A stretch of DNA of 64,000 nt, from assembly GCA_037446635.1 (NCBI GenBank), contig JBBIIG010000002.1, forward strand, positions 1-64,000. The letters are read 5' to 3'. The DNA comes from a bacterium. GTDB taxonomy: Bacteria; Zhuqueibacterota; Zhuqueibacteria; Oceanimicrobiales; Oceanimicrobiaceae. This document shows, piece by piece, positions 1 through 64,000 of this stretch. Under the pieces are notes generated by a model, which saw only the letters and a program-made list of their open reading frames with translations, searched no databases and was not told the origin of the DNA. Every line of letters begins with the position of its first letter. The stretch's first letter is position 1. A program made the position numbers and the translations under genes.

Positions 1-1
1 T

Positions 2-1777
2 TACCAAAACTTCGACACCGAACTGCAGCGCGCCAACATCAGCATGGTTTTCGGCTCCGGGCCCTTCCCGCTTTTGCGTCAGCATCGGGAGCGCTATTCC
101 ATGGCGCTGTTGTTCGGCAGCGATCTCACCGACCTCATTTTCAATAAAGAAACCGTGCAGCAGATTTACGACGCCGATTACAACTTCGCCAAACCGCCGC
201 TCACGCCGCGGCTCACCGCGGTGCCCGGCGATAAAAAGGTGATTCTCTACTGGGACACCCGCGCCGAGAAATCGCGCGACCCGTTTTTAGCTTATAAAGA
301 AGACTTCGAAGGCTACCTCATTTATCGCAGCACCGAGCCGGAATTTCAGGACATCAAGGTCATCACCGATTCTCGCGGCGAGCCGCGCTACTGGAAGCCC
401 ATCGCCCAGTTCGATCTTATCGATGGCATTCGCGGCCCCGATCCCGTCGGCATCAACGGCGCCCACTTCTGGCGCGGCAGCGACACCGGCCTGCAGCACA
501 CCTTCATCGATTCCAACGTGGTGAACGGCCAGCGCTACTACTATGCGCTGGTGGCCTACGACCAGGGGGATCCCAATTTGGGGACGCGCGGCCTGCAGCC
601 TTCGGAAACCACCAAAATCATTCGCGAAGATTTTTCCGGCGTCCTTCAGTTTGTGGATATCAACTGCGCGGTGGTGACGCCCAACGCGCCCGCGGCCGGC
701 TACGTGCCGCCGGAAATTCAAGGCGAGACCAGCCGCCCCACGGCCGGCATCGGCAGCGGCTCCATCAACGTGCAGGTGTTGGCAGAAAGCGAGATTCAAG
801 AAAACGTCACGTACAAAGTGCTGTTCCATTCCAGCGGCGAGGCGCATAATTACAAAACCGTTTCGTATGATATCATTGACGTAACTCACGGCGTCACCCT
901 GCAATCCAACATCGATGCGCAACGGTTCGGCGCCGATATTTTTAGCCCGCCGGTGGCCGGCTTCGCGGTGTCTATTCAAAACGACACCAGCGTCACCGTG
1001 GATCTCGCCAACACCGGCTGGCTTTCCGGCAGCAGCAATCTCGATGTCCGCGTCTATCCCAGCATCAAATCCCGCGCGATCACCACGGTGTGGCCGGCAG
1101 ATTATGAGATTCGTTTCTTCGAGGATTTCGTGGACACCACCAATAATTTCAGAATTCCCATCAAATTTATGGTGTGGAATTTGTCGGATGATCGCCGCGC
1201 GGAGGTGGAGGTTTGGGACAACGATCGTTCGCGCACCCTCTCGCTGGGCGATGAATTCACCATCATCGAATTCATTGGTACGAATTTCCGCCTCACCTAT
1301 GACTTCACTTACTATGCGCCAACCGATCCCGCCGCGACCCCACGCGAGCCGCAGGCCGGCGACCGCTTCATCTTGCGCACCCGCAAGCCCTTCCGCGAAG
1401 GGGACTATTTTCAGTTTTCCACCCGCGCCGCGCGCGTGGAAAATCAACTGGCCAAACAGGAGCTCAGCCGAATTGCGGTGGTGCCCAATCCGTACATCGC
1501 CACGGCCACCTGGGAGCGCCGCACCCTCAACCAGACCGGCCGCGGCCAACGCAAGATTGACTTCATCCATCTTCCGCAGGAATGCACCATTCGCATTTAT
1601 AGCATTTCCGGATCGCTGGTGAAAACCATTCACCATCAGGCCGGCGCCGCCGACGGTGCGGAATCGTGGAACCTGGTCTCCGACGACGGGATGGACATTG
1701 CGTTTGGTTACTACATTTTTCACGTCGATGCCCCGGGCGTCGGCCAGCATATCGGCAAATTTGCCGTCATTAAGTAA
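2..1777 (+). CDS. Large secreted/surface protein (5'-truncated) with FN3-like domain and FlgD/T9SS-like C-terminal domain
   Basis: Frame is open from base 2. It has a PxLTAVPGDKKVILYWD...FEGYLIYRS...YYYALVAYD FN3-like segment and a C-terminus IAVVPNPY...CTIRIYSISGSLVK...WNL...GYYIFHV...GKFAVIK. Confidence 0.75.
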   Translation, partial: YQNFDTELQRANISMVFGSGPFPLLRQHRERYSMALLFGSDLTDLIFNKETVQQIYDADYNFAKPPLTPRLTAVPGDKKVILYWDTRAEKSRDPFLAYKEDFEGYLIYRSTEPEFQDIKVITDSRGEPRYWKPIAQFDLIDGIRGPDPVGINGAHFWRGSDTGLQHTFIDSNVVNGQRYYYALVAYDQGDPNLGTRGLQPSETTKIIREDFSGVLQFVDINCAVVTPNAPAAGYVPPEIQGETSRPTAGIGSGSINVQVLAESEIQENVTYKVLFHSSGEAHNYKTVSYDIIDVTHGVTLQSNIDAQRFGADIFSPPVAGFAVSIQNDTSVTVDLANTGWLSGSSNLDVRVYPSIKSRAITTVWPADYEIRFFEDFVDTTNNFRIPIKFMVWNLSDDRRAEVEVWDNDRSRTLSLGDEFTIIEFIGTNFRLTYDFTYYAPTDPAATPREPQAGDRFILRTRKPFREGDYFQFSTRAARVENQLAKQELSRIAVVPNPYIATATWERRTLNQTGRGQRKIDFIHLPQECTIRIYSISGSLVKTIHHQAGAADGAESWNLVSDDGMDIAFGYYIFHVDAPGVGQHIGKFAVIK

Positions 1778-1793
1778 TCGAGGGTTGAATCCA

Positions 1794-2834
1794 ATGAGAG
1801 CACGAATTCCATTTAGCACACTCGTTTTGATTTTCATTTTTGCTGTCAGCGCCTGGCCGCAGGAACAGCCCTTTAAATCGAATGTCTCCAAACGCGGCAC
1901 CACGGCGGCGGGGTTTCTGGAAATTGGCGTGGGCGCGCGCGCCCTGGCCATGGGCAGCGCCTTCGTGGCGCTGGCCGACGACCCCACCACCATCTACTGG
2001 AACGTCGGCGGCCTGGCGAAATTGCAAAAGCACGGCGTCACCTTTACTCACAACGACTGGGTCGCCGGCACCAAGTTCGATTTCATCGCCGGCAGCTACC
2101 AACTGGGAGACTTCGGCGCCCTCGGCGTGAGCTTCACCAATTTCAGTTTGGGTGAAATGGAGGTGCGCACGGTGGACGAGCCGGAAGGCACCGGCCAGAT
2201 TTTTGGCGGCAACGACGTCGCCTTCACCCTGGCCTACGCCATGAACCTCACCGACAATTTTGCCATCGGCCTCGCCGCCAAGTTTATTCGCCAGTCCATC
2301 TGGGATATGCACGCCAACGCCTTTGCGGTGGATGTGGGCGTGCATTATCAATTGCCGTTCAAGGGTTTCACCCTCGGGGCCGCCATGACCAATTTCGGCA
2401 CCAACATGAAAATGACTGGCGACAACAGTATGATTTTACACGACCCGGATCCGCAGAACAGCGGCAACAACGGCCGCATTCCGGGGAACCTGCAAATGGA
2501 GTCGTGGTCGCTGCCGCTGAATTTTCAGGTGGGGCTGGCTTATCAAGCGTTTCGCACCGAACATCACCGTATGCTGTTAGCCGTGGATGCCCTTCATCCC
2601 AACAACGATTACGAGAGTTTGAACGTGGGGGCAGAGTACGTGTTTAATGATTTTTTCGCGATTCGCGGCGGCTACAAATCGCTGTTTCTTTCCGATTCCG
2701 AAGAGTCTTACACCGTGGGAGTGGGGATCCAGCGGGCGATTGTCGGCGAGGTGCGCATCGCGCTGGATGTGGCCTACGCAGATTTTGGGCGGCTGGATAA
2801 TGCCAAGAAGATTTCGTTCTCGATTGAATTTTAG
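1794..2834 (+). CDS. PorV/PorQ-family outer-membrane beta-barrel protein
   Basis: Signal peptide, FLEIGVGARALAMGSAFVALADDPTTIYWN motif, amphipathic strands and C-terminal Phe. ATG at 1794 preferred over the ORF-track start. Confidence 0.85.
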   Translation: MRARIPFSTLVLIFIFAVSAWPQEQPFKSNVSKRGTTAAGFLEIGVGARALAMGSAFVALADDPTTIYWNVGGLAKLQKHGVTFTHNDWVAGTKFDFIAGSYQLGDFGALGVSFTNFSLGEMEVRTVDEPEGTGQIFGGNDVAFTLAYAMNLTDNFAIGLAAKFIRQSIWDMHANAFAVDVGVHYQLPFKGFTLGAAMTNFGTNMKMTGDNSMILHDPDPQNSGNNGRIPGNLQMESWSLPLNFQVGLAYQAFRTEHHRMLLAVDALHPNNDYESLNVGAEYVFNDFFAIRGGYKSLFLSDSEESYTVGVGIQRAIVGEVRIALDVAYADFGRLDNAKKISFSIEF

Positions 2835-2887
2835 AAGAAAATATCTTGCGAAGTTCGATGGCGGCTGTCGTTTCATAATCACCGGCT

Positions 2888-2979
2888 TGTCATTCAGGAG
2901 GAAACTTTCCGTGAAACGGCTCTGTTTCCGATTAGCAATCATCCGGATATCTCAATAAAAAGACTCTTCCTAAGTGACA
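2888..2979. repeat. REP-like inverted-repeat element, copy 1 (TGTCATTCAGGAGGAAACTTT...AAAGACTCTTCCTAAGTGACA)
   Basis: The 21-bp left arm is identical to 24498-24518. The right arm is an imperfect (16/21) inverted copy. Confidence 0.7.
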
Positions 2980-3057
2980 TTTTGCCTTTGCTCATGGGTC
3001 TACATCATGCACTTACTTTCAAAAATAAGTCTTAAACATACCTGCAATGGCAGCCGG

Positions 3058-5073
3058 ATGAATTTGGCTGCCATTGTCGTTTTTACGATTTCCGTCACGG
3101 CTTCATTGCCGGCGCAGGTATTCGTCGATCAAGTCGGGTATCTTCCGAAAGCGCAGAAATTGGTTTTGGTGGCCGGTGCTTCCGACAGTTTTTATGTTCA
3201 CAAAGTTAATAATAGTGAGACGGTTTTTCGTGGTAAGCTCAATCTCTGGAAAACGAATGACCCCTCAACGGCGATGACCCTCTACCTCGGCGATTTCACG
3301 GGTCTGGAAACTCGGGACGAATATTTCATCCGCGCCGGCGCTTTCGATTCCTATCGGTTTATGATCGCCGATTCCGTTTACTTTAACGCCTACAAAAAAT
3401 CGTTGAAAGGATTTTATTTCCAGCGCTGCGGATCGGATTTGCTGCAAGTTCACGCCGGCGAATACGCCCACAGCCGCTGTCACATCGGCGACGGGTTTTA
3501 TCACACCTCCACCGACACCAACGGCTTCGTGCTGGCGCGCGGCGGCTGGCACGACGCCGGCGACTACGGCAAGTACGTGGTGAATGCCGGCATTTCCGTG
3601 GCCACCCTGCTCATGGCCTACGAATATTTTACCCAGCAATTCAATCAGGACAATCTCAACCTCCCGGAAAGCGGCAACGGCGTCCCGGATTTATTGGACG
3701 AAGCGAGATACGAGATTGAATGGTTGCTGACGATGCAGCACTCGCACGGCGGCGTCCATCACAAGCTGACCAGCGAACAGTTTTCCGGATTTGTGATGCC
3801 GCAACATCATACCGGCCTGCGCTACCTTTATGAAATTTCCTCCACCGCCACCGCCGATTTTGCTGCGGTGATGGCGCGCGCCGCCCGAGTGTACCAGCCG
3901 TTCGATGCGGATTTCGCCCAGACCTGTCTCGCGGCCGCCGAAAAGGCCTGGCAGTTTTTGCTAAATAATCCTTTCATTGTGCCATTTCCAGATGGATTTA
4001 AAAATCCCACCGGTACTGCGACGGGCGAGTACGGCGACGGCGACGATTCCGATGAACGGCTGTGGGCCGCGGCGGAGTTGTTCGCCGCCACCGGCGATGA
4101 AAGTTATCAAACCACCTTTTCACTTTTCGCGGAAAGTTTGGGGTTAATTGACCGCGCCATGTCCTGGCCCGATGTGAAAACCATGGCGCATTTGACGTTT
4201 CTGTTGGGCGCGCCCGCCAGCACCGATCAAAATTTGCGCGATCGCATTTATCATTCGCTGCTGGATTATTGCGAAGAGCTGCTGCGAATTCGGGGCGCCA
4301 GCGGCTTTCACGTGCTCATCGAGCCGGGAGAATATTATTGGGGCAGCAACTCCATTGCCCTCAACAAAGCGATCGTTTTGATTCTCGGCTACCAGCTGGC
4401 AAAGAAACCATCCTACTACGACGCGGCTTTAGATCAGTTTCATTATGTTTTAGGGGCCAACGCCCATAACATGTCGTTTGTGACCGGCATCGGATCGAAC
4501 TCGCCGCGGCATCCACATCATCGGCCGTCGGTTGCGGACGGGGTGGAGGCGCCGGTGCCGGGACTGCTGGTCGGCGGCCCCAACCAATATCTCAACGATC
4601 CCGAGCTGCGCGCCCGTTTCGATGCCAGCACGCCGCCGGCACTAACTTACGTGGATGACGTGGACAGCTACGCCTCCAACGAAATCGCCATCAATTGGAA
4701 CGCACCGCTGGTGCTGGTGGCGGGATTTTTTGCCAGCTTCGATATCGCCACCGGCGTGCGCGACTATAAATCCGAAATCCCGGAGACCTTTCGGCTTTAT
4801 CAAAATTATCCCAATCCTTTTCCGCGGCGCGGATCCGCTTGGGCGGACAATCCCTCCACCACCATCGCGTTCGATTTGTATCGCAGCGGTTTTACCACCC
4901 TTAAAATTTATGATGTGCTGGGTCGCGAGATTGCGACGCTCGTGGCCGAGTCCCTGACCGCTGGCTCGCACGCCCGGGTGTTTGAAAGCGCGCAATTGGC
5001 TTCCGGAGTTTATTTTTATGAACTGCAAGCCGGGGGATTTCGGAAGCACCGCCGGATGCTGTTGCTGCGCTGA
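3058..5073 (+). CDS. Glycoside hydrolase family 9 (CelD-like endoglucanase) with N-terminal Ig domain and T9SS type-A sorting domain
   Basis: DQVGYLP, GGWHDAGDYGKYV, PHHRPS and YVDDVDSYASNEIAINWNA GH9 motifs; CTD LYQNYPNPF...LKIYDVLGREIATLV...LASGVYFY. Confidence 0.9.
   Translation: MNLAAIVVFTISVTASLPAQVFVDQVGYLPKAQKLVLVAGASDSFYVHKVNNSETVFRGKLNLWKTNDPSTAMTLYLGDFTGLETRDEYFIRAGAFDSYRFMIADSVYFNAYKKSLKGFYFQRCGSDLLQVHAGEYAHSRCHIGDGFYHTSTDTNGFVLARGGWHDAGDYGKYVVNAGISVATLLMAYEYFTQQFNQDNLNLPESGNGVPDLLDEARYEIEWLLTMQHSHGGVHHKLTSEQFSGFVMPQHHTGLRYLYEISSTATADFAAVMARAARVYQPFDADFAQTCLAAAEKAWQFLLNNPFIVPFPDGFKNPTGTATGEYGDGDDSDERLWAAAELFAATGDESYQTTFSLFAESLGLIDRAMSWPDVKTMAHLTFLLGAPASTDQNLRDRIYHSLLDYCEELLRIRGASGFHVLIEPGEYYWGSNSIALNKAIVLILGYQLAKKPSYYDAALDQFHYVLGANAHNMSFVTGIGSNSPRHPHHRPSVADGVEAPVPGLLVGGPNQYLNDPELRARFDASTPPALTYVDDVDSYASNEIAINWNAPLVLVAGFFASFDIATGVRDYKSEIPETFRLYQNYPNPFPRRGSAWADNPSTTIAFDLYRSGFTTLKIYDVLGREIATLVAESLTAGSHARVFESAQLASGVYFYELQAGGFRKHRRMLLLR
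4821..4847. repeat. 27-bp twin-hairpin palindrome inserted in frame in the GH9 CTD
   Basis: TCCGCGGCGCGGA plus TCCGCTTGGGCGGA; removing it restores NYPNPF-NPST. Confidence 0.8.
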
Positions 5074-5381
5074 ATTCTGTCTCGATCTAACTTCCACTTC
5101 GTTTGACGCTAATCACGGCGCCGTTAAAAAAGATGCCTTTGTGCGCATCGAGGGTTTTCCATTGTTGAAGGTTTTTGTCCGTATATTTGGGTGTTAAACA
5201 CTCAACCTGTGCAAGAACTTTTTAGGGTTGGAACATTCCGATGACGAAGACGGGGCAGACATGTTCCTTCGTAAATTGATTTTACAATAGTCAAGTTGTG
5301 AAATAGAGTGTTAAGCATCGCTTATCAGAAGCAGGAATGCGGCAGAATGTCTGCTTCTCCAAAAAACCACAGGTTTTCCCC

Positions 5382-5410
5382 TTGACTCTCCATTCCTTTT
5401 GGGCTATTTT
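5382..5410 (+). promoter_or_regulatory. Putative sigma70 promoter for yjbQ
   Basis: TTGACT-17 bp-TATTTT. Confidence 0.4.
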
Positions 5411-5435
5411 AATGTTGTAATATTGGAGTGGTGCG

Positions 5436-5828
5436 ATGATCAAAGAATTTTCCGTCAAAACCAATCAACAAGTGGAGTTGGTGAAAATTACCAGCCAGGT
5501 GCAGCGCGTGGTGGAGGAAAGCGGCGTGCGCGAAGGCGTGTGCCACGTTTATGTGCCGCACACCACCGCTGGCGTCACCATCAACGAGGGCGCGGACCCG
5601 GACGTGACGCGCGACATGATCATGGAACTGAACAAGATCATCCCCTTTGAAGACAACTACCGCCACGGCGAGGGCAACTCCGCGGCGCACATCAAAACCA
5701 GCCTGGTGGGCGCCTCCGCGACTGTCTTCGTTCAAAATGGCAAGTTGCTGTTAGGAACCTGGCAGGCGATTTTCTTCTGCGAGTTCGACGGCCCGCGCAC
5801 CCGGCGCGTGCAGGTTTTCGTGTCATGA
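5436..5828 (+). CDS. yjbQ: YjbQ/UPF0047 family (secondary thiamine-phosphate synthase)
   Basis: PHTTAGVTINE, HGEGNSAAHIK and LGTWQAIFFCEFDGPR motifs. Confidence 0.92.
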   Translation: MIKEFSVKTNQQVELVKITSQVQRVVEESGVREGVCHVYVPHTTAGVTINEGADPDVTRDMIMELNKIIPFEDNYRHGEGNSAAHIKTSLVGASATVFVQNGKLLLGTWQAIFFCEFDGPRTRRVQVFVS

Positions 5829-6928
5829 ATAAAACCACCAGTAAAGAGCCGGGCCTCGGAAAAGTTCTGCGCGAAGACTTTCGCCGTGGCGATCTCAAAA
5901 AGACCCTGCGCCAGGATTATCGCGACGTTAAGGATTTCTTCCTCGATGAAGAACGCCGCGATCGTCTCGCTAAAATGAACTGGCTCAAGCGCGGATTTTT
6001 TCTTGCCTGGTGGTTGTTGAAGGCGCTGTTTTTGAAATTGACGCCGGCCCGCCGGCTGCTGCTTTTGATCGCGCTTTTTCTGCTGCTCAGCGCCGGCTCG
6101 ATCATCTTTGAGAGTCACCAGACCACGGCGCAAAACGACACCAAAATTCTCGGCGCCGTCCTCCTGCTTTTCATTTTGCTTTTAGAATTGAAAGATAAGC
6201 TGATTGCGCAGGACGAGCTGCAGGCCGGCCGGGCGGTGCAGCGCGCCCTCATGCCGGAGACCAGCCCCTCGGCGCCGGGCTGGGAGGTGTGGCTGTTCAC
6301 CCAACCCGCCAACGACGTCGGCGGCGATTTGATCGATTTTCTTGAAATCAAAAAAGGGCGCTACGGCGTGGCCATCGGCGACGTCGCCGGCAAAGGGCTG
6401 GCGGCGGCGCTGTTTACGGCCAAGCTGCAAGCGACCCTGCGCGCGCTGGCAACCGACGCCTCGTCGCTGGCCGAGTTAGCCGCCAGGATGAATCACATTT
6501 TGTACCGCGACGGCCTGCCCAGCCGCTTTGCCTCCCTGATCTATTTTGAGATGAGTCAAAAATCGGCGGCCGTGCGAGTGCTGAACGCCGGCCACATGCC
6601 GCCCATCGTGGTGCGCAAAAGAAGCGTGAAAGAGATGCCCAAAGGCGGTCAGGCGCTGGGAATTATGCCGAAGATTTCGCTGGCCGAGCAGGAAATCACC
6701 CTGCGCCCGGGGGACGCGCTGGTGGCCTACTCCGACGGCGTGACCGAAGCCCGCAATCTGGCTGGCGAATTTTTTGGCGAGGCGCGGCTGCGGAGTCAGC
6801 TCTCGAAATTTGCCAATCGCACCGCCCGCGAAATCGGCGAAGGCATTTTGGCGGCCGCGGCGCAATTTGTCGGCGAGGCGCGCCCCCACGACGATTTGTC
6901 CGTGGTGGTGCTGCGCCGGATGGCTTAG
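5825..6928 (+). CDS. Membrane-anchored SpoIIE/RsbU-type PP2C phosphatase
   Basis: N-terminal TM helices; VGGDLID, GDVAGKG, YSDGVTEA and PHDDLS motifs. Confidence 0.88.
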   Translation: MNKTTSKEPGLGKVLREDFRRGDLKKTLRQDYRDVKDFFLDEERRDRLAKMNWLKRGFFLAWWLLKALFLKLTPARRLLLLIALFLLLSAGSIIFESHQTTAQNDTKILGAVLLLFILLLELKDKLIAQDELQAGRAVQRALMPETSPSAPGWEVWLFTQPANDVGGDLIDFLEIKKGRYGVAIGDVAGKGLAAALFTAKLQATLRALATDASSLAELAARMNHILYRDGLPSRFASLIYFEMSQKSAAVRVLNAGHMPPIVVRKRSVKEMPKGGQALGIMPKISLAEQEITLRPGDALVAYSDGVTEARNLAGEFFGEARLRSQLSKFANRTAREIGEGILAAAAQFVGEARPHDDLSVVVLRRMA

Positions 6929-7000
6929 TCTCGGATTATTCACAAATTTTTTAAGCTGAACAATTTTGTGATAATGAAACTTTCAATTGCTTAAAAACGC

Positions 7001-7106
7001 GGAGTAATGGAGTAATGGATTGTTGGATCGATGTAACGCAAACCTCTGGTTTGCATCTCAAAGCAGAGCTTTGAGATACATTACTCCATTGCTCCAACAC
7101 TCCATC
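7001..7106. repeat. Inverted octamer-repeat hairpin (GGAGTAAT)n...(ATTACTCC)n with two internal hairpins
   Basis: GGAGTAATGGAGTAATGGATTGTTGG opposes CATTACTCCATTGCTCCAACACTCC; inner hairpins GCAAACC-TCT-GGTTTGC and ATCTCAAAGC-AGA-GCTTTGAGAT. Confidence 0.7.
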
Positions 7107-7154
7107 CTGCATTTCGATTAGACCGTCGCCCCGATTAGGAACAGTTCAGGTTAG

Positions 7155-8801
7155 ATGTCACCCATCCAAATTAGCAAAATTGGGTTGGCGGCGCTGCTGA
7201 TTTTGCTGGCCGCCGCCCTGCGAGCGCCGCAAATTGATGGCGACCCGCCGGCCGGCGACGTCTCGCGCTCCGGCGATTTCCTCGCCGATGAAGGCATCCA
7301 AGCAACCAACGCCCTGCAGTGGGCGCTGACCGGCGAGTGGTACATTCCCCAGGCGTTTAACCCGGCCGTCAACACGCCCGTTTTCACCCTTTACGAGTTT
7401 GGTTTGATGAAAGCCTTCGGCGTCAGTCTGGCGACGGTGCGCTACGGCGCGATTGTTTGCGGCGTACTATCTTTGGCACTGTTTTATTTTTTGCTAACCC
7501 GCTTTGATCGCCGGGCGGCGTGGTTCGCTCTGGGCTTGGGGGCGATTCATTTTCCCCTGCTCATTTACAACCGGCTGGCGCTCATCGAAAATCTGCTGCT
7601 AATTTTTTGCGTCGCGCTGGCGCTGATCCTGATCGCCGTCGCCCGCCGGCCGAGCGACCCCAAGTGGGTGGTCGCTTTTTGGCTGGTGTTCGCGCTGGCG
7701 TACCTCACCAAGCCCATCGTTTTGTTTTTCATCCCGCTTTTTTTCGCGGTCGCCTGGCAAGCCGATTCTAAAGCGCGGAAAAAGATTTTGGGAATTTCAC
7801 TTCTCACGGCGGCAGGCTTAGCGGCCGCCGTCTGGATTCTTTGGATCTCCCGTTTTTCCGACGACTGGAGTTACTACCAGCGCGTCAACCTTAGCGAGCG
7901 GATGGATTTGAATCCAATTGCACTGGCTAAAAATTATGCGCGCTATTTTTCCCACCTCAAGCTGTTTGAATTTATGCCGGTGCTCTACACCCTCGCCCTG
8001 CTCATGACGGCGCGCGGGCTGTATTTTTTTCGAGGAAAAGAGACGCCGCTGGTTGAACGCATTTTGATCCTCTGGCTGGCGCTGGGCTGGCTGCAATTCG
8101 CGTTTCTGGCGTATTCGCCGCCGCGCTTTGCGGTGATGTTAATTCCCCCAATCTTGGGCTTGAATGGATTATTTTTTTCAGAAATGTTTGGGCGGGATCG
8201 TTCCCAGTCAAAATCGTGGCCGGGGGTTGCGTTGGTTGCCGTGCTCATTGTTTGTGTGGCGCAAATCGCTTTTGGATTTTATCGCGTAAAGAATGGGCAA
8301 ATGTACCCCTCGTGTTTTCTGGCGCTGATTGCGCCGGCGGCCGTGCTGGCGCTCTGGCTTTTTTCAAAACAAAAATTGAACCGCGCAACAGTTGGCTGGA
8401 GCCTGCTGGCGCTCATCGCCGCCGTTCAGAGTTTTCAAATTTTTCGTTTTCATCTTAATATGGAATTTTCCCTGCGCCACGCCCTGCGCGAGACCGCCGC
8501 GGTTTTGCAGCAGGAAGACCCGCCGGCAAAAAAAGTCATCGCGGGCGATTTGGCTCACATGGTTGCCTTCGAGGCCCGCGCGCCGTTTGTGGACACCGGC
8601 TGCCGCCCGGAGCGGCTGCCGCAGCGCCTGAACACAGCGCGCCCCAACTACCTCATCCTCGAAGACGGCGACGCCGGTTTGGCGCGCCTGAAAGAAGGGA
8701 TGCCCGGTTACTGGCAGAACGTCAAGCCGTTGAAACGCTTTACCATTCTCAACAACTATCGCTCCGGGCGCGATGCGGTTTTGTATATTTTGGAAGAATA
8801 G
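7155..8801 (+). CDS. GT-C fold (ArnT/PMT-like) membrane glycosyltransferase
   Basis: About 12 TM helices, ADEG acidic motif in the first loop, AYLTKP motif. Confidence 0.75.
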   Translation: MSPIQISKIGLAALLILLAAALRAPQIDGDPPAGDVSRSGDFLADEGIQATNALQWALTGEWYIPQAFNPAVNTPVFTLYEFGLMKAFGVSLATVRYGAIVCGVLSLALFYFLLTRFDRRAAWFALGLGAIHFPLLIYNRLALIENLLLIFCVALALILIAVARRPSDPKWVVAFWLVFALAYLTKPIVLFFIPLFFAVAWQADSKARKKILGISLLTAAGLAAAVWILWISRFSDDWSYYQRVNLSERMDLNPIALAKNYARYFSHLKLFEFMPVLYTLALLMTARGLYFFRGKETPLVERILILWLALGWLQFAFLAYSPPRFAVMLIPPILGLNGLFFSEMFGRDRSQSKSWPGVALVAVLIVCVAQIAFGFYRVKNGQMYPSCFLALIAPAAVLALWLFSKQKLNRATVGWSLLALIAAVQSFQIFRFHLNMEFSLRHALRETAAVLQQEDPPAKKVIAGDLAHMVAFEARAPFVDTGCRPERLPQRLNTARPNYLILEDGDAGLARLKEGMPGYWQNVKPLKRFTILNNYRSGRDAVLYILEE

Positions 8802-8806
8802 CGGAT

Positions 8807-9826
8807 ATGAAACTTTCCGAGCTCGGTGAATTTGGCCTGATTGATCAAATCAAGAAAATCGCCGCGGACCATTCAAAAAATATTTTGATTGGCATTGATG
8901 ACGACGCCGCGGCGGTTCAAATTTCGCCGGGGAAAATTTTACTGGCCACCACCGACGCCCTCATCGAAGGGGTTCATTTTGATCTGAATTATTTTACTTT
9001 CTATCAGCTTGGCTGGCGCGCCCTGGCGGCCAATCTCAGCGATATCGCCGCGATGGGCGGACAGCCGCGCTACGCGCTGGTGTCGCTCGGTCTGCCGCCG
9101 CAGCTCGACGTTGAGTCCGCACTCGATTTCTATCGCGGAATGAAGGCGCTGGGCGACGAATTTCAAACTGCGATCATCGGCGGCGACACCACACGGTCGC
9201 CGGACCGCGTCTTCATTTCGATCACGGTTTTGGGCGAAGCCGACCCGGACAAAGTTTGCCGCCGCGCCGGCGCACAAATCGGCGACGCCATTTTTGTCAC
9301 CGGCGATTTAGGCGCCTCCGCTGCCGGGCTGCGGATTTTGAAATCGGGCGATGAAAAATTGCAATCGAAATTCTCCGCGGCGATTGCAAAGCATCTTACG
9401 CCGCGGCCGCGCGTTCACGAAGCGCAATTTCTGGTGAAGCATTTTCCCATTCACGCGATGATCGACGTCAGCGACGGGCTGGCTTCGGAAGTTCATCACA
9501 TCTGCCAGCTCAGCCGCGCCGGCGCGCTGGTTGTTCAAAATAAAATTCCAATTCATTCAGAAACCCGCGCCGCGGCAAAATACTTTGGCGACGAAGCGCT
9601 CGAATACGCCCTCGGCGGCGGCGAGGAATTTGAGCTGCTGTTCACCGCGCCGGCCGGCGTCGCGCAACAACTGCGGAACGAGTTCTTTGCAAAATTCAAT
9701 TTGCCCTGTTCTGAAATTGGCGTGATTCGAGAAAAATCGCACGGCGTGACCCTTGTTTCAGGAGGCGGCGAGTCCGCGCTTTTGCAAAGAGGATTTGACC
9801 ACTTTGCGGACAAACAAACAAAATGA
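8807..9826 (+). CDS. thiL: Thiamine-monophosphate kinase
   Basis: GEFGLI, IGIDDDAA, EGVHF, NLSDIAAMGG, GGDTT and IDVSDGL motifs. Confidence 0.95.
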   Translation: MKLSELGEFGLIDQIKKIAADHSKNILIGIDDDAAAVQISPGKILLATTDALIEGVHFDLNYFTFYQLGWRALAANLSDIAAMGGQPRYALVSLGLPPQLDVESALDFYRGMKALGDEFQTAIIGGDTTRSPDRVFISITVLGEADPDKVCRRAGAQIGDAIFVTGDLGASAAGLRILKSGDEKLQSKFSAAIAKHLTPRPRVHEAQFLVKHFPIHAMIDVSDGLASEVHHICQLSRAGALVVQNKIPIHSETRAAAKYFGDEALEYALGGGEEFELLFTAPAGVAQQLRNEFFAKFNLPCSEIGVIREKSHGVTLVSGGGESALLQRGFDHFADKQTK

Positions 9827-9827
9827 A

Positions 9828-10252
9828 ATGAATGTGATCGAGCCATTCAAAGCGCAGTATGAAAAATTAGCTGGCAGATTTCACGTTGCGGATTCTGCGC
9901 AAAAGGCGATCGCGTTCGTTGATCAAATTAGAACGGAGTTTCAAACTTCGAAAAAGCGGTCATCGCGCCGCTGCCGAAGGATTTGGAAAAAAAGCCGCGA
10001 GAGGTGTTCCGTGCGAAAAAATTTCCGCTCATTGAAATTCAGCCAGTGTTCCACCGCAGGCCTTCAAAAAAACAGTTTGTCAAAATGCGGGCGCCCAAAA
10101 TTCACCGCCTCAACCAGTCGCGTTTTGTTGATTACGCCAACTTCGTTGCGCCGGAATTAGCGGCGGCCACCGTTCACTTTCTGCGGCGCGGCGCCAGTGA
10201 CAGGTGGTCTGTTGAAACAGACTTGCTTCGCGGTCATTGTAATAAATATTGA
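9828..10252 (+). pseudogene. Degenerate, frameshifted ORF (possibly a LUD/LutC-like remnant)
   Basis: MNVIEPFKAQYEKLAGRFHVADSA... reads more protein-like after a frameshift at the A-run near 9950 (KAVIAPLPKDLEKK...), then degrades. The family assignment is weak. Confidence 0.3.
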
Positions 10253-10269
10253 CTAACGCTATATTTATA

Positions 10270-10298
10270 TTGACATCCTGTTTGAATTTTTTTATAAT
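10270..10298 (+). promoter_or_regulatory. Consensus sigma70 promoter
   Basis: TTGACA-17 bp-TATAAT, with AGGAGG RBS at 10323. Confidence 0.85.
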
Positions 10299-10333
10299 TG
10301 GTACGTCATTTTCAATATTCTTAGGAGGAAGAA

Positions 10334-11743
10334 ATGAAATCACTATGCAGAGGCGCTGAAACGATGAAAAGACTTGGACAAATGGCATTGGCGTTGGGCC
10401 TGATGCTGGTTCTGGTAACGGGCGCCTATGCCGGCGGCGGACCCAATGTGAGCGGCGCGAAACTTTATATCCAGCAGGATCAGTTGGAGAGAGCTTTTGA
10501 GGTCTTAAACAAAGAGATCAACGAGGTCAACCCGAACAACGAGGATGCCTGGTATCTTTTGGGATATGTTTACGCCCGCCAGGGTCAGTACGATAAAATG
10601 AAAGAGGCGTTCGATAAAGCGGTGGCTTTGAAACCCCAGCTCAAAGACAAGGGGGTAAAAATCAGCAAAGATTCGGGACGCGCCTTTCTCTCCGAGTTTG
10701 GAGTGGAAATGATCACGCGAATTGTGTGGAGCAATCTTTTCAACCAGGCGGTCAAAAGCTTCAATGAAGCCAGCGGTGCCTCTGATGAAGCAGCGCGAAC
10801 TGCCGGCTATGAAAAGGCCATCGAAGAATTTCGTTTAACTACATTGATTGTGCCAGACAGCGCCTCTGCCTACCGCAATATGGCCGCCGCCATGTTGAAC
10901 CTCGGCCGCTACGAGGATTGCATTGCGCCGCTGACTCAGGCGATCGCGCTGCAGCCCAAAGATGCCGAAAGCCGATTGCTGCTGGCGCAGATTTACATGA
11001 CCATCAACAAAGATAGTTTGGCCGCTCCCATCATTGAAAAACTCTGGGGCGAAGGGTACCGCACCGAAGAAGTTGCAGAAAATTATGCCCGCATGTTGAT
11101 CCGCGCTGGCAAGATCGACGAGGCTAAGGGGATCTACAAAGAGGCGATCGCTGCCAATCCCAACAACTACCAGTTCCGATATAACTACGGCACCATTCTG
11201 CTTGAGGCCAATGAATACGACGCCGCTATCGAGCAATTGGAAAAAGCGTTTGATCTCGATTCCAGCTCCGCAGATATTAACTACAACCTCGGCGCCGCCT
11301 ATCTCAACCGCGGCGTGGCCTATCGTGAGAAATTGCCCCCGGACTCGGAGGACACCTCCTACCTTAAAGATTTTGAAAAGGCCTTTCCTTTTCTTGAACG
11401 CTCGGTCAAGCTGAACCCGGACGATCAGCAAATCTGGTTAACACTGGGCCGCATCGCTGGGCAGCTCAATAAAATTGCGCTGGCCGGCTACGCCTTTGCC
11501 AAGTCCGACAACGTCCGCACCGCCTTCGATCAAAAAGTGATTGTGGGGATGCCGAGCGACGCCGTTCTGACCATTTTGGGCGAGCCGGCAAAAAAGAGCA
11601 TGGTCGAATCAAACCAATTCACCGGCGTCGAAGAGTGGATTTACAACCAACGCCCGAAAGCCGCCGGCAAAATCGCCATTCCGGCGCCACTGCGCGTTTA
11701 TATTCTCAATGGCCGCGTGGACGCGCTTTCGGTCGAAAGCTAA
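10334..11743 (+). CDS. Exported TPR protein with C-terminal SmpA/BamE-like domain
   Basis: Signal peptide, multiple TPRs (AWYLLGYVY, YNYGTIL, YNLGAAY) and C-terminal VGMPSDAVLTILGEP...EEWIY. Start may be 10364. Confidence 0.75.
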   Translation: MKSLCRGAETMKRLGQMALALGLMLVLVTGAYAGGGPNVSGAKLYIQQDQLERAFEVLNKEINEVNPNNEDAWYLLGYVYARQGQYDKMKEAFDKAVALKPQLKDKGVKISKDSGRAFLSEFGVEMITRIVWSNLFNQAVKSFNEASGASDEAARTAGYEKAIEEFRLTTLIVPDSASAYRNMAAAMLNLGRYEDCIAPLTQAIALQPKDAESRLLLAQIYMTINKDSLAAPIIEKLWGEGYRTEEVAENYARMLIRAGKIDEAKGIYKEAIAANPNNYQFRYNYGTILLEANEYDAAIEQLEKAFDLDSSSADINYNLGAAYLNRGVAYREKLPPDSEDTSYLKDFEKAFPFLERSVKLNPDDQQIWLTLGRIAGQLNKIALAGYAFAKSDNVRTAFDQKVIVGMPSDAVLTILGEPAKKSMVESNQFTGVEEWIYNQRPKAAGKIAIPAPLRVYILNGRVDALSVES

Positions 11744-11763
11744 ACTGATTTGGCGCGAAATTG

Positions 11764-11812
11764 AAAACCAGCCAGCGGCGCGTTACAGCGTTGTTGGCGG
11801 GTTTTATTTTTT
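11764..11812 (+). terminator. Rho-independent terminator
   Basis: AAAACC-GCCAGCGGCGC/GCGTTGTTGGC-GGTTTT stem followed by a T tract. Confidence 0.65.
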
Positions 11813-11845
11813 CACGAACTCCATCTTTATTCGGGTTAGCTTTTA

Positions 11846-12700
11846 TTGTTTGAATTGAGCCAACAAGACATTCGCCCTCCCCGCGAAAACTTTCGCGAAT
11901 TCTATGAGTCCGTTGGTAATTTTTATCCGGAAGAAGATTTAGTCTATCACACGTTACGTGGAATTCTCCGACGGCAATTCGTGCTCTCCTACCTGGCGCG
12001 GTTCCAGGGCAGGCTGCTGGATTTGGGATGCAACCGCGGCGCTTACCTCTCTTACTATCATCAGGGCCCATCGGTCGGAATCGATATCGCGTTTTCCGTT
12101 CTTAAAATCGCCAAAGCGCGGGACGGCAAATCTTCTTATATTCAGGGCGATGTGCAAAACTTAAATTTCATTCGTGACAATTCGTTCGACTGTCTCTTGT
12201 GCTCGGAAGTCATCGAGCACGTGCTGCAGCCCGAGGCGGTGTTTTCGGAGGCGTTTCGCATTTTGAAACCGGGCGGGTTTTTTTTGCTGACCACCCCCAA
12301 TCACTCCGGCCAAAAACCCACCTGGGTCTCGGTGGACGAGATGCGGGAATTCGGCGTGCGCGGCGTGGTGGATGATCGCTATTTTCACAGCGCTTTTCGC
12401 CCGCCGGAATTGCAGTCGCTGGCCGCGCGCGCCGGCTTCGAAATTTTGGAGTGCGGAACTTTCGAAAAGGAAGTCAAGTACGCCACGCGGATTCCAGTTT
12501 TGCTCTTTCATTTTATCCGGATCATCAATAAGTTCATTTTGCGCCGCGCCAGCGTCGATCGTTTCAACCGGCGGTTATTGAACAGCGGCGCGCTGCTGGT
12601 CTATCGTTTAGCGGTTGGGTTGGGTTTGGATCGCTGGTTAACCCGCTTCGTCAAAGAAGGCGTGCGGTCGTTTATTTTTTTGAAGAAACCCGCTTCGTAA
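11846..12700 (+). CDS. Class I SAM-dependent methyltransferase
   Basis: LLDLGCNRG, FDCLLCSEVIEH and RILKPGG motifs. Confidence 0.85.
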   Translation: MFELSQQDIRPPRENFREFYESVGNFYPEEDLVYHTLRGILRRQFVLSYLARFQGRLLDLGCNRGAYLSYYHQGPSVGIDIAFSVLKIAKARDGKSSYIQGDVQNLNFIRDNSFDCLLCSEVIEHVLQPEAVFSEAFRILKPGGFFLLTTPNHSGQKPTWVSVDEMREFGVRGVVDDRYFHSAFRPPELQSLAARAGFEILECGTFEKEVKYATRIPVLLFHFIRIINKFILRRASVDRFNRRLLNSGALLVYRLAVGLGLDRWLTRFVKEGVRSFIFLKKPAS

Positions 12701-12704
12701 TTTT

Positions 12705-13709
12705 ATGAGCAAACCCCTCATTGCCGTTACCATTGGCGACCCCAACGGCGTCGGGGCGGAGGTGGCGTTGAAAGCGCTGGCGGAGACGCGGCTGCGCGAA
12801 TCCTGCCGCCCGCTGCTGGTGGGGCCGCCGACGCTGTGGCGGCAAAATTTAGCAGTCGCGGGAGTTTCATTTAAAATAAACGAAGTTGAAAATTTCCACG
12901 ACTCGATTTTAAAAGAAAATGAAATCGCCGTCATCAGGTTCGAGGTGGAGCGACCTTTTCAAATTCAGCCGGGAAAGATGACGGCCGCGGCCGGCGCGCT
13001 GGCGGCGCAGGCGCTGGAGTTCGCCGCGAAATTAGCGCTGCAAAAGAAAGTCGCCGCGGTAGTGACGGCGCCGCTTTCAAAAAAATCTCTGCATTTAGCG
13101 GGTTATGATTTTCCGGGACAAACGGAGTTTCTGGCGGAGAAAACCCGCGCCGGCGACGTGGTGATGGTTCTATTGAGCGGGAATTTCCGTGTGGGGCTGG
13201 CCACTACCCACTGCGCAATTAAAGAGGTTTCGGCGCGCCTGTCGCGGGAACAAATTTTGCGCAAGCTGAAAATTTTGCACGAAGATTTGCAAAGACGATT
13301 TGGCATCCCCCAACCGCGCATTGCGGTGTGCGCGCTGAACCCCCACGCCGGCGAGGGGGGGGTATTCGGCAGCGAGGAGAGCGAAATCATTCAGCCGGCC
13401 ATTTCGGAAGCGCAGGCATTGGGCATCACTGCTGTCGGGCCGTTTCCCGCGGACACGCTATTCGCGCGAGTGGATCAACAAAATTATGATGCTTATCTTG
13501 CGATGTATCACGACCAGGGCTTGATTCCGTTGAAAATGAAATCGTTTGGCCGCGCCGTCAATTACACGGCCGGTCTCAGCATCATCCGCACGTCGCCGGA
13601 TCACGGCACCGCCTTTGATATCGCCGGCCAGGGCGTAGCCGATCCGGGCAGCATGATGGAGGCCATCAAACTTGCGGTCGAGCTGGCTGCACATTCCACA
13701 GCGGGTTGA
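12705..13709 (+). CDS. pdxA: 4-hydroxythreonine-4-phosphate dehydrogenase
   Basis: GDPNGVGAE, LNPHAGE, MYHDQGLIP and RTSPDHGTAFDIAG motifs. Confidence 0.95.
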   Translation: MSKPLIAVTIGDPNGVGAEVALKALAETRLRESCRPLLVGPPTLWRQNLAVAGVSFKINEVENFHDSILKENEIAVIRFEVERPFQIQPGKMTAAAGALAAQALEFAAKLALQKKVAAVVTAPLSKKSLHLAGYDFPGQTEFLAEKTRAGDVVMVLLSGNFRVGLATTHCAIKEVSARLSREQILRKLKILHEDLQRRFGIPQPRIAVCALNPHAGEGGVFGSEESEIIQPAISEAQALGITAVGPFPADTLFARVDQQNYDAYLAMYHDQGLIPLKMKSFGRAVNYTAGLSIIRTSPDHGTAFDIAGQGVADPGSMMEAIKLAVELAAHSTAG

Positions 13710-14457
13710 GCCGTACTCGCAGCTCGCGTCGATTTACGATTACGTCATGCGGCACGTCAATTACGGCCGCTGGGCGCACTATCTGCGCGATTTGTTTTCA
13801 CACGCGGCGATCGAAGTGGAGCAGGTGTTGGACATTGCCTGCGGCACCGGCAGCTTGATTTTAAAATTGCGGGATTTGGGTTTCAGCGTGCTTGCTTTCG
13901 ACGAATCGCTGGCGATGGTGCGGATCGCCCGCGAGAAAGCGCGCGCCCGCCGCCGGCGCTTTCCGATTTGGCGCGGTTCCATGAGTTCGTTCGCGGTTAA
14001 GCCAGCGGTCGATGCCATCGTTTGCACGTACGACAGCATCAACTATTGTATGAATGAAGCCGCGTGCGCCGCGGTTCTGCAGCAGGTTGCACAAGCCCTG
14101 CGCCCGGGCGGTGTGTTTATTTTCGATATCTGCACCGTGAAAAATTCCCGCAAGCATTTTCGGCGCTATTATGAAAAGGACGAGACCGATGAATTTCGCT
14201 ACATCCGGCAGTCGTATTATATCGCCAACAAAAGCATTCAAGTGAACGAATTTTATATTCAAAAAAACTCCAGTCCGCTGGTGCACGAAATTCATCAACA
14301 GAAAATTTACCGCATCGATGAAATCATCAAAGTGATTCCACGGGATCGCCTTCAAGTGGTTGGAATCTACGACGGCTTTTCCATGAAAACCGGCTCGGAA
14401 GATTCGGACCGTGTCCACTTTGTTTTAAAGAGAATGCCATGCCTGCCACACTTGTGA
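13672..14457 (+). CDS. Class I SAM-dependent methyltransferase
   Basis: YDYVM, VLDIACGTG, DSINY and LRPGGVFIFD motifs. Start uncertain. Confidence 0.85.
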   Translation: MRSSWLHIPQRVEPYSQLASIYDYVMRHVNYGRWAHYLRDLFSHAAIEVEQVLDIACGTGSLILKLRDLGFSVLAFDESLAMVRIAREKARARRRRFPIWRGSMSSFAVKPAVDAIVCTYDSINYCMNEAACAAVLQQVAQALRPGGVFIFDICTVKNSRKHFRRYYEKDETDEFRYIRQSYYIANKSIQVNEFYIQKNSSPLVHEIHQQKIYRIDEIIKVIPRDRLQVVGIYDGFSMKTGSEDSDRVHFVLKRMPCLPHL

Positions 14458-15101
14458 AGTTACACAACGTCAGAATGCGCTACGCCAACGGCGACGGCCT
14501 CGATCACGTCAACCTCGAAATGGCGCCGGGAGATTTCGTCTATTTGGTGGGGCCGACGGGCGCCGGCAAAAGCACGGTTCTCAAGATGATTTACATGCAG
14601 GAGTTTCCCAACGAGGGCTATGTGCTGGTGGACAATTACAATTCTATGTACATCAAGAACAAAGAAATTCCTCACCTGCGCCGCAAGCTTGGAATTATTT
14701 TTCAGGATTTCAAGCTGCTGGAAGATCGCGATGTCTTCGAGAACGTGGCGTTTGCGCTGCGGGTCATCGGGACGCGGCGCCGCGATATTAAAAAGAAAAC
14801 CCTGCGGGCGCTGGCGGAGGTGGGCCTCAGCCACAAAAGCCGAAAAATGCCCCACGAATTGTCGGGCGGCGAGCAGCAGCGCGTCGCGATTGCGCGCGCC
14901 ATTGTCAACGATCCGATTCTGCTGTTGGCCGACGAGCCCACCGGCAACCTCGATCCCAAAACCGCGGTGGAGATCATGAACATCCTCGAAAAATTGCACG
15001 CGCGCGGCACGGCCATCCTCATGGCCACCCACAACTACGAGCTGGTCAACAGCTCCACGCGCCGGCTGGTTTCCATTAAACACGGCAGGACTTTGAATTG
15101 A
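14439..15101 (+). CDS. ftsE: Cell-division ABC ATPase
   Basis: GPTGAGKST, LSGGEQQR and LLADEPTGNLD motifs; adjacent to ftsX. Confidence 0.92.
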   Translation: MPATLVKLHNVRMRYANGDGLDHVNLEMAPGDFVYLVGPTGAGKSTVLKMIYMQEFPNEGYVLVDNYNSMYIKNKEIPHLRRKLGIIFQDFKLLEDRDVFENVAFALRVIGTRRRDIKKKTLRALAEVGLSHKSRKMPHELSGGEQQRVAIARAIVNDPILLLADEPTGNLDPKTAVEIMNILEKLHARGTAILMATHNYELVNSSTRRLVSIKHGRTLN

Positions 15102-15967
15102 TCAACAGCTTGTTTTTTGTTTTGAAGGAAGCCGCCGCCGGCTTGGTTCGCGCCCGTTTTGCCGGCTTCGTGGCCACCGTCACCGTCGCCATTTCACTGG
15201 TTTTGATTGGCATTTTTCTCATCATCACCGTCAACCTCGGGCGCTTCGCCGACAACCTGCGCAGCCGCGTAGAACTGGAAGTGTTCCTCGATGATTCGTT
15301 GGATGAGATCAGAATTCAGGAACTGGCTGAAAAAATTAAACGCTTCGAAGGGGTTGCGGAGGTGACGTTCATCTCCAAAGAAATGGCGGTTTATGAATAC
15401 CAAAGTTTATTCAAAGAAAAACAGCAGGACTATTTTGAGGTGCTGGGGTATAATCCTCTGCCGGCGTCGTTTCGGGTGAAACTGGCCGAGGGCTATCGCA
15501 ATTTTGCCGGCGCCGAAAACCTCTTCAAACACCTCAGTGCGATGTCGGAGATCGATGAAGAAGATATCGTTTATCGCCGGGAGTTTTTGGTTACGCTGGA
15601 AAAGTACATGAAAGTTGCGCTGGCCGCGGATTTCGTGGTGGGCGTTATTTTATGTTTGAGCGCGCTGCTGCTGGTTTCCAATAATATTCGGTTGATTATA
15701 TTAACTCGAGAGAAAATCATCGAAACCATGAAGCTGGTGGGCGCGACCCGCTTTTTCGTACGGATGCCGCTATATATTCAGGGGGTCATCGAAGGGGTGC
15801 TGGGCGGCGCATTGGCGGCACTATTTTTGTACGCCTTGATCAAGCTGGCTGAGTTCGAGATTGCCGGCTATATCGTCGTGGATTGGAGAATATATCTCAT
15901 GTTGGTGAATCTCGGGCTGCTGCTCGGCCTCGCCGGCAGTTTCAGCGCCATACGGCGTTATTTATAA
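15098..15967 (+). CDS. ftsX: Cell-division permease
   Basis: NPLPAS and IETMKLVGATRFFVRMP motifs; 4 TM helices. Confidence 0.9.
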   Translation: MINSLFFVLKEAAAGLVRARFAGFVATVTVAISLVLIGIFLIITVNLGRFADNLRSRVELEVFLDDSLDEIRIQELAEKIKRFEGVAEVTFISKEMAVYEYQSLFKEKQQDYFEVLGYNPLPASFRVKLAEGYRNFAGAENLFKHLSAMSEIDEEDIVYRREFLVTLEKYMKVALAADFVVGVILCLSALLLVSNNIRLIILTREKIIETMKLVGATRFFVRMPLYIQGVIEGVLGGALAALFLYALIKLAEFEIAGYIVVDWRIYLMLVNLGLLLGLAGSFSAIRRYL

Positions 15968-16006
15968 ATCGGCGGGATTTGGCTCCGGAAACGTCCGAGT
16001 TTTTGC

Positions 16007-16035
16007 TTGACACACAATTGAAAAGTTATTATCTT
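16007..16035 (+). promoter_or_regulatory. Putative sigma70 promoter for the hrcA operon
   Basis: TTGACA-17 bp-TATCTT. Confidence 0.6.
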
Positions 16036-16095
16036 ACGTGGAATTTGCAGCGGCCGCGCTGTAGATGGTTTTTTCAAAAGTTTGGTTGTTGTATC

Positions 16096-17118
16096 ATGAG
16101 AACCCTAAGCGAACGCGAAAAGCTCATATTGAACAGTGTCGTCGAAAGTTATGTGGATACCGCTGCGCCGGTTGGCTCCCGTTTTCTCGCGAAGCGTTAC
16201 AATTTGGGAATTAGCCCGGCGACGATCCGAAATACGATGAACGATCTGGAGGAACTGGGATATCTCCGTCAGCCGCACGTTTCCGCCGGACGCGTCCCCA
16301 CCGATTCCGGCTATCGCTTTTATGTGAATAGCATAACCATCCCCACGTTGGATTGGGAAGAACAGAAATTCATTTCTGATCATTTAAGCGATTATGAAAT
16401 TGACCTGCCCGATCTGTTTGAGCTCTCCTCACAAATTTTAGGGAAGATATCCAGCCAATTGGGCGTGGTGCTGGAGCCCAAGCTGTATCAGGCGATTTTT
16501 CAAAAGATGGAGTTGGTACCGATCTCTGAAAAACGGATCATGGCGGTCATTTCCATTAAGTCCGGTTTTGTTAAAACCATCATTTTGGAAGTGGAGTCCG
16601 AGTTGCCGCGCGAGCAATTGCAGCGGGCGTCGTTGTTTATCAACGAGCGCTTGTCCGGCCTGTCGTTGGAAGAAATTAAAAAGAGTATCGATCGGCGGCT
16701 GCAGGAAGAAAAAAACAACATGCTCGTGGAGCTGATTATCCAGTCCTCGAATCGCATCTTCAAATTTGAGGATGCGAAAAATTTGCATGTTTGCGGCGCC
16801 CACAACATCATGTCCAACCCGGAATTTTCCGACCGCGAGCTGGCGGCGAAAATTTTGGAGGTTATTGAAAGCAAGCAGGAGATTTTGAGCCATTTTCAGC
16901 AAGTGGACGATGAGACCGTAACCATAAAAATTGGCGAAGAAAACCGCTTGTCTCATCTCAAAAACTGCAGCATCATTTCCGTGAAGTATCAGGTGGGCAG
17001 CGTTTACGGCACGCTGGGTGTGGTCGGGCCAACGCGGTTGCGCTACGCGAAAATTATCGCTTTGGTCGATCACATGAAAAAAGTATTGACCCAAAGTTTA
17101 TGGGCGCGGATGAGTTGA
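16096..17118 (+). CDS. hrcA: Heat-inducible transcription repressor
   Basis: PVGSR, SPATIRN, PHVSAGRVPTDSGYRFYV and GVVGPTR motifs; ATG at 16096. Confidence 0.95.
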   Translation: MRTLSEREKLILNSVVESYVDTAAPVGSRFLAKRYNLGISPATIRNTMNDLEELGYLRQPHVSAGRVPTDSGYRFYVNSITIPTLDWEEQKFISDHLSDYEIDLPDLFELSSQILGKISSQLGVVLEPKLYQAIFQKMELVPISEKRIMAVISIKSGFVKTIILEVESELPREQLQRASLFINERLSGLSLEEIKKSIDRRLQEEKNNMLVELIIQSSNRIFKFEDAKNLHVCGAHNIMSNPEFSDRELAAKILEVIESKQEILSHFQQVDDETVTIKIGEENRLSHLKNCSIISVKYQVGSVYGTLGVVGPTRLRYAKIIALVDHMKKVLTQSLWARMS

Positions 17119-17139
17119 GTTTTAAGTGAGGTTGTTGTA

Positions 17140-17712
17140 ATGAGCGAAATCCAAGAAGAGAAAAACGTTTCCGCATCTGAGCAGAATGGCGGCAATCACC
17201 GCCAGCCGGCATCTGAAAATGAGGCGCCAAAACCTTCGCCTGCCAGTAAGCCAAAAATTCTCAAACAAAAACTGCACGCGGCCGAACAGCAAATCGCGGA
17301 ATTGCAGGATCGCTTGCTGCGGCTGGCCGCGGAATTTGATAATTACAAAAAAAGACGGGAAAGCGAGATCGGCCAACAGATTGCCAACGCCAACGCGGAT
17401 TTGATCAGCCAGATCTTGCCGGTAGTGGATGATTTAGAGCGCTGTCTTAAAATCGCGTCCGCCAGCGCCGACGGCAAGAATCTTTATCAAGGCGTAGAGT
17501 TGATTTATAAGAAGCTGATGCGAATTCTGGAAAATCAGGGCGTGCAGCCGATAGCGGCCGTGGGCCAGCCTTTCGATCCCGAGAAACACTCGGCGCTTAT
17601 GCAGGTGGATGGCAATGGCCTCGCTTCGGGTATGGTGATGGAAGAGCACCTCAAAGGATACACCATAAATGAGCGGGTGCTGAGGCATTCGCAGGTTCTG
17701 GTGAGCAAATAG
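17140..17712 (+). CDS. grpE: Nucleotide exchange factor
   Basis: [18 protein letters not shown] and [10 protein letters not shown] motifs. Confidence 0.95.
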
Positions 17713-17737
17713 GATTTTTGCATACAATCGGCAACCT

Positions 17738-18877
17738 ATGACGAAGCGTGATTATTACGAGGTGCTGGGCGTTCGCAAAGACGCCAGCGAGGACGAGATC
17801 AAAAAGGCCTACCGCAAGCTGGCCATGCAATATCACCCCGACCGCAACACCAACGACAAACAAGCCGAAGAAAAATTCAAGGAGGTTGCCGAGGCCTACG
17901 AAGTTCTGAAAGATCCCGAAAAACGGCAACGCTACGATCGTTTTGGCCACAGCGGTTTGAGAGGTGCTTACGAAGGGTTTGCGGGATTTGATTTTGATCT
18001 CGCCGACGCGCTGCGCACGTTCATGTCCGAAGGGTTTGGCTTCGGAGATTTTTTTGGAATGGGGCGCGGCGAGCGCCGGCGCAATCGCCAGCGGCGCGGC
18101 ACGGATCTTCAAATCAAGCTCACGCTAACTTTGGAAGAAATCGCTAACGGTGTGCAAAAGCAAATCAAGATCAAAAGGCTGGTTCTTTGCGATGTCTGCA
18201 ACGGCTCCGGCGCCGCCGCGGGCGCGCAAGCGGAGACCTGCCATCAATGTCAGGGCCGCGGCCAGATTCGGCAAGTATCGCAGTCGCTTTTTGGGCAGTT
18301 TGTGAATATCACCACCTGCCCGGTCTGTCGCGGCGAAGGCAAAATTATCAAAGATGTGTGCAAGGTTTGTAATGGCGAGGGGCGAACAACCGGCCACGGA
18401 CTGATAACGGTGGATATTCCGGGTGGCGTTTCTTCGGGCAATTATATCACCGTGCATGGCGAAGGCAACGTGGGTCCCAATGGCGGCCCGCCGGGCGACG
18501 TGATTGTCTTCATTGAAGAACAGCAGCATGAATATTTTGAGCGCCACGGCGATGACATTTTGTATGACCTGCCGCTGAGTTTTGCGCAGGTGGCTCTGGG
18601 CGATGAAGTCGAGGTGCCAACGTTGAACGGCAAAGCGCGCATTCCCATTCCCCCTGGAACGCAGGCGAACAAAATATTACGAATGCGCGGCAAAGGCATC
18701 ACCAAATTGCATGGGCGTGGCCGCGGCGACCAATTGATCCGCATCCGGGTTTGGACGCCCACTAAACTGAGCGCTAAAGAAAAAAAGCTGTTCGAGGAAT
18801 TGGCCAAAAGCGAAAACATCAAGCCGCCGCACAACGACCGCAGCTTTTTTTCGAAAATTAAAGAAGTGATTTTGTGA
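17738..18877 (+). CDS. dnaJ: Chaperone DnaJ
   Basis: J-domain HPD and four CxxCxGxG repeats. Confidence 0.97.
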
Positions 18878-19371
18878 TGTTGGGTTTTACCAAGCAGGAA
18901 CAAGCCATCGTGCTGTTGCTGATTTTTTCTTTGATAACCGGCTCGGTGGTCACGTTGTACCAACGATTTTGGCGCGCCGGACGCCAGCCCGAGTTGAGCG
19001 CCGAAGTCGTCGAAAAATTTAAGCAGCGCGCGGAAGAAATCAATCGCGGCGTGGAAGAAGCGGCGGTTGCCGTGGCGATAAATGAGGACTCATCTGTTTC
19101 AAGTATAGCAGCGCGCGGCTTCGTGGCGGGGTTTTCATCTACGGCTGCCGCTGAAGTTGACAGCGCAAAAAACTTTTTTGTTATCAATATCAATACCGCT
19201 AGCTCGGAAGAATTACAAGCGATCCCGCGGGTCGGCCCGGCGCTGGCGCAAAGAATCATCGACTATCGCAACCAGAACGGCGGCTTTAAAAGCGTGGAGG
19301 AGTTAACCCGGGTCAAGGGGATTGGCAAAGCAACTTTTAATAGAATCCGCGCTTATGTTTCAACCCAGTAG
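18874..19371 (+). CDS. comEA: ComEA-family helix-hairpin-helix DNA-binding protein
   Basis: N-terminal TM; ININTAS...[16 protein letters not shown]...VKGIG. Confidence 0.85.
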
Positions 19372-19399
19372 TGAAACCAACTTTTAGAGGGAGGAAAAA

Positions 19400-20293
19400 A
19401 TGGCAGATGAAAAAGGTAGAGGTTCGATCTTGTATGAAATTCTGATCGTGATTCTGGCCGTGGTGTTGGTCGCTTCCATCATGTATCCCAAAAAATTAAC
19501 AGACGAAGAGCAGGCCAAAACCAAACTCTGCCGCGAGCGCATGAGCAATATTTTCAACGCGGAGTTGCAATATCAAAAGTACAACAACGTTTACAACGAT
19601 ACCTTGTCGAAGGTGATCGAATTTTTACGTACCAGTCCGCAATACGCGCATTATATTGATTCGGTGATTGTGGGCGGCATCGATTCCATTATCACCTCAT
19701 TAAATAAATTCAAGGAAGAACAGTATTTGATCGCAAAGCACTTTGACGCCGCCCTGGATAGCACGATGCTCGACTCTCTGGGGCTCCAGCAGCAGAACAT
19801 AAAAATGGAATCCAGAAGGCTGGCCGGCTTTGTGGAATTTATTCATGACCGCATGAAAAATTTGCCGAACATGCCCATCGACGATCTCAGAAATGCGTTC
19901 CTGATTGTTGACTCCAAGAAATTTACGCTCGACATGGACATCGTCAAAAACCTGATTGAAAGCGGCAAGCTCAAAGAAGCCGCCCTGGCCAATACGAACG
20001 TCATCAACACCATCAATTCTGTCATCTCACAATTTCAGGTCGTTCGCGAGGGGGTTGGAAAATTTAGAGACGTCCGGCTGGATTCGTTACAGAATTGTCC
20101 GACGGTTTACCAGCCCTACAATTTGGTGCACGTGGATACGTCCACCATCAAATACTTGAACGTTTATTGCCCGATCGACAGCTCAGACATCGAACTCATT
20201 GCGGGCAGCTTCTGGAAGTCAAAGATCGGGGGTCTGGAGCTCGTCAATCATGGAAAGATTGAAAAAGGTGAAAAAAGTTGGGAGGCAAGATAA
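19400..20293 (+). CDS. Pilin/pseudopilin-like protein with class III signal peptide
   Basis: KGRG|SILYEILIVILAVV has Gly at -1 and Glu at +5, followed by a hydrophobic helix; contains Cys residues. Confidence 0.55.
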   Translation: MADEKGRGSILYEILIVILAVVLVASIMYPKKLTDEEQAKTKLCRERMSNIFNAELQYQKYNNVYNDTLSKVIEFLRTSPQYAHYIDSVIVGGIDSIITSLNKFKEEQYLIAKHFDAALDSTMLDSLGLQQQNIKMESRRLAGFVEFIHDRMKNLPNMPIDDLRNAFLIVDSKKFTLDMDIVKNLIESGKLKEAALANTNVINTINSVISQFQVVREGVGKFRDVRLDSLQNCPTVYQPYNLVHVDTSTIKYLNVYCPIDSSDIELIAGSFWKSKIGGLELVNHGKIEKGEKSWEAR

Positions 20294-20319
20294 GCTTGCT
20301 TTGAGTGGAGGGAAGCGTG

Positions 20320-21282
20320 ATGGCCCAAAGCGCTAGCGGCGGAATTATTGGGATTGGCCTGCTCGGCGATCAATTGCGAATCGTTGAAGGCCAAAAAAAA
20401 TCGGATGAGCTGCATATCTCGCAGATAGCCCAGGGGCGCGTTCGCCAGCCGTTTCATTTCGACGTCTTTGGGGAGCCGAACATGGCGCGCCGCTTTGGCG
20501 AGGATATCAATCGGCTGGTGGCAACCCGCGAATTTCAGGTTAAAGACGCCGCCTTCTCGCTGGATTCGAGCATGGTTTTGATCAAAAAGCTGCCGGTGGA
20601 TGCGGCTTTGGATCGCCGGGAATTGCAGGATCACATTTTTTGGGAGGTGCGGCAGTTTTCCATTTCGCCGCTTAAAGAATACATTATCGATTTTGAAAAT
20701 CTGAATAACAGCCTCGCCGAAAGCAAAGTGGGGTATATGTTGGTGGTGGTAGTGCGCAAAAAAATCGTTGAGTTTGTCAAACAAATTTTTAAACACACCG
20801 AGCTGCAATTGAAGTTCATCGACGTCGATATTTTTTCAGCGCAGCGAGCGCTGCAGTTGAATTACGACTACAACCATTCGAACAAAATCGGGCTCATCGA
20901 GCTGGACGAACAAAAAGTGAATTTCTGCATTTTGGAGGGTAGGAATTATTGTCTATCGCAGGAGGTGGCGTTTCCGGCGAACAATCACCCGGATAACTGG
21001 GACGATTCGGCGACGCGCCTGATCTCAAAAGAATTGCGGCGAATCATTTTGGACAATCAATTGGGGAGGGGCATCGAAGATTTGAAAGAGATTTTTCTTT
21101 ATGGCGAAGCGGTTGAAGACAAGGTATTGGAGGGACTACAAAACAGCTACGATGTGCGCATCGATCGCGCCAATCCTTTTAAAAAAGTCAAGCTCATGGC
21201 CAGCGCCCGCGATGAGTTGAATCAAGGGCGAGCCGAGCGGTTCATGGTTTCAGTTGGCGCCGCGTTACGCGGCATCCAGTAA
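20320..21282 (+). CDS. PilM-like (actin-fold) pilus assembly protein
   Basis: IDVDIFSA, KELRR, IFLYGE, NPFKKV and VSVGAALRG C-terminus are typical of PilM; the N-terminal phosphate motif is degenerate. Confidence 0.65.
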   Translation: MAQSASGGIIGIGLLGDQLRIVEGQKKSDELHISQIAQGRVRQPFHFDVFGEPNMARRFGEDINRLVATREFQVKDAAFSLDSSMVLIKKLPVDAALDRRELQDHIFWEVRQFSISPLKEYIIDFENLNNSLAESKVGYMLVVVVRKKIVEFVKQIFKHTELQLKFIDVDIFSAQRALQLNYDYNHSNKIGLIELDEQKVNFCILEGRNYCLSQEVAFPANNHPDNWDDSATRLISKELRRIILDNQLGRGIEDLKEIFLYGEAVEDKVLEGLQNSYDVRIDRANPFKKVKLMASARDELNQGRAERFMVSVGAALRGIQ

Positions 21283-21308
21283 TCGTAATCAATTGATTGG
21301 AGTCTGTC

Positions 21309-22451
21309 ATGGTCGATATAAACTTAATCGGTGACGACAAAACAGGGGAAGAGCGTTCCGGCGACGAAGAGCGCGTCGATGAATTTACGCAAACCTCGAG
21401 TATGGACACCCAGGAGCTGGCGTTCGAAGAGCGAACCGAAACCTTCGACACCACCAAAACCGCCGGCTTCGCGCGCCGTCGCAGCTATTCTTCGGTGGCG
21501 TCAACCGTCATCATTTTAGGTGTGATCGGGGTTTTAGGTTTTGGCATCTATTATTTTATGTTTCGCGGCAGCGGCGCCAACACCGCTAAGCTTCCGGAGT
21601 TCCCCGAGCCGCAAGTAGAAGAACCCCGGGGTCAGGTTGACACTGTCGAGCCGGAAAGCACAGCGCAACCGCCGGCCGAAACCACCGCCCCGGCGGTGCA
21701 GCCGCCGCAACAGGAGGTCGTTCGCATTCCCGAGCCGGAGCCGGAGATCACTCCCCAGAAGCCGCCGCCCAGCTCCACCACCACGCCAGCTAAGAGTACG
21801 CCGCCGGTGACCCGGCCTTCGGTCGCTGAGGATTTTAGCCCCAACTCCGCCCAACTCATGATGAATTCGCGCGCGGCCGTGCAGACAGTTAATTCGATCA
21901 TTGGCGCCATGCCCCCCACTCTTAACACCACGTTGTTGTCTTATGCCGGTGGGCGTTTGCGTCTGGAGTATGTGGCGAATTCGACCGCGGACGCCAAAAG
22001 CTTCACCGACCGCCTGAACCGCGATTTTGGCGCCGGTAATCTTTCGGTGGTTTCCGAAAAACAAGTCGCCACCAACGGCCAATCCCTCGACAAAGTTTTA
22101 ATTTCGGGGTCGATACCATCGCGGACGGCGGGCAGCCAAACCGACGGCGTGGATATTTTTAACGTCGCCCAAATCAAAGATTGGATGCAAGCCAGCGCCC
22201 GGCAATTCGGCGTGCAGGTGCGGCAATTCGATTCGCAGCCCGGGCGGTTCGCGCAGGGCTTTCAGAAAACGCCCATTTTAGTGCGAATCTATGGCAGCAA
22301 GGATGCCTTGGTGCGCTTCATGGAATTCTTCGCATCAGAAAATTTGAACGTGGAGTTGACCAAGATCTTGCTGGTGTCGCCCGACATGGTCTCGTTTAGC
22401 GACGACAATCTCATGTTGGTCATGAACCTGTTTTTATTTCAACCTTCGTAG
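21309..22451 (+). CDS. PilN/PilO-like bitopic membrane protein with Pro-rich linker
   Basis: N-terminal VDINLIG (INLLP-like), one TM, Pro-rich linker and two putative ferredoxin-like domains. Confidence 0.5.
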   Translation: MVDINLIGDDKTGEERSGDEERVDEFTQTSSMDTQELAFEERTETFDTTKTAGFARRRSYSSVASTVIILGVIGVLGFGIYYFMFRGSGANTAKLPEFPEPQVEEPRGQVDTVEPESTAQPPAETTAPAVQPPQQEVVRIPEPEPEITPQKPPPSSTTTPAKSTPPVTRPSVAEDFSPNSAQLMMNSRAAVQTVNSIIGAMPPTLNTTLLSYAGGRLRLEYVANSTADAKSFTDRLNRDFGAGNLSVVSEKQVATNGQSLDKVLISGSIPSRTAGSQTDGVDIFNVAQIKDWMQASARQFGVQVRQFDSQPGRFAQGFQKTPILVRIYGSKDALVRFMEFFASENLNVELTKILLVSPDMVSFSDDNLMLVMNLFLFQPS

Positions 22452-22469
22452 CGAGCCATTTTCAAAAGG

Positions 22470-23024
22470 ATGACGCGTGTAATCGCCGGCGCCAGGAAGG
22501 GATTCAAGTTAGCGACGCTTAACAGTCCTTTCGTTCGTCCCACGTCCGCTCGCATAAAACAAGTCATCTTCAATGTTTTGAATCCGGTGATTTCGGGCAG
22601 TTCGGCGCTGGATATTTTTTCGGGAAGCGGCGGCCTGGGGATCGAAGCCCTGAGCCGCGGCGCCCGCAGCGCCGTTTTTGTGGAATACAATGACAAACTT
22701 TGCGCAGCGCTGATAGCCAATTTGCGCAAAACGGGTTTTCTCGAGCGCTCTGAAGTCATCCAATTGCAGGCGCGCCAGGCGCTCAAGCTGCTGGCGAAAC
22801 GAGGCGCTCAGTTCGATCTCATCCTCGCCGATCCACCGTACGAAGGCGCGGACGCGGAAGCAACTCTGGCGAGCATCGCCGTACTTGATCTGCTTAAAGC
22901 ACAAGGATGGTTGGCGCTCGAACACAGCTCGCGGAAGGAATTAGTCAATCAAACCGGCGCGCTGATTTTGCGGACGCGCAAAACCCACGGCGACACGGCT
23001 ATCTCTTTTTATCAACATGAGTGA
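22470..23024 (+). CDS. rsmD: 16S rRNA m2G966 methyltransferase
   Basis: [27 protein letters not shown] and DPPY motifs. Confidence 0.92.
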
Positions 23025-23508
23025 CTCAAAACTGGCGATTTATCCCGGGACCTTCGATCCCATCACCAACGGCCATCTCGATATCATTCACCGGGCGACG
23101 AGTCTGTTCCATTCGGTGATCGTGGCGGTGACCACCAACCCGGCCAAGACGCCGCTGTTCACCGTTGACGAGCGCATCGAGATGATCCGCGCCTGCACCC
23201 GCGGTCTCAACCGCGTGGCGGTGGACACCTTCGACGGCTTGTTGATGAATTATGCCGTGCGCAAAAAAGCCGATGTGATTGTGCGCGGCTTGCGCGCCAT
23301 CACCGATTTCGAATACGAATTTCAAATGGCGCTCATGAACCGTAAGCTCGCCGAAAACATCGTGACCGTGTTTCTGATGCCCAACGAAAAATACACCTAT
23401 TTGAATTCTACCATTGTCAAAGAAGTGGCGCGCTTCGGCGGCGACGTCAGCGCGTTCGTGCCGAAGGACGTCAACCGCATTCTTTTGGAGAAGTTTAAAT
23501 CGCGATGA
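23017..23508 (+). CDS. coaD: Phosphopantetheine adenylyltransferase
   Basis: [12 protein letters not shown] and [12 protein letters not shown] motifs. Confidence 0.97.
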
Positions 23509-24479
23509 GCTTGATCGAAACCATTCGCGAAAAAGCCCGGCATACACAGAAGCGCATCGTTTTTCCAGAAGGAACCGAGCCGCGGGTTCAAAAAGCTGCG
23601 GGATTTTTGACCGCTGAAAAAATTCTCCACTGTGTGCTTTTGGGCGATGAGCAAGAGATTCGCGACGTCGCGGCCCGGGGCGGTGTGAGCTTGAACGGTA
23701 TTGAAATTATCAATCCGATCAGAAGTAATAAATTAGATGAATACAGCGAAATTTATTACGAGTTGCGCAAAGAGAAAGGCGCCACGCCGGAGGCCGCCCG
23801 CGAAACCATGACGCACCCGCTTTTTTTTGGCGCTATGTTGGTGCGGGCCGGCGTCTGCGACGGCAGCGTGGCCGGGAGCGTCACCACCACGGGGGATGTG
23901 CTGCGCGCTGCTATTCAGATTATCGGGCTGGCGAAGGGCATCTCGCTGGTCTCCAGTACTTTCGAGATGGTGCTGCCGTCTGGCCGGGTTTTGACATACG
24001 CCGATTGCGCGGTGGTGCCGCAGCCTAACGCCGAGCAGTTGGCAGACATTGCCATTTCCTCCGCGGTGACGCACCAGAAACTCACCGCTGAAGAGCCGCT
24101 GGTTGCGCTGCTGTCGTTCTCCACCAAAGGCAGCGCCAAACACGAGATGGTGGAAAAGGTGCAAGAGGCGCTGGCAATTGTTAAAGCAAAAAAGCCCGAG
24201 TTGAAAATCGACGGCGAGCTGCAGGTGGACGCGGCGCTGGTGGAAGAAATCGGCCAGCGCAAAGCGCCGGGCAGTCCGGTGGCCGGCCAAGCCAACGTGC
24301 TGATTTTCCCCGATCTCGACGCCGGCAACATCGCTTATAAATTAACGGAGCGCCTCGGCGGCGCGAAAGCTATCGGCCCGATCATCCAGGGGCTGGCGAA
24401 ACCCGCTAACGATTTGTCGCGGGGATGCTCGTGGTCGGATATTGTGGACGTGGCGTGCATTTGCGCGGTGATGAATTAA
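23505..24479 (+). CDS. pta: Phosphate acetyltransferase
   Basis: [28 protein letters not shown] and NDLSRGC motifs. Confidence 0.93.
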
Positions 24480-24497
24480 TTGAACAAAACAGAGCGA

Positions 24498-24571
24498 TGT
24501 CATTCAGGAGGAAACTTTTTTTAGTCAGAGAGTATTTGCTTGAATCATAAAAAGATTCCTCCTGAAGGACA
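24498..24571. repeat. REP-like inverted-repeat element, copy 2
   Basis: TGTCATTCAGGAGGAAACTTT...AAAGATTCCTCCTGAAGGACA (19/21 inverted match). Confidence 0.75.
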
Positions 24572-24629
24572 TTTATCCAACGTGATTTCTGGAAATCCGA
24601 TTTCTTTCGTTTCCTAAAGAATATTACCT

Positions 24630-25826
24630 ATGACCTTTGCCAATCGCGTTAATCAGGTTCAGCCCTCGCAGACGCTGGCCATCACCGCGCTGGTGGACAC
24701 TCTGCGCCGCCAGGGCCGCAGCATCATCGATCTCGGCGCGGGGGAACCTGACTTCGATACTCCGGAGCCAGTGAAGCAGGCAGCCATCGCCGCCATTGCG
24801 GAAGGCTACACCAAATACACGCCCGCTACCGGCAGCGTGGAAATTCGCCAGGCTATTTCTGAAAAGTTGAAACGAGAAAATTCGCTGAACTACAGTCCGG
24901 CGGAAATTGTGGTAACCTGCGGTGCCAAACACGCCATCATCAATGTGCTGCTGGCGTTGTGCCAGGAAGGGGACGAAGTTATTCTACAATCACCCTACTG
25001 GACCAGCTACGTGGAACAGATTCGGTTTGTGGGCGCCACCCCGGTGATCGTCTCCACCGATGAGCGCAGCGGCTTCAAAATGAGCGCCGAGCAGATGCAG
25101 AGCGCCGTCACTTCGAAAACCAAAATGCTTCTTCTCAACAGTCCCAGCAATCCCACCGGCGCGGTTTACACGCCGGCAGAGCTCTCCGCATTTGCCGAGG
25201 TGGCGCGCCAATCCAACTTCTACATTCTCTCGGACGAAATTTATGAGAAGATCATTTACGACGGCCTGCGCCACGAAAGCATCGCGGCGCTGCCGGGGAT
25301 GCGCGACCGAACCATTTTGGTCAACGGCGTCTCCAAATCTTACGCCATGACCGGCTGGCGCATTGGTTATTTGGCTGCGGCGCCGGAAATCATCAAAGCG
25401 GTGACCACCATTCAGAGTCACACCACCTCCAACCCCACCTCCATTTCCCAACGCGCGGCGGTTGCGGCGCTCAACGCCAATCATCAAATTATCGACAACA
25501 TGGTGGGGGAGTTCAAAAAGCGCCGCGATTATTTAGCCGGCCGATTGGACGAGATCCCGGGCATCGTGTGCCCGCGACCCCAGGGGGCGTTTTATATGTT
25601 CCCCAATGTGGAGGGATGGTTTGGTTTGAAATACAAAGCGCAGACACTCGAGAGCTCGATGGATGTGTGTTCGTTTTTGTTGGAAGAAGAAGGGATTGCC
25701 GCGGTGCCGGGCGAGGCCTTCGGTTCCCATCGCCATATCAGAATTTCATACGCCACCGCGATGGCGAATCTGGAGGAGGCGGTTGCGCGACTTGCCCGCG
25801 CCTCAAAAAAACTTTGGGAACACTAA
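24630..25826 (+). CDS. aspC: PLP-dependent aspartate aminotransferase (class I)
   Basis: GEPDFDTP, NSPSNPTG, SDEIY and SKSYAMTGWRIG motifs. Confidence 0.88.
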   Translation: MTFANRVNQVQPSQTLAITALVDTLRRQGRSIIDLGAGEPDFDTPEPVKQAAIAAIAEGYTKYTPATGSVEIRQAISEKLKRENSLNYSPAEIVVTCGAKHAIINVLLALCQEGDEVILQSPYWTSYVEQIRFVGATPVIVSTDERSGFKMSAEQMQSAVTSKTKMLLLNSPSNPTGAVYTPAELSAFAEVARQSNFYILSDEIYEKIIYDGLRHESIAALPGMRDRTILVNGVSKSYAMTGWRIGYLAAAPEIIKAVTTIQSHTTSNPTSISQRAAVAALNANHQIIDNMVGEFKKRRDYLAGRLDEIPGIVCPRPQGAFYMFPNVEGWFGLKYKAQTLESSMDVCSFLLEEEGIAAVPGEAFGSHRHIRISYATAMANLEEAVARLARASKKLWEH

Positions 25827-25897
25827 CTAAATTTTCTTGCTTGCCGATATTACGAGAGTTGGAAACTGTCCTTTGCCAGCGAGCGACAAAATTTTTG

Positions 25898-26103
25898 TAA
25901 TTACTGGACTATTGTAAAAACCCTTAGAGGAGATGGCTTCTGTCAATGAGAGCAGACCGCTTGGAAATGAATTTCCAAGCTAATAGCTTAAGCTTAATAA
26001 ATTAAGCGGTTGCTGTCTTTAGTCGATTTCAATCGACTTCAGCAAATTAGCCTGATGATTCATCATCAGGCGATCTGAGATTTTTACAATAGTCCAGTAA
26101 TTA
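25898..26103. mobile_element. MITE-like element, complete copy, about 200 bp
   Basis: Perfect 23-bp terminal IR TAATTACTGGACTATTGTAAAAA (outer TA/TAATTA may be the target duplication), several internal hairpins, and a second copy at 37661. Confidence 0.75.
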
Positions 26104-26197
26104 ATCAAAAAAAATTTTCTGCGGTCGGACGCGCCGTAGATATGTATTTAAATTGCCCATCATCCTTATAACATTTAACATCCAAGAGTGAACGACT

Positions 26198-27319
26198 ATG
26201 GAGAATTTAGGATTAAACAATGACGTTCTGGTAGGAGGCCGCAAGTTCCATATCCAGACCAGTTATTCCGACGCCACCCGGCTCATCCAATCGAAAGTGT
26301 TCAACGAGGGCCAGGTGATCGACTCGCGCGAGGCCGCCATCGATGGCGCGCCCAAGGAAGAGATCAACTCCCAGCTCAATAGTCTCCATCAAGAGCAAAT
26401 TACAGAAATGGAGATTCTCTATTACATATATGAAAAAGTCAAAGCGGTGCGTCACGCCGCCTCCTCCAACAAACTTGGCCTGTTGTTTTTGAAGAAGAAT
26501 TTGATTAAGGAGGCCATCGAGCAGTTCAAGCTGGCGCTGGAGATCGATCCCAACTACCACGAAGTCTATGCCAACCTCGGGCGGGCGCTGCTGATTGCCG
26601 GCGCGTACGACGAGGCCGTCGATTACATGCGCGAAGCGGTGGAAAACGTCCCCAATTACGCCGACCTGCAGAACTATATCGGGGTTGCCTATCTCTACCA
26701 GGAAAAATTCCCCGAGGCCATTCAGCATCTCAGCGCTGCCATTCGCTTGAATGAAAATTACATCGGCGCCCACTACTATCTTGGCGTTGCTCACCTGGCC
26801 GAGGCCGTGAACCAGGGCGGCGAGTTCGATGAAGACGGCAACGAAAATTTTCGCAAAGCGCTGAGGCACATCGGTGTTGCGCAGGAGCGCATGGTCGATC
26901 GCCAAATCCCCAATTTCAAAAGAGTGCTGGATTTGGTTAAGCAAAAGTCGTATAAGGAGGCGGTCAACTATTTTCTCAACAGCACGCCCAAAGAAGCGCT
27001 CACCCATTTCATGAACATGGAAAATGAGTTCTACCTCAAGTTCATGTACGGCGGCAAAGGCAAAGACGATTTGTTCATCGCCGATTACGTGCGCAAGCTG
27101 CGCGACCTTTTGGACGACCATCCCGAATACGCCGACGTACGTAACAGCCTCGGCGTGGCCTATCTCATTCAGTGCCGCAACCTGTTTCTGAAAGCGCTGG
27201 AGGAATTCCGCGCCGCACTCAAAATCAATCCCAACTTCAAGAAAGCGGAAAAGAACCTCAAGCTCGCCGAAAACGATGGCAAAGGCTTTTTGATTTTGCT
27301 GCGCGCCATTTTGAAGTAG
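26198..27319 (+). CDS. Cytoplasmic TPR protein with uncharacterised N-terminal domain
   Basis: N-terminal GLNNDV...KFHIQT...VFNEGQVI domain, then TPRs with P-N-Y-A-D turns; no signal peptide. Confidence 0.75.
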   Translation: MENLGLNNDVLVGGRKFHIQTSYSDATRLIQSKVFNEGQVIDSREAAIDGAPKEEINSQLNSLHQEQITEMEILYYIYEKVKAVRHAASSNKLGLLFLKKNLIKEAIEQFKLALEIDPNYHEVYANLGRALLIAGAYDEAVDYMREAVENVPNYADLQNYIGVAYLYQEKFPEAIQHLSAAIRLNENYIGAHYYLGVAHLAEAVNQGGEFDEDGNENFRKALRHIGVAQERMVDRQIPNFKRVLDLVKQKSYKEAVNYFLNSTPKEALTHFMNMENEFYLKFMYGGKGKDDLFIADYVRKLRDLLDDHPEYADVRNSLGVAYLIQCRNLFLKALEEFRAALKINPNFKKAEKNLKLAENDGKGFLILLRAILK

Positions 27320-27430
27320 TCCTTCTAAACTCCTCATCTGGAGGAGGATTAAGGGGGAATGTGCAGAAATTGGTTCGCTGGTATAATGTTTGCAAAAAAC
27401 ACGAAGTTATTTATTTATCTTCACCAAAAA

Positions 27431-27988
27431 ATGAACGCTTGCATCAATTCGGTACACTCGTACAATTTCGAGACACGGGGGCAGTGGATTAAATTCGTTC
27501 TGGCCGCCGCGGCTTGGCTACTGCTGTTGGCGACGGCTGGCGGGCTGTTTGCGCAGGCGCCGGCCATAACAGTTAAGGCGCTGGATCCTAACCCCGCCGC
27601 GACGTCACTTTATTCGTTTACTTTTAATTTAAGCGACTCCTTGCCGCCGCAGGGCGCCATTTCCATTTTGTTTGCGGAAGGCTTCGATTTGTCGAACGTC
27701 TCCATTGCAGCCTCCTCGGTGATCAAAGGTGGATTGACGCCTTACGTTAAAGGTCGCGAGGTGATAGTCGTTCGCAGGGGCGAGGGCGGCGCATTGAAGT
27801 CCGGCGAAAGGGTGGATATACTTTTGTCGGCTATTAAAAATCCTGCCGGGCCGGGGCCGTTTACCTTGAAAGTTTTCTTGCATCGAGATGGCGCTCGACT
27901 TGTTAAAGAGCGCAACGCGGGGACGGCTCCGCTCTTGCCAGATGCTAAGGGAATGGAGGGACAATTTACATTAGGCGCGAACCAGTAG
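27431..27988 (+). CDS. Secreted single Ig-like domain protein, paralog of the N-terminal domain of the downstream giant protein
   Basis: Signal peptide ending LFA-Q; YSFTFNLSDSLPPQGAISILF.EGFDLS...IAASS.I.GG...NP aligns with the giant protein N-terminus. Start uncertain. Confidence 0.65.
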   Translation: MNACINSVHSYNFETRGQWIKFVLAAAAWLLLLATAGGLFAQAPAITVKALDPNPAATSLYSFTFNLSDSLPPQGAISILFAEGFDLSNVSIAASSVIKGGLTPYVKGREVIVVRRGEGGALKSGERVDILLSAIKNPAGPGPFTLKVFLHRDGARLVKERNAGTAPLLPDAKGMEGQFTLGANQ

Positions 27989-28018
27989 TCGGGGCGCGTT
28001 CGTTTGGATGTTAAGATT

Positions 28019-31000
28019 ATGAGAACGATAACACGATCACGATCGGGAACTTTCCTGACCGTGCTATTATTTATGGGCGCGCCGGCGTTAGCGTTGGCTT
28101 CGGCCGCGCCGGATAACCCGGCCGTTGGCGCCACCACCAATTACACCATTACCTTTACACTGGATGCCGATCTACCAGCCGCCGGTTCGATAACGATCAC
28201 CTTCAACAACACCGGGTTCACGCTGGCCAGTACGATGATCGCCTCCTCCGCCGAAATCAGCGGCGGCATTTTACCGGCAACCGGCGTAACTGGGCAGTCG
28301 GTAACGTTTGATCGAGACGGTATAGGTGGGATCATTCCTGCGACAACTTCCATTACTCTCCGTATTGGCACGGTGACCAACCCTACCACTCCCAATACAT
28401 ATTCTCTCGATGTCAGCGCTACTGGCGGAACCAGCGAGTCCGCGAATTTTTCCATCGTGGTGGGGCCAAAGGCCTCCATCAGAATCAACGATGCGGCTGG
28501 TTCGGGGGGGGTTCAAGTTGGTAATTTGTCACGAAACGCCGATCAAACGATAGATTTATTCGCCTCCAGCTACGATGCCTTCGGCAATTTTATCGGCGCA
28601 GAATTAGTGAACTGGACGGTGAGCGGCGGCATCGGCAACCTCAGTAATACCTCCAACGCCAGCAGCACAACTCTAACTTTAAACTCCGTGGGCTCCGGCA
28701 CCGTAACCGCCGACAACGGCTCTGGAAATGTCGATGCCACCGGCACGATCACGGTGACGCCCGGGGCGCTGGCGAGCATTCGCGTGGTGGAGGGATCAAG
28801 TGGAGACGGGCCGGAGATGGGTTCGCGGAGCGTGACCACGGATCAGACGTTGACGGTTCACGCGGCGGGCTACGACGCCGACGGCAATTATGTTGGAGAT
28901 CAATCGGTGACGTGGAATGTGACGGGCGGCATTGGGGCAGTCAGTCCGGGCAGCGGAATAAGCACGACGTTTGACGCGCGGGTGATTGGTACCGGAACGA
29001 TAACCGCAACCCACGCGGTGGGCAGCGATGCTACGGGGACGATCACGGTGAGTGCGGGAAGTATTGCGAGCATTCGGATACGGAATGCGCCAAATAATGG
29101 TGGGAGCGAGGTGGGCGCGGTGAATTTGACGGCGGATCAGACGTTGACGATATTTGCGGCGAGTTACGATGGGCAGGGGAATTATTTAGGGGATGTGAGT
29201 GTGAGTTGGAGCGCGGCGTCGGGGAATTTGGCGCCAGCGATAAGCGGGAGTGGAAGCAGTTTTACATTTAGTCCGACGTCCGCGCCGCGCAGCGGGGTGA
29301 TTCGAGCCACACATGCTTCGGGGACGGACGATACCGGCACCATCAGCGTTAGCGTGGGCGCACTTAGTTTTGTAAGAATCAATACTGGGGCAAGCGGCGA
29401 AACCGCTGAATTTACAACGCAATCCATCAACGCCGATCAAACTTTGCAAGTCCACGCCTCCGGATACGACTCGGACGGCAATTACATAAACGATGTGAGC
29501 GTCTCGTGGAGTGTGAGCGGCGGCATAGGCACGGTTGCGCCTTCGCCGAACATTTCCACAACTCTTACTGCAACCACTGTTGGTACTGGCGTCATTTTCG
29601 CCGATCACGCCACGGCGCTGGATGACGCGACCGGCACGATCACGGTGACGCCCGGGGCATTGGCGAGCATTCGCGTGGTGGAGGGATCGAGTGAAAACGG
29701 GCCGGAGATGGGCACGCGCAGTGTAACCACGGATCAGACGTTGACGGTTCACGCGGCGGGCTACGATGCCGACGGCAATTATGTTGGAGATCAATCGGTG
29801 ACGTGGAATGTGACGGGCGGCATTGGGGCAGTTAGTCCGGGCAGCGGAATCAGCACGACGTTTGACGCCCGAGTGATTGGTACCGGAACGATAACCGCAA
29901 CCCACGCGGTGGGCAGCGATGCCACGGGGACGATCACAGTGAGCGCCGGCGCGTTGAAATACGTTCGCATCAACAGCGACGCCAGTGGCAATACGTCGGA
30001 GGTGACGACGAACACGATGACGGTCGGTGGTAGTACGTTCACGGTGCACGCGTCCGGATATGATGCGGATGACAATTACATAAATGATCCGAGCGTGAGT
30101 TGGAGCGTGACCGGCGGGATCGGGACGTTGAATCCGGGGAGCGGGCCGAGTACGACCTTGACGGCAACCACGCCGGGGACGGGCGTGATTCAGGCGGATC
30201 ACGCGACGGCCATCGATGATGCTACGGGGACGATCACGGTGAGCGCGGGAAGTATTGCCAGCATTCGGATACGGAATGCGCCAAATAATGGTGGGAGCGA
30301 GGTAGGTGCAGTGAACATGACAGCGGACGAAAGTTTGACGTTATATGCGGCGAGTTATGATGGGCCGAACGGGACGGGGAATTACTTAGGGGATGTGAGT
30401 GTGAGTTGGAGTTTAGCGTCGGGGAATTTGGCGCCGCCGATTAGCGGGAGTGGTAGCAGTTTTACGTTTAGTCCGACGTTGGCGCCACGTAGCGGGGTGA
30501 TTCGAGCCACACATGCTTCGGGGACGGACGATACCGGCACCATCAGCGTCAGCGTGGGCGCATTAAACTTTGTAAGAGTTTATAACGGCGCCAGCGGCAA
30601 TACCAGTGAAGTTACCACCGCCACCTTAGAAACCGGCCAAACCCTGACCGTGCACGCGGCGGGATTTGATGCCGATGGCAATTACCGCAACGATGAAAGC
30701 GTCAATTGGAGCGTCACTGGCGGCATCGGAAATCTCAGCGCCAACAGCGGAATCAGCACCATCTTAACCGCAACCACTCCCGGCAGCGGGGTCATTCAAG
30801 CCGATCATGCCACCGCCATCGATGATGCCACCGGACTGATTACGGTAATTTTGGGAAATGTCGATAGCATAGTCATTCGTGATGCCCCAAACAACGGCGG
30901 TAATCCCGTGACCAACGTCACTTTGACCGCGGATGAAACGATAACGATTTACGCGGCTGGCTACGATGCGCAATCGAATTACGTGGGCGATGTCTCCGTT

Positions 31001-34000
31001 GATTGGAGCGCTGCTTCTGGTAATTTAGGCCCGCCTATAAGCGGCAGCGGCAGCAGCTTGACTTTTTCCCCCACCACGGCGCCGGCCAGCGGAGTGATTC
31101 GCGCCACCCATGTGGCTTCAGGCGCCACTGATGACACGGGTACGATAACTGTGAATCCCGGCGTGCCGGTGGGTACGATTACCTTAACCCCCAATCCAGC
31201 CACTCTGCCCGCGGACAATTCTTCAACTTCACAAGTGACTTCTTCCCAAATTTTGGATGGCGATGGCAATCCCGTTGGCGCCAATCGTTTATTCACCGTG
31301 TGTTTGTCGGACACCAATTTGGCGCGAATCACGACGCCGGACGCGGATCTTGTAACTCCCGGCCGACAGGTGACGACGAATTCGAGCAGCCAATTAAATT
31401 TCACAATTCAAGCCAAAAATCTCGGCGGCACCGTCAACATTTTTGTCAGCAGCGTCGGCGGCACCGCCACCGGCAACACTGCCATCGCTATTGGCAGCAT
31501 GGCGATTTCCTCCATTTCAACCGCTTCGACGTTTGTCAGCCGCGGGCAGACCGGCATCACCGTGCAGATGGTGGTGCAAAATTTGAGCTCCACGCAAATC
31601 ACCAACTTGTCCGCCAGCCTGACGTTCACTGGCTCGGTGGATCGCACCAGCCAATATAATCAGGTGCGCACCGACGGCTTTTCCACCATTCCAGCCAGCG
31701 GCCAGCGCACCCTCACTTTTTCGGTTGGAGTATTAAGCAACGCCGCGCTGGAAACCATCACCATCGATGGCCAGGTGAACGGCGAGATCAGCGGCACGCC
31801 GGTGTCGGCGCAGGGCGCGGCCAGCACCGATAGCTGGACCGTGCAGCGCCCCGCGGAATTGCGGGCCATCAGCGTTTCCAGTACGCTGGACACCGTGGTG
31901 GTGGGGCAGCAAAATAACCCGGTGACCGTGCGGCTTTCCAACCCGGCGCTGGCCGGGTCCGCCGCGGCCGTGATTGATAATATCCAACTGAAATTTTTAA
32001 AAGACGGCGTAACCGACCGCACTTCCGATTTTTCATTTACCGCCAGCGGCGGCAACCCCACCAGCATTCCCGCCAACCAGCAATTGGATTTTAATTTCAC
32101 GGTGGGCGTGGGCGGATCGGCGGAGCCGGGCGATTACCAGATTGACGTGGAAGTCACCGGTCACGATTTCAACTCCACCACTCTGCCGCTGCAAGATTTG
32201 AATGGCGCGGACGCCCGCGCCGCCTGGAACGTCAAGGCGGCGCCGGTGCTGCAAATCGTTTCGCTGACGCCGCAGCCGGCGGCCACGGTTTTTGCGGGCC
32301 AGACCATTAATTGGACCGTGCGCATGGAAGTGCGCAACAACGGCCCCGATCCCATCGACATCGATTTTGCGCAGGCGAAAACCTTCATCCGTTTCATCAT
32401 TGGCACGGACCGAACGTCCGAGTACACCATTATTCAGCCGACGCAATTGGCGGGCGGCGGCGTGCGCTTAAATAACGCCGCCACCGGCTTCATCGATTTT
32501 ATCATCGACGTTACCGGAACAACTATCGGCACCGCCACCATCACCGGGCGGGTGGAGGGCACCGACACCGGCACGGGCAATCCCATTTTTGATGACACCA
32601 ACGACGGCGGCGCCGGCGTGGTGGAGATTTTAAGTTCTACTTCGGTGGTGCGTATCGCGCAAACGGTGCCGGTGACGCCGAACATCGAGCAGGGTGTGGG
32701 CGTGGTGAACACTGGCCAGACTTTTCAGGTGCGGGTCAACGTCCGCAACGAGCTGCAGGAGCCGGTGGTGAACGTGCAGGTGGCGCTGGAAACCAACGGT
32801 TCATCGAATATTGCTTTATCGCCGCAGACCATTGCCAGCATTGCGGAAAATGGCAACGCCGATTTGCTGTTTAATGTTACCGCCGCGCTGCTGCCAAATG
32901 CGGGGGGCGAAACGTTCACCTCCAGAATTCTGGCTGCCACCGGCGGCGAAAGCGGCCAGCCGGCGCTGCGGGGCGCGGCCTTCGACAGCCTGGCGATTTA
33001 CCGCATCCAGACCCGCGCCTCGCTGCGGGTGCAATTTACGGAGCTCAATCCATTTCAGGTCGCCGGCGATATTTTCGACGTGCGCGCGACCGTGACCAAC
33101 ACCGGCCAGGGGCAGGTGGATAATACCGGCCAGGTGACGTTGACGATACCCGCGGGCTACTCGTTCGATCTCAGCAGTCCCGCCGTCCAAAATTTTACCG
33201 TCGGCGCCACCATTCTCTGGCGAGTGATTGCCCCAAATACCGCGACCCCGCCGGAGAACTTTACGGCGACGATCACCCAGGCGCCGGTGGACATCAATAG
33301 CCGGCCGTCGTTGGCGTTTTTAGAAACGCCCTCGGTAACGCGGCAGGTGGAGACGCAGCCTCTGGGTCTGGATATTCTGAGCTTCAACGTTATCTCTCCG
33401 CCCGGGGCCGTTGACAATATTTTATCCACCGAGCAAACGTTCGACATTCGCGCCAGCCTCAGCGTCTCCGCGAATATCGATTCGGTGCGCGCCGATCTCA
33501 GCTTGCCTATCGAATACAGTTTGTTCCCGGGATTCAGCGCCTCGCGGCTGTTGCTCCCCGGACAAAGTAGCGTTACCTGGCGGGTCATTGCGCCGGCCGC
33601 GCCGCACAGTTTTCCCCGGGTGATTGAGGCGCGCATGAGGGGCTACGATCAGGGTGTGGTGCGCCGAGACACCACCGGCGAGCTGAGCATCGCCGCCGTC
33701 GTAACCCGGGTGAATCTTGATTTTGATCAATTTTTTTCCGATCCGGCGAACGTCGTTTCCATCAATCAGGCCTTTCAAATTCGCGCGCGAATTTCCAACT
33801 TGGGCGAGGCCGATGTTGAAGGAACCACCACGTTTACTTTGGATTTGGGGAACACGGGAATTCAAAGCCAGCAGCCGCTGGTGCAAAATGTCACCCCCGG
33901 CCAGCAGGTGATTTGGAACGTTACCGCACCCGCGACCGCCACGCAGTTGGACACGCTTTCGCTGCGGGTTACGAGCGTCCCCCGAGACGAAAACACCAAC

Positions 34001-35587
34001 CTGACGGCGTTCATCAACCGGCTGGAGAGAAAAATTCCCATTGCCACAGTTGATGCCGGTTTCGTTCGAATTAACAGCGTCATGGTTACTACACCGGAGG
34101 GCGCCAAAGATGGCACGCTTTCCACGGAGCAAGAGCTGACCATTGAAGCCGAAATCGAGTGGCAGGACCTGATCAACCTGCAAGCAGAGATCGAGTTTCC
34201 GTCGGTTGCTTATGAAATTTTGGATGGCAGCCGTTTTCGTGACATCGCCCAGGGACCGCTTACCAGCGTGAGTTGGCGAGTGCGGGCGCCGACCGCCCCG
34301 GCACCAGCGCAGCACTTTATCAAGATTAAAGCGCAGGGCAACGACGAAAACAATCCGTCTTTGGTGGTGGCGGCGCTGCCGGATTCCTTGCCGTTTCAAG
34401 TGGTGCAAAAGGCGCAGTTGCAATTGCTGGCTGAGATTTCGGCGCCAGCTTCGGCGCGCGATAGCGTCCTCACCGTCGGACAGAATTTCACCATCCGCGC
34501 CGAGTTGAGAAACAGCGGCGATGCGGCGCTGGTGGGAAACGACCGCGTGCGGATTACCGTGCCCGCTGGCTACACCCTCATCTCCGATTCGGCTTCGCAA
34601 AGCATTTTACCGGAGGTGCGCCAAGTGAGCTGGGATCTTCAGGCGCCCGATACGCCCGGCCGCAGTCAATCATTTATTATCATCGAAGTGGAAAGCCGCG
34701 CCGCCACCGATATCAACAGCAATCAAGTGCCGCCGCTCACGCCCAACCCGCCGCGCATCGTGATTCCGGTGCGAACCAGCGGCATTGAGCTGAAAGTTGT
34801 CCGGCTCGTCGATCGCAAACCAAGCTCCATCTCCCGCGACGCCACCAATGTCGGGATCTTTGGCCTGCAATTTGGAAACGAGGGCGACGCCCCTATTGTG
34901 ATCGACGCCATCCGCCTCAACGTGCGCGCCCGCGGCGATACGATTGCGCCGAATTCCGTTTTGAGCCGCCTCAAGGTGGTGGACTATTTCAATGCCAGCA
35001 TTGAAGAGTTGGATCTCACCTCGTTACCCGACACCGGCCCGCTGGTTTTGAATTTTCAGAATCCGATTTCGATTTCGGAGACTCAGCCGCGCTCTATTGA
35101 GTTCCGGGTGGATGTGAATCCGCAGAGCACCGCCAGCCATTTTGAATTGACCATCGACAACCCGCAAAGCGATATTTTGGCGCGCGATACCGGCTCCAAT
35201 CGCCAGGTGGAAATCGTCGATGCTACCGGGCCGATTGTTGCGGCCATTTCGTCTGGGGTGTCGGTTATTTTCGACCCGACTTTGGAGGCAAGTTTTTATA
35301 ATTATCCCAATCCCTTTGGCGATCCCGGCAAGCCAACCACCGCTTTCAATTATCGCCTCGATCAGCCCTCTGATATCTCGCTGAAAATTTACACCCTGTT
35401 GGGCGAACTGGTGTGGTCGATTTCATTCAGCGCGACCGATCTGGAGGGATTGGCCGGCACCCACGCCGGTAACATCATCTGGGATGGCCGCAACGAAAAG
35501 GGCCAAAAAGTTTTGAATGGCGTGTACGTGGCGGTTCTCACCACCAACCGCGGCAAAGTGATGACTAAAATTGCAGTAGCAAATTGA
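28019..35587 (+). CDS. Giant (about 2,520 aa) secreted Ig-repeat surface protein/adhesin with FlgD/T9SS-like CTD
   Basis: Signal peptide, nine ~100-aa YDxxGN repeats, an invasin-like domain, further beta-sandwich domains, and CTD FYNYPNPF...LKIYTLLGELVW...WDGRN...NGVY. Confidence 0.8.
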   Translation: MRTITRSRSGTFLTVLLFMGAPALALASAAPDNPAVGATTNYTITFTLDADLPAAGSITITFNNTGFTLASTMIASSAEISGGILPATGVTGQSVTFDRDGIGGIIPATTSITLRIGTVTNPTTPNTYSLDVSATGGTSESANFSIVVGPKASIRINDAAGSGGVQVGNLSRNADQTIDLFASSYDAFGNFIGAELVNWTVSGGIGNLSNTSNASSTTLTLNSVGSGTVTADNGSGNVDATGTITVTPGALASIRVVEGSSGDGPEMGSRSVTTDQTLTVHAAGYDADGNYVGDQSVTWNVTGGIGAVSPGSGISTTFDARVIGTGTITATHAVGSDATGTITVSAGSIASIRIRNAPNNGGSEVGAVNLTADQTLTIFAASYDGQGNYLGDVSVSWSAASGNLAPAISGSGSSFTFSPTSAPRSGVIRATHASGTDDTGTISVSVGALSFVRINTGASGETAEFTTQSINADQTLQVHASGYDSDGNYINDVSVSWSVSGGIGTVAPSPNISTTLTATTVGTGVIFADHATALDDATGTITVTPGALASIRVVEGSSENGPEMGTRSVTTDQTLTVHAAGYDADGNYVGDQSVTWNVTGGIGAVSPGSGISTTFDARVIGTGTITATHAVGSDATGTITVSAGALKYVRINSDASGNTSEVTTNTMTVGGSTFTVHASGYDADDNYINDPSVSWSVTGGIGTLNPGSGPSTTLTATTPGTGVIQADHATAIDDATGTITVSAGSIASIRIRNAPNNGGSEVGAVNMTADESLTLYAASYDGPNGTGNYLGDVSVSWSLASGNLAPPISGSGSSFTFSPTLAPRSGVIRATHASGTDDTGTISVSVGALNFVRVYNGASGNTSEVTTATLETGQTLTVHAAGFDADGNYRNDESVNWSVTGGIGNLSANSGISTILTATTPGSGVIQADHATAIDDATGLITVILGNVDSIVIRDAPNNGGNPVTNVTLTADETITIYAAGYDAQSNYVGDVSVDWSAASGNLGPPISGSGSSLTFSPTTAPASGVIRATHVASGATDDTGTITVNPGVPVGTITLTPNPATLPADNSSTSQVTSSQILDGDGNPVGANRLFTVCLSDTNLARITTPDADLVTPGRQVTTNSSSQLNFTIQAKNLGGTVNIFVSSVGGTATGNTAIAIGSMAISSISTASTFVSRGQTGITVQMVVQNLSSTQITNLSASLTFTGSVDRTSQYNQVRTDGFSTIPASGQRTLTFSVGVLSNAALETITIDGQVNGEISGTPVSAQGAASTDSWTVQRPAELRAISVSSTLDTVVVGQQNNPVTVRLSNPALAGSAAAVIDNIQLKFLKDGVTDRTSDFSFTASGGNPTSIPANQQLDFNFTVGVGGSAEPGDYQIDVEVTGHDFNSTTLPLQDLNGADARAAWNVKAAPVLQIVSLTPQPAATVFAGQTINWTVRMEVRNNGPDPIDIDFAQAKTFIRFIIGTDRTSEYTIIQPTQLAGGGVRLNNAATGFIDFIIDVTGTTIGTATITGRVEGTDTGTGNPIFDDTNDGGAGVVEILSSTSVVRIAQTVPVTPNIEQGVGVVNTGQTFQVRVNVRNELQEPVVNVQVALETNGSSNIALSPQTIASIAENGNADLLFNVTAALLPNAGGETFTSRILAATGGESGQPALRGAAFDSLAIYRIQTRASLRVQFTELNPFQVAGDIFDVRATVTNTGQGQVDNTGQVTLTIPAGYSFDLSSPAVQNFTVGATILWRVIAPNTATPPENFTATITQAPVDINSRPSLAFLETPSVTRQVETQPLGLDILSFNVISPPGAVDNILSTEQTFDIRASLSVSANIDSVRADLSLPIEYSLFPGFSASRLLLPGQSSVTWRVIAPAAPHSFPRVIEARMRGYDQGVVRRDTTGELSIAAVVTRVNLDFDQFFSDPANVVSINQAFQIRARISNLGEADVEGTTTFTLDLGNTGIQSQQPLVQNVTPGQQVIWNVTAPATATQLDTLSLRVTSVPRDENTNLTAFINRLERKIPIATVDAGFVRINSVMVTTPEGAKDGTLSTEQELTIEAEIEWQDLINLQAEIEFPSVAYEILDGSRFRDIAQGPLTSVSWRVRAPTAPAPAQHFIKIKAQGNDENNPSLVVAALPDSLPFQVVQKAQLQLLAEISAPASARDSVLTVGQNFTIRAELRNSGDAALVGNDRVRITVPAGYTLISDSASQSILPEVRQVSWDLQAPDTPGRSQSFIIIEVESRAATDINSNQVPPLTPNPPRIVIPVRTSGIELKVVRLVDRKPSSISRDATNVGIFGLQFGNEGDAPIVIDAIRLNVRARGDTIAPNSVLSRLKVVDYFNASIEELDLTSLPDTGPLVLNFQNPISISETQPRSIEFRVDVNPQSTASHFELTIDNPQSDILARDTGSNRQVEIVDATGPIVAAISSGVSVIFDPTLEASFYNYPNPFGDPGKPTTAFNYRLDQPSDISLKIYTLLGELVWSISFSATDLEGLAGTHAGNIIWDGRNEKGQKVLNGVYVAVLTTNRGKVMTKIAVAN
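28739..29943 (+). repeat. Near-identical intragenic repeat A (28739-29052 and 29630-29943)
   Basis: Two ~314-bp copies with few substitutions. Confidence 0.85.
29027..30562 (+). repeat. Near-identical intragenic repeat B (29027-29362 and 30218-30562)
   Basis: Copies of ~336 and ~345 bp differing by a 9-bp indel and scattered substitutions. Confidence 0.85.
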
Positions 35588-35595
35588 GATGCGCT

Positions 35596-37647
35596 ATGTT
35601 GACTTTTATCAAATATTCAGCTAAATTTTGCACCCGCGCGGCGGTGATTGCGGGTATGATACTATCGTCATTCCTCGTTGAAACATCATTTGCGCAAACC
35701 GGCGTCGGCGGCACCAAGAGCTTGTTTATGGGAGTGGGGGCGCGGCCGCTGGCGTTGGGCAATGCCTACGTGGCGGTCTCCAATGACGTCTCGGGGATTT
35801 TTTTCAACCCAGCGGGCCTGGATTATGCCGAGAAAAATAGTTTGAGCCTTTTTTATACCAATTTGATTTTCGGATCCAATTATAGTTTTGTGGGTGCAAT
35901 TGTGCCCACGCTGTCCATTGGCGCATTTGGGCTGGCCTGGGCGCGCATCAGCAGCGGCGATATTGTGGAGCGCGATATCGATCAAGTGCCGGGCGAAACC
36001 TTTGATCACAGTCAGAATTTGTTTATTCTCTCTTATGGCAAGCAGTTACTAAAAAATAAATTGAGCGTGGGGCTGAACATTAAATTGCAAACCGTGAGTT
36101 TTTCGCTTCCTAGTTTGTCCGATTCCGGCGTGGGCGGAGATTTGGGTTTCCTGTATCGCCCGTTTGATAGCGGTATTTTGGGAGACGTGTCGTTTGGCCT
36201 GAACATTCAAAACATCATCCCCCCCAAGACGCGTTTGATCAGCGCGTCGCAATCTGCTTCACCGACGAATTTCAAAATCGGGTTAGCGAAGCCAATTTAT
36301 TTTGGCGAAGAACGCAGCCGCATTACCCTGCTGTTTGATTTCAACAAAACCGAGCAGGCGCCAGGGCTCTACAATCTGGGCGCGGAATATTCGTTTAAAA
36401 ATAACGCCATGCTGCGGGTGGGGTTGAACGACGGCCTGATTGCTTTGGGCGCCGGCGCGGCTTACAGCAATTTCCATTTTGATTACACCTTCGGCAAAAT
36501 GTTCGATGCGGCCGATTTTTCCGCCGACCACCGTTTTTCCGTGACCATCGAAATCGGCAAAAGCAAAGCCGAAAGGCTGCAGCGTTTGCAAGCAAAGCGG
36601 GAACGCGAAGTCCGCCTGCGAGTGGATAATGAGTTATGGTTCACCCGCGAGACCGAATTCAACACCGCCATGGAGGACGGCCGTAAAAAATTTGAGACCA
36701 AAGACTACCGCAATGCCTATGTCGATTTTAGCCGCGCGGTTGACGCGGCGCAGACCCTGGTGGATGTGGCTATGCGGCTGCGCGGCGAGAACACTAACGA
36801 CATCGAAGCCAACATGAAAGTGGAAACCGCCAATAGCTCAGTTCAAGAAGCCCAAACCATGCTGGAGCTGGCGGAAGCCAAAAGCGATTCTGTGCGCAAG
36901 GCCGAAACTGAGTTCATCGTTCGGCAAACCGAGGCGACGACCCGCGACCGCGAGCTGCGCGATTTTATTTTGCAGCAGCGCGATAAGGGCAACGCCTTCT
37001 TCAAAAGCGGGCTGTTCTCGCGGGCGATGACCGAGTGGCAGTTGGCGCTCGACCGCATCAACCAAAACCAGGGCAACCATCTTCCGAGTTGGGTGGACGA
37101 GATCAAGCTGCAGCTCGAGAATGACATCGCCACCGCGGCGAAACAACTCGAGGGCAACGTCAAAGAGGCGATGCGGCGCGCTGAGGCTCTGGAGCGGCGC
37201 GGCGATTACGTGCAGGCGCTCAACGAGCTGAACAGCATTCGCGCCGCCGGTATGAGCGACACTGAAAGAAACGAAGTGGAACTCAGAATCAAGTCGCTGC
37301 AATCGCAATTGAGCTTCAAACAAAATTTTGACGAGGGCGTGCGTTTCTACGAAAGCAAAGACTGGAAGGCGGCCGCCGAGGCCTTCGACCGCGCCCTCAA
37401 AGTGCGGCCAAACGATTCCAGGGCCAAAAAATATTATGAAGACGCCCGGGCGCGCTCCATCGCCACCGTGCAGGAGATGCCGCCCAATCTGCGCGTCAAA
37501 TACGCCCGCGGTCTGGAGCTTTTCCGCCAAGGCAATTACAAAGCGGCGCTGGACATCTGGGAAGAGATTCGCAAGGAACAGCCCTACAACAAGCGCATTC
37601 TCGATTCCATTGACAGCGCCCGCGAGCGGCTCAAAAGTCAAAATTGA
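35596..37647 (+). CDS. PorV/PorQ-family beta-barrel fused to a C-terminal coiled-coil/TPR region
   Basis: MGVGARPLALGNAYVAVSND...FFNPAGL; barrel ends at HRFSVTIEIG, followed by ~350 aa of helical/TPR sequence. Confidence 0.8.
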   Translation: MLTFIKYSAKFCTRAAVIAGMILSSFLVETSFAQTGVGGTKSLFMGVGARPLALGNAYVAVSNDVSGIFFNPAGLDYAEKNSLSLFYTNLIFGSNYSFVGAIVPTLSIGAFGLAWARISSGDIVERDIDQVPGETFDHSQNLFILSYGKQLLKNKLSVGLNIKLQTVSFSLPSLSDSGVGGDLGFLYRPFDSGILGDVSFGLNIQNIIPPKTRLISASQSASPTNFKIGLAKPIYFGEERSRITLLFDFNKTEQAPGLYNLGAEYSFKNNAMLRVGLNDGLIALGAGAAYSNFHFDYTFGKMFDAADFSADHRFSVTIEIGKSKAERLQRLQAKREREVRLRVDNELWFTRETEFNTAMEDGRKKFETKDYRNAYVDFSRAVDAAQTLVDVAMRLRGENTNDIEANMKVETANSSVQEAQTMLELAEAKSDSVRKAETEFIVRQTEATTRDRELRDFILQQRDKGNAFFKSGLFSRAMTEWQLALDRINQNQGNHLPSWVDEIKLQLENDIATAAKQLEGNVKEAMRRAEALERRGDYVQALNELNSIRAAGMSDTERNEVELRIKSLQSQLSFKQNFDEGVRFYESKDWKAAAEAFDRALKVRPNDSRAKKYYEDARARSIATVQEMPPNLRVKYARGLELFRQGNYKAALDIWEEIRKEQPYNKRILDSIDSARERLKSQN

Positions 37648-37660
37648 TTTAGCCGGAAAA

Positions 37661-37846
37661 CTGGATTATTGTAAAAATCTTCAGATCGCCTGATGATGAA
37701 TCATCAGGCTAATTTGCTGAAGTCGATTGAAATCGACTCTAGACAGCAGCAGCTTAATTTATTAAGCTTAAGCTATTAGCTTGGAAATTCATTTCCAAGC
37801 GGTCTGCTTTCATTGACAAAAGCCATCTTCTCTAAGGGATTTTTAC
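37661..37846. mobile_element. MITE-like element, inverted and truncated copy
   Basis: Reverse complement of the 25898-26103 element with a few differences; most of one terminal IR is missing. Confidence 0.75.
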
Positions 37847-37907
37847 CGCCATTGCGTACGCCTTTTTGGCGGCGGCAGGTATATTTTCAAAACAATTCAG
37901 AATTAAC

Positions 37908-40900
37908 TTGCTAAGCAAAGTCGAAAAAGAACAACTCAAGGTACCGGCGCAAATTGATTATTTGGGCGACTTGCGCGATTTTGTCACCCAGCTCGGCAAA
38001 AAGCACAAGTTCCCGGATAAAGTCATCAATGCCTTCAAGCTGGCGGTGGATGAGGCCGCCACCAACATCATCCGCCATGCCTATCGCGAGAAAGAGGGGC
38101 TGATCACCATTCGCTCCATCGTGCGAAAAAGCAGCCTCACCATCTGCATCATCGATCAGGGCACCTACTTCGATCCCAAGCACGTCAAAGACCCGGATTT
38201 GAACCGCTACATGGACATTGGCAAAAAGGGCGGCCTGGGCATTTTCATCATCCGTAAGCTCATGGATGAGATCGACTACCACAAAACCGAGGAAGGCAAT
38301 GAACTGCGCATTACCAAGTATATCGATAAGCCGCCGGCCAAAGAGCGGTTAGTCAGCACCGTTTCCGCTATTCCGCTTTCCATCAAAGCGCGGTTTTTCT
38401 ACCGCGCCATCGCTATCATCACGCTCATCATCGCGCTGGGGTATTTGTATTTTTATTTGAAAGCCGACGATCAGGTGATGATGCAGTTCATGGATGAAAG
38501 CCGCGCCACCAACACGCAAATCGTTAATCGTGTTACCACGATCGTTACTGAGGCCGTGCAACTTGGGGTCGATTTTTTTGACGCCAGCCCAATTCGCGAA
38601 GATTTCCGTCATCAAATTTTTCATTTTGTGATCGAGGACAGCGCGGGCACCATCGTTTACTCCTCCGATCCGGTCGAAACTTATACGCTTTATGAGCGCC
38701 CGGCTGAAGCGGAGTTGCTCGAAGACGGAATTTATAAATACATAACAGACGCCGGTGTGCCGGTTTATGAGTTTGAAAGCGACATCCTCATCCGCAACAG
38801 CGACAAAAAGTTTGGCAAAGCGCACGTTTTGTTTTCATCGGCCTCCATCGAAAAAATTATTGCCCGCAGCCGTCTGAACGATCTCAAATTGACCCTGTTC
38901 ATTTTAGGGCTGAGCTACATCGGGGTGGCGGTGATCGTCTATCTTTTGGTGAACCCGCTGCGCAAGCTCTCCTCGTGGATTAAAGATTTGGGCCACGGCG
39001 AGCTTACCGACGAGATCGATATCGACACCTCCTCGGAGATCGGCGAGATCGCGCAGGCTTTCAGCGACATCACTCACAAATTCCGGGAGTCCCAAAAGAA
39101 CCTCGCCGATCAGGAACGCCTGCAACGGGAAATGAAGGTGGCGCAAGACATCCAGCAGACGCTGCTGCCGATGTCCTTCCCCGAATTGGATGGCTACGAG
39201 CTGGGCTCGTACTACGAAGCGGCCAAAGAATTGGGCGGCGATTATTATGATTTCGTGGAGGTGGATAAGGACACCCTGGGCATCGTGGTGGCCGACGTGT
39301 CCGGCAAGGGCGTTCCCGGCTCGCTGGTGATGGCCATGATCCGCCAAACCCTGCGCACCGAGGCGCGCGGCGTAAAGGACGCCGCCACGGTGCTGACGCA
39401 AGTGAACGAATTCGTCAGCAAGGACATCAAGAAGGGGATGTTCGTCACCGTTTTCTATCTCATCGTTGATTCCAAACGCCGAAGCATCAACTTTGCCAGC
39501 GCTGGCCACAACCCGATGATCCTGTATCGCAACAGCACCAAGAAAACCTATTATCTCAATCCCAAGGGCTTCCCCATTGGCATTCAGTTGCCGGATAAAG
39601 AGCTTTTCAAAAAATCCATCGAGTCCGAAGAGATTCAACTGGCGAAGGATGACGTCCTGCTGCTTTACACCGACGGCATCACCGAGGCCATGAATCCGAA
39701 CCGCGAGCTTTTTGGTGAGGAGCGCTTGCAGAAAGTGTTGAGAGACTTCGGCCATTTGCCGGTCAATGATTTTGTGGAGAAGCTCAAGCAGGCGATTTAC
39801 TCGTTCACCGAAGGCAACCCGCAATACGATGACATCTCCCTGGTGGTCATCAAAGAAAAATCGACCCGCGAGGAAGATGAGCTGCGCCGCGCGAAAGAAG
39901 CCCACTTGTTGATTGGTCAGGGCGTCAGCATCCGCGAGGCCTGCGAGCGCGTCAACCTCACGACCTACGCTTATTATAATAAGTACAAAAAGATTTTTGA
40001 AGAAGAAGGAGTGGATGCCTTTGAGGTCGGCAATGAAGCGTCCATCGAAGCCAAGCATCTTAGCATTGAAGAAAAAGTCAAGATTCTCGATATCATCGCT
40101 CAGCATCCGGAGTACGGCGCCGGCCGCATCAGCGAGGTATTGAACAGCGAGCGCTACGGGTTCGAGAAAATTAGTGAAAATAAAATTTATGACGAATTGG
40201 TGCGCAGCCGGCTGAACACCCGGCCGCTGCGCGAGGCTTACATCCAGCGGCTCCGCAGCGGGCGGCGGCGATTGAAACCGCCCGGCACGCCCATGATGAC
40301 TTTAGACGGCAAATTGATCATCGAGCGCCAGGATGATATGGGAATGTTGCCGCCGCCGAAAAGAGAGCTCCCCACGCGGAAAACCGAGAGAGATATCGAA
40401 CCCGCACCCCTGTTCGACGATTCCGCCGAATCTTTGTTGACCGTGGCGCCGGATAAGACCACGAGCAGGGTGAGTGAATTTGACATCGAGGAAGAGCTGC
40501 AGTTTGATGTGCCAATCGATGAGCTGCTGGCCAAAGATCGCAGCCAGGACGAGATGACGCCGGTCGCAGCGCCGCCGGAGGCGCAACCGCTTGAACCCAC
40601 TACTGCCGCGCCGTTCGACGAGCAGGAGTCTTTGTACGATCAGTTCACCGAGGCCCACAGTGAGCCTCTGGATCCAGACTTTGCGGACGAAGAGACCGCG
40701 GCCGCCGCGGAGGAGATCGCCGCAACCGAAGCCTCCGTTTTCGACGATAATTTATCTTTCCAGAATTATTTTTCCGACGCCGCGCAGGCAGACGCCTCCG
40801 ACGACGATTTTGAAGACGACGAGCCGGCAAAGCAGGTCACGATGGTTGACGAAGTGGATGAAAACGAGCCCGCCCGTTTTGAGCCGCTGGTAGCGAAAGC

Positions 40901-41603
40901 CGTCCCGGAGCAAGATGAAAACAACCGCCATCCGGTCGAAGAAGCGATTTCCGAGGAGTCGGAGGAGATAGATGAGAGCTTCCTGATGTCCTCTGCAGTC
41001 GATGAGCTGTTAGCCGAAAACACGGAGGTGGTGTTCGAGGACGACGGCTCGGAAGTGGAGGAGGTTGAAACGGCGGACAACAACCGCGAGGAAGCGTCAT
41101 TTGCTGATTTAATTCAGACCATCGACCAGGAGATCGTTTACATTTCCGACCCTTCCAAAGCCGCGGCAAGTACCGCGAAAAAGAAAAGAAATCGTAACGG
41201 CGAGCTCGAGCAGGGGGTTTTGGCAAAGAGCAATCGGCTAACCGATAAAGAGAAAGTTCTCATCAAGGGCATTCGCTATTACAAAAATCAAGAATATTCT
41301 CGCGCCATCCAGGAATTTCAAAAGGTGTTGAAAGAGTATCCCGATTACAAAGAAGCCCACAGCATTTTGGGCAACGCCTATTTCAGAAATCAGATGTACA
41401 ACGAAGCCGCGTTTTCATACGAACGAGTGAAAGAGCTCGATCCCAATGACATAACAGCTTACGAAAATTTAGGGGTTATCTACGCCAATCGCGGCGATTA
41501 TCGGCAGGCGATCAGCGAGTGGAAAAGAGTTCTGGAGCTGAACCCGGAGCGCACTGATGTTAAAGAGAAAATCAAGAAAGCTTTGCGAATGATTCACACT
41601 TAA
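37908..41603 (+). CDS. Multidomain sensor: RsbW-type HATPase kinase, TM/extracytoplasmic domain/TM, HAMP, SpoIIE PP2C phosphatase, tandem HTH, acidic linker, TPR
   Basis: LAVDEAATNIIRHAY, IDQG..FDP and GGLGIFIIRKLMD kinase boxes; GGDYYD, ADVSGKG, YTDGITEA and YDDISL phosphatase motifs; C-terminal TPRs. TTG start uncertain. Confidence 0.85.
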   Translation: MLSKVEKEQLKVPAQIDYLGDLRDFVTQLGKKHKFPDKVINAFKLAVDEAATNIIRHAYREKEGLITIRSIVRKSSLTICIIDQGTYFDPKHVKDPDLNRYMDIGKKGGLGIFIIRKLMDEIDYHKTEEGNELRITKYIDKPPAKERLVSTVSAIPLSIKARFFYRAIAIITLIIALGYLYFYLKADDQVMMQFMDESRATNTQIVNRVTTIVTEAVQLGVDFFDASPIREDFRHQIFHFVIEDSAGTIVYSSDPVETYTLYERPAEAELLEDGIYKYITDAGVPVYEFESDILIRNSDKKFGKAHVLFSSASIEKIIARSRLNDLKLTLFILGLSYIGVAVIVYLLVNPLRKLSSWIKDLGHGELTDEIDIDTSSEIGEIAQAFSDITHKFRESQKNLADQERLQREMKVAQDIQQTLLPMSFPELDGYELGSYYEAAKELGGDYYDFVEVDKDTLGIVVADVSGKGVPGSLVMAMIRQTLRTEARGVKDAATVLTQVNEFVSKDIKKGMFVTVFYLIVDSKRRSINFASAGHNPMILYRNSTKKTYYLNPKGFPIGIQLPDKELFKKSIESEEIQLAKDDVLLLYTDGITEAMNPNRELFGEERLQKVLRDFGHLPVNDFVEKLKQAIYSFTEGNPQYDDISLVVIKEKSTREEDELRRAKEAHLLIGQGVSIREACERVNLTTYAYYNKYKKIFEEEGVDAFEVGNEASIEAKHLSIEEKVKILDIIAQHPEYGAGRISEVLNSERYGFEKISENKIYDELVRSRLNTRPLREAYIQRLRSGRRRLKPPGTPMMTLDGKLIIERQDDMGMLPPPKRELPTRKTERDIEPAPLFDDSAESLLTVAPDKTTSRVSEFDIEEELQFDVPIDELLAKDRSQDEMTPVAAPPEAQPLEPTTAAPFDEQESLYDQFTEAHSEPLDPDFADEETAAAAEEIAATEASVFDDNLSFQNYFSDAAQADASDDDFEDDEPAKQVTMVDEVDENEPARFEPLVAKAVPEQDENNRHPVEEAISEESEEIDESFLMSSAVDELLAENTEVVFEDDGSEVEEVETADNNREEASFADLIQTIDQEIVYISDPSKAAASTAKKKRNRNGELEQGVLAKSNRLTDKEKVLIKGIRYYKNQEYSRAIQEFQKVLKEYPDYKEAHSILGNAYFRNQMYNEAAFSYERVKELDPNDITAYENLGVIYANRGDYRQAISEWKRVLELNPERTDVKEKIKKALRMIHT

Positions 41604-41614
41604 ATTTTGTTTTG

Positions 41615-41643
41615 TTGACTTTTTGGTCATTTTCATTTATATT
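41615..41643 (+). promoter_or_regulatory. Putative sigma70 promoter for the STAS gene
   Basis: TTGACT-17 bp-TATATT, with AGGAG RBS before 41688. Confidence 0.55.
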
Positions 41644-41687
41644 CATCAGCGTTTTACTGTTTAAATTATATTTACCAGGAGAAACCC

Positions 41688-42395
41688 ATGGAAGGCATAC
41701 AGGTTTCAGTTGATAAGGCCGGTGTCAATCAGCAGATTTCTATCATCAAAGTTGGCGGCTACATCGATACCACCACCTCCGCTGAGCTTGAACATGCTTT
41801 ATCTACATTACTAAAAGCCAATCGCCATAATATCATCATAGATTTGGGGAATGTCGATTACATCAGCAGCGCCGGCTGGGGTATTTTCATCAGCGAGATC
41901 AAAGGCATCCGCGAAAAGAACGGCGATCTCAAATTGGCGCGCATGATCCCGGATGTCTATGAGGTCTTCGAGCTGCTGGAATTTCATTACATTCTGCGCG
42001 CGTTTGATACTCTGGAAGAAGCCATCGCTGATTTCGATCAAGAGGGCGGAAGCGGCGGCCGCGTTGCTTTGCCAGTAAAGGAGCGCGAGGAGCGTGATGA
42101 GCACGTGCAAGTGGCGTCCAAAACCGAGCCGAAAGTCATGCAGGTGGATGGAAATTACAAGCCCAAACCAGAGCCGCAGTTAGAAACCATCGAAGAGAAG
42201 CTGCGCCGCATCATCATCGAAAACCCCGATTCCGGCATGTTTCAAATCATTCGCACCCTCAACACACCGACTTACGGCAACATCAAGCTGGGCTGGTTTG
42301 ACATGCGAAAATATTTGAAGCAACTGAATCTCGACACCAAAAAGAAGAGAATGGCGTTTTTCAAGCAGCACAGCTTTGGCAAGCTTGTGAATTAG
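41688..42395 (+). CDS. STAS anti-sigma-factor antagonist (RsbV/SpoIIAA-like) with C-terminal HTH-like extension
   Basis: GYIDTT and IIIDLGNVDYISSAGWG phosphoacceptor motif; extra ~65-aa domain after a linker. Confidence 0.85.
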   Translation: MEGIQVSVDKAGVNQQISIIKVGGYIDTTTSAELEHALSTLLKANRHNIIIDLGNVDYISSAGWGIFISEIKGIREKNGDLKLARMIPDVYEVFELLEFHYILRAFDTLEEAIADFDQEGGSGGRVALPVKEREERDEHVQVASKTEPKVMQVDGNYKPKPEPQLETIEEKLRRIIIENPDSGMFQIIRTLNTPTYGNIKLGWFDMRKYLKQLNLDTKKKRMAFFKQHSFGKLVN

Positions 42396-42492
42396 GAATG
42401 GGGCCTGGACGCGGCGCGCGATCAATTTCTTCACCCTCTCCACCTTCCCTATAAATTTCTACCGTTAGAAACTACGAGCGCCGTTTTTTGTC

Positions 42493-43506
42493 ATGTTTAT
42501 CGATCACGTCAGAATTCGGGTGAAAGCGGGCAACGGCGGCAGCGGCTGCGTCAGTTTTCGCCGCGAGAAGTTCCGCCCCAAAGGCGGCCCGGACGGCGGC
42601 GACGGCGGACACGGCGGCAGCATTTACATCGCCGCTGACCCGCGGCTCTCCACCCTGCTCGATTTCAAATATCACCCCAATTTCAAAGCCGAAAGCGCCG
42701 AACACGGCAAAGGCTCTAATCAGCACGGCAAAGGCGGCGCGGACTTGATTTTAAAAGTTCCAGTGGGAACCGTGATCAAAGACGGTGCAACCGGCGCGGT
42801 TCTGGCCGATTTGATTGCGCCCAACCAAAGCGTGCTCGTGGCGAAAGGCGGCCGCGGCGGCCGCGGCAATGCGCGTTTTGTGAGTCCAACCAACCAGGCG
42901 CCGCGCCATTGGGAGCCGGGGGAATTTGGCGAGGAGAGAGAGCTCGAGCTGGAGCTGAAGCTGATCGCCGATGTTGGGCTGGTGGGTCTGCCCAACGCCG
43001 GCAAGTCCACCCTGTTGTCGAAGCTTTCCGCCGCGCGCCCGAAAATTGCCGATTATCCTTTCACCACGTTGAAACCCAATTTAGGAATCGTCAAACACCG
43101 CGATCACGACAGCTTCGTGATGGCCGATATTCCTGGTCTCATTGAAGGCGCTCATCTCGGCAAGGGTTTGGGGATGGAATTTCTGCGCCACATTGAGCGC
43201 ACCTCCGTGCTGGTGTTTTTGCTGGATTGCACCAGCGAAAACCTCGAGCGCGATTATCATACGCTGTGTGAGGAGCTGCGGCACTATAAATCCGAGCTGC
43301 TGGCGCGGCCGCAAATTGTCGCCATTACCAAAATAGATTTGCAGCCGCAAACGGACTTGGTCCGCTTCGAGAAAAAAATAGCGGCTCCGGTTTGCAAAAT
43401 TTCCAGCGTGAGCGGCGAAGGGCTGGCCCATTTGAAAGAATTAATTTGGCAGCAACTTCAACTTATAAAATCCAATTCTCAAAAACGGGTCGAATATGCG
43501 GAGTGA
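42493..43506 (+). CDS. obgE: GTPase ObgE/CgtA
   Basis: Gly-rich Obg domain, GLPNAGKST, YPFTT and DIPG motifs. Confidence 0.97.
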   Translation: MFIDHVRIRVKAGNGGSGCVSFRREKFRPKGGPDGGDGGHGGSIYIAADPRLSTLLDFKYHPNFKAESAEHGKGSNQHGKGGADLILKVPVGTVIKDGATGAVLADLIAPNQSVLVAKGGRGGRGNARFVSPTNQAPRHWEPGEFGEERELELELKLIADVGLVGLPNAGKSTLLSKLSAARPKIADYPFTTLKPNLGIVKHRDHDSFVMADIPGLIEGAHLGKGLGMEFLRHIERTSVLVFLLDCTSENLERDYHTLCEELRHYKSELLARPQIVAITKIDLQPQTDLVRFEKKIAAPVCKISSVSGEGLAHLKELIWQQLQLIKSNSQKRVEYAE

Positions 43507-44593
43507 GCACGAGGCTTTGCTGTGGCTGAGCGCCGCGCCGTTGGTTGGCTCCGGTAAACTACGCGCGCTGGTGGGACGGTTTCGTTCCGCGGAAAAAGTT
43601 TTGTCGGCGTCGAAAAAGGATTTGATGTCGGTGGATGGCATCGATGTCAAAACCGCCGAAAGCATCCAGTCGTTTGACGGCGCTGCGTTTGTAAAAGATC
43701 AAAGCGCGCGCTTGATTCGCGCCGACGCCCGGCTCATCTCGTTTTGGGATGCAGACTATCCCGACGCGCTCAAGCAAATTTATGATCCGCCGGCGTTTCT
43801 GTTCGTGAAAGGGGATCTGAAAAAAGAAGATGCGTTTTCGATTGCGATTGTCGGAACGCGCCAACCCAGCAATTACGGCAAGCTGGTGACCGAGCGCTTC
43901 ACTCGCGAGCTGACCCAGGCGGGTTTTGCGATTGTCAGCGGGCTGGCGTACGGCGTCGATACCCTTGCCCACAAAGTTGCGGTGGAAGCCGGCGGCCGCA
44001 CCATCGCGGTGCTGGGTTCGGGCGTTGATGTCATTTATCCAAATGAAAACCGCGGGTTGGCCAAAAAGATTGCCAGCTCCGGGGCGCTGGTTTCGGAATT
44101 TCCCCTGGGAACCGATCCCGACCGCAACAATTTTCCCCGCCGCAATCGCATCATCTGCGGCCTGAGTTTGGGCACGCTGGTGATTGAAGCCGGCGCCAAA
44201 AGCGGCGCGCTGATCACCGCCGCCATGGCCCTCGACCAGGGCCGCGAGGTGTTCGCCGTTCCCGGCAACATCGACAGCCCAAAAAGCATCGGCGCCAATG
44301 CGCTCATCAAGCAGGGCGCGAAACTGGCGGCTTCAGTGCAGGATATTTTGGAGGAAATTCAGCCGCAATTTAAGCTGAATTTGCAGTTTGAGAAAAAGCA
44401 GCAGGAGGAGTTGAATTTGCCCGAGCCAGAAAAAATCATCTTCAACCTTATCACCAACGAACCCAAGCACATTGATGCTATTGCTGCTGCCAGCGGCCAA
44501 CCCACTTCGCTCACCCTCTCGCGGCTGCTCTCTTTGGAGTTGAAGAATTTAGTGCGGCAATTGCCGGGGAAATATTTTGTGCGGTTTTTTTGA
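43496..44593 (+). CDS. dprA: DNA-processing protein DprA
   Basis: IAIVGTR, VSGLAYGVD, FPRRNRII and SGALITA motifs. Confidence 0.95.
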   Translation: MRSEHEALLWLSAAPLVGSGKLRALVGRFRSAEKVLSASKKDLMSVDGIDVKTAESIQSFDGAAFVKDQSARLIRADARLISFWDADYPDALKQIYDPPAFLFVKGDLKKEDAFSIAIVGTRQPSNYGKLVTERFTRELTQAGFAIVSGLAYGVDTLAHKVAVEAGGRTIAVLGSGVDVIYPNENRGLAKKIASSGALVSEFPLGTDPDRNNFPRRNRIICGLSLGTLVIEAGAKSGALITAAMALDQGREVFAVPGNIDSPKSIGANALIKQGAKLAASVQDILEEIQPQFKLNLQFEKKQQEELNLPEPEKIIFNLITNEPKHIDAIAAASGQPTSLTLSRLLSLELKNLVRQLPGKYFVRFF

Positions 44594-44652
44594 TGCTTTT
44601 TAAAAATCTCGTGCTCTTCGTGTACTTGGTGGTGAATCAATAAGCCGACGCC

Positions 44653-46338
44653 TCAGCTTTGGGTTTTCTTTTCGATTTTGGCCCAAGTATCTCGCAGCGT
44701 CACGGCACGGTTGAAGACCAACTTCTGCGGCCGCGAATCTTTATCGACGCAAAAATACCCCAACCGCTCGAATTGGTAGCGGCTTCCGGGCGCGACGCTC
44801 GCTAAACTCGATTCCACTCGGCAATCGCTGAGGACTTGCAGCGAGTTGGGATTCAAATCCTCTTTGAAATCGCGGCCCCCTTCACCCGGAACCGCTTTTG
44901 TGAAGAGATGGTCGTAAAGCCGAACTTCGGCCTTTATCGCCTGCGCCGCCGACACCCAGTGAATGGTTCCCTTCACTTTGCGGCCGTCGGGGGCGTCGCC
45001 GCCGCGAGTTTGGGGATCGTACGTGCAGTGAATTTCCACCACTCGGCCGGTTTTATCCTTAATTACATCCACGCATTTGATGAAATAAGCGTAGCGCAGC
45101 CGTACTTCTACTCCGGGCGAGAGACGGAAATATTTCGGCGGCGGGTTCTCGCGAAAATCGTCCTGTTCGATATACAGCTCCCGTGAAAACGGAACGCTGC
45201 GCGTGCCCATCGCCGGATCTTCGGGATTGTTCACCGCGGGCAGTTCTTCCACTTTGCCCTCGGGATAATTTTCGATGACCACTTTCAGGGGCCGCAGCAC
45301 CGCCATCACCCGCGGCGCGCGCTGGTTCAAATCTTCCCGCAGGCAGTGCTCCAGCAGGGCAATGTCCACCAGGTTGTCGGCCCGCGCAACTCCGATGCGT
45401 TCGCAAAAATTGCGAATGGCCTCCGGGGTGTAGCCTCGCCGCCGCAGGCCGGCAAGGGTGGGCATCCGAGGGTCGTCCCAACCGGCCACATGACTGCCTT
45501 CGACTAATTCCAGCAACTTGCGTTTGCTCATCACGGTGTGGCTGAGGTTGAGGCGGGCGAACTCGATTTGTTGGGGATGATGAATTCCGAGGTTGTCGAT
45601 GAACCAGTCGTAGAGCGGCCGGTGGTCTTCAAACTCCAGCGTGCAAATCGAGTGGGTGATCTTTTCGATGGCATCGGACTGCCCGTGCGCCCAGTCGTAA
45701 GTGGGATAAATGCACCACTTGTCGCCGGTGCGGTGATGTTCCGCGTGCAGAATGCGGTACATCACCGGGTCACGCAGGTTGATGTTGCCGGAAGCCATGT
45801 CGATTTTGGCGCGCAGGGTGCGCGCGCCGTCCGGAAATTCTCCTTTGCGCATTCTCTCGAACAAATCGAGACTCTCTTCCACCGAGCGGTTGCGATAGGG
45901 ACTTTCTTTGCCGGGCTTGGTCAGCGTGCCGCGGTACTCGCGGATTTCCTCGGCGCTGAGATCGTCCACGTAGGCTTTGCCGGCTTTAATGAGCTGAATG
46001 GCGAACTCGTAAAGCTGATCAAAATAGTCGGAAGCGTAATAAAGGTGCTCACCCCAATCGAACCCCAGCCAGCGTACGTCTGCCATGATCGAATCAACGT
46101 ATTCCTGCTCTTCTTTGGTGGGATTGGTGTCGTCGAATCGCAGGTGGCAGACGCCGCCATAGTCGCGCGCGAGGCCAAAATTCAAGCAGATGGATTTGGC
46201 GTGGCCGATGTGCAAATAGCCGTTGGGTTCCGGCGGAAAGCGCGTCGCCACCCGGCCGCCATATTTGTTGGTTTCGAGATCTTGGTCGATGATATCGCGA
46301 ATGAAGTTCGACGGGGCTTTGGTTTCGATTTCGGGCAT
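44653..46338 (-). CDS. glnS: Glutamine--tRNA ligase
   Basis: [19 protein letters not shown] and QFERLGYF motifs; GAGGT RBS supports the start at 46338. Confidence 0.95.
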
Positions 46339-46409
46339 AGTCGCTTTTACCTCTTTCATCAAATGCCATTTCTTATTTACAAAACAGAAGCGCGCGCTGG
46401 CTTTACGCT

Positions 46410-46985
46410 CTACGCTTTTTGCGCCGCGGGCCGGGTCATCCAAGCCAAAACCAGACCGCCTAAAAACCAGCCGATGACGTGATCCGCCATGTAAGCCAGC
46501 GTGTAGCTGGTGGGAAAGCCGTACCAGTTCCAATAGGAGAGGTCGATCTCCAGTCCGGCGAAGAGGCCGAACAGGGCGACAAACCCGGCCTTGCCAACGA
46601 ATCCTCCCAAATTGCCCACAACCTTGCTTAACACAAACGCGGCCACCAAACCGGCGAGGATGTTGGTGAGAAGCTCGGTAACGAATTTGCTCGGCGGCAT
46701 CGGCTCCCCGCCCAGGGGTTGGTAAATTATGACGCCGGCCGGGCCAGTGCGATACTTTTCCGTCCAGGCCGCTGTCGCTTCTTTAGAAGCGCTGTGGTCG
46801 ATCCACGGGAAAAAATAGAAGCCGGGTTCGGCGACATTTTCTTTCAAAACGGTGAGCACGGCCTCTTCGTTGGATAAACTTTTGATGCCGGTTTCACCCA
46901 GTCCCAGCACCATGTGGGAAATGGCGCCCCAAACAAACACGGCTACCCCCGCTAAAATTCCTCCCAGTACTAATTTTTTAGACAT
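46410..46985 (-). CDS. Hypothetical 4-TM membrane protein
   Basis: GGAGGAG RBS, hydrophobic helices and [15 protein letters not shown] segments. Confidence 0.7.
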
Positions 46986-47051
46986 ATTCTCCTCCAGCCG
47001 TTTAAAATTGTTGGAATATAGTTAAATCAAGCTAAAGACGCAACTGAGCTT

Positions 47052-47459
47052 TTATTTATGTTGCGTAAGACTGAACCAGTTGCCGGAATTATCTTTGAAA
47101 ACGGCCTCGACGCCGTAGGGCCGCTCCTGCGGCTCGGACAGAAATTCCACGCCGTTGCGTTTCAACTCTTCATAAGTTTTGCGGCAGTCTTGGGTCTCGA
47201 ACACGCCGGCGCCTAACACGCCTTTGCGTACAATTTCCTGCAATTGGTTGGCGGTGGCTTCGTCCCACACCATACCTGGGCGAATTTCCATCAGCACGAT
47301 TTCCAGCTCCGGCTGTTCTTTGGGACCAACGGTCAGCCAGCGGAAGTCACCCATGCGGGCATCCGTGCGCACCTCGAAGCCTAATTTTTTGGTGTAAAAT
47401 TCTAAAGCCTCGTCCTGGTTCAGAACATAGACAGTCGTGTGCGACATTCTTTGAATCAT
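47052..47459 (-). CDS. VOC/glyoxalase family protein
   Basis: ALEFYTKKLGF, RWLTV and FKDNSGNW motifs; GGAGGT RBS. Confidence 0.88.
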   Translation of the reverse strand: MIQRMSHTTVYVLNQDEALEFYTKKLGFEVRTDARMGDFRWLTVGPKEQPELEIVLMEIRPGMVWDEATANQLQEIVRKGVLGAGVFETQDCRKTYEELKRNGVEFLSEPQERPYGVEAVFKDNSGNWFSLTQHK

Positions 47460-47589
47460 AGTCACCTCCGGGTTTAATTCTTGGGATGAGATTTTTTTGG
47501 TGAGAAGATAGGTTTCGGCGGGAAATTTTGCTACTCGAAAATTGCTAAGTTGGATCGAGGCTGTCCCAAAAGTCGATTTTTTGTTGATG

Positions 47590-47660
47590 GTCATGCCTAA
47601 ATGCTTTTATTGGACAGCCAGTTTGTGGCCGCAGAAGACTCCCGCTAAAAACATGCGGGA
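47590..47660. repeat. 71-bp REP-like direct repeat, copy 1
   Basis: Identical to 48158-48228; contains the hairpin TCCCGC...GCGGGA. Confidence 0.9.
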
Positions 47661-47698
47661 GTGACAGATTGATATTTTTTGCACAGCTCCAGTTATCT

Positions 47699-48106
47699 TC
47701 ACGCGGCTCCGGTAAAAACCGTTTTCTCATCCACAAAACAGAGGGGATTGCCAAACGGATCGATAGCGTAGAAACAGCGCTCGCCCCACGGCCGGGTCGC
47801 GATTTCCCCCATCGGCAAGCCGCCGTCGCCGATTTCCGTGGAGAGGGCGCCTAATTTTTCAACGCGTTGGTAAACGGCTTCGAGATCCGCCACGGCAAAA
47901 TAGCAATGCTCCTGATTGACCCGCGCGTAAAAGTCGTCGCCGTCGGCGCGCGGGTCGTAGCAAGCGAGGATGACGCCGGCGCAATCGAAGTAATGCCGGC
48001 CATTTGAGACGCGCTGGCCTTTGATTCCCAACGCCGCCGTGTAAAACGCTTCGGCTTCATCGATGTTGAAAACCGGCAAAATGACGCGGTAGAGTTTGGG
48101 GGGCAT
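47699..48106 (-). CDS. VOC/glyoxalase family protein
   Basis: AEAFYTAALG, HCYFAVADLE and RPWGERCFYAIDPFGNPL motifs. Confidence 0.88.
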   Translation of the reverse strand: MPPKLYRVILPVFNIDEAEAFYTAALGIKGQRVSNGRHYFDCAGVILACYDPRADGDDFYARVNQEHCYFAVADLEAVYQRVEKLGALSTEIGDGGLPMGEIATRPWGERCFYAIDPFGNPLCFVDEKTVFTGAA

Positions 48107-48157
48107 TTTTGTTTCCTTTCTTTTTTCGTTAAGGGGCTTTCAAAATGCCAGCTTTCT

Positions 48158-48228
48158 GTCATGCCTAAATGCTTTTATTGGACAGCCAGTTTGTGGCCGC
48201 AGAAGACTCCCGCTAAAAACATGCGGGA
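48158..48228. repeat. 71-bp REP-like direct repeat, copy 2
   Basis: Identical to 47590-47660. Confidence 0.9.
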
Positions 48229-48271
48229 AGAACAGCCACGCGACCCCCTTTTTGGACAACCCGTGAGTTAA

Positions 48272-48727
48272 TTATTGCGCAGTTTTGACGCCAAACATTT
48301 TCAGAAAACAGGCCGGCGCCGCCAACTCCGGCATCTGCGCAGCCGCTTGCTTGCGTTTGGCTATATGAGTTCGATAAAGATTGGGAGGAAGTCCAACGTG
48401 TCTGTGAAAGAGGCTGCAAAACGAGCCCACGCTTTCGAACCCCACCTCGAAACAGATTTCGGTGACGGAAAGATTGGTCGCGGCCAGCAGTTGCTTGGCG
48501 CCCTCGATGCGGCGCCGCGTGAGATATTGGTGCGGGGTTTGGTTAAAAATTTTCCGAAACACCCGCAGAAAATGATAGCGGGAAAAATGCGCCTGCCGGG
48601 AAATTTGCTGGAGATCGAGCGGGCGGTGGAACGACTGGTCGATGAACTTGCGGGCGCGGTAAACCCGCCGGTAAACTTCCGATTTCCCAGCGCCGGTCTG
48701 GGCGGCTATGTGAAAGCTCGGATTCAT
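48272..48727 (-). CDS. Short AraC-family regulator (HTH only)
   Basis: SRYHFLRVF...TPHQYL...SVTEICFEVGFESVGSF. Confidence 0.9.
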   Translation of the reverse strand: MNPSFHIAAQTGAGKSEVYRRVYRARKFIDQSFHRPLDLQQISRQAHFSRYHFLRVFRKIFNQTPHQYLTRRRIEGAKQLLAATNLSVTEICFEVGFESVGSFCSLFHRHVGLPPNLYRTHIAKRKQAAAQMPELAAPACFLKMFGVKTAQ

Positions 48728-48736
48728 GGTTGGCGC

Positions 48737-48796
48737 AAGCTAATAAAAAATGTTTTCTTTGTCAATATTGACAATCTGCTTTAATTTGCTTATTGT
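48737..48796. promoter_or_regulatory. Divergent promoters with back-to-back -35 boxes
   Basis: Palindrome TTGTCAATATTGACAA; plus strand TTGACA-17-TATTGT, minus strand TTGACA-17-TAGCTT. Confidence 0.55.
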
Positions 48797-48850
48797 AAGC
48801 CGATTTCAAAATCATCCATTTTATCAACTTTCAATCACAGGAGGAGGGAG

Positions 48851-49180
48851 ATGAACGCCGAAATGAGCACCACGGTTTTTTGGGGAATTTTTGCAGTGGG
48901 TTTCGTTTTTGGTTATCTGCTTTATTATGCCGTTCGGCACACCAAGGAATTTAACGCCGATATGCTGGTGGTGGCCATCGGTGCCGTGGGCGGGGCCGTC
49001 GTCATCGGATTGGTGGGAAGGCACGACGACTGGATCGGCCCCTACGGAATTGGCTTGGCCGCTGGCTTCCTTTTTTATTTCATCCTTTCGATAATTTTAA
49101 TTGCCACCGGCCTGTTCGAAAAATTTTCCAGCGTCGGCATCCTCAGCAAAACTCTGCTGGGAGCGCCCCGAAGTGAATAA
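48851..49180 (+). CDS. Small 3-TM membrane protein of unknown function
   Basis: GGAGGAGG RBS and Gly-rich hydrophobic helices. Confidence 0.7.
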   Translation: MNAEMSTTVFWGIFAVGFVFGYLLYYAVRHTKEFNADMLVVAIGAVGGAVVIGLVGRHDDWIGPYGIGLAAGFLFYFILSIILIATGLFEKFSSVGILSKTLLGAPRSE

Positions 49181-49203
49181 TAAAATGCACAAGGAATTTT
49201 AGT

Positions 49204-49698
49204 ATGATAAAAAATGGATTAGCTATTTCAATGCTTTGCGTTTTTCTCATCGGTTGTCAGGGTGCAGGCGAGCAACCAAGCCCGGCAACCAGCCAGACGG
49301 CGACGACTACCGGCCCGCAAATTGTGAAGATTCCCATTTCATCCCCGGCGCAAGTGGACAGCCTGCGCCAACGCGGCATCGAGATTCTGGTGGCGGAGGA
49401 AACCTACGTTGCCGCGCGGCTGGCGCCCGAGGAAGAAGTCAAAGTTCAAGGGCTGCAATTGAAAACCGAACCCATCCAGGAAGCGGAACTGGTGCAGCGG
49501 CTGGTGCGGATTTCCGGCGTGGATAAAGCGCGGCTGCAGGAGCTGGTGGATCTCGGCATCGACGTGTGGGAAGTGGAGGAAGGCGCCGTCACCGCGCAGG
49601 TGTTCGACAAACACATTTGGGAAATGCAGCAGCGCGGTTTTACCGTCGAGATTCTTGAGCGCAACGTACAAGATGTGGTGAGGAAAGCGCAAAAGTAG
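49204..49698 (+). CDS. Lipoprotein made of two carboxypeptidase-propeptide-like domains
   Basis: LIGC lipobox; internal duplication VKIPI...LRQRGIEIL / VRISG...LVDLGIDVWEV...QRGFTVEIL. Confidence 0.6.
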   Translation: MIKNGLAISMLCVFLIGCQGAGEQPSPATSQTATTTGPQIVKIPISSPAQVDSLRQRGIEILVAEETYVAARLAPEEEVKVQGLQLKTEPIQEAELVQRLVRISGVDKARLQELVDLGIDVWEVEEGAVTAQVFDKHIWEMQQRGFTVEILERNVQDVVRKAQK

Positions 49699-49700
49699 TT

Positions 49701-49766
49701 AATGCAAAATTCAAATAGCAAAATGAAAAATGCAAATTTGAGTTCTGCAATTTGCATTTTGCATTC
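49701..49766. repeat. Inverted heptamer-repeat hairpin (AATGCAA)n/(TTGCATT)n
   Basis: AATGCAAAATTCAAATAGCAAAATGAAAAATGCAA...TGCAATTTGCATTTTGCATT. Confidence 0.6.
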
Positions 49767-49789
49767 AACTTAAGAAGGAGATTAGGCTT

Positions 49790-50797
49790 GTGAATAGATC
49801 GTCAATAAAGATGCTCGTAATTGCTGCAGCCACTTTTACGATGGCCGGCACTTGTCAGCCGCCCGGAGCGCCTGACGCCGGTTTGTATCACACGTATGAG
49901 GAGATCGAAAAGGAGCTGCACGATTTACAGTCGGATCATCCCAGCATCGCCAAAGTTTTTGATTTGGGGAAGTCGGTGGAGAACCGCTCGATTTGGGCGA
50001 TCAAAATCAGCGACAATGTTGCAGTCGAGGAGGATGAGCCGGAGATTCTGTTCGTCGGCGGGCATCACGCCCGCGAGTGGATTGCCATCGACGTGCCGTT
50101 TCTGCTGGCAAAATATCTTCTCGAAAACTACGACAGCGATCCGAAAATTAAGAGCTACGTGGACAACGGCGAAATCTGGATCGTGCCGCTGCTCAATCCC
50201 GACGGCCACCAGTATTCGGTGACCAGCAATCGGCTGTGGCGCAAAAATCGCCGCAACAACGGCGACGGCACCTTCGGCGTGGATTTGAATCGCAACTATG
50301 GTTTCCAGTGGGGCGGGCCCGGTTCCAGCGGCGACACCTTCAGCGAAATCTATCGCGGCCCGGCTCCGTTCTCCGAGCCCGAGACTCAAGTCATTCGCAA
50401 CTTCGCGCAGCAGCATAATTTTGTCGCCATGTTGAGTTATCATAATTTTTCACAGTTGGTGCTGTATCCCTGGGGCTATACCAGCAGTCCCGCACCCGAC
50501 AAAGCCCTGCTGCACGAGCTGGCGCAAACCATGGCCGACAGCATTTTCAACGTGCACGGCAAAACCTATGTCGCCGAGCAAAGCTCCGATCTCTATCTTG
50601 CCAGCGGCGACGCCACCGACTGGCTCTACGGCGAAACCACGGCGCCGTCGTACACCATCGAGCTGCGGCCCGCCTCCACGTTTCCGGGTTTTGAGTTACC
50701 GGAAAGTGAGATCATCCCAACCTTTGAAGAGAATTTGCCGGCGGCGCTGTTTTTGATCGAGTGGAGCCAGGCCAACGCGCGCTTGATTACGCTGTAG
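49790..50797 (+). CDS. M14 zinc carboxypeptidase (carboxypeptidase T-like) without a prodomain
   Basis: YHTYEE, HHAREW, WRKNR, GVDLNRN, SYHNFS and IELR motifs. Confidence 0.9.
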   Translation: MNRSSIKMLVIAAATFTMAGTCQPPGAPDAGLYHTYEEIEKELHDLQSDHPSIAKVFDLGKSVENRSIWAIKISDNVAVEEDEPEILFVGGHHAREWIAIDVPFLLAKYLLENYDSDPKIKSYVDNGEIWIVPLLNPDGHQYSVTSNRLWRKNRRNNGDGTFGVDLNRNYGFQWGGPGSSGDTFSEIYRGPAPFSEPETQVIRNFAQQHNFVAMLSYHNFSQLVLYPWGYTSSPAPDKALLHELAQTMADSIFNVHGKTYVAEQSSDLYLASGDATDWLYGETTAPSYTIELRPASTFPGFELPESEIIPTFEENLPAALFLIEWSQANARLITL

Positions 50798-50828
50798 GTT
50801 GCGCGAAGCAGTTCCCTACCACCTTGAA

Positions 50829-50920
50829 GCACCGAATGACACTGAAAACACCGAAGATAGTTGATAGAAAAAGCCGTTTTTTCTAAAGAATTTCAGTGAT
50901 ATTCGGTGTTTTCGGTGTTC
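50829..50920. repeat. Inverted 9-mer-repeat hairpin between convergent genes
   Basis: CACCGAATGACACTGAAAACACCGAA...TTCAGTGATATTCGGTGTTTTCGGTG. Confidence 0.65.
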
Positions 50921-50949
50921 AATGATTGGTGGATTATTGGGCGGGTTTA

Positions 50950-51528
50950 TTATTTGGGGGCGAATTCAACGCGGTTGTAAATGGCCTGCAAAGGAATGGT
51001 CAAATCGACGGCGGCTAATTTCAATTCATTGTGAACGTCGTTATATTCCGTAAGAATCCATTTGCCGGCCTCGATGATCGAAAAATGCTCGACGTGAATT
51101 TTGTACTGATCGACAAGCACGTATTCCTTTAAGGTGGGAATGGCGCGGTAGAATTCAAACTTTTCGCCGCGATCGTAATTCTTGGTTGACTCGGAGAGAA
51201 TCTCAAAAATGATCATCGGGTTGGTGATGGTGTCGTCGCGATTCTCGTAGTATTGCGGTTTGCCGCAAACAATCATCAAGTCAGGATAGGTGAATAAATC
51301 CTTGGATTCAACTTGGAGACGCACATCACTTGCAAATACGTCGCAGCCTTTTTTCGGGAGTTCACGATCCAGAAAAGAAGCCGCATTTAACACTATGCGA
51401 TTATGAGTGGCCGACGTCCCCGCCATCGCGAAGATTTCGCCGCGGTAGTATTCGCTTTTGTACTCCGCGGTTTCCTCGAGAGCTAAATATTCTTCGCGGG
51501 TGAAGTGTTTGGCTGCGGTTTTTTGCAT
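50950..51528 (-). CDS. Uma2 family PD-(D/E)xK endonuclease, copy 1
   Basis: [34 protein letters not shown] and EYVLVDQ motifs. Confidence 0.92.
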   Translation of the reverse strand: MQKTAAKHFTREEYLALEETAEYKSEYYRGEIFAMAGTSATHNRIVLNAASFLDRELPKKGCDVFASDVRLQVESKDLFTYPDLMIVCGKPQYYENRDDTITNPMIIFEILSESTKNYDRGEKFEFYRAIPTLKEYVLVDQYKIHVEHFSIIEAGKWILTEYNDVHNELKLAAVDLTIPLQAIYNRVEFAPK

Positions 51529-51580
51529 GATTGGCTATCCTTTAGAAATCACAATAAGATTTAATCATTTTTTTTCAATG

Positions 51581-51922
51581 TCAAGACTTTTGCCGAATTC
51601 ATCGAGCATAAAGTAGTGGCTTTCTTCCACGCTGGCGATAAACTCGTGGCCTGTAAATAAATACGTCGGTAGCCAAATCGCAATTCACTAATCTTTTGAG
51701 TTCAAACAGCCGGTCGTAATCGTACAAGTCCGTCTCTTTGATGATGGCCAGATCGATGTCGCTCCACTCGTGCACTTCGCCCGTGGCCAATGAGCCGAAC
51801 AGAATGATTTTCTCCGGCTGGTATTTTTCGATGATGAGCGGCAGGATGCGCGCTAACTCGGCTTTCAGCGCCGTTTCCCGCGCCCGCGCGGTTCGAGAAA
51901 TTTTTTTGTTGGACCTTTGCAT
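51581..51922 (-). pseudogene. Minimal nucleotidyltransferase (MNT antitoxin-like), frameshifted near the C-terminus
   Basis: PEKIILFGSLATG...SDIDL; the expected tail EFIASVEESHYFMLDE lies in another frame after IYRP. Confidence 0.65.
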
Positions 51923-52010
51923 TTTTGCTGCAAAAATAGCCAATTGATTTAAATAAATCAAGTCAAACATCCCGTCTTTGGAACTTCGTCTCCGTTTATG
52001 AAAGCTGACG

Positions 52011-53132
52011 CTATTTTTTATTTTCTCTCAGCCGCTTTTGCGCCAACTGATAAGTTCTCTTATCATCTGAGTTTTTGACGCTTTTGTACGCCCGCGCCGC
52101 CTGCTGGCGATCGCCGCGGCGCATGAAACTCTCCGCCTTTTTAAAATTGGCCCGGGCGCGGAATTTTTTTACCTTCGCTTTTGATTGGGAGGCGATTTCG
52201 ACCGTCTCTCCATAATGGAAAACGGCTTTGTGCAATTCGCCGATCTCAAAGTAGAGGTTCCCCAAATTATAATGAATGCCAACTTTGAAGAACGGCAGCA
52301 GCTCATGATTTTGAGTGAGCGCCTGTTGCAAAACGTCGATGGCCTCACTGTGCTGGCCCTGCTTCTGCAGGTTCTCCGCCAGCAGAATTTGAAAACCGGG
52401 ATTCCCCGGATAGAGCCGCGTCAACTCGCGAGCGCACCACAGAGATTTCTCAAAATCGTTTTCCATGTAGAGATAGATGTTTCCCAAAAAGAACAGCGCC
52501 TCCATTTTTGAATAGACGCCCTTTTCCGCCGCGGTGTGCAGCTCCTGCAGCCCGCGCGTTTTGTCGCCGTTGATACCGATCAGGGTCGAAACTGTTTTTA
52601 GCAGTTTCGGCATCACCTCCGCGTAGTAGTGATACAATCCGAGTCCGAGGTAAGCATCGTAGTAATCGGGCGCAAGGGCAACAACTTTTTCAAGATAATG
52701 AATGCCGTCTCGACCATAGTAATAAGCCTTCAGCCAACTCTCCTGTCCGCCGTAAAATGCGGCTTGATATAAATAGGCGGTGCCGAGGTAGAACAGCGCT
52801 TCGATTTTCTTTTCTTTGGCGACGCTCTGTTTTTTTGAAGTCTCGATCGCCTGTGCCATTAGGTTTTTGAATCTGCTTTCGAAGCGCTGCGGGTTTTCAT
52901 CGAATTGCATGCGGTAATAAAAATTCACCGCCTGGAACAGGTAGCCCTGCGGATTCTCCGGCTCGCTTTGGATGAGGCCATCGAAAATTTTGGTGGCTGC
53001 TTCCGTTTGCATCTGGTAGGCGTACTCCATTCCGGCACGCGCCTGTTGTTGGTAGCGATCGTTGGCAAAAATAGGATAGCTCATGCAAACAAAAATTGCC
53101 GCCCAAAAGAATCTTTTTAAATACTTCATCAT
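52011..53132 (-). CDS. Exported TPR protein
   Basis: Signal peptide, YYDAYLGLGLYHYY and TPR helices. Confidence 0.75.
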   Translation of the reverse strand: MMKYLKRFFWAAIFVCMSYPIFANDRYQQQARAGMEYAYQMQTEAATKIFDGLIQSEPENPQGYLFQAVNFYYRMQFDENPQRFESRFKNLMAQAIETSKKQSVAKEKKIEALFYLGTAYLYQAAFYGGQESWLKAYYYGRDGIHYLEKVVALAPDYYDAYLGLGLYHYYAEVMPKLLKTVSTLIGINGDKTRGLQELHTAAEKGVYSKMEALFFLGNIYLYMENDFEKSLWCARELTRLYPGNPGFQILLAENLQKQGQHSEAIDVLQQALTQNHELLPFFKVGIHYNLGNLYFEIGELHKAVFHYGETVEIASQSKAKVKKFRARANFKKAESFMRRGDRQQAARAYKSVKNSDDKRTYQLAQKRLRENKK

Positions 53133-53147
53133 ATTTTTTGGAATGTC

Positions 53148-53175
53148 GTAGGGGCGATTCATGAATCGCCCCTAC
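53148..53175. repeat. GTAG-type REP palindrome
   Basis: GTAGGGGCGATTCATGAATCGCCCCTAC is a perfect palindrome. Confidence 0.85.
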
Positions 53176-53713
53176 CAGCCAGCAGCGCCTCGATCTTTTC
53201 GCCGATCAGCGCTGCATAATTTTCGAACGCCGGCGCGTACCCAATATGCCGAAACCGCATTTTGCCGCCGGAGTCAACAATCACAATAGTTGGATAGTTG
53301 GTGATGTTGAGTTTTTGGGATAACGCTGAGTTTTGGTCAAACGCGACTGGAAAAGGGTAATTATGTTTTTTCACAAATTCAAGCGCCTTTTCGAGGGAGT
53401 CGCCGCCCGCGCCGGTGTTCACCGTAAGAAAGACTAATTGGGGATTCCCCTGAAATTCCGCGATAGTTTTCTCGAACTCCGGAAATGATTTTTTACACAC
53501 GCCGCACCAGGTGGTCCAAAAATCCAGCACCAAAATCTTGCCCTGCAACTCCGACGAGCGAATGGCGCTGCCGTCCGAGCTCAGCAATTCAAATGCGGGC
53601 ATTTTCGAGTCTAGATGTTTTGTCACGACGAATTGATAAATCGGGCGGCGCAGCAGCCACAACGCCGAAAAAAGCAACAGCGCTGCAACCGAAATATAGA
53701 TTAGCTTTTTCAT
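53159..53713 (-). CDS. TlpA/ResA-family thiol-disulfide oxidoreductase
   Basis: N-terminal TM, LDFWTTWCGVC and NYPT motifs. Confidence 0.9.
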   Translation of the reverse strand: MKKLIYISVAALLLFSALWLLRRPIYQFVVTKHLDSKMPAFELLSSDGSAIRSSELQGKILVLDFWTTWCGVCKKSFPEFEKTIAEFQGNPQLVFLTVNTGAGGDSLEKALEFVKKHNYPFPVAFDQNSALSQKLNITNYPTIVIVDSGGKMRFRHIGYAPAFENYAALIGEKIEALLAGRGDS

Positions 53714-53840
53714 TTTTAACTCTCCTGATAGTAAACTATGCCTCGACTGCCTTCGCATGAAGTAGCGCGAACAGACAGCGCGATGTTTTCACATGACGTC
53801 TGCCGTCTGCCATTTGCCGTTTCACGTTTCATTTCATGTA

Positions 53841-54977
53841 TCAAAACAGCGGCGTGGGAATATCGCCCCAGCGCACGTGCGCCGGCGGCGTGCTGATGTT
53901 GGTCACCACGCCCTGTTGCAGATCCACGTGTGCGAAGACCTGCGGAGTTCGGCCTAGCGTATTCGTTATGATATCGGCGCCTGTTTTGATGTCATCGGAC
54001 CTCAAACGCGTCCGTGTAAAGAGCACTTTGTAGAGATTGCGATCATAATTCTTCGGTTGATGATGACCGCCCACTTTCTGCGAAGCTTCATCTAGAGGCA
54101 GATCGGGCAGGTACCATTCTTCGGGAACGACGTAGTTCAGAAATCTGACTGCCGCGACATTTTTCCACTCGTTTAATTTTTGTTGAACCCGGTCCTCTGT
54201 TAGAGCAATATCGAGAATCGTTTCCAATTTTGCAGGCTCCGTCGCCGCCGTGGCAATGGCCGCGGAGTCATTTGAATAGAGCGCCGATAATTTGGATATC
54301 GAATAATCCCGCAGCGCGAACGCCCCAAGCAGCGCCGCCTCCACGGTTAGAAAGTAAATGGCCGTAAACGCCGATTTTCTTTTCAGCCCTGATTTCGGCA
54401 GCGCTGGAATTTTGATCATGCGCGATACCTGCGCTGGCACAAACATGCCGGTGCGGAATTGATACTCGCGATAGCTATCGCCGAATTTTTGCTCGCACTC
54501 GCGTTCTTCTTTTTTGGCGAGCCAATAATAGACAAACAGCATGCTCACGTAAATGATAAGCACGGTAAAACGCGGCCAGATCAGCAGTAACCCGAAACCC
54601 ATCACCGCAAAAGCGGCGTATTGCGGATGGCGGATGAATTGATAGATGCCGCCGGTGACCGCGCCCTTTTTCGCAAATTTCGAATAATAAATTTGTCCCG
54701 CGCTAATGAGGAAGAGTATCAATCCCGGCACAGCTAAAACCCAGCCCAACGCATGCAGACTGTTCAACAAAGCGGACGATGTTTCCGCGTAGTGCGGAAG
54801 AAAGAATCCGCTCAGCCACGCGGTGGCGGACCAGTTGTGCAGGAAGTTCAGGCTCGGGCCGTAGGTGGAATAATAGTAGAGCGCAAACGGACTGATCATA
54901 TAAACGATCTCGATGCCGATGACGAGATACGCCAGCCACGCGGCGGGCGTCAGAATTTTTTTGAGTCGGTTGGACAT
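53841..54977 (-). CDS. Isoprenylcysteine-carboxylmethyltransferase/PEMT-like membrane protein with extra C-terminal domain
   Basis: VTGGIYQFIRHPQY and EERECEQKFGDSYREY motifs. Confidence 0.75.
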   Translation of the reverse strand: MSNRLKKILTPAAWLAYLVIGIEIVYMISPFALYYYSTYGPSLNFLHNWSATAWLSGFFLPHYAETSSALLNSLHALGWVLAVPGLILFLISAGQIYYSKFAKKGAVTGGIYQFIRHPQYAAFAVMGFGLLLIWPRFTVLIIYVSMLFVYYWLAKKEERECEQKFGDSYREYQFRTGMFVPAQVSRMIKIPALPKSGLKRKSAFTAIYFLTVEAALLGAFALRDYSISKLSALYSNDSAAIATAATEPAKLETILDIALTEDRVQQKLNEWKNVAAVRFLNYVVPEEWYLPDLPLDEASQKVGGHHQPKNYDRNLYKVLFTRTRLRSDDIKTGADIITNTLGRTPQVFAHVDLQQGVVTNISTPPAHVRWGDIPTPLF

Positions 54978-55061
54978 GATGCACTCCTTTCGTTTTTGAG
55001 TTTCTTAAACGAGGAGGTTGGCGGAAAGTGTACCGAGCTTATAAGGCTGGAAGAGAAAAAT

Positions 55062-55210
55062 GAAGATGATAAACCGGTTGCGCGTTTGGTTCCTTTTTCA
55101 TCAGTCAGTGAGTCAGCCACATATTGCGGGATTGAACAAAGAAAAAATTTGGATGAGTAATGATTTCGATGCACCAGTATCTGATGAATTCTGGATCAGT
55201 TCAAAATTAA
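55062..55210 (+). pseudogene. Remnant of a Phd/YefM-type antitoxin
   Basis: DKPVARLVP in one frame and HIAGLNKEKIWMSNDFDAPVSDEFW in another; the N-terminus is missing. Confidence 0.6.
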
Positions 55211-56355
55211 GTGCCACGCACTTTCGAAGTGCGTGGCACTTTCAAAAATCCCTCCCGAAACTCCGACGGCGTCATCCCGGCGTGGCGCTTGAACGCAGCG
55301 TTGAATGAAGAAACCGAATTGAATCCCACCTCCAGTCCGATGCCCGCCAGATTCAAATTCTGATTGGCCGGATCCGCAATTTGCCGTTTCGCCTCCTCCA
55401 CCCGCTGGCGATTGATGAACTCGAAAAAATTCTGTCCCAATTTCTCGTTGATGATCTGCGACAGGTGGTGCGTCGAGATTTTCAACTCGCTTGCTAAGAC
55501 CGGCAGCGTCAGATCGCTGCGCAGATACGGTTTCTCCTTTGCCATGAAATCGTGCAGCTTTTGCAAGTAAGCCTCAGCCCTTTCCGGCGTCAAAGTGGAT
55601 TTTTCATATTTTTTGGACGCAAGCTTGCCGTCGGCCGCGCCATAGAAAATTTCCGGCTGGCGCAGCCCCATGTACCCCATCCAGTAAATGGCGATGGCCA
55701 CCAGCAGCCAGATGTAGTTGGCGCTTTCGATGGCAGGATAAATGAGCTGTATGAAAAAGGAGGCCAACCAGATGAGAATGATCGCCAGCAGCAAATTCCG
55801 CAGCCAGCTCAAATTGATTTTTTCCAGCGAAGAAAATGACGATTGAATGCGCTCACGATGCCGCCGTAGTAGGCGCGCAATGGCCGCGATGTATCCCAAA
55901 AGCTGCGCGAGGATCAGCCAGTAAATGGCGACGCACTGCCAGCATTGCTTTTCATGATCGGAAAGAAAATGCTGGATCTTCACTTCCGCGGGTTGGAGAT
56001 AATGAGGGAGGAGCAGCGCCAGGCTCAACAAGGCCGGCGCAAAATGCAGAGCCGTTTTGCGAGTGAATTCCAATGGATGGCCGGTCATCGCGCGCACGTA
56101 AAAATAAAACAGCGGCGCCAGAAGAAAGGTCAGCGGCGGCTCCAATTTCGTTAGATGAGGAAAATAGATGATGTGCCCGGTATAGGCCAGGGTATGCAGC
56201 GTCATGTTGGCGGCGAAAATGATCAGGATGGCCGCCATGATGCGATTGGCGGCGCGATTGCCGCGGCGAAGGTTCAACAGGGTGATCGCCAGCAGCAGGC
56301 CGTGGCCAGCGCCGACTAATAGCAGAATTGAAATCCAGTCGAATACAGGGTTCAT
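55207..56355 (-). CDS. Membrane-spanning AraC-family regulator
   Basis: About 7 TM helices, KYEKSTL, EKPYL, HHLSQIIN and GFNSVSSFNAAFK motifs. Confidence 0.9.
   Translation of the reverse strand: MNPVFDWISILLLVGAGHGLLLAITLLNLRRGNRAANRIMAAILIIFAANMTLHTLAYTGHIIYFPHLTKLEPPLTFLLAPLFYFYVRAMTGHPLEFTRKTALHFAPALLSLALLLPHYLQPAEVKIQHFLSDHEKQCWQCVAIYWLILAQLLGYIAAIARLLRRHRERIQSSFSSLEKINLSWLRNLLLAIILIWLASFFIQLIYPAIESANYIWLLVAIAIYWMGYMGLRQPEIFYGAADGKLASKKYEKSTLTPERAEAYLQKLHDFMAKEKPYLRSDLTLPVLASELKISTHHLSQIINEKLGQNFFEFINRQRVEEAKRQIADPANQNLNLAGIGLEVGFNSVSSFNAAFKRHAGMTPSEFREGFLKVPRTSKVRGT
55209..55241. repeat. AAGTGC-type palindrome, copy 1
   Basis: AAGTGCCACGCACTT-TCG-AAGTGCGTGGCACTT. Confidence 0.8.
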
Positions 56356-56409
56356 CGGTTCAAAATTTGTCAGTAGTTATTGGTCAATAGTCCGCGGCAA
56401 TGGCAACTG

Positions 56410-56442
56410 AAGTGCCTGGCACTTTTAAAGTGCCAGGCACTT
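56410..56442. repeat. AAGTGC-type palindrome, copy 2
   Basis: AAGTGCCTGGCACTT-TTA-AAGTGCCAGGCACTT. Confidence 0.8.
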
Positions 56443-56508
56443 ACTGACTATTGCATGACTGATTTGAATTAACTATTTTTAAATAAAACTTTCAAACGGA
56501 TTCTGATT

Positions 56509-57366
56509 ATGCCCATTTATGCGCAATACTATTTCTGGCTCACGGGGATTTCCCTGTTTTGTTTTCTACTGGAGCGCCTCGCGCCGTGGCGGCGCGAGCA
56601 GAAAGCCTTTCGCAAAGAGTTTTGGCAGGATGTGTTCTGGCTGGTATTTAACGGGCACTACCTCGGACTGATCCTCGCCATTTTCACGGGCTATACGGTC
56701 AAGCTCTTTAATTCGTTTCTTTTTAAGCTCGGTCTGCCCGTCCCCGAATCGCTGGAGCTGCTGGCGGGCGCGCCGCTGTGGGTGCAGTTTATCGTGTTTT
56801 TGATCTTGAAAGATTTTATCGAGTGGAACATTCATCGGCTGCTGCACAACGTGCCGTGGCTGTGGGAGTTTCATAAGCTGCATCACAGCATCGAGCAGTT
56901 GGACTGGATCGGCAACTTCCGATTTCACTGGGGCGAGATCGTGGTGTACAAAACGCTGTCGTATTTGCCGCTGGTGATCCTCGGTATTGATGAGCGCATC
57001 ATCCTCATTATCGGCATCATCTGGACTTTGATGTTGGATATCAACCACGCCAACCTTGCCATCGATTGGGGGCCGCTGCGCTACATTTTGAATTCTCCCA
57101 AAATGCACGTCTGGCACCACGACGTGGAAGTTTATGGAAAGGGCGGCCAGAATTTTGGTCAGGTGCTGAGCATCTGGGATTGGATTTTCGGCACCGTTTA
57201 CTGGCCAAAGGATCAGGAGATGCCGCAAAGGTTCGGTTTCAAAAATATGGAGACCTATCCGCGGGGAGTTTTGGGAAGGTTTGTGTATCCATTTTGGAGA
57301 AGGCGGCTTTTCGGGAGGGGTGCTCGACTGCAGGAGACCGCTTCGGCAGAGGACGCCTCGCGGTGA
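56509..57366 (+). CDS. Sterol desaturase/fatty-acid hydroxylase family protein
   Basis: HRLLH, FHKLHHS, HVWHH and NFG..LSIWDWIFGT motifs. Confidence 0.88.
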   Translation: MPIYAQYYFWLTGISLFCFLLERLAPWRREQKAFRKEFWQDVFWLVFNGHYLGLILAIFTGYTVKLFNSFLFKLGLPVPESLELLAGAPLWVQFIVFLILKDFIEWNIHRLLHNVPWLWEFHKLHHSIEQLDWIGNFRFHWGEIVVYKTLSYLPLVILGIDERIILIIGIIWTLMLDINHANLAIDWGPLRYILNSPKMHVWHHDVEVYGKGGQNFGQVLSIWDWIFGTVYWPKDQEMPQRFGFKNMETYPRGVLGRFVYPFWRRRLFGRGARLQETASAEDASR

Positions 57367-57380
57367 CGGGACGGGGTATT

Positions 57381-57485
57381 GTCATTGCCTGCCCGTTCGC
57401 TTGGCGGATCCGCTTCGCGGACGCAGGCAGGCGAGACTCGCGCTTTTCAGCCTGCCGGCGCAGGCAGGCGAGTCGAAGTAATCTC
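57381..57485. repeat. Nested palindromic elements
   Basis: GTCATTG|CGAG...GAAGTAATCTC host carrying two CCTGCC...GGCAGG inserts, one of which contains a twin T(T/C)CGC..GCGGA insert. Confidence 0.7.
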
Positions 57486-58067
57486 ATCGGTGTCTTTTGG
57501 AAATTCCACGCGGCTGTAAATCGTCGGCAGAGGAATCGTGAGATCGACGGCGGCCAATTCCAATTCGTCATTGATATCGTTGTATTCGGTTAACACCCAT
57601 TTGCCAGCTTCGTTGATGGCAAACTGTTCAACATGAATTTTGTGCTGATCGACGAGCACGTATTCTTTCAGTGTGGGAATGGCGCGATAAAATTCAAACT
57701 TCTCACCGCGATCGTAATTTTTTGTTGATTCGGAGAGGACTTCAAAAATAACTATTGGGTTGGTGATGGTGTCGTTGCGATTATCGTAAAATTGCGGTTT
57801 GCCGCAAATGATCATAACATCTGGATACGTAAACAAATCCTTGGATTCCACCTGCAGCCGCATATCGCTTATAAACGCTTCACAGTTTTTTTTGCCAAGT
57901 TGTTCATTTAAAAACGTGTAGAGATTTCCAGCGATCCGATTGTGATCAAGCGACGCCCCGGCCATGGCGAAAATCTCGCCGCGATAGTATTCGCTTTTGT
58001 ATTCCGCGGTTTCTTCGAGAGCGAGATACTCTTCGCGTGTGAAGCATTGTTTTGCGGGTTTTTGCAT
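57447..58067 (-). CDS. Uma2 family endonuclease, copy 2
   Basis: Close paralog of 50950-51528; the C-terminus runs into the repeat element. Confidence 0.92.
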
Positions 58068-58224
58068 GACAGTACCCTTAAAATTTCTGGTTGACATTTA
58101 CTAATTTTATTCATCAAAGTCAATATCGCACGCTCTTCGTTTTACGCTTTGCACTATGCTCTCCACGCTCTGCGTCACAGCAAATTTCGTTGCTTTTGTC
58201 TCTCCAATTTCTATATTGAGTGGC

Positions 58225-58515
58225 ATGGATGACAAACAACTTTTTGAACAGACGCTGAGTGCCAAACTCAAAGAGTGGCAGGAAAAATTCGCAGAGCTGG
58301 AATCGCAAGCCGAAAAAGTATCGGATCAAAATCAGATTGAGTTCTACCGCCAATTAGATTTGCTCGACGCCAAGATCGATCTGGTGCAGCAGCGGCTGGC
58401 GCAGTTGCAGTCCGCCAAGAAGGGTCCGGCGATCGATGCCATCAAAGCCAACATCGACGGCATCGGCACCGAGATCGAAAATGCCATCGACAGCGCCTGG
58501 GCAAAACTTACTTGA
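58225..58515 (+). CDS. Small coiled-coil protein
   Basis: AKLKEWQEKFAELE...IENAIDSA helical pattern. Confidence 0.7.
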   Translation: MDDKQLFEQTLSAKLKEWQEKFAELESQAEKVSDQNQIEFYRQLDLLDAKIDLVQQRLAQLQSAKKGPAIDAIKANIDGIGTEIENAIDSAWAKLT

Positions 58516-58517
58516 CC

Positions 58518-58590
58518 ATGATGGATTGATGGATTATTGGATTAATGACCCATTAATCCTGTTCTCCAATACTCCAAGCTCCTTTACTCC
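58518..58590. repeat. Inverted octamer-repeat hairpin related to 7001-7106
   Basis: GATGGATTGATGGATTATTGGATTAATG-ACC-CATTAATCC...CTCCAATACTCC. Confidence 0.6.
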
Positions 58591-58622
58591 AACTCACAAT
58601 CCACATTTCTTGCTGCCTATAA

Positions 58623-59294
58623 ATGATTCGAGAGCTTATTCATTTTTTGGTACACACCCCAGCAACGCTTGCCCTTTCCCGCCGGCTTCCCCATCCTCAA
58701 CTTTATGATACGCTGATGCTGCGCGCCGACGAGCGCGGTATGTCTTCGTGGCGCGCGACGCTGGTGGAAAATCTACACGGCGACGTGCTGGAAATCGGCT
58801 GCGGCACCGGTTTGATGTTCCCCTACTATCCGAACGAAATTTGCCTTGCCGCGGTGGAGTTGATTCCTGATTTTCTCGAATTGGCGAAATCTCGGGCGAG
58901 AAAAAGCGACGCGCGCATTTCACTTTTTCACGGCGACGGCGCGCAGCTTCCTTTCTCTGAACGACGGTTTGACTTTGTGATTTTCGGGTTGGTGCTGTGC
59001 AGCGTTCGTTCGGTTGCGGAAGTTTTGCAGGAAACTCGACGGGTGCTAAAGCCGGACGGAGAGATTCGGCTCATCGAGCACGTGCGCAGCGCGCAGCCCT
59101 TTCACGGCGCAGTGATGGATGCGCTCAATCCGGTGTGGAAATTTTTGAATCAGCAAAACTGCCACATGAACCGCCGCACCGAATCGCTGCTGGAAGAGAA
59201 CAGCTTTCGAGTTACGGAGAGCCGACCGTTCAAAATTTTTAGTCCCGGCATTCCGGCGTTTCCAATGCGGTGGCTGCGCGCGATGGCCAAGTGA
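58623..59294 (+). CDS. Class I SAM-dependent methyltransferase
   Basis: VLEIGCGTG, VLCSV and RVLKPDG..RLIEHV motifs. Confidence 0.88.
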   Translation: MIRELIHFLVHTPATLALSRRLPHPQLYDTLMLRADERGMSSWRATLVENLHGDVLEIGCGTGLMFPYYPNEICLAAVELIPDFLELAKSRARKSDARISLFHGDGAQLPFSERRFDFVIFGLVLCSVRSVAEVLQETRRVLKPDGEIRLIEHVRSAQPFHGAVMDALNPVWKFLNQQNCHMNRRTESLLEENSFRVTESRPFKIFSPGIPAFPMRWLRAMAK

Positions 59295-59326
59295 CACCGA
59301 TTCAGCGCTTCGTTCATTGCAAATAA

Positions 59327-59367
59327 AACCCCGTAGGGGCGATTCATGAAATCGCCCTTACGGGGTT
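59327..59367. repeat. GTAG-type REP palindrome between convergent genes
   Basis: AACCCCGTAGGGGCGATTCATGAAATCGCCCTTACGGGGTT. Confidence 0.8.
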
Positions 59368-59389
59368 GACCAAAAGACAACTTGTGAAA

Positions 59390-62300
59390 TCAATTAGCGG
59401 TTGGCTCGATGGCTTGCGCCGCCTCCGTTTTGGGCCTGGCAATATACAGCGCCGTCAGCTTCTTGAAATACTCGCGCATGTCATCGAAGATGGTGTAGGC
59501 CCAGGGCACGGCAATCAGCGAGAGCATGGTGGAAGTGAGCAAGCCGCCGATGATAGTGCGTCCCATGGGCGCGTAGGGGATGCCGATCATCGCGGCGTTG
59601 CCGACGGCCATGGGCAGCAGGCCGCAAATCGTGGTGAACGCCGTCATTAAGATCGGGCGGAAGCGATGTTTGCCGGCTTCGATGATGGCGTCGTGGCGGC
59701 TCAGGCCTTCTTTGCGCAGGCGGTTGATCAAGTCGATGAGCACGATGGCGTTGTTGACTACAATGCCCACTAAAATCACAAAACCGATTTGGCTCATGAG
59801 ATCGATGGGCGTGCCGGTGAGGTACATGATCCAAAACGCCCCAAAGAACGACAACGGAATCGACAGGATGACCGAGAGCGGCAGCACAAACGACTCGAAC
59901 AGAAATCCCATAATCAAAAACACAAAGGTGATGGAGAGAATCATGGCGAATTTCACGCTCTCGTTGCTTTCCTGCATGCGGCGGAAATTTTGCCCCAGGC
60001 TCCAGGTGTAGCCATACGGCATCTGAAAGCCCTGCATCACCGCATTGACTTTGCGGAATAAGCCGGCGCGGTCGTCCGTGGTGGAATTGCCTTTCACCAT
60101 CAGAAAGGTTTTGCCGTTCTCGCGGCGGATTTCGCCAACCCCTTTTTGAATCGAAAAGCTCGCCACCGCGTCCAGCGGGATTTCTTTGCCAGAGGCGGTG
60201 AAGAAAGTGAGATTTTTTAACTGCGAGAGATTCTGGCGGTCTTCCTCACGCAGTTGAATGCTGACGTCGATCTCTTTTTCCTCGGTGTGATATTTCGGCA
60301 GCGGGAAGCCGCGCAGCGCGTACTGCACGGTGCCGGAGATGGCGGTGGGCGAGATGCCGTACTTTTTGGCCTGCTCGCGCTTGATGTACAAATGAATTTC
60401 ATCTGCGCCCTTTTCGCGGTCGTTTTCAATGCTGACGATTTCATCGATGGTGCGCAGCCGGCGTTCCACTTCTTTGGAAAGGGTCATGAGAGTGTTGGTG
60501 TCGTCGCCGTAGAGCACGATGGCCACCGAGGCGTCATCGCCGCCTTCCTGGCGCCAGGTGGTGCGCATCTCCACGCCGGGAAATTTCGGCACCCGTTTCT
60601 TCACATCTTCAATCACCGCCTCGCGGGCCAGCACCCCTTCCGGCATCAAACCGATTTTCTTGGCGATGTTTTCGTAGGCGATTTCGTACCAATCTTTTTT
60701 GGGCGTCGGCTGCAGGAACACCTGCAGGTTGCCCCAGTTGGCGCTGTGGCGCGCGAGGATGGTGCGCACACCGTACTTTTCGCTTTTGACGCGAATGGTG
60801 TCGGCGGCGATTTTGAGGAGACGCTCGGCGTCCTCCATGGTGTAGTTATCCGGCATGTCGAAGATGAGGCGAAAATCGTTGATGTTGCCGTGGGTGTCTT
60901 TTTTGTATTTGGCGTGCGAAGCGGCAAACTGGATGGAGGCCATTGCGAACACTAAAATCACAAACATCTCCATGCGGTGGCTGATGGACCAGCCGAGGAG
61001 GCGCTGATAAAAATTATTGCTGCGGATGATGACGGCTGGCTCCTGCACTTTCTTTTTGGAGACGATCTTGGTGGCGGCCAGCGGAATAAAGATCATCGCC
61101 ACCAACAGCGACGCCAGCAGCGAGATGATCACCGGCAGCCCGATGCGCATCATGTAAAAGCGAAACCCGATGTCGTCGTTCATCAAAATCATGGGCAGAA
61201 AGACGACGACGGTGGTGAGGGTGGCGAGGGTCACCGCCATAGAAACTTCGCTGGTGCCGCGCAGCGCCGCTTCCTGTTCGGTCAGTCCTTCGGCGCGTTT
61301 GCGGTAAATGTTTTCCAGCACCACGATGGAGTTGTCCACCACCATGCCCACGGAGATCATCAACCCCATCATGGTGATGACGTTCAACGTCCAGCCCATG
61401 AAATAGAGCACGGTGAGGGTGACCAGCAGCGACAGCGGAATGGCGAGGTTCACAATTAACGTCATTCGCAGCCGCCGCAGGAAGAAGTACAGCACCACAA
61501 ACGCAAACATGCCGCCCCAGAGCGCGCTGCGCTGTAAATTCTCAACCGATTCCTCAATGTACTGGCCCTGGTTGAACAGCATCTCCATTTTGAAGCCGCT
61601 CAACTTGGGGTCGTGTTGGAAGCTTTCCTCGAACGCGCGGGTGACCTGTTGGCATAATTCCACGGTGTTGGCTACCGATTCTTTGAAGACGCCGATGGTG
61701 ATCGCTTTTTTATCGTCGATGCGCATGCGCCAGCGCCGTTCGGGCACGTCGTATTTGATATCGGCGATGTCCTTCAAGCGCAAGTTGCTGCCGCGCACGG
61801 GAAGATTTTTGATGTCGTCGATGTCTTCGAACTTGCCGAGGGAGCGCACAAAAATTTTGCGGTCGCCCTCCATCACGAAGCCGCTGGAGATGGCGAAGTT
61901 GTCGCGGCGCAATTGCTGGATGACTTCGTAGAGGTTGACTTTGTAGCTCTTCACTTTGTCCTGATTGATGTGCACCAGTACCGACTTTTCCTCGGCGCCC
62001 CAGATTTCCACTTTGGCCACGCCGTCGATGCGCTCCAGCGGTTTTTGAATGTGCTGCTCCACCAACAGGTAGGGATCGTCGTGGGGCTCGCTTTCGATGA
62101 GGGCGATCCACATGATGGGATCGTCGTCGTCGCTCCATTTGCGCAGGTAGAGCCGCTCGATGTCTTCCGGCAGCTCGGCTTTGGCGCGGTCCATGCGGTC
62201 GCGGAGCTGGGCGTAGGCTAAATTCATATCCGTGCCCTGCGCAAATTCGATGAACGTCCAGCAGCCGTTGGTGCTGCTGTTGGTCTGGATGCGCCGCACG

Positions 62301-62548
62301 CCGCTGATGGTTTGAATTTGCTCCTCGATGGGCTTGGCGATTTGCTCTTCCACTTCCTGAGGATTGGCGTTGGGATACGGCGTCCACACTCCTAAAAACG
62401 GCGGCTCGAAACCCGCGGGCAGCAATTCCACCGCAATCTGTTTGAAGGCAATGAATCCCACCACCAAAAGCGCGGTCAAACACATCACCACGGTCACCGG
62501 GCGGTGGATCGAGAAACGGGCGAGGAGGCTGGTTTTTTCGTTCGGCAT
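59390..62548 (-). CDS. RND (AcrB/MdtBC-like) efflux permease
   Basis: GMVVDNSIVVLENI, GIVVNNAIVL and RFRPILMT motifs. Confidence 0.93.
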   Translation of the reverse strand: MPNEKTSLLARFSIHRPVTVVMCLTALLVVGFIAFKQIAVELLPAGFEPPFLGVWTPYPNANPQEVEEQIAKPIEEQIQTISGVRRIQTNSSTNGCWTFIEFAQGTDMNLAYAQLRDRMDRAKAELPEDIERLYLRKWSDDDDPIMWIALIESEPHDDPYLLVEQHIQKPLERIDGVAKVEIWGAEEKSVLVHINQDKVKSYKVNLYEVIQQLRRDNFAISSGFVMEGDRKIFVRSLGKFEDIDDIKNLPVRGSNLRLKDIADIKYDVPERRWRMRIDDKKAITIGVFKESVANTVELCQQVTRAFEESFQHDPKLSGFKMEMLFNQGQYIEESVENLQRSALWGGMFAFVVLYFFLRRLRMTLIVNLAIPLSLLVTLTVLYFMGWTLNVITMMGLMISVGMVVDNSIVVLENIYRKRAEGLTEQEAALRGTSEVSMAVTLATLTTVVVFLPMILMNDDIGFRFYMMRIGLPVIISLLASLLVAMIFIPLAATKIVSKKKVQEPAVIIRSNNFYQRLLGWSISHRMEMFVILVFAMASIQFAASHAKYKKDTHGNINDFRLIFDMPDNYTMEDAERLLKIAADTIRVKSEKYGVRTILARHSANWGNLQVFLQPTPKKDWYEIAYENIAKKIGLMPEGVLAREAVIEDVKKRVPKFPGVEMRTTWRQEGGDDASVAIVLYGDDTNTLMTLSKEVERRLRTIDEIVSIENDREKGADEIHLYIKREQAKKYGISPTAISGTVQYALRGFPLPKYHTEEKEIDVSIQLREEDRQNLSQLKNLTFFTASGKEIPLDAVASFSIQKGVGEIRRENGKTFLMVKGNSTTDDRAGLFRKVNAVMQGFQMPYGYTWSLGQNFRRMQESNESVKFAMILSITFVFLIMGFLFESFVLPLSVILSIPLSFFGAFWIMYLTGTPIDLMSQIGFVILVGIVVNNAIVLIDLINRLRKEGLSRHDAIIEAGKHRFRPILMTAFTTICGLLPMAVGNAAMIGIPYAPMGRTIIGGLLTSTMLSLIAVPWAYTIFDDMREYFKKLTALYIARPKTEAAQAIEPTAN

Positions 62549-62568
62549 GTTTTTATTCCCTGATTACG

Positions 62569-62602
62569 ACGTGAAACGTGAGATGTGAGACGTGAGACGT
62601 AA
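62569..62602. repeat. Heptamer tandem repeat (ACGTGAG)n downstream of the four-helix-bundle gene
   Basis: ACGTGAA ACGTGAG ATGTGAG ACGTGAG ACGT. Confidence 0.8.
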
Positions 62603-62613
62603 AAAGATAAACA

Positions 62614-62976
62614 TCATTTTGTTCGCTTGATTAAGTTACTGATCATTGCAAAAAGATGATTCATAATGTCGCCTAATGGTTTGAGCGATTCTTCTGTGAA
62701 GTAGCTCAATTTCAAAGCGACTTCCAATTGTGTGTCTATTTCAACCAGAGACGATCGCGAGATTTCAAAAAAACGATTTCTCTCAACTGGCGACACGCGG
62801 GACGCGCCTTCGGCTATATTTGAAACAACAGAAACGGCGGCACGCCGCAGTTGGTTAGTCAGGCCATATATTTCGGATTTCGGGAAGTTTTCGGTAACGC
62901 GATAAATGTTTAGAACAAATTCAATCGCCAATTTCCACACATCCAATTTCTTATGTTTTAGACTCAGCATCTCCAT
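62614..62976 (-). CDS. Four-helix-bundle protein (23S rRNA IVP/bAvd-like family)
   Basis: LDVWK, FPKSEIYGLTNQLRRAAVSVVSNIAEG and SLVEIDTQL motifs. Confidence 0.92.
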   Translation of the reverse strand: MEMLSLKHKKLDVWKLAIEFVLNIYRVTENFPKSEIYGLTNQLRRAAVSVVSNIAEGASRVSPVERNRFFEISRSSLVEIDTQLEVALKLSYFTEESLKPLGDIMNHLFAMISNLIKRTK

Positions 62977-62998
62977 ACCTCCTTTGGTTTTGTTTTCT

Positions 62999-63068
62999 TC
63001 ACCTCTTACGTCTCACCTCTCACCTCTCACGCCTCACCTCTCACCTCTCACGCCTCACCTCTCACGCC
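62999..63068. repeat. Heptamer tandem repeat (TCACCTC/TCACGCC) x10 upstream of the four-helix-bundle gene
   Basis: Ten 7-bp units; the last overlaps the stop codon of the upstream RND gene. Confidence 0.85.
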
Positions 63069-64000
63069 CTTCTATCCACCAACGAATACACCGTCGGGAT
63101 GATCACCAGCGTCAAAACCGTGGCGCTGATGAGACCGACGATCACCGTGATGGCCATCGGGGTGCGGATTTCCGCGCCGTCGCCGAGGCCCAAAGCCAGA
63201 GGGAGGAGTCCGAGTACAGTGGTGGCGGTGGTCATCATAATCGGGCGCAGCCGTACTTTGCCGGCTTCGATGATCGCCGTCACTTTGTCGAGGCCGCGCT
63301 CACGCAAGCGGTTGATGTAATCCACCAGCACGATGGCGTTGTTCACCACAATTCCGGCAAGAATGATCAGCCCCAAAAACACCATGATGCTGACTGGCAT
63401 CTGAAAGAGGAACAGAAAAAGAATCACCCCAATCAGCGCCAGCGGAATCGAAAAAATAATAATGAAAGGATGGATGATGGATTCGAACTGCGACGCCATC
63501 ACAATGTAAACCAAAAAGATCGCCAGCGCCAGCGCCAATTTCAGGCTGTCGAGGGAGGTCTGCATTTCTTTGTTTTGCCCGCCCATGTTGTAGGTGAAAT
63601 CGTCGGGCATCTCCAGCGTGCGCAAAATTTGAAAAATATCGGCGGTGACGCTGCTCAAATCGCGGCCGCTGATGTTGGCGGAGACGACGGCCGTGCGCTG
63701 CTGGCCGATGCGGCGGATTTCCGCCGGGCCTTCTTTGATTTTTATATCCGCGACCGCCTCCAGCGGAATCGGCACCGGCGCGCCGGGATTGACCACCAGC
63801 CGCCGCAAATGGTCGATGCTCTCGCGGTCCGCTTCCCGCAGCCGCACTAAAATATCGATCTTGCGATCCTGCTCCTTGAATTCCGTGGCCACGTCGCCGC
63901 GCACTTTGTTGCGCACAATCGACGCCACGTCAAAAATGTTGAGATTGTATTTCGCCAGCAGCGGGCGATTGTAATAAATCTGCACCTCCGGGTTGCCGCG
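63062..64000 (-). CDS. RND efflux permease (5'-truncated by the window edge)
   Basis: MASQFES, GIVVNNAIVLVD and RLRPIMMT motifs. Confidence 0.9.
   Translation of the reverse strand, partial: RGNPEVQIYYNRPLLAKYNLNIFDVASIVRNKVRGDVATEFKEQDRKIDILVRLREADRESIDHLRRLVVNPGAPVPIPLEAVADIKIKEGPAEIRRIGQQRTAVVSANISGRDLSSVTADIFQILRTLEMPDDFTYNMGGQNKEMQTSLDSLKLALALAIFLVYIVMASQFESIIHPFIIIFSIPLALIGVILFLFLFQMPVSIMVFLGLIILAGIVVNNAIVLVDYINRLRERGLDKVTAIIEAGKVRLRPIMMTTATTVLGLLPLALGLGDGAEIRTPMAITVIVGLISATVLTLVIIPTVYSLVDRRA

Follow-up and report, generated by a model that had tools for sequence, protein, structure and literature searches.

An IS481-type transposase head, likely domesticated long ago, in a membrane-anchored kinase/phosphatase of Zhuqueibacterota, with a copy of its second half on the neighbouring STAS protein

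Why would a bacterial sensor with a serine kinase and a serine phosphatase in one chain also carry, directly behind the phosphatase, something that looks like the head of a transposase? The question is raised by a window of 64,000 nucleotides (the whole stretch analysed here: positions 1 to 64,000 of contig JBBIIG010000002.1, assembly GCA_037446635.1, Zhuqueibacterota), to which all positions below refer. An initial annotation had read the segment as an IS481-type double helix–turn–helix (HTH) that was exapted by a signalling protein. Here we ask how firm that likeness is, how long the segment has been kept, what it may do for the sensor and its neighbour, and from where it may have come.

The gene of the membrane-anchored kinase/phosphatase sensor lies at 37908..41603, on the forward strand like all features named here, and encodes 1231 amino acids from a TTG start at 37908 (the open frame as listed is 37866-41603, 1245 amino acids). 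Its product consists, in order, of an RsbW-type kinase, two transmembrane (TM) helices with an extracytoplasmic domain between them, a HAMP domain, a SpoIIE phosphatase, the HTH module, an acidic linker and TPR repeats. The kinase domain (HATPase_c_2, 37941..38318, Pfam residues 26-151, E 6e-29) has intact N-box and G-box motifs of the GHKL type, in columns that are invariant across the ortholog alignment. Likewise, the SpoIIE/PP2C phosphatase domain (39267..39854, residues 468-663, E 7.5e-50) retains its metal-binding Asp motifs, again in invariant columns. The first TM helix, the variable extracytoplasmic domain and the second TM helix occupy 38391..38957 and are followed by the HAMP domain (38934..39062, Pfam E 6e-08); in distant orthologs Pfam assigns the extracytoplasmic domain to sCache_3_2. 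Since the two helices peak in hydropathy at residues 181 and 344, the kinase, the phosphatase and the HTH segment are all predicted to be cytoplasmic. Towards the C-terminus come the acidic linker (40353..41195, net charge -61, poorly conserved) and the TPR repeats (41253..41585, by Pfam). The linker's sequence drifts, yet most of the phylum's orthologs have it; as a speculation, it could screen basic HTHs or mimic DNA for them.

Upstream of the sensor gene, weak family matches point to a surface protein of 2527 residues, rich in repeats and T9SS-like at its C-terminus (28004-35587), and to a fusion of a PorV-like protein with TPR repeats (35584-37647). At a distant locus (L082), too, a surface protein is followed by a PorV-like TPR protein, the sensor and a STAS protein with an HTH copy (see below). 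Other neighbouring frames are presumably obg and dprA homologs. A perfect nine-pair hairpin (37779-37800) lies in the spacer upstream of the sensor gene, which is 260 bases long here and just a few dozen in most relatives.

The module itself spans residues ~670-793 of the open frame 37866-41603 (about 39873-40244) and starts ~20 residues past the last PP2C motif. It comprises a first HTH (HTH1, 39873..40013), with a remodelled recognition helix and a one-residue insertion in this class; an inter-HTH linker (40014..40058) that is acidic here, whereas IS481 and distant orthologs have a basic one; and a second HTH (HTH2) with the L-x-T-x3/4-R helix after it (40059..40244), the most conserved part and the one copied on STAS proteins. 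A basic tail with a KPPGTP motif follows (40245..40313), in which K804 and P806-P809 are invariant in 120/120 orthologs ranked on the module. The initial annotation was right that the segment sits in frame after the PP2C domain within one protein, as the peptide falls inside a single open frame; a frameshift or assembly artefact behind it was considered and rejected. It had also found the right site, at 39890..40260, but the module runs slightly past those limits, and the tail then extends to ~40313.

Several searches place this module with transposase N-termini. The window's segment (144 residues) matches the IS481 family of NCBIfam (NF033577, positions 2-114 of 284) at E 1e-6 and the IS3 family at E 4.8e-6, so that the annotated kinship with IS481-type heads is borne out. 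Because only the N-terminal third of the IS481 profile is present, the segment scores far under the cut-offs (28.5 against a curated 224 for NF033577); matches to Pfam HTH_32, HTH_28, HTH_23 and HTH_21 (E 2.6e-4 to 0.012) are below curated cut-offs as well. An NCBIfam scan of 28 proteins included 12 module-bearing orthologs or likely ortholog fragments (P0156, P0158, P0188, P0189, P0191, P0192, P0212, P0217, P0234, P0243, P0246 and P0252). IS481 was the top transposase family in 10 of these 12 (E 3e-10 to 1.4e-20), IS3 and IS630 in one each, and the matches always fell at profile positions ~1-120. That is, the IS481 signal is stronger in distant orthologs than in the window's own protein. Among open frames taken from 34 IS loci, a profile of the module matches the N-termini of 13 (best E 1.8e-14). 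When four annotated IS481 heads are compared with it profile to profile, the probability is 98 (E 2e-13) for the broad alignment and 86 for close orthologs alone, and the ESM Atlas returns HTH_32, HTH_28 and transposase clusters at 0.94-0.96. One ortholog fragment retrieves 149 plasmid records, and among the 30 listed, 17 stand under an annotation naming IS481. The match takes in the whole two-HTH unit, including the linker length and the helix after HTH2; this L-x-T-x3/4-R helix occurs in 141/141 near fusions, 45/55 far fusions and 4/12 IS481 transposases, the last being ISRpe1-like. Sequence searches against solved structures gave nothing significant for the module (best E 0.036 and 0.01); IS481 N-termini are described as weakly HTH-like in one source (PMC10045372).

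How widely is the module kept? It is found in 157/167 genomes of the phylum (103/105 good ones), at the same gene position by tally, and the kinase-to-phosphatase part, counted alone, in 155/167 (102/105 good ones). All 155 genomes with the enzymatic part also have the module, and the listed coordinates of the two, compared by eye, abut. These tallies include two unpublished genomes (G158 and G162), and the conclusion is independent of both. Searched with the segment, 966 candidates yielded 309 proteins, with named relatives labelled KSB1 or Zhuqueibacterota. The best 120 have median identities to the window of 66% in HTH1, 74% in HTH2, 76% in PP2C and 77% in the kinase, as against 23% in the extracytoplasmic sensor domain and 22% in the acidic linker; these medians are biased because the proteins were ranked on the module, and the 155 and 157 genome tallies provide the unbiased check. 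Compared with a same-genus ortholog, the module shows pN 0.06 and pS 0.87, and as synonymous sites are saturated no dN/dS is given.

Beyond the phylum, 8000 clusters were scored with a profile of 18 distant orthologs. Of these, 1741 matched at E<=1e-100, and many of the 1741 may be other SpoIIE proteins; NCBI names among them include Glassbacteria, Firestonebacteria, Latescibacteria and Krumholzibacteria. Among the matches listed, the module lies 19-23 residues past the PP2C end in 120/120 distant orthologs. In a metagenome scan of 80 loci, the 4 true orthologs all had the module (one with HTH2 only), and it was found at 0/76 other SpoIIE loci. With one distant ortholog as query, a homolog search gave 4 proteins only. 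The module is thus present and intact across orthologs, about as conserved as the phosphatase and found in other phyla: it is not a decaying remnant.

The gene after the sensor offers a clue to function. It encodes a STAS protein of the anti-anti-sigma type (41688..42395, by Pfam/NCBIfam and synteny) and follows the sensor gene in 22/23 loci, the remaining locus stopping at a contig edge. Its C-terminus carries a basic copy of HTH2 (42186..42359, BLASTP E 1e-5). In profile-profile comparison this copy matches the sensor's HTH2 with a probability of 94 and ISRpe1-type IS481 with a probability of 5. A loop motif is common to the STAS HTH2 (19/22) and the near-sensor HTH2 (102/120) and missing from IS481 (0/12); the STAS copy therefore likely arose by duplication within the signalling system, to judge from these sequences. 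STAS-HTH2 domains occur in 164/167 genomes of the phylum (105/105 good ones), mostly twice, in a tally with 167 matches beyond those listed, a few of which may be the sensor's own HTH2. A second STAS-HTH2 gene of the window's genome (L024:9918-10631, the same as G000:C5:23917-24630) is flanked, from a reading of the frames, by glycogen-synthase-like and by polysaccharide export or priming-glycosyltransferase-like genes, a candidate target cluster. Two STAS proteins (P0204 and P0233) have HTH2 twice.

The STAS gene has a conserved sigma-70-type promoter (41615..41643, TTGACT-17-TATATT). A search for an operator upstream of the gene found none: the sole conserved DNA is this ordinary promoter, which follows the genome's general pattern (12 strict matches). 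A palindrome over the window's -35 box was considered as an operator and rejected, as it is not conserved. Among the neighbouring open frames of the window, no cognate alternative sigma factor was recognised.

Is the module on the sensor a DNA-reading surface or a protein-binding one? Over the same columns, the module of close orthologs (120) has a median net charge of -6 (-11 to -1), that of distant orthologs (120) one of +7 (-1 to +16) and the matching part of 12 IS481 transposases one of +3, and the inter-HTH linker follows suit (-4, +2 and +2). Within the phylum, with the tail included, the module carries 0 to +8 in 12 genomes of other classes and -4 to 0 in 8 genomes of the window's class. 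The STAS HTH2 is basic throughout, at +4 to +10 in 22/22 and, for another 18 genomes, at +1 to +13 (in this class-wise table the G019 'STAS' row, which is the sensor's own HTH2, was dropped, and the G017 region stops at a contig edge). Positions that we take to be DNA-touching have changed too. In 9/12 IS481 transposases the first recognition helix starts with an Arg, a position taken by Thr in 107/120 near and by Pro in 96/120 far fusions, and HTH2 helix 3 bears a Glu in 116/120 near and 105/120 far fusions where IS481 has Ile or Val. The STAS HTH2 retains the basic, transposase-like helix-3 pattern.

Five long sensor paralogs (P0178, P0193, P0202, P0220 and P0229; 1360-1990 amino acids, many TPRs) have a lost or decayed HTH1 and a kept HTH2. 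Since these TPR-rich paralogs match from HTH2 onward only, HTH2 is, in the sequences compared, the constant unit, and HTH1 is the part remodelled in the window's class. Given the acidic charge and the lost recognition-helix Arg, DNA binding by the window's sensor module is somewhat disfavoured.

The pair displays the hallmarks of partner switching: a GHKL kinase, a PP2C phosphatase and a linked STAS protein with a serine motif, read from the translation. We take Ser61 to be its likely phospho-acceptor, by comparison with SpoIIAA. The HTH2 copy on this predicted substrate, overlooked in the initial annotation, changes the likely mechanism. As the sensor module is acidic and lacks the recognition-helix Arg while the STAS copy is basic, we favour, with a probability of about 0.45, a reversible sigma-free switch similar to CapK/CapS, in which the STAS-HTH protein would bind DNA and the acidic sensor module would dock its substrate or its own dimer. 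In outline, an external signal would act through the TM-HAMP helices on the balance of kinase and phosphatase, and the sensor would phosphorylate or dephosphorylate the STAS serine. The state of that serine would then decide, as in CapS, whether the basic STAS HTH binds DNA. In the window's lineage, docking, whether of the STAS HTH or within its own dimer, is a likelier role for the acidic sensor module than independent reading of DNA. The pair likely controls genes without a sigma factor.

This docking switch is consistent with the many distant orthologs in which STAS domains are fused to the sensor, and with the paralogs that keep HTH2 after losing HTH1. It also has a precedent in CapS, a STAS protein with a winged HTH (wHTH) that acts as a repressor and is released by a GHKL kinase (PMC13373217). 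Against it stand the ordinary promoter, with no operator found, before the STAS gene, the basic, transposase-like HTH1 of distant orthologs and the weakness with which a lone three-helix HTH2 binds DNA unless it is dimeric. Moreover, a second HTH2 was sought in the STAS-fused distant sensors and not detected; there the sensor module is the sole HTH, so docking on a STAS HTH cannot be the module's general role.

The main rival, which we regard as doubtful for the window, is that the sensor's double HTH itself binds DNA. The protein would then be a membrane-tethered transcription regulator, following the logic of ToxR and CadC, and would act alone or with the STAS-HTH protein on adjacent half-sites. 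This suits distant lineages better: their 120 modules are basic, carry an S-P-x-T-Y-Y-R-x-K helix and, among those listed, form the C-terminus of the protein in 40/120, and no other HTH was detected in the STAS-fused forms. The charges in the phylum's other classes agree with it, as do the invariant helix-2 Arg754 and the basic tail (+6) behind the module in the window's own lineage. The same lineage speaks against it through the acidic module and linker, the missing recognition-helix Arg, the acidic residues in HTH2 helix 3 (none there in IS481), the loss of HTH1 from some paralogs and the failure to find an operator.

A broader proposal, which we hold only tentatively and consider rather unlikely as a whole, is that one ancient capture of an IS481 head built an output system across several phyla. 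The HTHs of sensor and STAS protein would assemble in a transpososome-like manner on membrane-proximal DNA, forming a sigma-free gene switch driven by serine phosphorylation, and the same head, captured independently by glycosyltransferases and GspC proteins (see below), would be a recurrent module of domestication.

Less probable again is that both HTH copies are pure protein-interaction tags by which the kinase/phosphatase specifically recognises its two STAS substrates and that the output is not DNA binding, as in SypA, the target being, for example, surface polysaccharide or T9SS cargo. The complementary charges of the sensor module and the STAS HTH2 would fit such tags. No DNA binding was seen for a mariner HTH that nematode F-box proteins had taken up (PMC12062965), and SypE acts on SypA below the level of transcription (PMC3610818). 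However, helix 3 of the STAS HTH2 is still basic and transposase-like, and at the distant locus L082 the modules of both partners are basic, which simple charge pairing does not fit.

Whatever its present role, a transposase origin of the module followed by retention under selection is, taken alone, very probable. The initial annotation's claim of exaptation stands in so far as IS481 homology and long retention under selection are concerned; its direction rests on parsimony, as the tree does not nest the module in the sampled IS481. In a quick tree of 96 dereplicated heads over 126 columns (39/93 inner branches open), a single branch (SH-aLRT 90) sets all 33 fusion rows and 13 fragments apart from IS481 and from double-module proteins. 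The tree is compatible with a single origin of the fusions and gives no direction; by parsimony, one ancient capture of the module from a transposon is likely.

The alternative of a common cellular tandem-HTH ancestor shared with IS481, or of flow from host to element, seems quite improbable. The tree leaves the module outside IS481, and similar modules occur on other cellular proteins, both as this alternative would have it. However, the likeness extends over the whole two-HTH unit, the nearest NCBIfam and ESM Atlas families are of transposase type, and across bacteria IS481, IS3 and IS630 have this head in common, whereas the fusion occurs in a few phyla only. The other cellular proteins include GT2 glycosyltransferases (P0199, P0203, P0225, P0236, P0241, P0259 and P0231), with N-terminal IS481-type double-HTH modules, mostly two and strongly basic; they form a separate tree group and possibly reflect an independent capture. 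Type II secretion GspC proteins (P0254 and P0256) carry repeated IS481-type HTHs at the N-terminus. Three further proteins (P0211, P0216 and P0235) consist of 3-5 tandem IS3-type HTH_21 repeats and give no DDE match, P0211 being named from a Chlamydiales bacterium.

No other transposon feature was found at the locus itself. As the initial annotation had stated, there is no DDE domain: a core profile, built from 13 IS481 open frames and with 37 matching frames from IS loci as positive control, finds nothing in the six frames of the window (best E 0.95) and matches 1/388 stored proteins (P0261, not a fusion). Its statement on terminal repeats also holds, as 39500-42500 contains only short, chance-level pairs. 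The GC content of the module (0.52) shows no anomaly beside that of the PP2C domain (0.54), the window's genome has one full copy, and no mobile, patchy or multi-copy pattern is seen across the phylum. The segment is therefore rejected as an IS481 insertion or transposase, lacking as it does DDE core, inverted repeats and mobile distribution. Although genuine IS481-like elements occur in 35/167 genomes of the phylum, a recent, functionless IS481 remnant that is in frame by chance is ruled out by conservation, given the fixed position, near-universal presence, enzyme-like degree of conservation, saturated pS, normal GC and absence of any trace of ends or DDE core.

Eukaryotes offer well-described cases in which host regulators took over the DNA-binding domains of DDE transposases, and vertebrate transcription factors reportedly captured transposases (10.1101/2020.05.07.082677). 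For a core signalling gene of bacteria we found no such capture described, nor any account of this module, in a search of mostly open-access literature. Here, a likely ancient bacterial domestication of an IS481-type head, with a putative regulatory output, is fixed across a mostly uncultured phylum (103/105 good genomes) and reaches others. It offers a testable answer to the question of what the output of sigma-less partner switches is, namely a STAS protein with an HTH of its own. Under the reversible control of a transmembrane sensor, such a protein would carry the CapK/CapS principle from phage defence into envelope signalling.

In its presumed working the pair resembles known systems, yet comparison sets it apart from each of them. 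Like IS481 heads (NF033577 ~1-120; HTH_28/HTH_32), the module has two HTH units at the same spacing, a P-x-x-G-x-x-R-I turn and the L-x-T-x3/4-R helix of the ISRpe1-like group; unlike an IS481 transposase, it lacks DDE core and ends, keeps to one fixed locus as an in-frame fusion, has lost the recognition-helix Arg and is acidic in HTH2 helix 3. In CapK/CapS, according to Chambers et al. (EMBO J 2026, PMC13373217), a GHKL kinase frees a STAS-wHTH repressor from DNA, and deletion of the CapK HTH has no effect. As in the window, a STAS protein that ends in an HTH is encoded after a GHKL anti-sigma-type kinase, the latter bears an HTH too, and no sigma factor is needed. However, CapK is a soluble HTH-STAS-GHKL protein that senses ssDNA and has no phosphatase, whereas the window's sensor spans the membrane and includes a PP2C domain; the CapS HTH is winged, while that of the window's STAS protein appears related to the IS481-type HTH2; and CapK/CapS lies beside immune operons, while the window's pair belongs to a near-core cluster beside T9SS-type genes. 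Membership in that system is rejected: the sensor is not of HTH-STAS-GHKL form and no immune operon is adjacent among the neighbours read.

SypE of Vibrio fischeri likewise has a serine kinase at the N-terminus and a serine phosphatase at the C-terminus of one chain that acts on a STAS protein, SypA (PMC3610818), a target type that is predicted here. SypE has a central REC domain where the window's sensor has TM-sensor-HAMP between the enzymes, with an HTH on both partners, and its abstract mentions neither a membrane sensor nor an HTH (PMC3610818); membership is rejected for want of REC and with TM-sensor-HAMP in its place. The closest parallel to the capture itself is F-box A2 with its mariner HTH, where a host gene took up a transposase DNA-binding domain and kept it under selection (PMC12062965). 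The window's module differs from such eukaryotic fusions in being bacterial and of IS481 type, in its fusion with a Ser kinase/phosphatase and in its duplication on the predicted substrate.
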